This document shows, in pieces, positions 1-64,000 of a DNA stretch of 64,000 bases (position 1 is its first letter; each line of letters opens with the position of its first letter). Made by a program: the position numbers and the translations under genes. Source of the stretch: Eledone cirrhosa. Lineage: Eukaryota. Under the pieces are notes generated by a model. That model searched no databases. It was not told the DNA's origin and worked only from the letters and a program-made list of their open reading frames with translations. The stretch spans positions 263,376,001 to 263,440,000 of the forward strand of contig OZ024743.1 in NCBI GenBank assembly GCA_964016885.1, read 5' to 3'.

Positions 1-379
1 GCACAAAAAAAAGAAACGAAACGCGTGGGACGAAAGAAATAAGCCCCCCCCCTCTCTCCCTCTATTTATCTATCAATCATTCTACTCTTCATCGGTGTCA
101 TCTTTTCGCTCGAGGTAGAGACAAGACTAGGCTAAAGCCTATATGGTTTTTGTGTATGTAATATCGGCTGGAGATGCTCATTACATATAATAAATCTTGA
201 CAGGTTAGGAGTAATTAGCAGTGGAACTAAGATAACGTAATTCCTAATAGAGGTATATATGAAAGTATATACGATATGTTTAAATATAATAAGCATACAA
301 GTGTCTTACTATGAATGCTTCATACGCAAAGCAATATAAGCTTCAGGCTATTCTCGTTTCAGTACCGTGTGTGCAAATG

Positions 380-418
380 TTACTGATGATGGATATAAAT
401 CCTGAAACAGCTGTCTGG
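380..418 (+). ncRNA. Minimal type I hammerhead ribozyme motif (PLE pLTR-like), weak stem I
   Basis: CTGATGA(383-389)-t-GGAT ataa ATCC-t-GAAA-CAGCTG-TC. Stem III is the palindrome ACAGCTGT, cleavage triplet GUC. Stem I is only tta/tgg. Confidence 0.7.
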
Positions 419-600
419 TCTACTCACACGCTACTGAGATAGCTGAGATATAATCACAGTTTTACACGTTCATAGCGGGACTCTTATATGTTTATAATAC
501 ATAAACCTATTGTATATGTTTTCATATACAACCCTTTTATGAACTACGCTATGTTAGAGCTATTGTTATACACCTCTGTTAAAATATATATAAATATATA

Positions 601-826
601 AATAATTGTTTCTACTGTAGGCATAAGGCCAGTAATTTGTAGGGGAGGGGAAAGTCGATTAAATCGACCCCACTGCATTGCTGGTGCTTTATTTCTTTAT
701 TTTATCTACCCCGCAAGGATGAAAGGCAAACTAACCTCGGCGGGATTTGAATTCAGAACGTAAAGGGCCATAACACTATGCTGCGAAACGTTGTCCGACG
801 CACTCTCGATACTGTCAATCTACGGC
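601..826 (-). mobile_element. tRNA-derived SINE (main family of window)
   Basis: Reverse complement has a B-box-like GAATTCAAATCCC and a conserved core resembling gcctttcatccttacggggtcgataaaataaagtaccag (probably Meta-domain type); more than 15 copies in the window. Confidence 0.85.
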
Positions 827-1204
827 TTTTGATATTGTTATAATCACATCGTTTCCGTCTTTTACGTGTTTCACTTAGAAACGCCCTCGGAATTTTGAGG
901 CAAACCCTTTTTTCAAATCACGAGCACGGCTCAAAATTCCAAAAACGTTATGGTATACGACAGTGACTTGTAGAAATTAGGAATTTATAACAGCTGAAAA
1001 GGTGCGATTATAACAATAAAGATAAAGGATCAAGTCCTAATAATTTAGTGTATGAAGAAGTGTTAAAAAAAACTAAAGATTACATAATTACTTTCAAAAT
1101 ATCGTTGAAAATGTGAGAAATGGAAAATTCCGATGCCTGTGAAATGCAATAGCAAACATGAGGGAAAAACATCGGGTGGAACTTCATCAAATGGGAAAAA
1201 ATTT

Positions 1205-1420
1205 AGAATCGTTTCAAACTTAGTGCACGACTAGACATTTGTGAGGATAGGTCAGTCGATTAAATCTACTCTAGTACTTGATCTGTACTTTATTTTATCG
1301 ACCTCTGAAGAGTGAAAAACAGAGTTGACTTCCTTTGAATTTGAACACAGAGCGTAAGAGCCGAAACAAATACCCTTGGTATTTTGTTCGATGTTGTAAC
1401 GATTCTACTAATCTACCACT
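1205..1420 (-). mobile_element. Degenerate tRNA-derived SINE
   Basis: tactttattttatcgacc...atttgaacacagagcgtaag matches the main SINE core. Confidence 0.65.
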
Positions 1421-2050
1421 TACAGTGTCAACACATTGAACCATCACTTGCAAGAAAGATCTGACTTCTCCATAGAAACAGGTTCACACATTTTTGGGGG
1501 TATAGTTTAATGATATCGACCTCCAGCTGGTAACTGGTACTTGTGTGATTAACCAACCCCATCCTACCACACCTGTAATATGAAAAGCAACGTCAACCAC
1601 GGCGTAATTTGAACTCAGAATACAAAGTGATGTCAATAAACAATGTAGACATTCTTCCCCTTTTCACCCGAGCCTTCCAACGATCACCATCCATTGCATG
1701 TGTGTATTTGTATGCGTGTGTTTGTGTGTATGTGTATGTTTGTTTCAGTGTTTGTGAGCGTGAATGTTTGTGTGCGTGAGTGAGTGAGTGAGTGAGTGAG
1801 TGAATGTGTGTGTGCATGTGTGTGCGTGCGCGCGCATATATTGGTTTGTCTGTGTGGGTGTATGTGTATGCTTGTATGTGCGTATGTGTGTGTGTGTATT
1901 TGTATGTTTGTGTATATGCGCGTGTAGGTTTGTGTTGGCAAATTCTTAACATATTGCTTGATATACTGAAAGAGAAAGATTACAAATATATTCAGTTGTC
2001 AGTTGCCAGAATTATTTAATGAAAAATTGGTTCTAAAGTCTATAAGAAGT

Positions 2051-2242
2051 ATAATTGTTTCTACTTTTGGCACAAGGCCAGCAATAAACCAGTACATTAC
2101 TGGTACTTTATTTTATCGACCCCGTAAGGATGAAAGGCAAAGTTAACCTCGGCGGGATTTGAGCTCAGATCATAAAGGGACGTAACTCTATGCTTCAAAG
2201 CATTGTGTCTGACTCTCTATCGATACTGCCAATCCACCGCCT
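2051..2242 (-). mobile_element. tRNA-derived SINE, near full length
   Basis: Reverse complement starts ggcggtggattggcagtatcg (A box), then B box, core and the ...gtagaaacaatta tail. Confidence 0.9.
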
Positions 2243-2340
2243 ATAAGAAGTATAATGGTGGGCAGAATATATTGCAGTGACTGTGGTGTCTTCCACCTTC
2301 TCTAATATTTGTTTTAAGGATGGTTGGAATGTGGATGGTA

Positions 2341-5300
2341 GTTGGGTGGCGGTAGTGATGTGTGTGAGATATACAACGTAGGGTGGCGGTAGTGGTGTGT
2401 GTGAGATATACAACGTAGGGTGGCGGTAGTGATGTGTGTGAGATATGCAACGTAGGGTGGCGGTAGTGGTGTGTGTGAGGTATACAACGTAGCGTGGTGG
2501 TAGTGATGTGTGTGAGATATACAACGTAGGGTGGCGGTAGTGATGTGTGTGAGGTATACAACGTAGGGTGGCGGTAGTGGTGTGTGTGAGGTATACAACG
2601 TAGGGTGGCGGTAGTGGTGTGTGAAAGATATACAACGTAGGGTGGCGGTAGTGATGTGTGTGAGGTATACAACGTAGCGTGGTGGTAGTGATGTGTGTGA
2701 GATATACAACGTAGGGTGGCGGTAGTGATGTGTGTGAGGTATACAACGTAGGGTGGCGGTAGTGGTGTGTGTGAGGTATACAACGTAGGGTGGCGGTAGT
2801 GATGTGTGTGAGATATACAACGTAGGGTGGCGGTAGTGGTGTGTGTGAGATATACAACGTTGGGTGGCGGTAGTGGTGTGTGTGAGGTATACAACGTAGG
2901 GTGGCGGTAGTGGTGTCTGTGAGATATACAACGTTGGGTGGCGGTAGTGATGTGTGTGAGATATACAACGTAGGGTGGCGGTAGTGGTGTGTGTGAGATA
3001 TACAACGTAGGGTGGCGGTAGTGGTGTGTGTGAGATATACAACGTAGGGTGGCGGTAGTGGTGTGTGTGAGGTATACAACGGAGGGTGGCGGTAGTGGTG
3101 TGTGTGAGGTATACAACGTTGGGTGGCGGTAGTGATGTGTGTGAGATATACAACGTAGGGTGGTGGTAGTGGTGTGTGTGAGATATACAACGTAGGGTGG
3201 CGGTAGTGGTGTGTGTGAGATATACAACGTAGGGTGGCGGTAGTGGGGTGTGTGAGATATACAACGTAGGGTGGCGGTAGTGGTGTGTGTGAGGTATACA
3301 ACGTAGAGTGGCGGTAGTGATGTATGTGAGATATACAACGTAGGGTGGCGGTAGTGGTGTGTGAGAGATATGCAACGTAGGGTGGCGGTAGTGGGGTGTG
3401 TGAGATATACAACGTAGGGTGGCGGTAGTGGTGTGTGTGAGGTATACAACGTAGAGTGGCGGTAGTGATGTATGTGAGATATACAACGTAGGGTGGCGGT
3501 AGTGGTGTGTGAGAGATATGCAACGTAGGGTGGCGGTAGTGGTGTGTGTGAGGTATACAACGTAGGGTGGAGCTAGTGATGTATGTGAGATATACAACGT
3601 AGGGTGGTGGTAGTGATGTATGTGAGATATACAACGTAGGGTGGCGGTAGTGATGTGTGTGAGATATAAAACGTAGGGTGGCGGTAGTGATGTGTGTGAG
3701 ATATACAACGTAGGGTGGCGGTAGTGATGTGTGTGAGGTATACAACGTAGGGTGGCGATAGTGGTGTGTGTGAGGTATACAACGTAGGTTGGCGGTAGTG
3801 GTGTGTGTGAGATATAAAACGTTGGGTGGTGGTAGTGGTGTGTGTGAGATATACAACGTTGGGTGGTGGTAGTGGTGTGTGTGAGGTATACAACGTAGGC
3901 TGGCGGTAGTGGTGTGTGTGAGGTATACAATGTAGGGTGGCGGTAGTGATGTATGTGAGGTATACAACGTAGGGTGGTGGTAGTGGTGTGTGTGAGATAT
4001 ACAACGTAGGGTGGTGGTAGTGGTGTGTGTGAGATATACAACGTAGGGTGGTGGTAGTGGTGTGTGTGAGATATACAAAGTACGGTGGTGGTAGTGGTGT
4101 GTGTGAGGTATACAGCGTATGGTGGCGGTAGTGGTGTGTGTGAGGTATACAACGTAGGGTGGTGGTAGTGATGCGTGTTAGATATACAACGTAGGGTGGT
4201 GGTAGTGGTGTGTGTGAGGTATACAACGTAGGGTGGTGGTAGTGGTGTGTGTGAGGTATACAACGTAGGGTGGTGGTAGTGATGTATGTGAGATATACAA
4301 CGTAGGGTGGCGGTAGTGGTGTGTGTGAGGTATACAACGGAGGGTGGCGGTAGTGGTGTGTGTGAGATATACAACGTAGGGTGGCGGTAGTGATGTGTGT
4401 GAGATATACAACGTTGGGTGGCGGTAGTGGTGTGTGTGAGGTATACAACGTAGGGTGGCGGTAGTGGTGTGTGTGAGATATACAACGTTGGATGGCGGTA
4501 GTGATGTGTGTGAGATATACAACGTAGGGTGGCGGTAGTGATGTGTGTGAGATATACAACGTAGGATGGCGGTAGTGATGTGTGTGAGATATACAACGTT
4601 GGGTGGCGGTAGTGGTGTGTGTGAGGTATACAACGTAGGGTGGCGGTAGTGGTGTGTTTGAGATATACAACGTTGGGTGGCGGTAGTGGTGTGTGTGAGG
4701 TATACAACGTAGGGTGGCGGTAGTGGTGTGTGTGAGATATACAACGTTGGATGGCGGTAGTGATGTGTGTGAGATATACAACGTAGGGTGGCGGTAGTGA
4801 TGTGTGTGAGATATACAACGTAGGATGGCGGTAGTGATGTGTGTGAGATATACAACGTGGGTGGTGGTAGTGGTGTGTGTGAGATATACAACGTGGGTGG
4901 TGGTAGTGGTGTGTGTGAGATATACAACGTAGGGTGGTGGTAGTGGTGTGTGTGAGGTATACAACGTAGGGTGGCGGTAGTGATGTATGTGAGATATACA
5001 ACGTAGGGTTGCGGTAGTGATGTATGTGAGATATACAACGTAGCATGGTGGTAGTGATGTGTGTGAGATATACAACGTCGGGTGGCGGTAGTGATGTATG
5101 TGAGGTATACAACGTAGGGTGGCGGTAGTGGTGTGTGTGAGGTATACAACGTAGGGTGGCGGTAGTGATGTATGTGAGGTATACAACGTAGGGTGGCGGT
5201 AGTGGTGTGTGTGAGGTATACAACGTAGGGTGGTGCTAGTGGTGTGTGTGAGATATACAACGTTGGGTGGCGGTAGTGGTGTGTGTGAGATATACAACGT

Positions 5301-7476
5301 TGGGTGGTGGTAGTGGTGTGTGTGAGGTATACAACGTAGGGTGGCGGTAGTGGGGTGTGTGAGATATACAACGTAGGGTGGTGGTAGTGATGTGTGTGAG
5401 GTATACAACGTTGGATGGTGGTAGTGATGTGTGTGAGGTATACAACGTAGGGTGGCGGTAGTGGTGTGTGTGAGGTATACAACGTAGGGTGGCGATAGTG
5501 GTGTGTGTGAGATATACAACGTAGGGTGGTGGTAGTGGTGTGTGTGAGATATACAACGTAGGGTGGTGCTAGTGGTGTGTGTGAGATATACAACGTTGGG
5601 TGGCGGTAGTGGTGTGTGTGAGATATACAACGTTGGGTGGTGGTAGTGGTGTGTGTGAGGTATACAACGTAGGGTGGCGGTAGTGGTGTGTGTGAGGTAT
5701 ACAACGTAGGGTGGCGATAGTGGTGTGTGTGAGATATACAACGTTGGGTGGTGGTAGTGGTGTGTGTGAGGTATACAACGTAGGGTGGTGCTAGTGGTGT
5801 GTGTGAGATATACAACGTTGGGTGGCGGTAGTGGTGTGTGTGAGATATACAACGTTGGGTGGTGGTAGTGGTGTGTGTGAGGTATACAACGTAGGGTGGC
5901 GGTAGTGGGGTGTGTGAGATATACAACGTAGGGTGGTGGTAGTGATGTGTGTGATGTATACAACGTTGGATGGTGGTAGTGATGTGTGTGAGATATACAA
6001 CGTAGGGTGGCGGTAGTGGTGTGTGTGAGGTATACAACGTAGGGTGGCGGTAGTGATGTATGTGAGATGTACAACGTAGGGTGGCGGTAGTGGGGTGTGT
6101 GAGATATACAACGTAGGGTGGTGGTAGTGATGTGTGTGAGGTATACAACGTTGGATGGTGGTAGTGATGTGTGTGAGATATACAACGTAGGGTGGCGGTA
6201 GTGGTGTGTGTGAGGTATACAACGTAGGGTGGCGGTAGTGATGTATGTGAGATGTACAACGTAGGGGGGTGGTAGTGGCGTGTGTGAGATATAGAACGTT
6301 GGGTGGTGGTAGTGGTGTGTGTGAGGTATACAACGTAGGGTGGCGGTAGTGGTGTGTGTGAGGTATACAACGTAGGGTGGCGATAGTGGTGTGTGTGAGA
6401 TATACAACGTTGGGTGGTGGTAGTGGTGTGTGTGAGGTATACAATGTAGGGTGGTGCTAGTGGTGTGTGTGAGATATACAACGTTGGGTGGCGGTAGTGG
6501 TGTGTGTGAGATATACAACGTTGGGTGGTGGTAGTGGTGTGTGTGAGGTATACAACGTAGGGTGGCGGTAGTGGGGTGTGTGAGATATACAACGTTGGGT
6601 GGTGGTAGTGGTGTGTGTGAGGTATACAACGTAGGGTGGCGGTAGTGGGGTGTGTGAGATATACAACGTAGGGTGGTGGTAGTGATGTGTGTGAGGTATA
6701 CAACGTTGGATGGTGGTAGTGATGTGTGTGAGATATACAACGTAGGGTGGCGGTAGTGGTGTGTGTGAGGTATACAACGTAGGGTGGCGGTAGTGATGTA
6801 TGTGAGATGTACAACGTAGGGGGGTGGTAGTGGCGTGTGTGAGATATAGAACGTAGGGTGGTGGTAGTGGTGTGTGTGAGATATACAACGTAGGGTGGTG
6901 GTAGTGATGTGTGTGAGGTATACAACGTTGGATGGTGGTAGTGATGTGTGTGAGATATACAACGTTGGGTGGTGGTAGTGGTGTGTGTGAGGTATACAAC
7001 GTTGGGTGGTGGTAGTGGTGTGTGTGAGGTATACAACGTAGGGTGGCGGTAGTGGTGTGTGTGAGATATACAACGTTTGGTGGCGGTAGTGGTGTGTGTG
7101 AGATATACAACGTAGGGTGGTGCTAGTGGTGTGTGTGAGGTATACAACGTAGGGTGGCGGTAGTGGGGTGTGTGAGATATACAACGTTGGGTGGTGGTAG
7201 TGGTGTGTGTGAGGTATACAACGTAGGGTGGCGGTAGTGGGGTGTGTGAGATATACAACGTTGGGTGGTGGTAGTGGTGTGTGTGAGATATACAACGTAG
7301 GGTGGTGGTAGTGGTGTGTGTGAGATATACAACGTTGGGTGGTGGTAGTGGTGTGTGTGAGATATACAACGCAGGGTGGTGGTAGTGGTGTGTGTGAGAT
7401 ATACAACGTAGGGTGGTGGTAGTGATGTATGTGAGATATACAACGTAGGGTGGTGGTAGTGATGTGTGTGAGGTAT
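2341..7476. repeat. 37-bp minisatellite, about 139 units, consensus GGGTGGCGGTAGTGGTGTGTGTGAGATATACAACGTA
   Basis: Period 37 read directly (2381 to 2418). Only two 1-nt deletions seen (~4858, ~4894). The long minus-strand ORFs are the 37-aa (3-unit) translation. Confidence 0.98.
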
Positions 7477-8130
7477 TTAAAGTATATTTCCACTTTTCAT
7501 CTCTCTTCGTTAAATTGTAATATCCCGCCCCTACCGCTGCTTCATCTTCTTAATTTGTGGCATTTAGCTACAGCTCCGATTTCAAACAGAGACGGGGTTA
7601 TCTTATTATCTTTCAGCTTTCCAGGGTCGATAAAATAAAGTATCAGCTAAGTATTTAAAACGATTAATCGAAATACCCATCCTTCCAAAATTTCTGGTTT
7701 TGTGCCTATATTAGAAAATGTTATATAGGGCGGTTGACTAGCAGAATCAATAAAGCGAAGGACTAAAGACTTCGTGATATTTGTTACGGTTTTTAAAGTC
7801 CTGGCTTCAAATACGACAGAAGTCTATTTTTCATTTCATTCTTCCTGAGTTGATGAAATTAGTACAAGTTAATAAGCAAAAGGATAAGCCCTTCCAGGTT
7901 TAAAGTGACAAAGAAAGGCCGTATGCCACGACGTCACCTCTACGCCTTCACCGGGAGTTACGGCTCCATACATACATATCAGTTAAGTAACTGATACCGA
8001 CAAATTTAACTAATGCTTACACCAGAATGTATTGTTTTATGCCGGAATTAGAAAATATATTACTATTGTAATAATTTTGTAATTGGTCTTCTAGTTTACT
8101 TCAATTGTGCTTGTAGTTTTGAATATTAAA

Positions 8131-8533
8131 TAATTGTTTCTACTTCAGGCACAAGGTCAGCAATTTGAAGGGAAGTGGAAAGTCGACTAAATCGACCCAG
8201 TGCATTACTGGTACTTTATTTTATCGACTTTGTAAGGATGAAAGGCAAAGCTAACCTCGGCGGGATTTGAACTCAGAACATAAAGGGCCGTAACTCTATG
8301 TCACAAATTATATTGTCCCACGCTCAACCGCTGCCCTTAAAATTATTGAATAATAATTGTTTCTACTTTTGGCATAAGGCCAGCAATTACCCAGTACATT
8401 TCTGGTACTTTATTTTATCGACCCCGGAAGGATGAAAGGCAAAGTTAACCTCGACGGGATTTGAACTCAGATCGTAAAGGGACGTAACTATGCTAGAAAG
8501 CATGGCTTCCAACCCTCTACTGATACTGCCAAT
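8131..8533 (-). mobile_element. Two adjacent tRNA-derived SINE copies
   Basis: Two copies of the core tactggtactttattttatcgac...ggatgaaaggcaaag...gggatttgaactcag. Confidence 0.88.
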
Positions 8534-9059
8534 GAATAATAATAGAGAATCCTTGGGATCAGTAAAATGACTAAATACAATATAAACAGTGATGTATTTC
8601 ATTTTCGACAGACCAATCATCAAGAATATTTCAGTTGCGACCATTCCGTCCTTTTCTATGTGCAGCGAACCCTGGACAACATTATTACATCATCCAACAG
8701 GTCCTTTATTTAAAGACGAGAGATATTTGGAAGAAGATTTAACTGCCATTCTTAGCAAGTAGAGCGGCAACATAATTATTTCCTCATTGTCTTGTACAGT
8801 TTTATAACTGAATGAAAAGACAGTTGGTGGTTGTGTCGTCGGTAAGATATAGTCGTCTTGAGGCATAAACATTACCAATATGTCGAAAGAGCCATTAATT
8901 CGGTGCAAGTTTTTTAAATTGTTTTTGCTGTTTTATAAGATTTTGTTATTGTTGTTGCTGTTGTAGTCTTACTTGCATTCATTCTGATCTTTTGTTTATC
9001 ATCATCATCACCATTCTCTTAATAATTACCATCGTCATAGGTGTTGTGGTCTACTTCAG

Positions 9060-9127
9060 TTCTTCTTCTTCTTCTTCTTCTTCTTCTTCTTCTTCTTCTT
9101 CTTCTTCTTCTTTTTCTTCTGCTTCTT
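9060..9127. repeat. (TTC)n microsatellite
   Basis: Direct reading; a similar tract lies at 21499-21551. Confidence 0.95.
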
Positions 9128-10857
9128 CCGGAAAGAGCAGTAAAAACGACCAATAATTTAGTCAGATTTACGGAACTGTAACACTTCGTGACACTCAGTG
9201 AAAAAAGGGTAATAACAAGAGTGACAGCAACAAATACAATAGCAATAACAACAACAAATACAACAGTAACAACAACAACAACAACAATAATAATAATAAT
9301 GATAATAATAATTTCAAAAATGAAATAAAAATTGCAAGTTTAGACTCTGGAGAAGCATTATTCGGTATGTCAGACATGCAACGTCAGTGAATGATCTTGA
9401 GAATGATCTTGAGATGTCTGGAGAAGCAAGAATTAAAATGACAAAACATGCAACAACAAAAATATTAATGAGAAGAAGGAACAATAGACACTCGCAGAGA
9501 GCAAACTATTATTATTGAAGAAACAAGGAATCCAGGAAGCAGGAATATAAATATACCAATAATGCAACGACTAAATGATGTAGCCTTATCTCATTACTTG
9601 ACCAGGCTAAATATGGCAGTCAAATCTCCTTCAAATGATTCGCTATAGTCTTAAATCTGGAAATAACAAGCTAGAGAATACCGTTCGACATACTCAATGT
9701 TCTAAGGATTCACCACCTAGAGTCAATACAATAGAAAGCACTAAATAAAAAAATACCACGTGCTGCAGGGTTATAGAGCGGTGCGCGTTAGTACAGTGAA
9801 AGAACGCAATAGAATTATTGAATAGTAATAAAGAATCATTGGAGTCAGTAAAATGACTAAATACAAGAAAACAGTGGGGAATTTCATTGAATAAAATGAT
9901 GAAATTAACTATGAAAATAATATCAATAAACAAATTACAATAAATAACAGGGAAAACAAAGAATAAGAAAATAACAACAGTAAAGGCGTTTTAAAATAAA
10001 AGAGATATGTAGCGGGTGATTCTGAGCATCTCATACAAACTCCAGCAAATTACAGCAAAGGCAAATGTTTTCTTTCTGTTCTAGCCGCCAACCCTCAGCT
10101 ACATTCAATACGTCTATGTAGTCAAACAAATTTCCCAATTCTCAACCAACTCAACCGACGTAAAGCTCATGTCATATCTGAAAACGTTAATGAGGGCTTG
10201 TCTTGGGAGGAACAGCTCTGTCCTCAATTTTGTCAACTGCATAACCCACACGCTATATCTTACAGACAGAGAAATACTACCCGTTCTTGCTTAACAAATG
10301 AAGGTTCGTTTGACCTTCACTGGAATAGAAAGAGATTTTATCCAGTAATAAGAGGCGAGGTGTAAGCTCTTTAAAAGAAAAATAATAATGAAAAAAAAAA
10401 ACAAAAAAAAAAAACAGCTGGGCTCTTTTAAAAGATTCAAGGGCTATGTGTACATGAAAGACTCTCTGCAACAAATGGAGATCGCGTTATGCAAGGAATC
10501 AGTACGTTATTGATATGTATTTTAACCAGATAGATAAGAAGTATCAGACTGACAACATTAATAAACACAACAGTCAATCTCTTGGTAAAAGTTATTGTAG
10601 CAGAAATCCGGAATATTTACTACGGAAATGAAGTTTGCTAAACATTTCTATGGACCGGGGTAGGGGTTACATCTTGTGAAATTTAGAAATATAGTTGCCA
10701 TCAATACGAGCTTGTGTGATTTCTACGACTATGTAAGAATGCGATTATGTTAGTGTTTCTGTATATATTTATATTATGCATCTATATGTATATGCATGCA
10801 TGTGTAAATATAAGTGTATATGCACATATATATATATATAGAGCTATATGTTCATAT

Positions 10858-10892
<35 letters not shown>

Positions 10893-10960
10893 CGTGTGTA
10901 TGTGTGTGTGTGTGTGTGTGTAGATGAATAAATGTTTATACACAGATATATATATATATA

Positions 10961-11375
10961 TTGTATATTTGGGGAGGGTCATATTGTTATAATATTGCCA
11001 GAGATAATAATAAAACACACGCACTGTGAGGATGTTTTATTATTATCTCTGGCAATAGGGTGGTGGATTGGCATTATCAGTAGAGCGATGGACAACATGC
11101 TTTGTGGCATAGAGTTATGATCCTTTACGTTCTGAGTTTAAATCCCGCCGAGGTTAACTTTGCCTTTCATCCTTACGGGGTCGATAAAATAAAGCACCAG
11201 TAATGCACTGGGATTGATTTAATCGACTTTCTCCTCCCTTAAACTTGTTGGCCCTGTGCCTAAATCAGTAACCATTATTATCTCTGGCAATATTATAACA
11301 ATATGACCCTCCCCAAATATAACAATATTTGTTTCAGCACAACAGGATTTCATATAAAAAAACCTTGCAAAACAA
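10961..11375. mobile_element. Fold-back PLE 3' tail fragment interrupted by a SINE
   Basis: 10961-11017 is the reverse complement of 11033-11057 plus 11293-11321. The gggagggtcat motif is shared with 37261-37292 and with the tail of the GIY-YIG element at 57284-57335. Confidence 0.75.
11058..11273 (+). mobile_element. tRNA-derived SINE with 19-bp target-site duplication
   Basis: attattatctctggcaata at 11039-11057 and 11274-11292 flanks a full SINE. Confidence 0.92.
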
Positions 11376-11471
<96 letters not shown>

Positions 11472-11574
11472 TGCGGTGGAGAGCATTTAGCTGAGATTTG
11501 CATATCAGCAGACTGGCCAGTCAGTTTCCTGTATGAGGCTTGTTTGCATAATAGCAAACTAATCGAATGTTATT

Positions 11575-11762
11575 ATGTGGATTGGCAGTATCGGTAGAGG
11601 GTCGGACGCCATGCTTTCCAACATAGTTACGTCCCTTTACGATCTGAGTTCAAATCCCGCCGAGGTTGACTTTGCCTTTCATCCTTACGGGGTCGATAAA
11701 ATAAAGTACCAGTAATGCACTGGGTAATTGCTGGCCTTGTGCCTAAAGTAGAAACAATTATT
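11575..11762 (+). mobile_element. tRNA-derived SINE
   Basis: A-box-like tggcagtatcgg, B box gagttcaaatccc and the core domain. Confidence 0.9.
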
Positions 11763-11788
11763 AATATTTGAAAAACTCAGATTACATT

Positions 11789-11835
<47 letters not shown>

Positions 11836-11909
11836 ACTTATATACATCTAAGTATTTATGAATCTATGAATGTGTTTGTATATATGTATATATGTATGTA
11901 TGGAGAGGT

Positions 11910-12150
11910 GGGACAGTTATATATGACTGCTTCATCAGTAATTGGAGAGGTAGTAGTTGTAGTAAATGTTGACAGTCATGATGTTTCATCTCTTGGGGCA
12001 GTTTGAGAAAGTTGCATGTCATCGTTTTATCTCTGACAAAGTAGGTATTGAGCAGTCCCAAGATCAAATAAAATTCATTTATCTTTTGAGAGAAGCTACT
12101 ATTGCAAAGTTACGTTGTTTGTAGTGTTATGTATCTATAGATATTCGGTC
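11910..12150 (-). pseudogene. Degenerate PLE GIY-YIG C-terminus followed by the 5' half of an HHR
   Basis: Minus-strand FDLGTAQYLLCQR / KTMTCNFLKLPQEMKHHDCQH resembles the C.LC..EK..I...LN...E....CRH end of PLE endonucleases. It is followed by CTGATGA-a-gcagtca..taactgt with no GAAA. Confidence 0.45.
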
Positions 12151-12303
12151 AAACGTCCCTTTGCATTTGTTGTGTTAATGTTGTTGTTATTGTATGCTGA
12201 TCCGTTTTTGTACCTTTGTTGATGTTGCTGTTTTAGTTAATTGTGTGTATGCATGTACGTGTGTGTGTGGAATCATGTTTGTTAAATAAGGCCAGCAACT
12301 ACT

Positions 12304-13119
12304 TTAATCCTTTAGGATATAAACCGACCGTATCCGGCCAGAACTCTCGCATCTCTTTCTGTTCAAACCAGCTGTAACCAGCCGCTCATACTGATGTTAA
12401 GGTATTGTTTACAAAATAAATAACATCAAAATATCGTAGATTCGATATTATGTGAGATAATTATGTGAGGTAAAGCCTTAACCACAAAACAAATAGTATA
12501 TATAGAGTTGTAGTGACCTACATTCCGCGGGCTCACATACATTCTCTGTGCGCGATTTGGCTCAGTTCAGCCAATCAGCGCCAGTAGAAGAGGATGTATC
12601 CCTACGCGCCCTGGGAAAGAAATTCCCCGCGAAGATTTGAAGAATCTATCTCTTGTACCGGAAACTTCAAGCCAGCAACACGCATAATGTAACGGTGAGA
12701 TATTGCACCCTAGCCTCGCTGGCTTTTCGGCGCAATGGCACATTCCCTTTTGTAACCTCTTCTTATCTGTAACTTCAACCATATAAGTTAACAAACATTG
12801 TTTGTACTACATCAAAAATAAACATACATTTCATCTCTAATTTCTGCTGTTGAAATCATTATTATGTTTCTCGTGTCTCAATAACATCTATAATCCATGC
12901 TGCTGGAATTGGCGACCTGACGAAAGGAATGTTGTAAATACAAAGATGGTAAATAGATCGAGGGACCTTCTCTCACGTCTATGTCGACAAGATAATCCAA
13001 CGAGGATACTATCACTTACCACACTGGCAACTAACGACCTTCAATCATCTACCCTGTTAAAGTGGCGACCACTCATACTACAACCCTGCTAAAGAGTAAT
13101 GTAAATGCTAAAGGGTTAA
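12304..13119. mobile_element. Non-autonomous piggyBac-like element (TTAA ends) containing an LTR-like insert
   Basis: Left end ttaatcctttaggatata versus right-end reverse complement ttaaccctttagcattta. Internal 12509-~12920 starts TGTAGTGACC, has AATAAA and a PBS-like tggcgacc. Confidence 0.5.
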
Positions 13120-13567
13120 AGGAAAACTTACTTGCAGTACTTGCATCGTAACAAATTCATAGAATCATATCTCACTGAATACTGAATTCAAGCTGCTAAT
13201 TCTGTTCCTTGTCAGGTCGTTAATCACAATTTGTAAAATAATTAATGATTAATTTTTAACCGATTTCTTTACAGGTATACATTCCAATAGCATAGAGTTT
13301 TTTTCGCTACGTAATTTATAGGAGAGAATAGATATAAGGATTGATGGTGTTAGAAAAGCTTGTGTTTCGGCAGAACCATATTTTTGGCCTAAATTTGAAA
13401 ATAAATCCTCACATCAGTTAGATGCATGTTACAAACTGGCAAAGCCACACTTTTCTTCATGTCTCTTAACATTTGAAAATCACGAAAGTTGTGAAACCGG
13501 TAAAGTTATAAATTATTTTAAATAAAACTTCTTAAAGAAACCAATCGCATTTTCAAATTCTTTTTCC

Positions 13568-13598
<31 letters not shown>

Positions 13599-13888
13599 TT
13601 AGATGCCCCTAACAAAACTTTATATTTATCTGCAGACAAGCATATACATTAATGTGGGGATGTGTTTGTGAAAAAGTGAACTTATAAATGAATGTGTTTG
13701 TGTAGGTGTGTGTGCGTATGCGTGCCTGTCTCTTGGTGCGTGCGTGTGGGTGCGCTTATCTGTTGGTGCATGTGTGTGTGTGTGCCTGTCTGTCATTGTA
13801 TCAGTGGGTTTTTGTGTGTGTATGTGTGCCTGTCTGTCAGTGTGCTTGTTGATTCTTGTCTGTTTGTGTAAATGTGCCTGTCTGTTGG

Positions 13889-13926
<38 letters not shown>

Positions 13927-13963
13927 GATATACATATATATACATATATATATACACACACAT

Positions 13964-14058
<95 letters not shown>

Positions 14059-14291
14059 CATATATACATACATATATATATATGTGCATGTGTGTGTGTG
14101 TGCGTGTCTTTTATGTAGGTGATCAGTGAAAAACTCAAATGAGATGTATGAAAGTACAAGTTGCTTCTCAGATCGTTTCGATAACATTGATAAGTAACAT
14201 CATTCCATATTTATGCAGATAAAAAGAATTTGTCTCTCACACTTTGAATTACCCATGCTTGTAAATATTCAATCACACCTATTCGCATATA

Positions 14292-14371
<80 letters not shown>

Positions 14372-14392
14372 CATACATACAATCACACAAAC

Positions 14393-14440
<48 letters not shown>

Positions 14441-14479
14441 ATATATATATATATTAATATGTACGTGTTTGTGTGATTG

Positions 14480-14523
<44 letters not shown>

Positions 14524-14524
14524 C

Positions 14525-14589
<65 letters not shown>

Positions 14590-14685
14590 TAAATTAAATT
14601 AAATTAAGGGAGTCATGTCCGAGACATGCGCCATATCCACCGTAGAATAAGCTCAAAGATTCCAATGAATTGATCCGAGCATTTG

Positions 14686-15053
14686 ATATCAACTAGAAAT
14701 TGATTGTCATATATATATATTTAAAATAAACACATGAAACAATCACAGGGGATAATTTGTAAAGTGTGTAATCACACACAGCTAGGTAGGTAACTAATTA
14801 AAGTTTAACCAGAGCTTGAAATATTACCTTTTAAAAAAATGATTAATCCTCCTTGTATATATTTAATTAAAGAAATATATTTCACCATTAATCATTAATC
14901 ATATTTCTTTAATGAAATATATACAAGGAGGATTAATCAATTTTTAAAGGTAATATTTGAAGCTCTAGTTAAACTTTAATTAGTTACCTACCTAGCTATG
15001 TGTGATTACACAGTTTACAAGTTATCCCCTATGATTGTTTCATGTGTTTATTT

Positions 15054-15084
<31 letters not shown>

Positions 15085-15105
15085 CAATCAATTTCTAGTT
15101 GATAT
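14686..15105. repeat. Fold-back palindrome with ~195-bp diverged arms and a 22-nt spacer, next to (TA)n
   Basis: 14686-14878 is the reverse complement of 14901-15105, e.g. agctaggtaggtaactaattaaagtttaac / gttaaactttaattagttacctacctagct. Confidence 0.95.
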
Positions 15106-15585
15106 ATATATATACATATATACATTTATATATGTATTTATACGCACACACGCAGCCCCCACCTATATATATTAATGAAACTAGCCAGGTAAGGCCACAT
15201 TTTTCAGACTCAAGTTGTACTGTATATTTATATTATCATATATATTTATCAACTATTGTTATACATTATTAAATATTATCATACACCTGCGACAATGTTA
15301 TCGAGTTAAACGTTTCTAGCGCTTTGTAAGTTAGTTGAATGCTTATATATCCTACGTGTTTGTATTTATCGTTATTGTGGTTATAAACTATGTCTCTTAC
15401 ATTTGGTAGTTTTATTCATGGTGTCACACTTTCTTAATTTTGTGTTTAATCTGGAGGAAAATGTATAAAATTATTTTCGTTACATTGAGTGCTTTATAAC
15501 TGCCTCAAACAATTCGATTGGTATCTGCACTACTGCGACTACAACTTTGATTTATACCTATGTATATTATACCTCTGTACATTAT

Positions 15586-15660
<75 letters not shown>

Positions 15661-15664
<4 letters not shown>

Positions 15665-16352
15665 GAATAATCGAGTATCGAAAAATCGGCGCACGAGTTC
15701 ACGATAAACAAAATTCGATATGAGTGGCAGAGGGCTCCATAATTTAGATAAATCAGAGCTATAACTATCGTTAAAATACCGTCACACATAGAACAAGTCT
15801 ATAATCAACCGTACGATCGAAAAGTTGCGATCTGGAAGATTCGGGACACTCAGATAAAAAATCAATAAATCAATAAATCAAATGAATGTAAAAAGCATAC
15901 CCGGACCCGCTAGAAAGATGTTAAATCTAGCTTCTTGGGTTTCTGTAAATCCTTAAATTGTTCTCTATCAGCTCACATAAAAATATATAAGACTTCTAGA
16001 TACCAGTGGACAGGAAATTTACTTCTTCAACGAGCTTTGTCCAAACGAATGAAAAGGCATAACCCAAGCTAAATACGCACATGGAATTCGGCTAGGGAGA
16101 TAACCTCTATATCCGCGAAAAATATTCGGGAAAATGTGGAAATACACATATCGAATAAGAGTGCTGAATAGACATGTTAAAATAAACAGGAGCTATTCAT
16201 CATTTAATAGAATCGACAAAAAATGAACAATAAAATTAACTGGTCAATAGCTAGGTCTAGAGCTAAAAATAGTAGAATAATCGAGTATCGAAAAATCGGC
16301 GCACGAGTTCACGATAAACAAAATTCGATATGAGCGGCAGAGGGCTCCATAA
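15661..16352. mobile_element. Terminally redundant non-coding element (82-bp direct repeats 610 bp apart) abutting (TA)n
   Basis: 15661-15742 equals 16271-16352 with one mismatch. Confidence 0.8.
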
Positions 16353-16981
16353 ATATTTCATCTAGCGGATGTTTAACCCGAGATAGGTTGTGCTGAGAGC
16401 GGAAGTGTATATGAGCTGACTGGATTTTGCGCAATTGACGGTAATAAGGGAACCAACTCAAGTTAAACTGATACTGGGGAAAAAATGTTCGTTTGAGTTC
16501 ATTCCGGGTAAGATTTATCCTGGGTTTTTGTAGTTATGTAACATATTTCACAGCGTAGGGGCAGCGAATAAAAAATGAGCTTTGCCAGTCGATTTTTTCT
16601 ATTTGCTTTATACAAATGAGCATCTCCAACAAATGTTCATCAAGCACAATCTATATAAACTCTAGTCTATTTTCATATCCCTCCAGGTTGAAGGGAAGTC
16701 ACTGATGAAATATTAACAGCACTGTCTAGCATTTTTTATTATTACTGACACTGTGATGTGATCAAAATGAAAAATGTGTTTTTCATTACGAAAAACATGT
16801 TTCTTTGCTTTGATAGCGAGGCTACCAATGTGTTATTCTTATATAAGCATATAGTATATACATTCATATACACACCTAATATCATTAAACTCTGTTTTAG
16901 TGCTACTGCCAATTAAATCTCCCCCATCTCTCTCCCTCTCTCTCCCTATCTCTCTTCCCCTATCTATCCCCCTCTCTCTAT

Positions 16982-17067
<86 letters not shown>

Positions 17068-17119
17068 ATGAACATATATTTATGTTCATATATATATATA
17101 TGTATATATACACGTGTGC

Positions 17120-17188
<69 letters not shown>

Positions 17189-17889
17189 TGAGCTTTTTTT
17201 CATATATTCGTATGTAACACTTCCGACAGAATCTCCCCTTCACCAACTTATCATCTTCTGTGACAAGTAGAGCGTTTCCTTAAAACTGATGGGAGATAAT
17301 TCTTTGTCGAAAAATATTAACAAACAATATTTTAAAACTAATACAAATAACTACACATTTAAAAGAAATAAAAAAAATCCTTCGCCTCCCAAAGAAAAAC
17401 CCACAATAACATTAAAAAACCCTCAAACAAAACCAAAACAAAGACAAACAAACAATCCTAACAAAAATAAGAAACTTTGCCATCGATCTTTTTACAATAT
17501 AACGTTGAAATACTTGTACAATGATGGAAAAAGCAGATTAAATTGTCAAAATCTGAGTAAAATGAATATTTCATTGTAGTAAGGGGAGACGAGAGGATAG
17601 ATGCCAGAGTCGATAGAATGACTGACATTCAGCCGAAAGGTAGATACGCGAAGTCTTATTAATGGTGGCTGTGGTTGTGCTTGTGGTTAAGACACTTAAA
17701 TCTCAACGGATAAATCCACCTAGCTAAATGTTGCTGTTGTAGATGTTGCCGTTATTGTTCTTATCAAGTAGACATATGTTCAAAACAGTTTCAGCTGTGA
17801 CAATGATGACTCAACACTTCAACCGCCCCGGCATTGTGTGTCTAGAACAGTGATTCCTAGCCACTCATTTTCTAAAGTCTAAAGGTCTC

Positions 17890-18150
17890 CCACGACAGGA
17901 GGCTCATTAGGCCGGTACTTACCCCGATTTTCTTGGCGTTAAGCGACTATGAGTACAACACCCTTTCGTAGACAAGACGCCAATTCAATGCAGTGTTAAA
18001 CTCTCAGCTACAGCTGGTACTCTTTTTCAGCAACGTTAAATGAAGCCTTTTTGCTTAAGACACAACACAGAAACTGACCCAGGAATCAAACCCACGATAT
18101 TATGATCGTATATCCACCACCCTAATCACTAGGGCAAGCCCCTTCAGCCA
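17890..18150 (-). mobile_element. Degenerate tRNA-derived SINE, second (CORE-like) family
   Basis: Reverse complement has a tRNA-like head followed by tgtgttgtgtcttaagcaaaaag; related to 44250-44470. Confidence 0.55.
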
Positions 18151-18414
18151 TATTAGGAGTGACATAATTCAGAAAGAATGGTGATTATAAAATATTTTAC
18201 TTCTAAAACTATTTGATAAAATATAACGTGTTCTTAGATATATAATACAATATGCTTATAGGAGGCCAAACGGCAATAACACATTAAAAAAACCAATGCC
18301 CCCCTCCCCTCCAAGTAAATAAATAAATAAAACAAAATATGAAACAGAATCAAGTATACATACGAACATAGAAAAATTCCACATACAAGGTATATCCTCC
18401 TCTTTTACCCGTAC

Positions 18415-18690
18415 GTCTTGGCGGAGTCATACGGCGTTTCTTGTGCATTTTAAAAATCTGACAGAACCCATCTCCTTTCCACGACTCCAAGAGAAAGAGT
18501 GATAGAGTTAAAGTAAGAAAGAGATATAGTCGAGAAACGACCCTAGTATTGGACTAGTATTCTATCGACCTCAAAAGTATGAAACGCAAATTGACCTCGG
18601 TGGGATTTGAACTCAGAATGCAGAGAGCAGGAACGAATACATAAAAGCAGCATTCTACCCGATGTTCCAACGGCTCTGCTAATTCGCTGC
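18415..18690 (-). mobile_element. SINE variant with a different 3' tail
   Basis: SINE core plus the tail cgtttct...cagaacccatctcct, shared with 33320-33610. Confidence 0.65.
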
Positions 18691-19177
18691 TTCACAAGTC
18701 ATATAAAATGTGCATAAAATGTATATATTGACGTAAAATATTAATTGTATTACATTTTTTGAAATTTTTGGTAAATGTTAAGAGCGGCGGCTTATCTAGG
18801 TGGACATTATTGCATGTATATATCCATTTTATGTCGATAGTATATGATTTAATGGATTGTTGGCTGTTGTTTCGTTCAGGTGTAAACTACATAGACCAAG
18901 CTTATCTAACTGTCGAGAATAAATATATGCAACTTATGGAAAGCGTAGTCGCAAGAGATTGGAATCCAATCCAGTTGTAGATTAAATCTGTTGCAACCGC
19001 TCATCGCCACATAAATCCGATTTAAGCGGTGGGCTTGGGTGAAAAGATTAGCTTACAGCCTCATGCAGGAAAGTCACATGATTGTATTTGCGTGGTAAAA
19101 AGAAAATACAGGAACCCAGAAAAATATCCGATATATCAATGGGAAAATTAACAAACAAAAAGAGAACATTCATACAT

Positions 19178-19241
<64 letters not shown>

Positions 19242-19258
19242 ATATCTATATCTATCTA

Positions 19259-19409
<151 letters not shown>

Positions 19410-19796
19410 GTCCGACAATTCAACTCTTGGACATTAAAATGTCATGAATAATAGAAGTATTAATCCGATATCATTGAAGTAGTCTATTCATGTTCTTATA
19501 GCACTTCGTGCCTGTTTGGAAGTAATTTTCATTTTCAACTACTATCGAATAACTCTGAATAAAGGAAACAACAACAACAAGTAAATTAAATAAAAGAAAT
19601 GGTAAATAAAAAATAGCAACTCTTTCAGGAATGTCTTTTAGTGAAAGGTTTAAAGATAACTTAGTGAAATAGAACATATTGAGTGACAAGATCGTTTTTA
19701 GTGTATTTTAGTCGGAATTTCTTCAAAGAAATTTCCACATCGATCAAGTTATTTAACAGGAAAACACACACACATACACACACACACACACACACA

Positions 19797-19900
<104 letters not shown>

Positions 19901-22128
19901 ATGTGTGTGTATACACATATGCATATCTATATCTATGTACACACACACTCATACATATATACATACATACATACATACATATATAAATATGTATATATAT
20001 ATATATATATATATCGTTGAATGCACTTATCATCTAGAATAGCATGGCTTTAATGCCTACTTCGTAAATATGAAAAAAAAAAAGCCTTTGAAAACAGCCA
20101 TCTTTAAAAGCAAATTCAAAATTGTTGACAGAAAAATAATCAAGCACCCTCCTGGTGGTCTTTTTGGCTAACATCAAAGTGCAGTGTGATAACTAAGGTT
20201 TATAACATGTAGTTGCTCTCTAAATGTGCTATGTGAACCATCTTCAATCACGATCTATACCTAATATTGTCATTGTTACTATTCTTATTGATGATGTGAT
20301 TGTGTCTCCATGCGTAAGGCACTTAATTCTAAACGCCTGAGTACCTCGAAATTCAATAAGAACATATAATGATACTGAGCCGACAGAGAACCTCTAAGTA
20401 TTTTCTCGACCTGCTTGAAATAATAGCCAAATTTCCCCGTCTTACACTTTAGCTTCTGAAAATATTGTCTTAAAATAAGATGGAATGGTCTTTCATAATA
20501 ATACTCGATTACATTGATTTAAGGCTAAAAAATAAAGACATGTGATAAAATTGAAACGGACAACTTGATATTTGATTCGGAGGTTTGGGAACGAATATTG
20601 TACTTCGGTATTTTCCTTAAACTTGTTTATTTAAACACCAATTTGGGCTTAATTTCTTGAAATTATCTTCCTTTGATCATCAGAGTTATTAACAATGGCC
20701 AATGATCTATAATTTCCTCCTTAATCTGTGAGCTAAATCGCAATAAATTAAGAATTAATCATGTTCGGCTTTCAGTAAACGTTATTTTAACGTAATTGTC
20801 CATATTCATTCACTGCCACTGTGGAATAATGTTGTATTTCCATTTTTTAATCGTAATTATACAAATAACCTTCGATCAAAAATCTATTGAACACTTTATG
20901 TATATATTTTTTGCCTTTCTGTGATCGAAGTTGAAAAGGACACTGATGTGGTCAGGAAGTCAAAGTTGAGATCACAAAACATCTGTACATGGCTGTCCTT
21001 CACTCCTTATTGAGCGTTCAGATTCTCCTGTTATTTCAATCGTTTATTCATTGTAATTTTGTCGTAAAAGTATCTCCCTTTTAACCAGAGTTGCTAATGA
21101 CTGAGGTTGAGGTTTTGTTTTTCTCCTCTGTCTGATACTGTAATATTAAAACATATAGAATTAACTGCACCCTACTGTGTCTGCTGAATAGATTATGTTA
21201 ATAATTAGTGACTGATTATGTTAACTGGCAGGATCCGTTGGTGGATAAATGTTCTTATTCCTATTTTCAAACCTAAAATTTATATTCAGAACATGGTTTT
21301 TATTAGGTAATAGATTTCAATTATACCCTCAACTCGTTCCATTGTTAAACGGGAAGATGAATGATTGTTTACCTCGAGATTTGGACCAGTGTTTACTTCT
21401 TTAAATGGTAAGGTTAGGTTTACCGGCTATACTCTATAATAACAAAAGGTGAAAGAGGAATGTTTGGGTATGTAACAACAGAGAAAAGGGAATACAGCTT
21501 CTTCTTCTTCTTCTTCTTCTTCTTCTTCTTCTTCTTCTTCTTCTTCTTCTTGCTGTCATCCTAGGCCAGCGATCCCAAATTTAATATTTCATCAATAACT
21601 AATTTGGAAACGTCGTGCCAAACGTTCGAGAAATACACGAAATTACATATTTATGATCAAACAATCATGACATGTAGGTAAGAAAATTCGTTTAGAGTCT
21701 TTGACAAAAATTACGAAAAACAGAGTTGGTTGAATTATTAAACGGTTTGAGTTGTCAATGTGAAAGTGAAAGAAATAGCGATAATTTAACGAACGTGAGC
21801 CAAGGATTTATGCGAGTAAGAGATACGAGTAAGAACTAAGAGACTTGAGAGCTGTTTGGTCACTATCTTATTGGTCCTTTGGCGTGAATTTATGCACCGA
21901 ATTTAGTTGTTTTTGGAGAAGAAGCAAAAAAAAACAAACAGTGCTATCAATTTTACTACAGGCTCAAAACTTGAACACTTGTCATGAATAGCAGAATTAT
22001 AATTCATTAGGCGACCTTCATCTAATTGGGTGTCTACTAAATTCTAGTCAGAAGGTCAACTCAGGACTATATTAGAGGACACCTGCCCAAGGCACCGCGC
22101 AGCTGGACTGAAGCCAAAACCACGTATT

Positions 22129-23163
22129 TGTGAAGTGAACTTTTTATTTACAGTTATACATGCACAGTGGTCACATAGAGAGAATCAATGACACGATAAA
22201 CACGTGAAGGAGTTAAATCATTAGATTTGGTGAGATACCCTTTAGCGAATCAATAAGCGTTCTATAGAAAAGCTCTGAAAAACACTGTCCCTGTGCGGCT
22301 ATCTTCTAGTTTACGCAAAATATACTTAACGGACTTAAAGGATTACATTGTCCAATGTATACTTTCTTACCCTCTACCGTAGGGTGTAATTTGGGGCAGA
22401 AGCTCAAACATATTGGCTCGCAGTAGACTTGATTGTTGTTGTATAACTCCAGAATAACAGACATATGATGTATGGCTTTTCTGTCATTAGATTGAGGGTG
22501 TCGAATATAATCGTTATCTATGATAGCAAGATTCAATTTGAGGGAGATTTGGCTGTTATATTCATCAGATTGAGAGTTTATGTAGTATATCACACCGAGG
22601 CCTTCTGTGAGATGGCTAATATACTGCGTTGTGATGTATCAGTTACTTAATGGGATGTGTATGTGTAATAGCTGATGAGAGAAAGACTTTAGGTTATATA
22701 TACAAATGTTCTTATACGCGGTGAATTGGAGGAGTCGATAGAATGCCGGATAGAATGTTTGCAGTATTCGTTACGGTTCTTTGCGCTCTGAGTTCAAAAC
22801 CTGTCGAGGTCAACATTGCCTTTCACTATTTTGAGGTCGATAGGGAAAGTACCATTTCAGTACTTAAGTCGAATCTTCCACTATATCTCTTTCTTAACCG
22901 CCTCTCTATCCTTCTCTGGAAGAAATCGGCTGTTTCAAACTTGGAGAAGGGATGGGCTTTGCCAAACTTTTAAGGCCTAACACACACTATTTGTCACTAA
23001 GGCCTCTACGGCCCTATACAGATATTCGTTTAGCATCATTATTATAAGTGTATCTCACCAAATCTAATGATTTAACTCCTTCACATGTTTATCTCGTCAT
23101 TGATACTTTCTATGCGGTCACTGTGCATGTATAAATAACTGTAGATAAAAAGTGCACTTCACA
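22129..23163. repeat. ~110-bp inverted repeat pair about 810 bp apart
   Basis: 22129-22238 is the reverse complement of 23050-23163 (gtgaaggagttaaatcattagatttggtgagatac / gtatctcaccaaatctaatgatttaactccttcac). Confidence 0.9.
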
Positions 23164-23590
23164 CATACATGCCGACTATATATGCTCACTCCACTTTTCT
23201 CTTCACTGCTCTGTCTTACACCCTTATATTAACATACTTTTGCTCATAACTTCGTACTTACATGCACACACAGTCTTTTACTCACATATACACACACATT
23301 TCTTCTTAGCTTCGTACGGACATATAATAACACACGCACACACACACGCGCGCGCGCGCGCGCTTACGCACGTGCACTATTATAGCTCTTTTTACAAAAC
23401 GTTTTTTTTTCCATTTCAGGTTGACGCGCTCCATCATCCAATTTTCTAAAAAAATAAATCATACACAAAACGCCAGCACCAACAGTTTTGCAAGAGATGT
23501 CAACATGTATGGAGTTGTTATTTTTATCTAAAGACATTTTTTCCAATTCCAACCCGCCCGTCCCCTCAATCTATCTTATTTCTCATTCTT

Positions 23591-23626
23591 TCTTCTGATG
23601 AAGGACTAGCGTCCGAAACGTTAAGA
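23591..23626 (+). ncRNA. Minimal hammerhead ribozyme motif in a PLE-type 3' end followed by (CA)n
   Basis: tctt-CTGATGA-a-GGAC tagc GTCC-GAAA-CG-TT-aaga. A broken paralogue lies at ~29590-29680 (ttgatgaaggactaacgtcc). Confidence 0.8.
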
Positions 23627-23707
23627 CCTTCTGCCTGCTATATCAAGCGTTAACCTAATATATCCCTTCCATATACTGTACCGAATGTGTTATTATTTCT
23701 GTTTACC

Positions 23708-23830
<123 letters not shown>

Positions 23831-23922
23831 AGTAGAAGGGATATTTAATTTGTTGGAAATTCAATAAATATAAATGTTTATAACTGATTCATAGCACTCG
23901 ACAGCTTTCTGGAGTAAATATT

Positions 23923-24169
23923 CAATGATATTAAATAAATGGAAACTATATTTATAAAACCATATTTATTCTATTATATATATTTCAAGGGTACCAAAAA
24001 TTTGGTACGCTTTCATCAGATAAAATACTGTGTTTTATAAATTTTGACATAGCCAAGGAAACATACCTTATCAGTTGAATTTTCCATGGATAGTCTATGG
24101 TGCCCATGAAATATTATAATAGAATAAATATGGTTTTATAATATAGTTTCCATTTATTTAATATCATTG
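23923..24169. repeat. Inverted repeat element (~73-bp arms) built from HHR-bearing ends
   Basis: 23923-23996 is the reverse complement of 24098-24169. Confidence 0.9.
23967..24027 (-). ncRNA. Hammerhead ribozyme motif
   Basis: Minus strand: tattttat-CTGATGA-aagcgtaccaaa tt tttggtaccctt-GAAA-TATATA-TA-atagaata. 8-bp stem I, palindromic stem III. Confidence 0.85.
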
Positions 24170-24171
24170 CA

Positions 24172-24283
<112 letters not shown>

Positions 24284-26569
24284 GTATTGAAGTCGATATG
24301 ATCGACTAAATGAAGGCGGTCCCCAGCCTTGCCGCAGTTTAATGACTGAAACTAGTAAAATAAATAAAAAAGTCAAAGAATATTTTTTCAGTCATAACGT
24401 ATTTATAGTTACATTATTCAAAGTGTTCGCTCACTTTTTGAAATGATAAATTATAATTTGAGGAATATTATGTTGTAATTTCTAGCAGCTCGGGTGTACA
24501 TGTGGAGGCTTCATCGTTGGTTCGGGAAACCATCTTTTTTGAATTGTGATAAGAGCTGGAAAAATTAAAAAATTCAGTTTAAAACTTTGAAGTAGGCAGT
24601 TAGCAAGCTATCTTTCTAATTTGTGAAATGAGATATTTTCTCGTTGGAAATCTAATGATACTGAAGATGACAATAGAAATGTATTCCTAGATACACTGTG
24701 CCACGAAAATAATAAGATAAATGATTATGACCTCAATTTCTTTGATCACACGTCTGTTTGATCACAGTTGATCTGGAAGTCAAAACAACAACAACGACGA
24801 CGATGATGGTGAAGACAATTGCAGCAAAAAAAACAACAAACAAAAAAAAACGACAAAAAAACAATAAAAACAACGAGATTAACAGCAACAACAACAACAA
24901 TGACAGCACGAAATATTCTCCCAATACATTGCTTTGTTAGCCCCACACTTTGTTATTGTTGTTGTTATATCACTAGAACGAGCTGAATGCCATCAGAAGA
25001 ATTGTGCTTAAACATCATTAACATTTTGCATCAATTGAAATTGTAACGTCATAAAAAACACACATGAGATTTCGCCTTTTCTATTGCATGCCAATCTTTA
25101 TGTGCACCAAACCAAGTTAAGTATGGTTTCTTAATGACTACTAATTCAATATTTTATTTTTATACAATGTGCTTGACTGGTCTCTTTGCAACTAAACGAC
25201 AACGCGTAGTAGCATTTATATTATTCACTTCTTTCACCTTGATAGATTGGCAGACATTTTAGTTCGTCGGGTAAAATTCCTTGTGCTATTTATTCTGGCT
25301 CTTTACCTTTTGAGTTCAAATTGCGCCGAAGCCAACTATAGTCTTCGAGCTATCAGAGATGATAAAATCTAGTACTAAGGTCGATATAATCGGCTATTAC
25401 CTTTCCCCAAATTGCTGGCATTGTCTATAGGTAGGAAATCACTTTATTTTATCATTTTATCGCTTTCAGTCATTAGTTTGTGGCTATTCTGGAGCACCAC
25501 CTTAAAAACATTGATCAAAAGGAAAGTAGAAGTGAACGGGTGAGATTTGATCTCAGAACTTAAAGGGATGTAACATTTTTGTTGTCAGTTATACTCAAAT
25601 ATGATGTATGTGAAACATTTCACATGGTGTTTTTTGATTCCACTCAAAACCTTAAGTCACAACTAAAGTATTTTGATTAAATTTGCTTTGCATTCAATAA
25701 ATATTTTCTACCTGATTTAAGCCTATTCATGGCAGGATTACACACACTTTTCTTTCCATCTACCCTCCCAGAATTCTCAATTCTTTTCCAACCAACAGTT
25801 TATCCTTCTGCTGTATCATTAAAAGTTACGAGCATTTCCATTCAATGTTTGCAAATAGCTGCTTGATTTCTGACAGAAATATTTAAAAATTATGGGTATT
25901 GTTAAACAAACTGAAATTGTTTATTTCATACCATTTCATTTGATTTTGTATTTCTCACAGCAAAATTGTCAAAGACTAACAAGTCTTCATTTCTTCAATG
26001 TCAACAAAAACGCATTATGTTATTTTACTCTTTTGCTGGTTTCCTTTATTGAAATAAGCAATGTTAGGACACCTCCTTGAAGGTATATAGTCAATCATAT
26101 CGACCTCCAATGTTTATTTCAGACTGGTATATATTTTATCGATTCCATAAGAGTTGTTCTCGAGTGACGTGCCACGGATTTTTAAAAACGCAATTTAAGA
26201 CCTTAGAAAAGCAACATGAAAACAAACTTATTGTTCATTAACAATAATGTTTCTAGATTTTTTTACTTTAAACCTTAGTTTGTTTCTCAATTTTACAAAC
26301 GAAATAAATTAGTCATTTATAAAGATTTGATCTCTAGTGGGCTACGAAGTAAAACAAAATTGAGAATCATTGCTATATTTTAGCGAACATCAGTTTTTGA
26401 ACTGGTGGAGTATTATAAAACACACGAACTCAAACACACACACTTAGATATGAAGAAACACCCCCCCCCACACACTCATGCGCGCGGACTCACCTATACC
26501 ACACACACACACATGTACACACAAGTTCCTGATTCCACGGATGAATAAAGATAGCCGGAATGACATAGC

Positions 26570-28650
<2,081 letters not shown>

Positions 28651-28929
28651 GATAGCTAGGTGACCTGGATGTCAGTATAGGTAGATATATCAGTGGAAGA
28701 TCGGTTGATTGTTTCTGAAACTATTTAGATCTGAGGTTGAAACCTCCAAATTCTAATTCCTCTCCCGCAAACAAAGCTATTATTAATTTCTCTTAAGTTA
28801 ATTGTATATCTGAGTCCTACTAAAGATGTAGTATCAATAGTAGCATCAGCATTTGCATCAACATCATCATGAGAATAATAAGCATCAGCAGTAGCAGCAA
28901 CAGCATCATCATCACCATCAGCAACACCG

Positions 28930-28977
<48 letters not shown>

Positions 28978-29678
28978 AGTGATTTTTATTGCTATTGTTT
29001 ATACGTAGGTCAACCTTAATCGATCAGACCTACGATTGAAGGTTTTCCAGCTATGTCGAGCTTGGCTTTTCAGGGGCATTTAGAACTACATATTTCATAT
29101 AGTTCATTCCTTTGTTTAAGACTTTGGAGCTTGATTTATGGGAAATTCGATTGTTATTTCTAGTGATAACGTAAACTCGTTGGCTCAAGATAGATGCTTT
29201 AATCCACTGCTCGGTTGAACACCGTTAACAGGCTTTCGGGTGCCTTTAATTAATGTTCACTGCTTCAAGCATTCGAGTCAGATTTGCTCCATTTTCCACC
29301 ACTAGATTTAAATGCCTCCTTTTGCTAAACGAAAGTATTTGTGAATGGGATGGGATGGGGACACACACACACACGAGGAATTCAGTAGAAAATAATGACT
29401 TTTACTAATGCGAAAAAGGAGCTCAAGATAGCTGTCTATCTATCCATCTATTTATTGCTTCCCCTTCTTCTCTTCCCCTCTCCCCCCTCTCTCTCGGTCC
29501 CTGGTTCTCCCTCTATATAAGGTTTCTCTTGAATATCATTTTTTATTTCTTCCTCTTCTCACTCTCGTTTATATTTGTATTTCTTCATTTATTTCTCATT
29601 CTATCTTTTGATGAAGGACTAACGTCCTATATCTTCAGTGTACTGTATAGTTCTCCGTTGTTATCTGTTTACTTTTTG

Positions 29679-29753
<75 letters not shown>

Positions 29754-29794
29754 GTATATATGTACATATATATATATATGTACATGTGTATGTG

Positions 29795-29836
<42 letters not shown>

Positions 29837-31414
29837 TGGACAGCAATAGAAAGAGAGAAGAGAAAGAGCAAATGACAAAGGGAAATGGTATGCGAGAGAG
29901 AAGATGGTCTAATGAGTGGAATAAAAGCACTAGACAGCACACGACGTCTACAGTTGTGACGTTTTTATTTTTACGGTAGAGCTTATGCTGCTATCAACTA
30001 TCTAAATACAAAAATGAACACGCAGACACACGCAAATCTTGTAGTAGAGAGACAACATAAAAATAATGAACAGTCATAGTCAATTCTGCATGATTGCTAA
30101 TACAATGATTGTTTCTGTAATCTACAGAGATAATGTAGTCCGGTGACTTGACAACTTCTCGCATTCACTTTCACTGTTTTTCTTATTTCTTGAAAAGACA
30201 GAAAAGAAAAACCAAATGAAATAGAATAATAGATAAAAGAAAAAAAATACGTAATTCAACTGTTGGACAGCATAGACTTGTCAGGTACAAAATCAAGAAT
30301 GTAACTGCAGTGATCAAATGTATATAGATTTGCTGTTATGTTCCGCCTAGATCTGTCACATTCGGAGGAGCAGCACACATTAAAATGACAAAATTTGATA
30401 TATAATTCTTCAATTGCTTATGGCAAGCATTTTCCAATTACACCAAGTGGAGACAGTTTTGATTTAAATCTTCCTAAGTAGATAAGAGCATTGCATTCCA
30501 ATCCATTCCACCTTGTTTACACAATAAACTCTCGTCAACGAAATAATTTTATGGGTCAGTGCTTTAATGTTTAATATTCAATCTATTACCATACTACTGC
30601 TTAGTTTTTGGTTACTAATCTTCTACAGTAAAGGATTAATGTACAAACCCACACAACCTACCGAACATATACGCACACCTCTGCCAGCTAAGATTACGTC
30701 TTCATAGACTATAAGTTTGATTGTTTGTTATATTGCTATTGTTGTTGTTAAGTCGACGAAATGGCAGACTCTTTAGAGCTTTGAATAGATTAATTGCAGT
30801 ATTAACTCTGGCTCTTTGTGTTCTGACTTCAAATCCTACCAACGACAACTTTGCCGTTCATCCTTTCGTGATCGATAAATAAAGTCTTGGGAGTTATTTC
30901 TCAATCTCTCTGGATTATTCTCGTGATTCAAAAGATCTAACAGACCATATTGTGCCATGCCGATTCTCCCAGAGAATTATGTTAAAGGTACCGATAATGC
31001 ACACACCAGTTGAATACTCAGTCATTACACGTTAATTAAAAAACTGGTTTGAACTTGTTATTAGGTTAACCATTGCATTCTCACTTTCTATCAACTTCTA
31101 AGATGTGTAGATAAATGTGATACATTTTTTGCTGTCTGAAGATGTATCAGGGGCCCATATCCTTTCGACAACTTTCAGCACTTTATGGAAATAAATGTTT
31201 GCAGCTACGGACGGCGGTTAATAAACGCATTGAAAACTTCAAACATGGTTGTACAAATATCAAGTTTCAAGAATTAGACGGTCTACAGTGAACGATGTTG
31301 TGAGTCAGGTCATTTAAAAAGACAGGGTATTATTGTTGAAGTGGGAAATATATATACAAATTTATTATTGTTCTTGTGAAATCTTCCACAGCAGACATAG
31401 TCACGGTTGTTTAA

Positions 31415-32325
31415 TAACTTCTTCTTCCTCGCCTATTTCTTCCTGAGAGGGTCGAGGAAGAAGAGTCTTCAAACACTCCTTCCAGGGGATCCTTTCAGAA
31501 CCAACAGATTCCAATTGATCTGGCTGGATCCCAAAGCAAAACAAGCCAAGCTCATGGATGTTATCCAACCATCTTGCTCGGAGTCTACCCCTGGGTCTAC
31601 TGTAAATTGGTTTTGAGCGTCAAATCTGTTTAGCGATTCTTTCCTGAGATATTCTAATCGTATGTCCATAGTATCAGAGCTGTTATCTCTTAATTTGGAG
31701 AAGAAGCGGCTCTACCTTGAATAGCTCTCAGATCTACGAGCTACGCACTCTGTCGAGTAACTTTATTCCAAAGACCCTTCGGAGGAACCCCATTTCGGCC
31801 GCTTGTATTCGCAACCGTATTCTTTCGATCATTACCCAAGATTCATGACCATAGGTAAGGGTTGCCACGAATACCAAATAGAAGATAGTGAGTTTCGCTT
31901 TAACGCCTAACCTCCTTCTTCTGATTACCGAATGCTGAAAGTGGCGCATTATTGCACCAGATCCAGTAATTTTTGCACTTAATTCAACCTCCTGCCTTCC
32001 ATCACTGGTAAACCTGGCCCCGAGATACTTGAACGTTTCTACCTGCTTCAGTGGAATTCTTTTCACATGTAGAGTGCACTGCGCAGGCTTCCGTGAGAGG
32101 ACAAGTGTCTCAGTTTTCGCAGCACTAATTTCCATTTTAGCCCTGCAGCACTCGGCATCAAACCTATCGAGTACAAATCGAAGATCAATTTCTGTCGAGT
32201 TAAGTAACACCATATCGTCTGCCATTTCCCACCCTTCTGATTTTACACCTGCCAGTTATGATACCACTTCCAAACCGGTTGCGCATGTCAATCCTGTTCA
32301 TGTAAATAATGAACAGGAGAGGTGA
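31415..32325 (-). pseudogene. 5'-truncated RTE-clade LINE fragment (RT C-terminal part and 3' end)
   Basis: ORF 31734-32225 contains ADDMVLL, KQVETFKYLGARF, LTYGHESW and RIQAAEMGFLRR; (GAA)n-like tail. Confidence 0.9.
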
Positions 32326-33319
32326 TTTAATAACGACAACTTAATTCACATTTAAAGATCAAATTATCAGGGAAGTAATTAAGAAAAGACTACGTCTCGT
32401 GATGTGTTCAAACAAATTCTCTGCCAACTGGAAAAATAAATAACAAGGACTCAAATAATTACAGCAGATAATTAATTACTCTCCCTCGTCTCTTAATGAA
32501 GGATTGCAGTATATGGCCAAACAGAGAACCTAACAAACATTGGATGCTTCTAACTACTAACTATCAATGTCAGTTATCCTATATCAGGTGTGTTCTCTTT
32601 CCTGCAACCACATATTTTGTGCTGGCTCACTCGATGAAGCCAAAGTCACGACTCTCATCCTTCTTTCGAAAATATCACTGGAGAACAACACTACCCTCTC
32701 TAGTTTTGCCTTCTTCAGTTGGGATTTGAAAAAAACTAAGAGCGTTTGACTGAAGAGGGAAACCTCTGTTCTTAATCCATTTAATTATTTCCGTACACTA
32801 CATCTATTGTCTTAACTAGAAAAGAGAGAATGTCAGCCCACCTTTCCTCGAGTAAAAACAGATGGTGAAGTGATTTTTCACGATGAACTCAGTTAACAGT
32901 CGGATCTGTCCTACACGTAACAACAATTATTTGACATAATATTTCAGTAGTGTTCTGAACGAATACGTGAAGGACGAATTTGCGTTGTGTGTGTGTATTG
33001 CGGACAGCATATTTGTGAAATTGTACCTCGAACCGGCAATGCTTCTCAATCTTTTTGTTGAATTATCAGATTAACGATTTCTGCAGAAATTGTCTATAAT
33101 CATTGAGGTAAATCTTGACGGAGACTGGGACGTAGAAACGGTTTCTTATATTTTACTCATGGTTTCTAACACAGTAACAATATTGATTATAACAATTATT
33201 TCCCACTTTGCAACAATATTAATTATAATGATGATCTCCAGCATAAAATCAAGGTTATACGAATGAATTAAGGTATGGTAGGGACTCGTAACGCCCGAGG
33301 AGTCGTAGGGGTGCCATAT

Positions 33320-33610
33320 TGACATACAACGTTTCTAGGGTATTTTATAAACCTGGCAGAGCCCATCTCCTCTCCAGGCCTGAATATAGTAGAGTTCTTT
33401 TAGAGAAGAATAGAGAGAGTGAGAGAAAGGAAGTGAGAAAGAGATATAGAGGAAGAATCGACCTCAGTATTTGACTGGTATGTTTTTATCGATTATGAAT
33501 GGATGAAAGGCAAAGTTGACCTTGGCGGGATTTGAATTCAAGAGCAGAGAGCCGAAATGAATACTACAAACCATTCTATCCTACGATCTAACGACTCTGC
33601 CAATTCGTAC
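33320..33610 (-). mobile_element. SINE variant, paralogue of 18415-18690
   Basis: Shared tail and SINE core ggatgaaaggcaaagttgaccttggcgggatttgaattc. Confidence 0.7.
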
Positions 33611-33829
33611 TTTACTGCTATTTTATATCATTGATCTCGGAAAGTTGATAGGCAAATTTAGCTCAGCAGGATTTTAACTAAGAACGTAAAGGGCCGGTAC
33701 AAATACTTTTAAGGATTTTGTCAATCCAGCATCCTTCACCGATTATAGCGAGCAACCTCTAAACAGCTACTTTATTTTATAGGGTCCGAAAGAGTTGCAG
33801 GCAAATCGTAACAGTAATAAATAAATAGT

Positions 33830-34050
33830 AATAATTGTTTCTAATATTGGCATAAGGTAAGTAGTTAAGAGGTAGAGGAAAGTCAATTAAATCGACCTTA
33901 GTGCATTACTGGTACTTTATTTTAACGATCCCGTAAGGATAATAGGCAAAGCTAACCTCGGCAGGATTTGAACTCAGACGTAAGGGACGTAACTGCATAC
34001 CACAAAGCACATTGTCAGACGCTCTACCTATATTACCAATCCATCACCCT
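33830..34050 (-). mobile_element. tRNA-derived SINE, duplicated at 35235-35452
   Basis: Shares private variants (cagacgtaagggacgtaact.cataccacaaagcacattgtcagacgctctacc) with the second copy. Confidence 0.85.
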
Positions 34051-34056
34051 AATTTT

Positions 34057-34091
<35 letters not shown>

Positions 34092-34092
<1 letters not shown>

Positions 34093-35000
34093 CTTTCTTT
34101 ATTAACCATAAGGGTTTACACAAAGTAGACATTAAGGACAGTACAGGACAATACAGGACGGTACAAATGGGAAATTCTGCGTGTAAAAAAACAAAAAAAT
34201 AGAGGATGTAACAAAAAAAGAACAATGAAAAATTCCCCAATAGGGGTGGGGGGGGGGGGGGACTTCCGAGGGCCATCTTGGAGAAAGCCCATTAAAAAAA
34301 GCCACGGTGACCCTGACCACCAAAGCAAGTGCCCTCTCCCAGTTTTCCACCTTCAGTTTACAGGCATATACTCAGAGTAGGCCCATTCACTCGGGCCATT
34401 CTTGCCTCTCTCACCCATCTTTCAACAAAATGCTGGGAAGAGAGCACTTCCCTCTCTACCCTGATTTTCCTTTTCAAATGAAATTTGAAAAAGTTAATTA
34501 GGGCATCACCGAAGAGCTAAGTGCTCGTCTTCAGCCCTTTCAGACGCGTCCACCATACTATCTCTTTCGCCATGGCCACCAGACAGTTAAAAACTGCCTG
34601 CCCTTACCGGCTAAAGGAAGAGGGCGGGGCAATCCTCACGATGGACTCAGCTGAGAGCCGGATCCGTTCTACACGCGACAGCAGGTGTTCGACATAAACC
34701 CACAAGTCAGCAATGCTCGGACACTGGACGCATCTCGGACATGCCCGGCTGACGGCACTTCCATGCCTGTAGAGTTTATCCCGAACTGGCAAAGCTCCCC
34801 GGTAGCACTGCCAGGCCAGGGATTTCTGGAAATTGTCCATAGGCCCTGGCCAGAAAGTTCTTCCGAAAAGATTGGCTAGTTGATTTTCGTCGACGCTTAG
34901 AGTTCCCCCAAGTACGTCGTCGCTCTTCCCCTCTACTAATCCTCTATAGAACGCCAAGGTGGAGTTTCCACCGATCACATTGCCCGACTGGTCGAGGGTC
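34092..35000 (-). pseudogene. 5'-truncated L1/Tx1-clade LINE (ORF2 C-terminus) inserted in (TAA)n
   Basis: PGPMDNFQKSLAWQCYRGALPVRDKLYRHG...CPRC is homologous to the 50125-51276 ORF; flanked by gtaataataat on both sides. Confidence 0.9.
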
Positions 35001-35027
35001 GTAATAATAATGGTTTCTTTAATAACA

Positions 35028-35452
35028 ATAATTGTTTCTACTTTTGACACAAGGCCAGCAAATACCCAGTGCATTACTGGTACTTTATTTCATCGACCCC
35101 GTAAAGATGAAAGGCAAAGTTAACCTCGGCGGGATTTGAACTCAGAATGGCAAGGGCCGCAACTCTATGCGTCAAAGCATGGCGTCCGACCCTCTACCAA
35201 TACTGCCAATCCACTGCCTTTAATAATAATAATAATGGCTTCTTATATAGGCACAAGGCCAGTAATTTGGGGGAAGGGGAAAGTCGATTAAATCGACCCC
35301 AGTGCGTGACTGGTACTTTATTTTATCAACCCCATAATGATAACAGGCAAAGCTAACCTCGGCAGGATTTGAAATCAGACGTAAGGGACGTAACTACATA
35401 CCACAAAGCACATTGTCAGACGCTCTACCGATATTACCAATCCATCGCCCTA
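35028..35452 (-). mobile_element. Two tandem tRNA-derived SINEs
   Basis: Two SINE cores with A/B boxes on the minus strand. Confidence 0.88.
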
Positions 35453-35761
35453 ATTGTAATAATAATAATAATGGTTTCTTTAATAATAATAAAAATAATT
35501 GAAATAACGAGCTAGGTCATTAGAGTGCTTGAAGTAGCAAAGTGCAACTTTATCTTGGTACAGATGAACTTAAAGAATCTTCACTGTCTCAATGTTAATG
35601 TTGTTGAGAATCAACGAGCATCAGATTGGGGAGATCAAGTGTGAAATTGAAGATAGCGTCAACAGGTTTCCTCAATACATTACACTGCTGGAGGAAAAGG
35701 AGAGATAAAGGAGAGGCGAGGTGAGTGAGCTACAGCGAAAGAGCGGGAGAGTGCAAGATAC

Positions 35762-35812
<51 letters not shown>

Positions 35813-35818
<6 letters not shown>

Positions 35819-36333
35819 TAAGTATGTACACGTACATACATATATGTATACAGACGTACAGTAGTATGTATATATATATATATACACAGATTGTTGAACG
35901 TATATACTTACCTTATGCATATTAACGGCTGAGTAGCCCAATTTGCACACACATATATATATGTATATATGCCGTTAATATGCATAAGGTAAGTATATAC
36001 GTTCAACAATCTGGCAGGAAGGTATACGTTGCTGACGATAGCTAATAAGCTTGAAACTAGTACAGCGTTCCTTTGTCAGTGTTGAACAAACGAGCAACGA
36101 TGGTTACTAGACTCTACGGCTTAATACGGGATGTTTGTTTAGAAACACACCGAGCATTATTATAAATGTTCGATGAATCCATACGTACATATATATATGG
36201 GTGCATGTATGTATATATATATACATACTACTGTACGTCGGTATACATATATGTATGTACGTGTACATACTTATATTTAAGTAACAGCCGTACTAAGAGT
36301 GGGAAATGAAATTTCGTTTCATTTTTTCCGTTT
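35813..36333 (+). mobile_element. HHR-bearing non-coding element (family F1) with nested inverted duplications, in (TA)n
   Basis: 35813-35886 is the reverse complement of ~36210-36278, and 35887-35929 of 35971-36013. 36063-36333 is homologous to 60175-60691. Confidence 0.85.
36026..36068 (+). ncRNA. Minimal hammerhead ribozyme
   Basis: acgttg-CTGACGA-t-AGCT aata AGCT-t-GAAA-CTAG-TA-cagcgt. Palindromic ACTAGT stem III; predicted cleavage after 36062. Confidence 0.85.
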
Positions 36334-36522
36334 ATATATATATATATATACGTAATACAATATGTTGAAAAGGTAACACACTAGAGCGAGATAGTGCGCC
36401 ATCAATAAAACAGGGAAAAACTACCAGTATATGGAATCTATAACCTATGAAAGGCAGGGTAGACACACGATAATTAAAAATATAAATTAAAGTGTATATA
36501 CATATCTTTATAACTATATAAC

Positions 36523-36603
36523 ACACACGTACAAATGCAAAGAGATCTGTTTCGCCAATAAGTTGTTGACAAATGAAATAGCCCATGGTTCATCAGCGTG
36601 TGT
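36523..36603 (-). ncRNA. Type I hammerhead ribozyme with full stem III
   Basis: Minus strand: acacacg-CTGATGA-acca...tggc-GAA-ACAGAT ctctttgc ATTTGT-A-cgtgtgt. 7-bp stem I, GUA triplet, imperfect stem II. Confidence 0.8.
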
Positions 36604-36738
36604 AAGGCTATACATTTCAGACAACTCTAAGAGAATTTAAAGCGACCGTCCAGCTACACGTGGGAGAGAGAAGTCACAGCGTGTTTAGGGCAGTGAACGA
36701 TGTCTGAGGGACGACTTCTTTCTCCCTCGTGTAGCTGG

Positions 36739-36821
36739 ACACACGCTGATGAACCATGGGCTATTTCATTTCTGTCAACAACTTATTGGCGAAACAGATC
36801 TCTTTGGATGTGTACGTGTGT
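36739..36821 (+). ncRNA. Type I hammerhead ribozyme, mirror copy
   Basis: acacacg-CTGATGA-...tggc-GAA-ACAGATC tctttg GATGTGT-A-cgtgtgt. Confidence 0.78.
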
Positions 36822-37066
36822 GTTATATAGTTATAGAGGTATGCATATACACTTTAATTTATATTTTTAATTATCGCGTGTCTACCCTGCCTTTCATAGG
36901 TTATATATTCCATACACTGGTGGTTTTTCCCTGTCTTATTGATGGCGCACTATCTCTCTCTAGTGTGTTACCTTTTCAACATATTCTATTTTAAAGAGCT
37001 CAGGATTCCTTCTCCTTTGAGCACACTATTGATAGCGAGAGTTTATGGCTCCGTTAATTTATCGTG

Positions 37067-37126
<60 letters not shown>

Positions 37127-37129
37127 GTG

Positions 37130-37264
<135 letters not shown>

Positions 37265-37287
37265 ATACTTTGGGAGGGTCATGTTGC

Positions 37288-37337
<50 letters not shown>

Positions 37338-37460
37338 TGTGTGTATATCTACTAAATGAAACTATTGACCTCCAAGTAGCCACTGTCTCACAGCAGGAAA
37401 CGCCCCTTCCTTTCTCTGCCCCACCAATCCAATCATCACCACTGCCAACATCTCCTCTGC

Positions 37461-37523
<63 letters not shown>

Positions 37524-37943
37524 TGCCTACTGCTATCTCAAGGAATTTACCTTCTAATACCAGTACAAGAACTCTCCCTCCCACAACCCACAAAGGTCGT
37601 CAAAACGTACCCAAACTATCATCTACACCTCTCACAACACACACACACACATACACACCCACTCGAAACCCCATCATTTGCCGCTACTCTCTACGCTATA
37701 GAATATGTACGGATAGTGGATGCAAATTCACCCATTTACCTACGACAAAACGGTCTATCCCCACAAACAACAGCCACCACCATAATACATACTGTACTTT
37801 AACACCAACACAACCACCAATAACTCAAACAAGGAATCCACAAATCTTCGCATCGATCGTAACTCCAGCTGGTCCCCAGAGAAACGATCGTAATATGTCT
37901 AATAAATTCTAATTCGTCGCACCACTGATTCTCCGTTTCTTAT

Positions 37944-38000
<57 letters not shown>

Positions 38001-40765
38001 TATATATAGAAAGAGAGAGAGAGAGGGAGAGAGAGAGAGAGGGAGGGAGAGAAAGAGAGCGAGAGAGAGAGAAAGAGGGAAAGATGATGGAGAGAAAGGT
38101 AGATAGTCGGCAGGAGTGAAAGTAGAGAGAGGAGAGAAAGAGAGAAGGAGAGAGAATGAGATAAAGAGAGAGATAGAGAAGAGAAAGAGAGAGAGGGAAA
38201 GAGAGAGTGTGTGAGAGAGGAATCAAGAGAATGAGTGTTGAATATTACAAAATATTTAATATTGGAAAAGGAATACTATCAAATAGAAAAATATTTTTAA
38301 TCATTGATGGATGAGATACCCCCCCCCCCCCCCCAAAAAAAAACTGTTAAGCTCGGAGAACTGGTAAAAAACCATATTTAATATCAGTTAAGAGAATATC
38401 AATGCAGGCAAAAAACAATTACCTTCTCGAACAAAAATCATTTAGAAATGAATACGCTAAAGTTTAATGTAAAGCAAGGAATTGGCAAAGTAAGAACATC
38501 GGATAGATGCTATTTCGAGCTATTCATTCTGCCACTCTCAGTTCAAATCCCGAACTCAACTTTGACTTTCCCCCTTCAGCAGTCTATAAATAAGGTACCA
38601 GTTCAATATTGGGGTGGAGTATTCCTCCTTTTAACATTTTATTTCTTTCTCTTATTCTCTGGAAGAAATCTGGAGAGGGATAGGTTCCGCCAGGTTTAAA
38701 TGTCCATCATATTTTATCACGACAACGCTCGGTATCAGGAACCATGCAAAGTTTAACGTAACTTATTCTATCGTAATGATTATTTTAAAATGTTTTGATA
38801 AAGTATCTTTTCATTTCAGTTCTGTGCTATAAAGGATATTGGTACAAACCCGGACACCTCCAGTAGAAAATATTTATCTGCTTTTCTATGAACACAGGTT
38901 GCTAGCTCTAAGGGACGCCGTTAATGATAGCCCCGACCTAAGGCATTTTATTTACCAACCCTGAAATGATCAAAGGTACAGTTGATGGTGGTGGGATTTG
39001 AACATTGCAATCACAGTGTCGACAAATGTTCTGGTAACGCCTCATATCCTCGCTTAGAGGATGCCGTATGATATATAGATCAAAACACATACACAGAAAC
39101 AAGTAAATGGATTCTCTGTTGGTTTCACCAATGAGTTTACTAATTGTTCGTTTTTCTGAATTGCCTACTCATTGAATTATTGTATAATTCCGCAGTCACA
39201 TGTAACCCTAGTTGTCTAATGCAGAGTCAGTGTTACACACTGAGTGAAAAATCTGAAATTACAAATCTAGTCTATTCGTCAAGGTTCCACAAAAATTGAG
39301 CAAATCCGGAATATGATAAAATGAATACGCCCTCAGTGTCATACTGTGAGACCGAAATTGATGATTTTAAAGCGAACAGCTTAACCACTGCCCTATGCTT
39401 ATGTCCTTATACATATCATACAAGTACATTATTCTCCGGCCGGTTCACCGTTCACTTTCAAGAAGAAGCGATTGCAATTGACTGTAGAAATCTAGATAGG
39501 GAAATATTAGCAGTCAACACAACTTTACACTATAGAAACTAATCTTTCCACTCAAAATAGAATGACAGAAGCAATACTCATAACACAACACAATACAAAA
39601 ATAAACATAGACAGCAGAAACAATTTTAGTATGTTTATGGTGAGAGCTTGAAAAAAATGATCTTCCTCTTTGATAAGAGATATTTTAACTTCATAGACTT
39701 TGCTTAGTTTGTTTATATTGCTGTGTCTATATCGCCACGAAAAAATCTAATTACCAAGAGATGAGTATACACCGTTTAATAAATATTTCTTGCAGATTTA
39801 TTGATATCATTCTTTAACTGCAAAATTTCCCCTTGTAGGTTTTCTATTCCCTGTGTTGTTCTGTATATTTATATTTCGATTAATTTTGTCCTCAATTATG
39901 TTGTACATCTCTCGTTTTTACTATGTTACCGTGTACTCTTATACTTGTCTATATGAGGAATAGATTCTCTTTTAGACATATTGTATTGGAAACGTAATTG
40001 TGTTCCAGTTATATTTTTCATATTTTCGTATGAGTCCACTATCTTAAATTCATGACTGATGGTACATTAATCTGACAGTCAAAATTCAAAACTCGCCCGT
40101 ATGTCTACACGCCAACAACCTGAAGATGTAACTATGAACGTCAAGAAATATTGATGATAGATTCAGGAACTTTACTGCTAAAAACAAACACACAAAAAAT
40201 AAAACAATACTGCTAGAAATTCATACGATATCAAGAAAAAGATAACAAAAATAAAAATTTATAATATGACTAAGTAGAACAGAATCGTGTGTTAAATACA
40301 ACACACAAATACATGCACACACACACACATGCATACTCACACACATATATATATAAGCGTGTGTTCGTCAGGGGAAAATGTTGATATGTATAAGATTGTA
40401 TATGCATGAATGTGTATGAGTTTTATACTGAATACAATATTATACAAGTTGGTATAAATTCGTTGCAATTAAAATATATTTATCAGAGATGCACCATTGA
40501 TAATGAAATTATGAAAAAAAAAAGCAATACGAAAAAGAAGAGAAATAGACTTCACTGAAAATACTACAAATAATCGTCATGTATGTTTCACTTACTATTC
40601 TTATGACAGTGTAATATTATTTGTCTGGCTGAAGCCATGTTGGACCTGACAGTATTTTCTATATATTCAAATACAGTAGCAAGTGTGGGGAACGACAAAT
40701 AGAATATAAAATGTTTGAATATTTCGACATGTAAAATAAATAGATACATGGCAATCTATCAATTG

Positions 40766-41443
40766 GTGATAATCCCAATTTTCAAAAAGGGAGACAAGAG
40801 AGATTATTCCAATTACAGAGATATCTTGTTAAGCCTCCCCGGTAAAGTCTATGTTAAGTGTCTGGTAAAGAGATGTAGGGAGATTGTTGAATCCAATCTA
40901 GCTGAGCAACAAGGTAGTTTTCTCCCCGGACGCAGCACAGCCGACCAAATATTCACACAACGGCAGGTATTGGAGAAATCGTGGGAGTATTGCCAAGAGG
41001 TGTATTCTTGTTTTGTCGGCCTTGAAAAGGCATATGACCGCGTTCCTCGCTCGGGACCTGCTGCGGAAGGTTCTGTAGGAGTGTGGGATCGAAGGTCAGC
41101 TTTTTGCTGCCGTGATGTCTCTATACGAATTCCCAAGTATTTGTGTGTGGATAAATGGTGCTAAATCAAAAGCCTCAATGTGGGAGTTGGACTCTGCCAA
41201 GGGTGCGTACTGTCACCTCTCCTGTTCATTATTTACATTAACAGGATTGATATGCGCAGCCGGTTTGGAAGTGGTATCATGACTGGCGGGTGTAAAATCC
41301 GTCGGCTAGAGTTTGCAGACGACATGGTGTTACTTAATTCGACAGAAGCTGATCTTCGACTCTTGTACTCGATAGGTTTGATGCTGAGTGGTGCATGGCT
41401 GGAATAAAAATCAGTGCTGCGAAAACTGAGACACACATCCTCG

Positions 41444-41445
<2 letters not shown>
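40766..41445 (+). pseudogene. RTE-clade LINE RT fragment, same family as 31415-32325
   Basis: IIPIFKKGDKRDYSNYR, GRSTADQIF, LEKAYDRVPR, GLCQGCVLSPLLF and FADDMVLL, with frameshifts. Confidence 0.92.
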
Positions 41446-41504
<59 letters not shown>

Positions 41505-41507
<3 letters not shown>

Positions 41508-41813
41508 AAACCAATAACTTGCAGGCCCCTGCAAGTGGATTTTGTTGATTTCGGATTTACAGCAACCTAGCGGAGATATTGTATAATATCAACGCGATGG
41601 TCCAGGTTTGTCATATTTTCCTGAGTCAGTTTTTTTCGTTGCTTTGGTCACTGCGGCTGGCTTATCGGTCGCTGTCTTCAATTTGCAAAGCTGTCTAAAC
41701 GTAATGTTATGACTCTAAGGTAATATACCCTATTGAGTGCTTAGCTGCACATCCCGATTGCATTTGTTAGCTTGGCTGCAGCCAGAGCTTCGATTATGCT
41801 GTAATAACTTTTG

Positions 41814-41818
<5 letters not shown>
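41505..41818. mobile_element. (TA)n-embedded element, divergent relative of 57901-58604 in opposite orientation
   Basis: attgagtgcttagctgcacatcccga...ttggctgcagcca...tttgtatt aligns by eye with the reverse complement of 57901-57985. Confidence 0.55.
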
Positions 41819-41870
<52 letters not shown>

Positions 41871-42116
41871 TTTTTCACACTAACATATCCATTCGTCCTT
41901 CTGATTTAGCGCTCCTCCAGCCTTGGATATTTATTGCGAATTCAAAATACACTATATATATATACATATATATTTATATCTGTCACTTCCTCTGTCCCCT
42001 GCCTCGAGGGATCGCCCACGTATCAACTTGTTTATGCCAAAAAGGAGGTAACCCAGAAGTTGACCATTAAGTGTCACCCAGGGGTCAAGGTGTGGACAGT
42101 TTTCGCTACACACACC

Positions 42117-42186
<70 letters not shown>

Positions 42187-42310
42187 TGTATGTATAGTAT
42201 ATTTGGCAATATACCGTATGTTTAATTTAAAATATTTAGAAGACCATACGCTATCAGTTTTAAAGTAGTGACTATGTCACTTACATATTTTCGGCGAAAG
42301 AAGGGAGAGA

Positions 42311-42352
42311 AGCTGACAGTCTGTTTGACACTGGTTGGCGTTCATCAGAGCC
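42311..42352 (-). ncRNA. Hammerhead motif with catalytic G12 lost (probably inactive)
   Basis: Minus strand: ggct-CTGATGA-ACGC caacca GTGT-cAAA-CAGACTG-TC-agct. Confidence 0.6.
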
Positions 42353-42460
42353 ACGCATTCCCCTGCTTCCGCAGGAAATTATAGAAGCTGGATTCTTATA
42401 GAATTAGGGACTGATTGTACAGAGTGATTACCGGTCCATATATATATATATATATATATA

Positions 42461-43462
<1,002 letters not shown>

Positions 43463-43691
43463 TAGCAACGTTGCACATGAAATGACAAACTAAATACATG
43501 GGACGCATCTAGAAAATGGATGCAATTTCGTGCATAAGGGGGATTTTGCATAATACTGTGTCAAGTTTGCAGAGCCGTTTAGTACAAACTGTCGGAAAAT
43601 GCGTGAGGTTTGTTTCTGTATGTGTGCGCAAATATAGTGAATTTGTGTGTATGATGAGTGAAGGAATGTGCTCTGGTGAGTAGAATATCTT

Positions 43692-43804
<113 letters not shown>

Positions 43805-44249
43805 AACAAGCCTCAATGATCAGAAATTCATGTTATACGATTTCAATTTAGTAGAAATTATAAAATGATACCATTTTTTCATTTAGTATGAGACTAAATT
43901 CGATTTAACATGTTTTTTTTTATGCGCGCAAATTATAATCTGCACCTCATGTAAAAATCCTTTACAACAAAAACAATCATTGTAATAATAAAAAAATACA
44001 TTTTCATTGTCTTTCGGTGTTTCTATCAAATTAAAAAAAATACGTTGAACACTCTTAAATATTTATTGCACATTTTCAGTGAGATGGAACCAATTGCCAT
44101 ATTTTATAGGTTGTAATAATGTGGAATTATACAAATTCAATATGTACGAAGATTAATTACTCATACTAAATGAGGCATTGCTATGTGTGTGAGTGCTTGT
44201 ATGTATGGGTTTGCGTGAATATGTGCGTGTATATATTAAAATCTGTGCT

Positions 44250-44470
44250 TCATTGTGGTTAAGGTGCTCTGCTCGTGTTCATAAGGTGGCGAGTTCGATC
44301 CGGGCGGCGCGTTGTGTCCTTGAGCAAGTCATTTTATTTTATATTGCTCGAGTACACGCAAATGTCAAAAATGAGTTTAATCTCTATTTTAATAGGCCAG
44401 TGTTGTCACGTACTGTGTAACGCTAAATCTCCCTGAGAATTATGTTGAGGGTACACTTGTCTATGGAGTG
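44250..44470 (+). mobile_element. tRNA-derived SINE with CORE-like domain
   Basis: tgtggttaagg (A box), gagttcgatcc (B box), then tgtgtccttgagcaag; its 3' part resembles 30950-31020. Confidence 0.7.
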
Positions 44471-44719
44471 TTTGTAGGTATGTATATACGTATGTAGAGA
44501 TAGAGGTTAGCCTAATGGTTTAAAATATTCGACCGAAATTCGAGAAATATGGAGTGCAATTTACTGTAGCGGCTGCTGCCCACTCTCGCAGTTTCTAAGG
44601 TGTATTTTACCCGATTATATAAGCTATTATTGACAGCGATCAATATTGTTACAGTTATTTTCACTGTTTAGGATTACCATATTTTCAAAAATTTCAAATC
44701 TCCTGGCGCTTTGATAATA

Positions 44720-44839
<120 letters not shown>

Positions 44840-46612
44840 ACACCACACACACATACACATGGACCCATACGAACGCACACGCACGCACACACATACACGC
44901 ACAGACATATTATGTATGTAAATGTGTTGACCAAACGTTTAGTAGACCGAAAATCTGTAGATAAAGAAAGAAAAATTTTCTGTATAGTTTAGATTTAGGC
45001 GTTGTTTTGTAAGCAATTTTTTTCTTGAATGATTGAAGTCCAAAATACCGGAGAACAGTTTGGGTAGAACATAGAGCAGATTTTTTTTTATTGTATCCGT
45101 CATCACGAATAAAGTAGCCGAGGAACAATTTGGCGTTCGAAATTTATAATTCCGACATTCTATGTTCGGGGTTCACCACTTTAACCGAAATTTGACCAGG
45201 CTGGTAACGTGGATTTTATTTACCACGCACCACAAGCAGGACCTTTTGTCCTCGGAAGAGAGAGGGGAGGGGCTTCAGAATGTTCTGAGGAGGCACACTT
45301 TCACAAAAACTATATATCAGGATGTTCATAGAAAATATAGGAAACCCAAACGCAGAAAATATTTGTCATTACAGTTAGTTTCTACAAACAATAACTTAAA
45401 CAATCTAGTAAAATATCCTTAGAGACGGAATAAGTGGGCAATGGTCGCTACTAGGAATCAAATCTTACATCTTTCAGTCGGTATATGAATCAGTTAGATT
45501 CGTCGTAGGGATCACTGGTCACGTTATTCCTGTCTATAGGGGCATGCTACCAAATTTTCTAATCTATTGTTTATAGCAACTAACTGTGATTACACTTAGT
45601 TATTTTTTGCGCCGGAGTTTCCTCCATTTTCTATGAACTTTAAAACGTCTCAGCGCTTTGAAAGTCCGATAATTTGCATACAATGTTGTATATATTTCAA
45701 AATTTTGTAAAGTAGGGGGAGAATGCCACCAAGAATCTGCACCTGGCAACGGAGTGGAGTACAAGGAAAACTCTTGGCAAAACCAGTTACATTGTAATTT
45801 AAGGAAAGTAAAAAAAAGTGTTGTTTGATATATGCTGAGTAACAATGAATGAATAACATCATGTTCTGTCCAAAATAATATTTTAATATTTCTGTAATAA
45901 TTGCATTGAAAATGACGTTGTAATATAAAGGTTAAAGAGAGCAAAGAAATTAAATAAATTACAAATCAATAAATTCGACAAGCCGGTCAGTGAATAATAT
46001 GAAAAGTGTCTTTGGTAAAAATTACAGAAAGGAAAATTTCTGTCTGAACGCGATTTGTTATCTCATTAATTTGTGTGTTTGTGTGTGTGTTTGTGTTTGT
46101 GTTTGTGTTTGTATATGTGGGTGTGTGTGTGTGTGTGTGTGTTTGAATGCGTACGTGTACGCGGGCATGTGTGTGTATGGGAGAAAGAGAGAGAAGGTGA
46201 GAGCTAGAGAGAAAGAGAGATATAAAATGATAGAGTGAAGCCAATCTTGGACAGACGAATAGAAGTTAGTTCTACCTTACCATTGTGATGTAGTAGATCG
46301 AATGCGACAGTGAAAGCTGACTGGCCAGTCTTTTGTATGAAATGAAAACGCCCGCTAGTTTGTTAGATAACGGGAGTTTTGAGCGCTAAATTGTTCATTA
46401 TGAAGGAGCCACATATCAAGAAGGTAAATGTAAGAATTCGCTACACATATGTGCATGTGTATGTATATATGCACACGAAATTAATTGGAAAACACCAAAG
46501 CAAACAATACAGTACAAAAACGATATATATTAGTTTAACGCGTGATATGGTAGGGAAAGAGTATTAACTCTTCGAACGCTAATCTTTCATGAGAAGATAG
46601 TATGAGAAATAA

Positions 46613-46712
46613 AAAAAATATATGTATATAAAAATATATGTATATAAAAATATATGTATATAAAAATATATGTATATAAAAATATATGTATATAAAAATA
46701 TATGTATATATA
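46613..46712. repeat. 16-bp tandem repeat AAAATATATGTATATA, about 6 copies
   Basis: Direct reading. Confidence 0.9.
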
Positions 46713-47122
46713 GGTCTTCTTTCAGGCGGATCGAGTCTGGCTTGGAGGAACACTGCCTCGCCTGCCTCCGCTCCGCTTCACAGCCAAACAGCGGTGCGTG
46801 GCTCAATTCGGTGCCCTTCTCATCAAACGGTACCCTTAAAGATGATGACCGCACTCGCATCGAGTAACCCAACACCTCGGCCTTCCCGTGTGTGAGCCAC
46901 ATAAATGCCTTCCTGGGGCGGTCGTTGACAAGTTCGGCCTGCACCCACTATTTTGCCGCTAGAGTGCAGGCCAGCCCCCCCCCCCCCCCCCCCGACAGGC
47001 TGCTCTCAACGACATATTGAGAAGGAGCCTGGACGCAACTGCCTTCCCATCACAACTGGAGCCAGCAGGCCTTGACCGCGGAGAGAGGGCAAGCGCATCG
47101 ATGGAATTACTCTTTCCCATTC

Positions 47123-47123
<1 letters not shown>
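46713..47123 (+). pseudogene. Fragment of a restriction-like-endonuclease LINE (CRE-like clade)
   Basis: LRSASQPNSGAWLNSVPFSSNGTLKDDD, then LNDILRRSL...LEPAGLDRG/GKRIDGITL, matching the SGAWL.A.P and EP.GL.R.DGKRPDG motifs. Confidence 0.8.
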
Positions 47124-47173
<50 letters not shown>

Positions 47174-47278
47174 TTTTGTGGTACTGTGACCGAGGAGGTC
47201 ACTAATCTTGGGAGTACTCAATGGATGAAGAGATGCAGAGGGGGTATAGATTTTACATATCTCTATCGGTCAGGATTT

Positions 47279-47382
<104 letters not shown>

Positions 47383-47581
47383 TAAGTATGTTTTGAAACA
47401 GCGAGCGAGTTTGAAATTAGAAATAGAAGTATTTTTTACTTAACCAATTTTAGCCTGATAGTGGGGTTTAGTACCCCCGAAGAAATGGAAAAAGATGAGT
47501 ATTGTCATTATACTTGCTAAAAATCTAGCTTCTAATTTGAATGGAAGGAGATGGGATATATATATATATTTATGTATAAAT

Positions 47582-48165
47582 AATAATTGTTTCAACTTTT
47601 GGCACAATGCCAGCAATTATTCCAGTGCATTACTGGTACTTTACTTTATCGACCCCGTAAGGATGAAAGGGAAATTTAACCTCGGCGGGATTTGAACACA
47701 GTAAGTAAAGGGTCGCAAAGCATTGTGCCTGACGCTCTACGGATACTGCCAATCCACGGCTCTTACTCGATACTGCCAATCCACGTATAAATAATAATAA
47801 TTTCTGCTTTTGGCACAAGGCCAGCAATTATCCTAGTGTATTACTGAAACTTTATTTTATCGATGCTGTAAGGATGAAAGGCAAAGATAACCTCGGCGGG
47901 ATTTGAACGCAGTACGTAAAGGGACGTAACAATGCTAGAAAGCATGGCGTCCGACCCTCTACCGATACTGCCAATCCACCGCCACGTATAAATAATAATT
48001 GTTTCTACTTTTGGCACAAGGCCAGCAAATACCCAGTACATTACTGGTACTTTATTTAAGGATGAAAGGCAAAGTTGACCTCGGTGGGATTTGAACTCAA
48101 AATGGAAAGGTCCGTAACTTTATGCGTCAAAGCATGACGCCCGACCCTCTACCGATACTGCCAAA
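47582..48165 (-). mobile_element. Three head-to-tail tRNA-derived SINEs
   Basis: Three successive copies, each reading aataataat...cttttggcacaa on the plus strand with the core and A box. Confidence 0.9.
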
Positions 48166-48941
48166 ATAATAATAACAATAAGACACAACACAATATGTTG
48201 TGTATCGCCTGGTTTCATACTATATTAAACCATATAAAAACGAGGTCTGATTAATACCAATCAGATTAAATATATTATATTATGTTAAAGAACTCGGTCT
48301 GTTTAACATTGTTATTGTTCATAGCCCCATAGAACATACCCGTTGACTACAGATCCAACTGATTTTTAATTAATTTCATGAACATTCTCAATGAATAAAC
48401 AGTAATATATGTATGAATAGACAGATTAATTGATGAAAACAAACTACGAACAGGCAGTCAGAATTACATAGATATTTATGTGGTAAAAGATGTAAGTGGA
48501 TAGACAGAGAAGTGTGATTAGTGTCCTTATTGGTTTAAGCAATTCAGCAGCATCTTTATGGCTTTTAGCCAAGGATATTGTACCAAACAATTTTTGTTTA
48601 TCAGTTCCTCGATCTCTATTTATCAAACGATTGTGTTAATATATTTTCTGAGAAATACATATTTTATTGCTATAAACAACTTTAAAATGTTTACACCGAC
48701 TTATACAGGTGTACAGAAATAAACATTATTCACACTTATACACATGCGCGCTTGTCCACATATACATACATACACGCGCTCGTCCACGTACACATATACA
48801 TACACACACGCGCTCGTCCACTACACATATACATACACACCCACACATATACATACACACATAATTCGATAGTTAATCGATAGACAAGAATATAGATATC
48901 CAAACAAGTTGTTTATTGATAGACAGAGAGATAAATAGATA

Positions 48942-49890
48942 AATTTCTTTATTAGCCACAAGGGCACAGAAGAAGGGGACAAATACAAATGGGGAGTTTA
49001 CATACAGGTATATGAAAATAAAACTATTAATAAAATAACAAATAACAATTGAAATCCCTAATAGAGGGGAGGCGTTACACAGGGGTTGTATACACCCCGA
49101 AAAAATGTACAACCCTCATCTCCAGCAGCACCAAAAGTGAGTACTCCCTTCCTCTCTTCCTCTTTTTCCTCAACCTACAGGCTTATATAGAGAGAAGGCC
49201 CAACCACTCAGGTCATCTTTGCCACATTCACACACCTTTTATAAAATTTGCTGGGGTACAGCACCTCTCTCTCCATCCTGATTCTTTCTCCAAAATGATA
49301 TTTGAAAAAACAAATCAGTTGCTCGCCGGAGAGAAAGGTGTCTGACCTCAACCCTTTTAACCTCGTCCACCATATAACCTCTTTCACCATGGCCATAACA
49401 CATAGCAAAACCGCCTCTCCCTCGTTTTTGAAGGAGGGTGGTGGTTTGATCATGACAATGGACTCGGTGGTCAACTGGATTGGTCCCACTCGCGACAATA
49501 GTCGTTCTACATAGCCCCACAGGTCGGTAACGCCCGGGTAGTGTACAAATGCGTGCGCGACGATTTCCTCGTCGCGCACGCATCTCGGACAGATCTTTTT
49601 CGAAGAGTCCCTACTCGGGCGCCCGTGTCTGTAGAGCTTGTCTCGAACAGGTAGAGCTGCTCGGTAGCACTGCCAGGCCAGAGACTTTTGGAAGTTGTCC
49701 ATTGGTTCCGGGTGGAAGGTCCTACCGAACAGACTGGCCAGTTCGTCCTTCTCTACGCCTAGAGTTTCTCCGAGCACGTCGTCGCACTTGCTGCGGATCA
49801 ACCCTCTATATAATGTCGAAGTGGAGTCTCCACTGATCGCCGGGTCCGTTTGCCAGAGGACTGTGAGCGCCTGAGCACATTCGATGTGCC
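48942..49890 (-). pseudogene. 5'-truncated L1/Tx1-clade LINE copy
   Basis: ORF 49208-49801 is homologous to the C-terminus of 50125-51276; bounded by agagagataaatagata on both sides. Confidence 0.92.
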
Positions 49891-50124
49891 AGAGAGATAA
49901 ATAGATATATTTCTTTATTTACCATAAAGGCATAAAAAGAAGGGACAAATACAAAGGGGGAGTTTACATACAATCGAGTAAAAAGGGTATAAAATGAAAA
50001 TAATCGAAAATAACCTCAAAAGGGAGGGGACGTGATGGGGGTTGCACACACCCCCGAAAAAGTGTGCAATCCTTTGCCCGGGGAGCACATGGAGAAGGTG
50101 CTCCCCTCTCCTTTACTTCTTTAC

Positions 50125-53100
50125 CTACAGGATGGTATACAGAGAAGGCCCATTTACACGAGCCATTCTCGCCACTATCACCCACCTTTCATAAAACTGC
50201 CTGTGGCCAAGCACCTCTCTCTCCATTCTTATCCTTCTTCCGAAGTGATATCGGAAGAAGTAGACCAGGCTATGGCCAGAGAGGCAGTTGCCTGACCTCA
50301 GACCTTTCAATCGTGTCCACCAAACAACCTCTTTCAACATGGCTATTACGCACAGAAAAACCGCCTTTGCTTCCTTTGTGAAGAGGGGAGGCGGTTTGAT
50401 TGTCATCACGGACTCGGCGGTCAACTGAATCGGCGCCACCCGCGACAGCAGTCGTTCGGCGTAGCCCCACAGATCAGCCACGCCCGGACATTGCACCAAT
50501 GCGTGCGCAACGGTTTCTTCGTGACGCACGCATCTAGGGCAAATCTTTTTTGAGGGATCCCTGCCCGGGCGCCCGTGTCTGTAGAGCCTCTCTCGTACGG
50601 GTAGAGCCCCTCGGTAGCACTGCCAGGCCAGTGACTTCTGGAAGTTGTCCATTGGTCCTGGGCCGAAAGTCCTACCGAACAGGCTGGCCAGTTCATCTTC
50701 TTCCATGTCCAGCGACTCTCCAAGGGTGTCATCGCCCCTGCTAGCCACCAGCCCTCTATAGAATGATGAGGTGGATTCTCCACCGATGGCCTCGCCCGCT
50801 TGCCAGAGAGCCCTGAGCGCCTGAGCACACTCAGTGTGCCAGTCTCCCAGTTTTCCGGATCTTTGCTTGACCCAGGACTGTAGCTCGGTGAGCGAGACGA
50901 GTCTCGGAAAGGCTCGTTTCACGAACGGAGCCCACACCGGTTGACCAGTGAGGAATACCTGTAGGTGCCGTAGCCTTAATGCGTGCCTACGCATCATGAA
51001 CCACGGCATCCCCAGCCCTCCTTTCGAAGGTTGTTGGCAGCAGATGGATCTTCTCACCATAGGAGGGCGTTTCTTCCAAAGAAATTGGAAGAGCACGCGT
51101 TCCATGGTGGTGAGTGTTTCCTTAGGGCAAGGCACGACAGTCAGGCGGTAGTAAGTGACGGACGCTATGTAAATGTTTGCCACCTCCGCCCGGCCTTTTA
51201 GGGACAGCTTACACTTGGCCCATTTCTGGGTTAGTGCAAACACCTTGTTCGTAACCTCGTTCCAGTTCTTTTCCACCTAGAGGTCCGGTACAAACCAGAC
51301 CCCAAGCAACTTTACCGGGCCCTCCGTCCAGTGTCCGACGACACCGTCGGGAGGCATCGGTCTGCCTCTCCACGTTCCGAGTTGCAGCCCGATGGATTTT
51401 TCCCGGTTCAGTTTTGCTCCTGACAACCTTTCGTAATCCTCCAGTAAGGTACCGATCGCCTCGATCTCCGAGTCGGTCGATGCCATTACTGTTACGTCAT
51501 CGGCGTAGGCCGACACCGCTTTGCTCAATCCTGGTTCCAGGGGGATACCCTGCAACAACTCCAACTTCCTCAGTAAAGGCTCCAGAGTCAATACGTACAG
51601 AAGGGAGGAGAGAGGGCACCCCTGTCGAATGGATCGTGTGATTTCGAACGGCTTCGAAAGGTAGCCGTTCACCTTGATCCTAGAACAGATGTGGTTGCTA
51701 TGTAAGGCAGTGATCCAGCCTCTGAAAACAGGACCGAACCCAGCCGCCGCTAGCACCGCATCCAGGTAACCATGGTCGACCCTATCGAAGGCCTTAGACT
51801 GATCCAAGTTGATCAGGGCCCCACCGAAGCCGGGTTTGTTGCCAACACTCTCTATGATGTATCGCATGAGGTGGAGGTTATCGTGAATGGACCTGGATGG
51901 GATAGCACATGTCTGCGCATCTCCCACCAGGCCACCCACGACAAGCGCCAACCTCTTTGCTAACACCTTGGCCAAAACCTTTAACTCTGTGTTTAGCAGG
52001 GTTATGGGCCGAAAATTATTTATACTATCTCCCTTGTTCTCGTCCTTCCTCACCAGCGTGACTACGCCCTTGGCTACAGAACAAGGAATTCTCCCGTTCT
52101 GCTGCCAATTGAAGTAGACCGCTTCGAGGAGTTCGGAGAAGAAGACCGGCATTGCTAAATAAAGTTCGTAAGGTATACCATCGAGACCTGGAGATTTGCG
52201 TCTGCTGCATTGGCTCAGCGCATCTTCGAATGACGCAGCCTTCGTGCTTTGCATCGAAAAACTGGTTCAAGGCCGTCCTCGATGCCAGCACTCTGGCCAC
52301 ATCTTCGCTCTTGATTGCCTCTTCTAATTTACCTGTTAATTCTTTCTCGTTTCTATTCCTATCGGCAGCTAACATCTTGCTATAACTTATTGATTCTGTT
52401 TTAATCTCTCTTTTGAGAGATGCCCACCATCGGTTGTTGACGATTGCACCCGTAAACCTCTCCTTAACTAATCTGCTAATCCGGTTTCTGTAAGTCTCTT
52501 TTGCCGGTAAAGACAAATTAAGTTTCCAGTAACCGGGACCCTGTTTATGTGTTTTCTCGAGATTAACTACGCAGGTCACTAATTTGTGATCCGTGTAGCC
52601 AACCGTGCGCATTTCTGGACAGCTTAATATGTCCCTATCCTTACTTCTAACTAAGAATCTATCTAAGTACGATCTAGATTGACCACTGTGGTTTCTCCAA
52701 GTCCAGGTAGGCACAGTTGGAACATCTAGTCGATATCTATCGACCAAGTTAAAACGGTCGAGTAACCCCTTGAGGCTGTTACACCCCCCTCTATTAGGAA
52801 ATGCTCCTACATAGTCCCAACGTGCATCTAGGATGTCATTCCAATCCCCCGCTAGAAGCAGGGAATGCGACGTTCCCAGAAAAGTCTCTAAACGCTGGAA
52901 GAAGTCGGGCCGTTCAGCTCCGAAAGGGGAGTAGACGGCGACCAGTCTTAAGGCTGCACCTTCACTACTGCCAACGTCTAGCACCAACAAACGACCCTCC
53001 GGGTCCGAGTGCACAACCTGTACGGCAAGACCCAGGTGTTTTTGCAGCAGTACGACAACCCCACCCTCACCCCCAGGTTGACAGAGAGATGCATGCACCT

Positions 53101-53235
53101 CAAAGTCATCGAAGGTAGGGGCCAGCTGCCGCACGACGCTGATCCGAGTCTCACAGATAACCATTATATTTATACCACATGACCTGAGGTCATTTAGAAG
53201 CTTTGCTTGCTTCCAAGTCGAGCCCAGGCCCGAAT
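50125..53235 (-). pseudogene. ORF2 (APE-RT-zinc finger) with a deletion/frameshift near 52225 and an in-frame TAG at 51277-51279
   Basis: HEGCVIR jumps directly to EDALSQCSRRKSPG in another frame; PDL*VEKNW shows the stop. Confidence 0.92.
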
Positions 53236-54392
53236 TCGTTGGGTTATCTTCAGTGTTGGAGGGAAGAGGTATGTTTGCTGGTAATGTTTCCGTCTTGGTT
53301 TTCTTTGTGGGGGAGATGGATGTCACTATGTTAGACTGTGTTGTGTGTTGTGTCTGCGGTGGTTGTGTTGTTTTATTGAGTGAGGGGTTGGGTGGGCCTA
53401 TATTTTGTTTTGGGGTAATGTGTTGTGACTGTTTGTGTTTTGGTGGTGGTGTAGTTTTACTGAGGGACGGGTTGGGTGGGACTGAGTTTTGTTGTTTGTT
53501 TATCTGTTGTGGTGGTGGTGGTGGAGCTGGTGTTGGTAGCAGGGTTTTCTTTTTGTTGAGTTGGAGACAAGCGGCCTTCAGGTGCCCTCTGCCTGCACAG
53601 ATATGACAGGATGGCCTTCTCCCCTCCACGCTAATGTTTATATACCCGTGGCCCTCTAATAAGATTCTGTCGGGTATTTGAGCGATGCGTTCAGGCTTCA
53701 TTTGCACTACCAGCTCTATACCTGTTCCACTGAACGCATTGCCTGTGGTTTTCTCAATGGAAATCCCGTTGTCATTCACTGGATCGATGAAGCCAGCTAT
53801 GAGCCAGCAGTAGTCCACATCTGGCATCATTGCATCCAGCCATATGCGTTGAGTTCTTTTACCCATATAAGATGGATAAAAGGTAAAATTTTTCAAACGA
53901 ATCGGTGACAAAGCACACTTTTTTGCCGCCGATTCGTTCTTCATGATAATTGCTAGGCTTCCATACAGTCTGTCTTTTCTTATGAAAGTGGTTTCATTAA
54001 GTACTTCTGTGAGTACTGTTTTGATATCTGCTTGAGAAGGCTGTTCAGGTTTTTTTGAAGTGTTGTTGATGGTGCGGAACACGACCGTTCGGCTTTCAAT
54101 GTCTTTGGTGAGTTCTTGAGGCATTTTAACCGATAAAATACCATTCTCTCCTTCACTTATGTATTGTTTGGCGTCTGTGATTCTTCGTGCCACATCTGAA
54201 ATATTTTCGGGTATATATGTCAAAGATTTCTTTGTTTTTTGTGCAATGAAATCTTGTTGACTCTGTCGTCTGCTTTGCTTTCTGTTATGTTGTTTTCAAA
54301 TGTTATTTTTGTGTTTGTTGTGTCTTTGTTTGTGGTATTAATATTGTCATGCAACTTTTCAAATTTGTTTTTTTCGTTGTTAGAATCCATGT
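53236..54392 (-). pseudogene. ORF1 (gag-like nucleic-acid-binding protein), frameshifted near 54220
   Basis: CX2CX4HX4C knuckle followed by a P/Q/T-rich tail; located upstream of the APE domain. Confidence 0.75.
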
Positions 54393-54925
54393 CCAGATTT
54401 GTGTTTTCGTCATTTTTCTCCGCAGATTCGTCTGTTTTTATTTTGTTTTTTCCTTCCTTCTCCATGACGTTGGTTGGGAAGGAAGGGGGGACTAAAGCGT
54501 GCGAGCTTACAACTCTTACCGCTGTCCCCCCACCACTGTTTTCGTTCGCTTCGTTTAACATTTCTGTCAGACGATTGAAAAAAACATTTTTTTTTTTTGC
54601 CACAAAATTAAAAAAAACAGGTTTTTCACCTCTAGGAGGGGTAAAAATGAGCTGACCCATCTTCTGACAGTTCAGACGGGGGGTCAAGCTACACAATAGT
54701 ATCAAAATTAAATTTGAACTCACAAAATTTCCGCAATAAATTTGAACAAAACTTCTGCGCGAAGTGAATTACATCCACACTGTAGAACAGACGACAGCTG
54801 GATTTCCCCTAGAGAGATAAATAGATAGACAGATTAATAGACAAGCAGGTTGATAGATAGCGAGATGCATAAGTGTGTATGTCTGTGTTTGGGGTAGTTA
54901 TACACAAGCATAAATAAATAGATAA

Positions 54926-54961
<36 letters not shown>

Positions 54962-55073
54962 ATGCATATATATATATATATATATATACACATAAAAAAG
55001 AAGATGTGATAAGATACCTGGTTGACCATAACGCACCCGAGTACTCGATAATTAGGGTGGGAGAGGGGGTAAG

Positions 55074-55191
55074 GGAAAAGAGACACGGCCCCGACTGCTG
55101 AGCTACTGCCGTTTCGACAGCTAGATCCGAACAGTTCGGATCTAGCTGTCGAAACGGCCGAAGCTCACCGTCGAGGCCCTATCTCTTTTCC
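55074..55191. repeat. Fold-back palindrome centred at 55133, each arm with an HHR 3' half
   Basis: 25-bp perfect core gccgtttcgacagctagatccgaac-a-gttcggatctagctgtcgaaacggc. Arms read GAAA-CGGCCG-aA-gctc and GAAA-CGGCAG-TA-gctc. Confidence 0.9.
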
Positions 55192-55215
<24 letters not shown>

Positions 55216-55222
<7 letters not shown>

Positions 55223-55507
55223 AAAAAGGGATGAAATCGAAAATGCAACTGAAGTCTTATTTTTTTTTTAAAAATATATATATTTATTTGGTTCCTTTAC
55301 CGGTTTCGCAGTTCTTCTGCTTTTCAAAAGGTGAGTTGAGATGGAGGGTCTGTGGTTTTTCTCAAAACCACAGACCCTCCATCTCAACTCACCTTTTGAA
55401 AAGCAGAAGAACTGCGAAACCGGTAAAGGAACCAAATAAATATATATATTTTTAAAAAAAAAATAAGACTTCAGTTGCATTTTCGATTTCATCCCTTTTT
55501 CTTTATA
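55216..55507. repeat. Perfect 144-bp-arm palindrome (4-nt loop), each arm with an HHR 3' half
   Basis: 55216-55359 is the reverse complement of 55364-55507; GAAA-CCGG-TA at 55416-55425; flanked by (TA)n, with a ~60-nt unpaired tail on the right. Confidence 0.95.
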
Positions 55508-55562
55508 CTTCCACTCGTGTAGGACACCTCGGTTATTTTTCATTTTGTAAAAAAAACCTCAC

Positions 55563-55613
<51 letters not shown>

Positions 55614-55694
55614 CCCCCCCCCCCACTCTCAAGAGCGTGAACCTAATATAATTTTATTTGTACTGCCTCTCTGTTTTTGTTCCCGTTCAAGTTT

Positions 55695-55776
<82 letters not shown>

Positions 55777-55842
55777 CAAATGTCCATTCCTTTCAAATCA
55801 TTAGGAAAATACAATATACTTACATACATATATATATATATA

Positions 55843-55884
<42 letters not shown>

Positions 55885-57031
55885 TGTAATATTATACATA
55901 CACACACACGTATATATATATATATATATATATTTATAATATGATATATTCTGTATAGGTTATTTGTTTTTCGATATTGAACAAAATAAGGCGGTGGGTT
56001 AGGTTCTGGGGAAAGGTAACGGTATGGAAGATGTATTGAGAGAGACTAAAAGTTCAATAAACATGTTTAACTGTTGACACCGTATCATCGTGTAAGCTTT
56101 ATTCCTAGTGACGTCAATACACCGGAAAAAAAGCCCACGCCGTTTTTAACATCTCAAGCGTCCAGTTCATAAAACATCAATCAATTGTAATTTGTGCGTG
56201 GTTTACGCCTAGGCCTGTTTGCGAATGTATACGTACATATGTGTATACTTTTAGAAGTATGCAGGTATGTTTGTGTATTTATTTATGTTTTTCTCACTGC
56301 TTATTCATCACTATCGTTATATGTTACGCCATATACTGAATTACATACACGCACACATATACATACAGATATGCGTCTCTCTTTAGGCGTCTTTGTGTAT
56401 GTATATGTATGTATTCGGAAAAATAAATTTCCATTTATTTCGCTAGACGATAATACTCGGAACGGGTGACACGCCGTTGGGCCCCGGGCTGGCCGGGGGT
56501 CCGCAACGTCGCTGGTTATTGACCGCTAAGCATTGACTTAATCTTTTCTCTATATCCTACCCTGAAACTTCATCGTGACTATCTATAATACACTTAAACT
56601 TTTTCATAAAAGCCTCCGTCTGTAAATTCTTTAACTAAATTTCAGAACTTTAAACCTAAATATAAATTTAACGTTTCTAATTGTTAATCGTAATTTTTGT
56701 CCATACATTATACCATGCAGACGCCCACTATATATTACGATATATAGCTTTGTTAAAGATATATGTTCTTTGATAAAATATTTTTCGCGGCACTTTCTAG
56801 CACGCATGAGCTACTTGATTGTAACCTTCTCAACGCTGGCCCTGTCTTTGACGGGTTGGTAGTAGTACAATATAAGCCTACGCCCCTCACCAGATGGTCA
56901 TAAGTAGGCTTAATAATCACCACTTGAGGGCGGCCGACCGGGGTAGAAGCTGCTAAATGTTCGGTCGTCCTCATGTCTCTGATTTTCAGCCCCATGGATT
57001 TTCTCTATTATATTCCTTTGTTATATTTCGA

Positions 57032-57089
57032 ATACCTGATGATGTCACCGGATTCATACTGAACCCAGTCATTGAAATGATCATAGTAT
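57032..57089 (+). ncRNA. Hammerhead ribozyme motif at the end of a hairpin-rich element (~56750-57140) abutting (TA)n
   Basis: atac-CTGATGA-(imperfect long stem II ...ggattca tac tgaaccc...)-GAAA-TGATCA-TA-gtat. Palindromic ATGATCAT stem III. Confidence 0.75.
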
Positions 57090-57136
57090 GATAAACCTTT
57101 TAAGCAATTACACCAGTCCAGCCTCCTGTTATTTTG

Positions 57137-57230
<94 letters not shown>

Positions 57231-57232
<2 letters not shown>

Positions 57233-57865
57233 TTTTTGAATTTGTTTAGCAAGATTCTTTATCTGAAAACGTGTGTTGAGACCGATATTGTTATGCTTTG
57301 GGAGGGTCATGTTGCCAATAAGAAACACACGCACCAATCGCTTTCACTCCAATTTATTATAAATTAAATTTATAAATTTAAGAATTTATAAATTTTCGGT
57401 TGTTTGGTTGGTTCCACAACCGGACGGTTGTTCATATATTGAAAAAGTTCTTTCGTCACACATTCTGTGACCTCTTCAGTGATTGGGGATTCTTTTCTTT
57501 GTTTTTGTGCCTCTACTTTGTTCTGTCCTACGCCATCTTGTTTTTGTGTGTGTTGTGTGCTTAGTTTGCGCATGTGTTACATCCGGGTGTCTGTGTGTGT
57601 TTATATTTGTTTATTTATTTGTTTATTTACATGTTACTGGCTGGTTGTTTGTTCTATGTGTGTGTGTGTGTTTTCATTTTGTCCTTAATTGTAAGTTGTG
57701 ATGTTGCTATTCCATTCATGTTTTCTATTTAATTTTGGTTGGAGTTCATTTATGTTTATTGCCTCTGTGATTTGTCTAAACATTGCGTCTTTTCTGTGTG
57801 TAGATTCTATTTTTATTACTATGTTCTCTAATTTACGCTTATGTTCTATTTTAGCATGTTGGTGG

Positions 57866-57870
<5 letters not shown>
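57231..57870 (-). mobile_element. Penelope-like element 3' end: GIY-YIG C-terminus, HHR-like motif, AATAAA and tail, within (TA)n
   Basis: KLHQHAKIEH...ESTHRKDAMFRQITEAININELQPKLNRKHEW; minus-strand CTGAAGA-g-GTCACA gaatg TGTGAC-GAAA at 57451-57479, with poor stems I and III. Confidence 0.8.
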
Positions 57871-57900
<30 letters not shown>

Positions 57901-57905
<5 letters not shown>

Positions 57906-58604
57906 AATATAATTTCAGCGATATCGTATATCGGCGGTGGCCAAAAACATATCTTCGAGATATGCGGCAAGCGCTCAATGGACTAAAAGAAGACCACAGC
58001 AATTAACATACGTTTTAGAAGCCAGACAAAATGAAAACAGTGGTCGTGAAGTCATCAGCCACCGGAGCCAAAATAACGAAGCAAGCTAAACAGGTTAACA
58101 AAATAATTTACCTGGACCTCCTGGAAATTGTTAGTAGAATCCATTGGGAGGTTTCTGTGACTCCTCATTCAATTATACTGCCTGATTTCGTTGTAAGCTT
58201 TTGGTATAACGATCGAACAAGGCAGCCATTTCGTCAACAGTTATTTTGTTCTCAGCCGACCAGCGGGTTCCAATGCAGTAGTAATGGTAGAGTGACTAAC
58301 CCACGTGTTTACCCTGCAAGGGAGATAATCCCGGTTTTTGGCGGATGCATTCAAAATGTGTAAATGTATTGCAAAAATTGCAAAAAACTGCACAAATCGA
58401 AGTAAGCACTCGACCGGGTTGTTTTTAAATAAACTTAAGAAATTAATTAGTCAATAGAATTGTCTAATTGAATTAACTAATTAATTGCTAGGTCCGGGAG
58501 ATTAATACAAATATAATTTCAGCGAGATCGTATATCGGTGGTGGCCAAAAAACAAAACGAAACGCAATCTTCGAGATTAGCGGCAAGCGCTCAATGGACT
58601 AAAA
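57901..58604. mobile_element. Terminally redundant element (~90-100-bp direct repeats 604 bp apart) in (TA)n
   Basis: atacaaatataatttcagcga.atcgtatatcgg.ggtggccaaaaa...gcggcaagcgctcaatggactaaaa at 57901 and 58505. Confidence 0.85.
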
Positions 58605-58811
58605 TATATATAGATATATATGAAGTATTTCCGTAGGAAGGGTAAAGGAAAGGAGTGTTCTATGTAAGCTACAGACCTATTTAGTTATGTAATAAACAAC
58701 ATAAGACAATTATTCCCAAGATTTCACGAAGACAGACGAGCTCGACACAGACGTCTGAAATCGCTTATTAGAATTTACCTTTGGTATAGGGTTTAATTGC
58801 CTTATTTTGTT

Positions 58812-58916
<105 letters not shown>

Positions 58917-59672
58917 TAAAACAATCAAATCTTAGTTTAATACATTTATTTGCTGATAATTGTTGCTGGAATCATCGCATGATAGAGAATGTTTAAACAG
59001 GTGATTAAAATCCTGGTTTTCAGAACATTTAGGTAGATACATAACTATTGTCAGTGTCAGTGACATCATGTAGAAAATCGGGAGTTAAAAAAGAATGTTA
59101 TGCTTCAGAAAACACAGTATAAGGAGCAATGGTGAAAAGTTAAAAAATTAAGCATATTATGTATAAAAAGATATTGTTTAAGGTAATACATGTGCAAAAG
59201 GTACAAGCAAAAAAAAAGATGTAAGATAAGATAGATAAAAGATATCATAGTGTTGGAAATCAATTAATGTTAAGGGTATATAATGCAAAGGTCAATACAA
59301 TTAATAAAAGCATGTATGAGGTAAGAGTTATATTATAACTGAAACAAGCATATTTCATGTAGAATGTAAAAGCACGTTACAAGTGTTTAAATGTTTAAAT
59401 AAATAAAAAATGGTATCCTATATGGTAGAGAGAAATGTGGTGATAAACTGGATATATGTTATGTAAAATGTAATGTAAAGCACGTGATTAAATTAGGTAA
59501 TTTTCATTCATGAAGTTTTATATTGGAGTTCGTATATAGATGTATACGTTGGGTGTAACCATGGAATTTTCTCAGTTTTAGATGTAATGTTTTTGAGATG
59601 TGTATAGTTTAAAGATATGTGTTTGGTAAAGATACATTTCACTGAAATACTGGCCATGTTGTTATAGTAAAT

Positions 59673-59702
59673 ACTAGCAGAATGGCCCGGCGTTGCACGG
59701 GA
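59673..59702 (-). mobile_element. Helitron 3' terminus
   Basis: Reverse complement cccgtgcaacgccgggccattctgCTAGT: a GC hairpin about 8 nt before CTAG followed by T. Confidence 0.7.
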
Positions 59703-59931
59703 TTCTAAACATAGATTGGCATGTGTTATCCCCCCTTTCTGAAACAGTACAGAGAAGTACAGAATACCTCGGCCTCCGGATGGTGTCTACATTTTGTGCT
59801 TATAAAAAACATTCGACGTAGATTACCAGGGTTTTTTTTCCGTGCGAAGAAAATCAATACTTTATCGTGAAATAAATACTTTTGTTTATATTTTGTTATT
59901 GTGTATGCAAAAATATCTGTACACGAATATA

Positions 59932-60005
<74 letters not shown>

Positions 60006-60123
60006 TAACAGATTAAAGTTTAAGCAAAGAATCGCTGTTTTCACCCTTAACGGGATCTTCTGAAACTAGAAATATTAATCTGTGAACGCAAAAGTAAATA
60101 TTTCGATAAACGTTACACACACA

Positions 60124-60174
<51 letters not shown>

Positions 60175-60179
<5 letters not shown>

Positions 60180-60687
60180 GGAATAGAATGAAACGAAATT
60201 TCATTTCTCACTCTTAATACGGCACTTTCTTAAATGTAAGTATGTATGTATGTAAACGTACATACATATATGTATACAGACGTACAGTAGTATGTATATA
60301 TATACATACATGCACACATATATATATATATATATGCACGTATCGGTTTACCGAACATTTATTATAATGCTCGGTTTGTTTGTTTGTAAACAAACAGCCC
60401 GAATTACGCTGTACAGTGTTTAGGCAACCACGTCACCTTTTTGTTGAACACCGGCACTGACACATCGTTCCTGTGTCAGTGTTGAACAAAAAGGTGACGT
60501 GATTGCCTAAACACTGTACGGCGTAATTCGGGCTGTTTGTTTGCTTACAAACAAACAAACCGAGCATTATAATAAATGTTCGGTAAACCGATACGTGCAT
60601 ATATATATATGTGTGCATGTATGTATATATATACATACTATTGCACGTCTGTATACATATATGTATGTACGTATACATACATACATA

Positions 60688-60691
<4 letters not shown>
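60175..60691. repeat. Fold-back palindrome of family F1 (~225-bp arms, 7-nt loop, ~60-nt tail) in (TA)n
   Basis: 60237-60464 is the reverse complement of 60472-60691; the right arm is homologous to 36063-36278. Confidence 0.93.
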
Positions 60692-60748
<57 letters not shown>

Positions 60749-60792
60749 AAAGGATAACATGGACGATTGATTACTCCTTCATTGCATTTATT

Positions 60793-60852
60793 GGTAGGTG
60801 ACGCGCGTTTCGCCACTGATCAACTCAAGGTTCGATCTGTATCGATCCTACC
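60793..60852 (-). ncRNA. Degenerate hammerhead (5' core lost)
   Basis: Minus strand: ggtagg...tggc-GAAA-CGCGCG-TC-acctacc-AATAAA. Stem I and palindromic stem III retained, no CTGANGA. Confidence 0.5.
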
Positions 60853-61384
60853 CGACTCAATAATCGGCGGCTTGACGGACCCTTTAAAATGCTATAAGAA
60901 AATGAAATACATGCTATGTGGTAAAGCCAGAATTTCAAGAGGTTGACAAAATGAGTTGTTTTGATTGGTGGGAAGGATCAAAGGGATGTACTGGCCTGTA
61001 GTGTATGTAGTGGTGGATGTGATGATGAGATATTGGTGACGGTCGCTGGCTGGGTGGGCTGTGGTGGTGGCGGGTTGGCCTTGGCCTGTAGTGTATGTGG
61101 GGTCGATGTGATGATAAGATGGTGGTTATGGTCGGTTACTGGGATGGGCTGTGGTGTGAAGTTAGTGGGCTGTCGGTAGACGGGTTGGCGTGTGTGGGGT
61201 GTGGTCGTGGTGTTGTTGTTTATGGTAGTAGCGTTTGTGGTGGTGTGGTGGATGTGTTGGTGGTGTCTAGTCCTTGGGGAGATACATACCTAGACACTCT
61301 TAGTCTGACAAATACGTTGTATCTATATACATATATGTATACAGGCATTGCTTTATATCTGGAGATCTCTCTGCACTTGTCGTC

Positions 61385-61565
61385 ACATGGTACCAAGGGC
61401 AAAGCACTATGTGTCAATAATTGTCACAAGTGTAGTGTTTGTACCAGAGTTTTCAAGTCACTGGCTGGACTAAAAAGTCACACTCGTTCAGCGCATCGGT
61501 AGGGGTTCTCCTACATGGATATAAAGTAGTGGCCGTACTCGAAAACGAGTTGGCAGCCACCATAC
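61385..61565 (+). pseudogene. RTE-type LINE extreme 3' end with C2H2-like finger
   Basis: CSVCTRVFKSLAGLKSHTRSAHR*, then a short 3' UTR with hairpin actcgaaaacgagt running into a microsatellite. Confidence 0.6.
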
Positions 61566-62059
61566 ATGCGCATATATACTGATATATATACACACGACCC
61601 CCCCACACACCCGCGCCCACACATATCCACACACACATATATATATATCTCCATATGCATATATATACACATGTATGTGCATGCGCGCGTGTGGTTATAT
61701 ATAGGGAGAGTGGGGGAGTATCAGTGGTGGTGGCGTAGGACAAAGATGGAGGGAAGGTGAGAGCCAATGGAGATGGTGTTATACATATAGACATACACAT
61801 ATATATACACATACAGATATGCGCACATACACGTACACACGCGTATACATAAACATACACATACACACACACACACGTATACACACACATACACACACAT
61901 ACATACACATACATGTATATATACACACACATATATATATATTTTTTCTAAACTATCTAAGTATTGGACTCTAACCATTATATTAAGTATTACCACCCCA
62001 CCTTTTGTATGTGCGGATGTGTGTGTGTGTCTGTCGAGGTGGGTGTGAGTGTAGTGCAA

Positions 62060-62550
62060 GCCAACCTACATAAGCCTTTTTATTTGTAAACTTTCTACTC
62101 CAACCATAATTTTCAGTAGCACCACTCCACATTAATTCCTCAATTTAAGAATGACCTGTAGTATCTATTTCATACTATTAACCTTATTTGAAAATATATC
62201 TGACCAAGAATGCCTTTTTGTGAAAATCAGTCATGTGGAACTATTGTCATCTTGCCTGATGGTTTGAACCTTACAGAACCTCCTGCATCTTTGAGGTCAA
62301 ATACCACCTACTACCATCTACAAACTGACCAATGAGAATCAAAACTATTCCTGCCGACATCAAATTATTCCTAACAAGCTCATATGTCCCAAGGCTCTGA
62401 TACCATCAACACTATACACACAGAGCTGGCATATCTAAGAACTGACTAACTGTCTGATGAGGTCATAGCCATTCAATGGCTATCATCGAAATATATATAG
62501 CAGTAAATAAAGGATTATGAGTTCATGCAATTGACTTATGTTTCGTCACT
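62060..62550 (+). mobile_element. Degenerate Penelope-like 3' end (GIY-YIG remnant, HHR, AATAAA) ending at (TA)n
   Basis: CENQSCGTIVILPDGLNL resembles the L.T..P.GLN terminus of PLE endonucleases; an HHR lies about 190 nt downstream. Confidence 0.6.
62449..62504 (+). ncRNA. Hammerhead ribozyme motif
   Basis: actgt-CTGATGA-ggtcatagccat tca atggctatcatc-GAAA-TATATA-TA-gcagt. Confidence 0.87.
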
Positions 62551-62928
62551 ATATATATATATATATGTTATGGAATACTGTTAGCTTATCGCTAAAACAA
62601 TTTCTATACCTTTCATTTATATATATATATATATAAAAACAAATAACGAAACGAAATTAAATTTCGTTTCGTTTGTAACTCACTTTTGTATGACTGACGC
62701 TTAAACAATTAAGTTAAAAATGTACATCTACATATGCATACTGAAATACTAGTGTGTATATGAATACACACACGTATACATATGCAGATGTAACAAGTCT
62801 TTCACTGGTTGCTTTACTGTGAGCAACCCAGCTATTCTGTATGTAAACACACAGACAAACCGGTTTTTAGAGTCATACTGGTTTTCGAGGAAACACCTTC
62901 CCTCTATTCTCCAGAAAGCCAGACAAGG

Positions 62929-62973
62929 AATATTGAACTAGTTTCGTTGTTGTTACAACTCATCAGCAATATT
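62929..62973 (-). ncRNA. Intact minimal hammerhead ribozyme
   Basis: Minus strand: aatattg-CTGATGA-GTTGT aaca ACAAC-GAAA-CTAG-TT-caatatt. Confidence 0.93.
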
Positions 62974-63784
62974 TACCTATCTACCGGCCTTTCTGGAGAA
63001 TTGTAAAAGCACATATCGTTATATGCTTTTTCTATGAAAATTAGTAGTGGGCAGACTAATTTGCATAGAGTGTGAGTACGCACCGGTTCAGCGGAGACGA
63101 TAAAAACAAATAACGAAACGAAATTAAATTTCGTTTCGTTTGTAACTCACTTTTGTATGACTGACGCTTAAACAATTAAGTTAAAAATGTACATCTACAT
63201 ATGCATACTGAAATACTAGTGTGTATATGAATACACACACGTATACATATGCAGATGTAACAAGTCTTTCACTGGTTGCTTTACTGTGAGCAACCCAGCT
63301 ATTCTGTATGTAAACACACAGACAAACCGGTTTTTAGAGTCATACTGGTTTTCGAGGAAACACCTTGTCTGGCTTTCAGGAGAATAGAGGGAAGGTGTTT
63401 CCTCGAAAACCAGTATGACTCTAAAAACCGGTTTGTCTGTGTGTTTACATACATAATAGCTGGGTTGCTCACAGTAAAGCAACCAGTGAAAGACTTGTTA
63501 CATCTGCATATGTATACGTGTGTGTATTCATATACACACTAGTATTTCAGTATGCATATGTAGATGTACATTTTTAACTTAATTGTTTAAGCGTCAGTCA
63601 TACAAAAGTGAGTTACAAACGAAACGAAATTTAATTTCGTTTCGTTATTTGTTTTTATCGTCTCCGCTGAACCGGTGCGTACTCACACTCTATGCAAATT
63701 AGTCTGCCCACTACTAATTTTCATAGAAAAAGCATATAACGATATGTGCTTTTACAATTCTCCAGAAAAGCCGGTAGATAGGTA

Positions 63785-63829
63785 AATATTGCTGATGAGT
63801 TGTAACAACAACGAAACTAGTTCAATATT
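63785..63829 (+). ncRNA. Intact minimal hammerhead ribozyme, mirror copy
   Basis: aatattg-CTGATGA-GTTGT aaca ACAAC-GAAA-CTAG-TT-caatatt; predicted cleavage after 63822. Confidence 0.93.
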
Positions 63830-64000
63830 CCTTGTCTGGCTTTCTGGAGAATAGAGGGAAGGTGTTTCCTCGAAAACCAGTATGACTCTAAAAACCGGTT
63901 TGTCTGTGTGTTTACATACAGAATAGCTGGGTTGCTCACAGTAAAGCAACCAGTGAAAGACTTGTTACATCTGCATATGTATACGTGTGTGTATTCATAT

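Follow-up and report, generated by a model that had tools for sequence, protein, structure and literature searches.

Does the palindrome at positions 60174-60691 of this stretch of Eledone cirrhosa DNA (hereafter the window, 64,000 nt in full) record the self-cleavage of a hammerhead ribozyme in vivo? A sequence-only reading had mapped its apex exactly to the predicted cleavage site of a paralogue in the same window and proposed a genomic fossil, in which reverse transcription ran to the ribozyme-generated 5' end and folded back. Our analysis indicates that the apex more likely reflects a site at which DNA ends are preferentially joined than self-cutting of the RNA.

The palindrome is one head-to-head insertion of a repeat family, F1, in (TA)n. 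Monomer positions are numbered with +1 as the first base 3' of the predicted hammerhead cut, and the locus contains the following features.

60128..60176, no strand: left (TA)n target flank
60174..60450, minus strand: tailed F1 arm, monomer about +18 to +290, long 3' end class, 277 bp
60451..60454, no strand: CCGG junction insert
60455..60464, minus strand: 10-nt inverted copy of +10..+19, likely a snap-back, its last three bases ACA being a 3-nt microhomology
60463..60691, plus strand: tail-less F1 arm, +1 to about +227, short 3' end class
60465-60471, plus strand: unpaired loop, within the tail-less arm
60690..60746, no strand: right (TA)n target flank, target-site duplication not definable

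The apex is present as described earlier, with cactgacaca (60455-60464), tcgttcc (60465-60471) and tgtgtcagtg (60472-60481), and position 60463 does align with 36063, the base after the GUA at 36060-36062 of the paralogue. The claim that the apex maps exactly to the cut holds for the alignment but not for the exactness. The ACA at 60462-60464 represents -1..+2 of the right arm as well as the reverse complement of +10..+12, and because it is found in both arms the junction can be placed anywhere from -1 to +2. Similarly, the palindrome lacks hammerhead sequence upstream of the cut, as had been noted, except for the shared A at -1. The fold at the apex is not clean and consists of a 10-nt stem, then CCGG (60451-60454), then the long left arm from about +17/+18. 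The inverted arm at 60174..60450 holds a 63-nt tail absent from the other arm and is therefore not a fold-back copy. The two arms differ by ~4% and are no closer to each other than to the nearest other locus. No RT/GIY-YIG ORF was found between the pLTRs at the palindrome locus.

The paralogue carries the motif on which the predicted cut is based.

35805..36335, plus strand: paralogous F1 insertion, with inverted pieces at 35805-35882 and 35895-35947
35971-36335, plus strand: forward arm, passing through the cut and stopping at +290
36001-36087, plus strand: extended stem I of the motif
36026..36068, plus strand: predicted type I hammerhead motif with U.U at the stem II base and a palindromic stem III
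between 36062 and 36063, plus strand: predicted cut

The motif combines CUGACGA, GAAA, a palindromic stem III (ACUAGU) and stem I, with a fold z of -2.96. F1 possesses the CUGANGA, GAAA and UH core together with stems I, II and III, as in type I hammerheads. Core positions are each 95-100% identical in 287 F1 copies (the set recovered with no more than 12 mismatches over 56 nt) with N7 as the exception at 86%, and the double change in stem I of the paralogue is found again in 4 copies. F1 has no G10.1-C11.1 pair at the stem II base but U.U, or an extra U with A-U. The base of helix II in axolotl HHR_Amex2 likewise has U.U, and an axolotl hammerhead with this stem II base is reported to self-cleave, weakly in monomeric and more efficiently in dimeric form (PMC7229834). 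Rfam searches returned no match in the 64-kb window at the gathering score and no hammerhead match for F1 at E up to 10. Judged by its sequence, F1 is a type I hammerhead repeat with predicted self-cleavage. A long inverted repeat with 218-nt arms of 94% identity (36354-36990) adjoins the paralogue.

F1 is a repeat family with a copy number in the thousands. Its unit of 446 bp occurs in single, tandem and head-to-head copies, an exact 33-nt F1 motif gives 1,742 matches in the 3.0-Gb genome, and at least two subfamilies exist. The 3' ends are bimodal, with 163 of 421 anchored copies ending at +215..+245 and 141 at +280..+295, and most copies outside these two classes run on as tandem units. Nearly all of 50 displayed 3' ends are followed by TA or another simple repeat, corresponding to the microsatellite targets of Penelope-like insertions. 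The unit contains no ORF of note and forms tandem arrays. Likewise, animal non-LTR retrozymes consist of tandem non-coding units of 150-450 bp, each with a type I hammerhead, and have been proposed to be non-autonomous Penelope derivatives (PMC7229834; bioRxiv 10.64898/2026.07.22.740005). By sequence F1 fits a non-LTR retrozyme, with putative activity and putative linear and circular RNAs of the kind that retrozymes express, and it behaves like a non-autonomous Penelope-type insertion. One array (G000:C1:70055895-70076976) strings together dozens of F1 units in about 21 kb, shows a higher-order period and changes strand at its end.

A search for an autonomous F1 partner among the ORFs of the fetched loci identified none. 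Related RT-like ORF fragments often flank F1 insertions (L298:1890-3089 on the minus strand, L266, L143, L156 and L079). They contain a YRDD motif, their Atlas neighbours carry PF26215 in 38-93% of members, and hmmscan of the fragments gave no Pfam match. They are possible candidates for Penelope-like partners.

The self-cleavage model predicts a peak of F1 5' ends at C17+1, and this peak is absent in both samples of 5' ends that we collected. The first sample used a pattern for arms ending at -40 to +40, which gave 413 matches, and was taken from contigs C1-C3 and the first 51 Mb of C4 (199 loci and 206 arms, leaving out five segmental duplicates). Removal of 18 internal indels or direct jumps and 7 arms outside the range left 181 ends. 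Eight of these lie at -1..+2 compared with 6.8 expected (p 0.37), and 26 of 78 three-base intervals are as full as, or fuller than, -1..+2. A row that was dropped (L144), probably a -1 inversion, would raise the 8 to 9 if included. The second sample used a pattern for -13..+13 with 202 matches, from which 100 listed rows were read by eye; 16 were dropped (9 direct indels, 3 outside the range and 4 duplicates) and 84 kept, partially overlapping with the first sample. Among the matches listed, 7 of 84 ends lie at -1..+2 compared with 9.7 expected (p 0.86). The outermost base is +1 in 2/181 ends of the first sample and, among the matches listed, in 1/84 of the second, which represents no enrichment. 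Hand-picked loci (L159-L169) were kept out of all 5'-end counts.

Bigger piles of F1 ends than the one at the cut are found at +4, +10, +12 and -28, and 24 of 30 unselected copies pass through the cut. Ends of the first sample lie more often downstream of the cut (109) than upstream (72; p 0.007 against 0.5, uncorrected for attrition); the second has 45 downstream and 39 upstream among the matches listed. The downstream stretch is the 3' strand of extended stem I, where stalling could occur. In R2, the HDV-like ribozyme cut can reportedly set genomic 5' junctions, and rare snap-back junctions have been described (PMC3774820; PMC11331408). The cut reportedly corresponds to the precise 5' junction in Drosophila R2, whereas F1 copies mostly pass through it and their genomic 5' ends do not peak there.

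The +4 junctions (for example L350, L113 and L153) usually follow an A (ACGTT), account for 4/181 ends in the first sample and 7/84 among the matches listed in the second, and probably reflect CG microhomology. Three candidate observations were set aside. A similarity search was dropped for the end histograms because its query favours copies reaching +1, and an A/G mismatch between arms at +40 was dropped for query bias. An apparent excess of 39 matches in one search was dropped given a rough hand estimate of about 30; 6 of 20 loci fetched from those matches, chosen and not random, are full-length copies with local changes.

A second hammerhead family in the window, F2, served as a control.

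62633..64000, no strand: F2 head-to-head insertion, forward arm at the apex from +8
63774-63845: F2 hammerhead, predicted cut before 63823, Rfam Hammerhead_HH9 at E 8.7e-9, below the gathering score

None of 25 F2 ends lies at -1..+2 (29 matches, 27 distinct rows, 2 indel rows dropped). The F2 insertion (62633-64000; L170:1500-2060) is very young, with 609-nt arms of 100% identity, and combines a canonical G-C stem II base with a tailed and a tail-less end and an apex at +8 with 4-nt microhomology.

The apex of the palindrome itself is recurrent. We identified an identical apex at 8 independent loci (8 of 10 matches) on five contigs and in both subfamilies, with differing flanks and arm lengths. 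Five of the eight are clean palindromes. The other three (60174-60691, L370 and L371) show the apex as a 10-12 nt inverted insert, after which the sequence switches to a position elsewhere in the partner arm, as expected from a snap-back that was released. The loop lies on the tailed arm at six loci and on the tail-less arm at two (60174-60691 and L368). Among 39 local hairpin loci in the genome, a set excluding the 60174-60691 locus, this apex is the commonest product (5/39), followed by a self-palindromic AAGCTT junction (3/39), and inspection by eye found no exact match among the 39 for any of the remaining six 3-nt products of the reference unit. A microhomology-weighted null expects 1.0-1.3 apices compared with the 5 observed (p 0.003-0.009), with p 0.03 when the null covers any product with up to 3 nt. 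Since the null is built on the reference of one subfamily and on weights from 76 junctions, the excess is considered modest. The apex uses a native 3-nt microhomology at -1..+2 that includes the A upstream of the cut, and cleavage is consequently not needed to explain it. The excess is confined to the apex product and other +1 junction types are not enriched, which favours a sequence-driven joining site. A Fisher test of snap-back inserts (3/39 vs 1/175, p 0.02) was set aside as detection differed between the two sets.

An alternative that we regard as unlikely is that the eight-fold apex represents a true in vivo cleavage fossil. Most templates would be circular or uncut and a few would be linear, hammerhead-cut RNAs, on which run-off cDNAs ending at +1 would snap back on CA/TG and be channelled into this one junction. 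The long arm would come from a second priming, with a dimeric Penelope enzyme that initiates at each end of the tail. Recurrence of the same apex in both subfamilies, its excess over the microhomology null, the downstream excess of ends in the first sample and the conserved catalytic core all agree with this, as does the self-cleavage reported in PMC7229834 for the axolotl hammerhead with the same U.U. However, +1 is rarely the outermost base, larger piles are present elsewhere, F2 has no peak at its cut, and the native A at -1 completes the microhomology although a cleaved RNA would be without it. The proposed self-cleavage fossil is partly supported: a 10-nt snap-back from -1..+2 fits the apex and recurs at 8 loci above the null, but there is no 5' peak at C17+1 and the long tailed arm is no fold-back copy. 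In vivo hammerhead cleavage is not demonstrated by the palindrome. Pure coincidence, with the apex as one random junction among thousands formed with no preference, would agree with the background total of ends at the cut and with the narrow basis of the null, but is highly improbable given eight identical apices and p 0.03 even for any product.

The pairing of arms bears on how such insertions are made. In the first sample 127 of 181 junctions are inversions, with an inverted 5'-truncated copy beside a forward copy as in Penelope-like insertions. Both outer ends could be classed in 82 of 125 distinct inversion junctions; in the 43 others an end is cut off, decayed or unaligned. 79 of the 82 head-to-head insertions pair one tailed with one tail-less arm, 3 have two tail-less arms and none has two tailed arms. 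The tail-less arm reaches further 5' in 44 of the 79 pairs and the tailed arm in 34, with one tie, so copying of one arm from the other is not the rule. The 5' ends of both arms fall within 20 nt of each other in 5/79 pairs. Of 58 tailed partner arms, 23 end within +225..+253, a short distance 3' of the +227 start, which is the pattern predicted if two extensions collided on one RNA. This interval is the strongest pile-up of F1 ends seen, and some arms stop one or two units further on. At 16 of 20 hairpin loci the arms are as close to each other as, or closer than, to any other locus, indicating that both were made at insertion from one source. Microhomology of 1-3 nt is found in 61 of 130 junction rows and inserts of at least 2 nt in 39.

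That a single cDNA reached a cleaved 5' end, folded back and copied itself into the whole palindrome, as the sequence-only reading had it, is scarcely tenable: private variants common to the arms of one locus and the six apex loci with the loop on the tailed arm, which could contain the other arm, agree with it, but in 44/79 pairs each arm has sequence missing from its partner, arms whose 5' ends lie within 20 nt of each other are rare, and at L368 and 60174-60691 the loop is on the tail-less arm with 63 nt extra in the other, contradicting the model at the latter locus unless recombination between the arms has since flipped the loop.

Probably, a Penelope-type enzyme carried out a two-armed insertion at both cut ends of (TA)n and the two cDNAs were joined tip to tip. 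Both target ends would be extended from the same source RNA, a multimeric or circular template without an obligatory end at the ribozyme cut, and the two cDNAs would start at +227 and +290, respectively. At 60174-60691 the +227 cDNA would have halted at -1..+2, paired with itself over 10 nt via the native ACA/TGT repeat, and then been released and joined to the +290 cDNA. The apex probably recurs mainly because the 3-nt repeat with its 7-nt loop is a favoured joining site and not an RNA end. Several elements are directly seen, namely the fixed arm ends (+227 and +290) with one of each paired, 5' ends spread along the unit, microhomology of 1-3 nt or short inserts, and the recurring apex. Overlapping arms would, as a requirement of the model, need strand displacement or more than one template unit. 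Against this explanation stand the apex excess that persists after microhomology weighting, the downstream excess in the first sample, the ~4% difference between the arms, the three loci with the apex as a short snap-back insert, and the search that identified no autonomous partner. In work on a purified Penelope-like protein, both strands were cut and extended, with starts at two sites bounding the tail; the protein is a predicted dimer and needs no hammerhead cleavage in vitro, and no RNA reads ended at the cut (PMC11167929).

The structure of F1 insertions resembles that described for endonuclease-bearing Penelope-like elements (PMC8557442, PMC3846280). Both show partial tandems, an adjacent inverted 5'-truncated copy, a tail at one end, (TA)n targets, palindromes at the inverted junction and a hammerhead in the repeat. 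Unlike those elements, F1 has no RT/GIY-YIG ORF, its tail is about 63 nt instead of 30-40, and the pairing of one tailed with one tail-less arm is counted here. Most F1 junctions are head-to-head, whereas the word 'inverted' is absent from the main text on animal retrozymes (PMC7229834). F1 insertions can also be compared with another two-primer process. In LINE-1 twin priming two target ends prime two cDNAs, which are joined head-to-head by microhomology. F1 differs in that both of its starts are at fixed sites and its arms often overlap by hundreds of bases.

At genome scale, the F1 data speak against a 5' end defined by cleavage, a result that fits circular or multimeric templates. The two-armed insertion structure was already known; the 79/82 pairing and the 23/58 stops make a two-primer origin of inverted pLTRs testable. 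A literature search covering the main text of mostly non-subscription papers found no mapping of Penelope or retrozyme 5' ends to the hammerhead cut. In the single Penelope-type system examined for the role of its hammerhead, cleavage was dispensable in vitro and no reads ended at the cut (PMC11167929).

The window contains further repeats. CUGANGA...GAAA motifs at 23595, 62454 and 62966 may represent additional hammerhead families. On the minus strand, 49208-54295 holds broken non-LTR retrotransposon ORFs in which endonuclease-like and RT-like segments were recognised by eye in the translation, and an array of 37-bp tandem units with at least 139 copies spans about 2200-7550.
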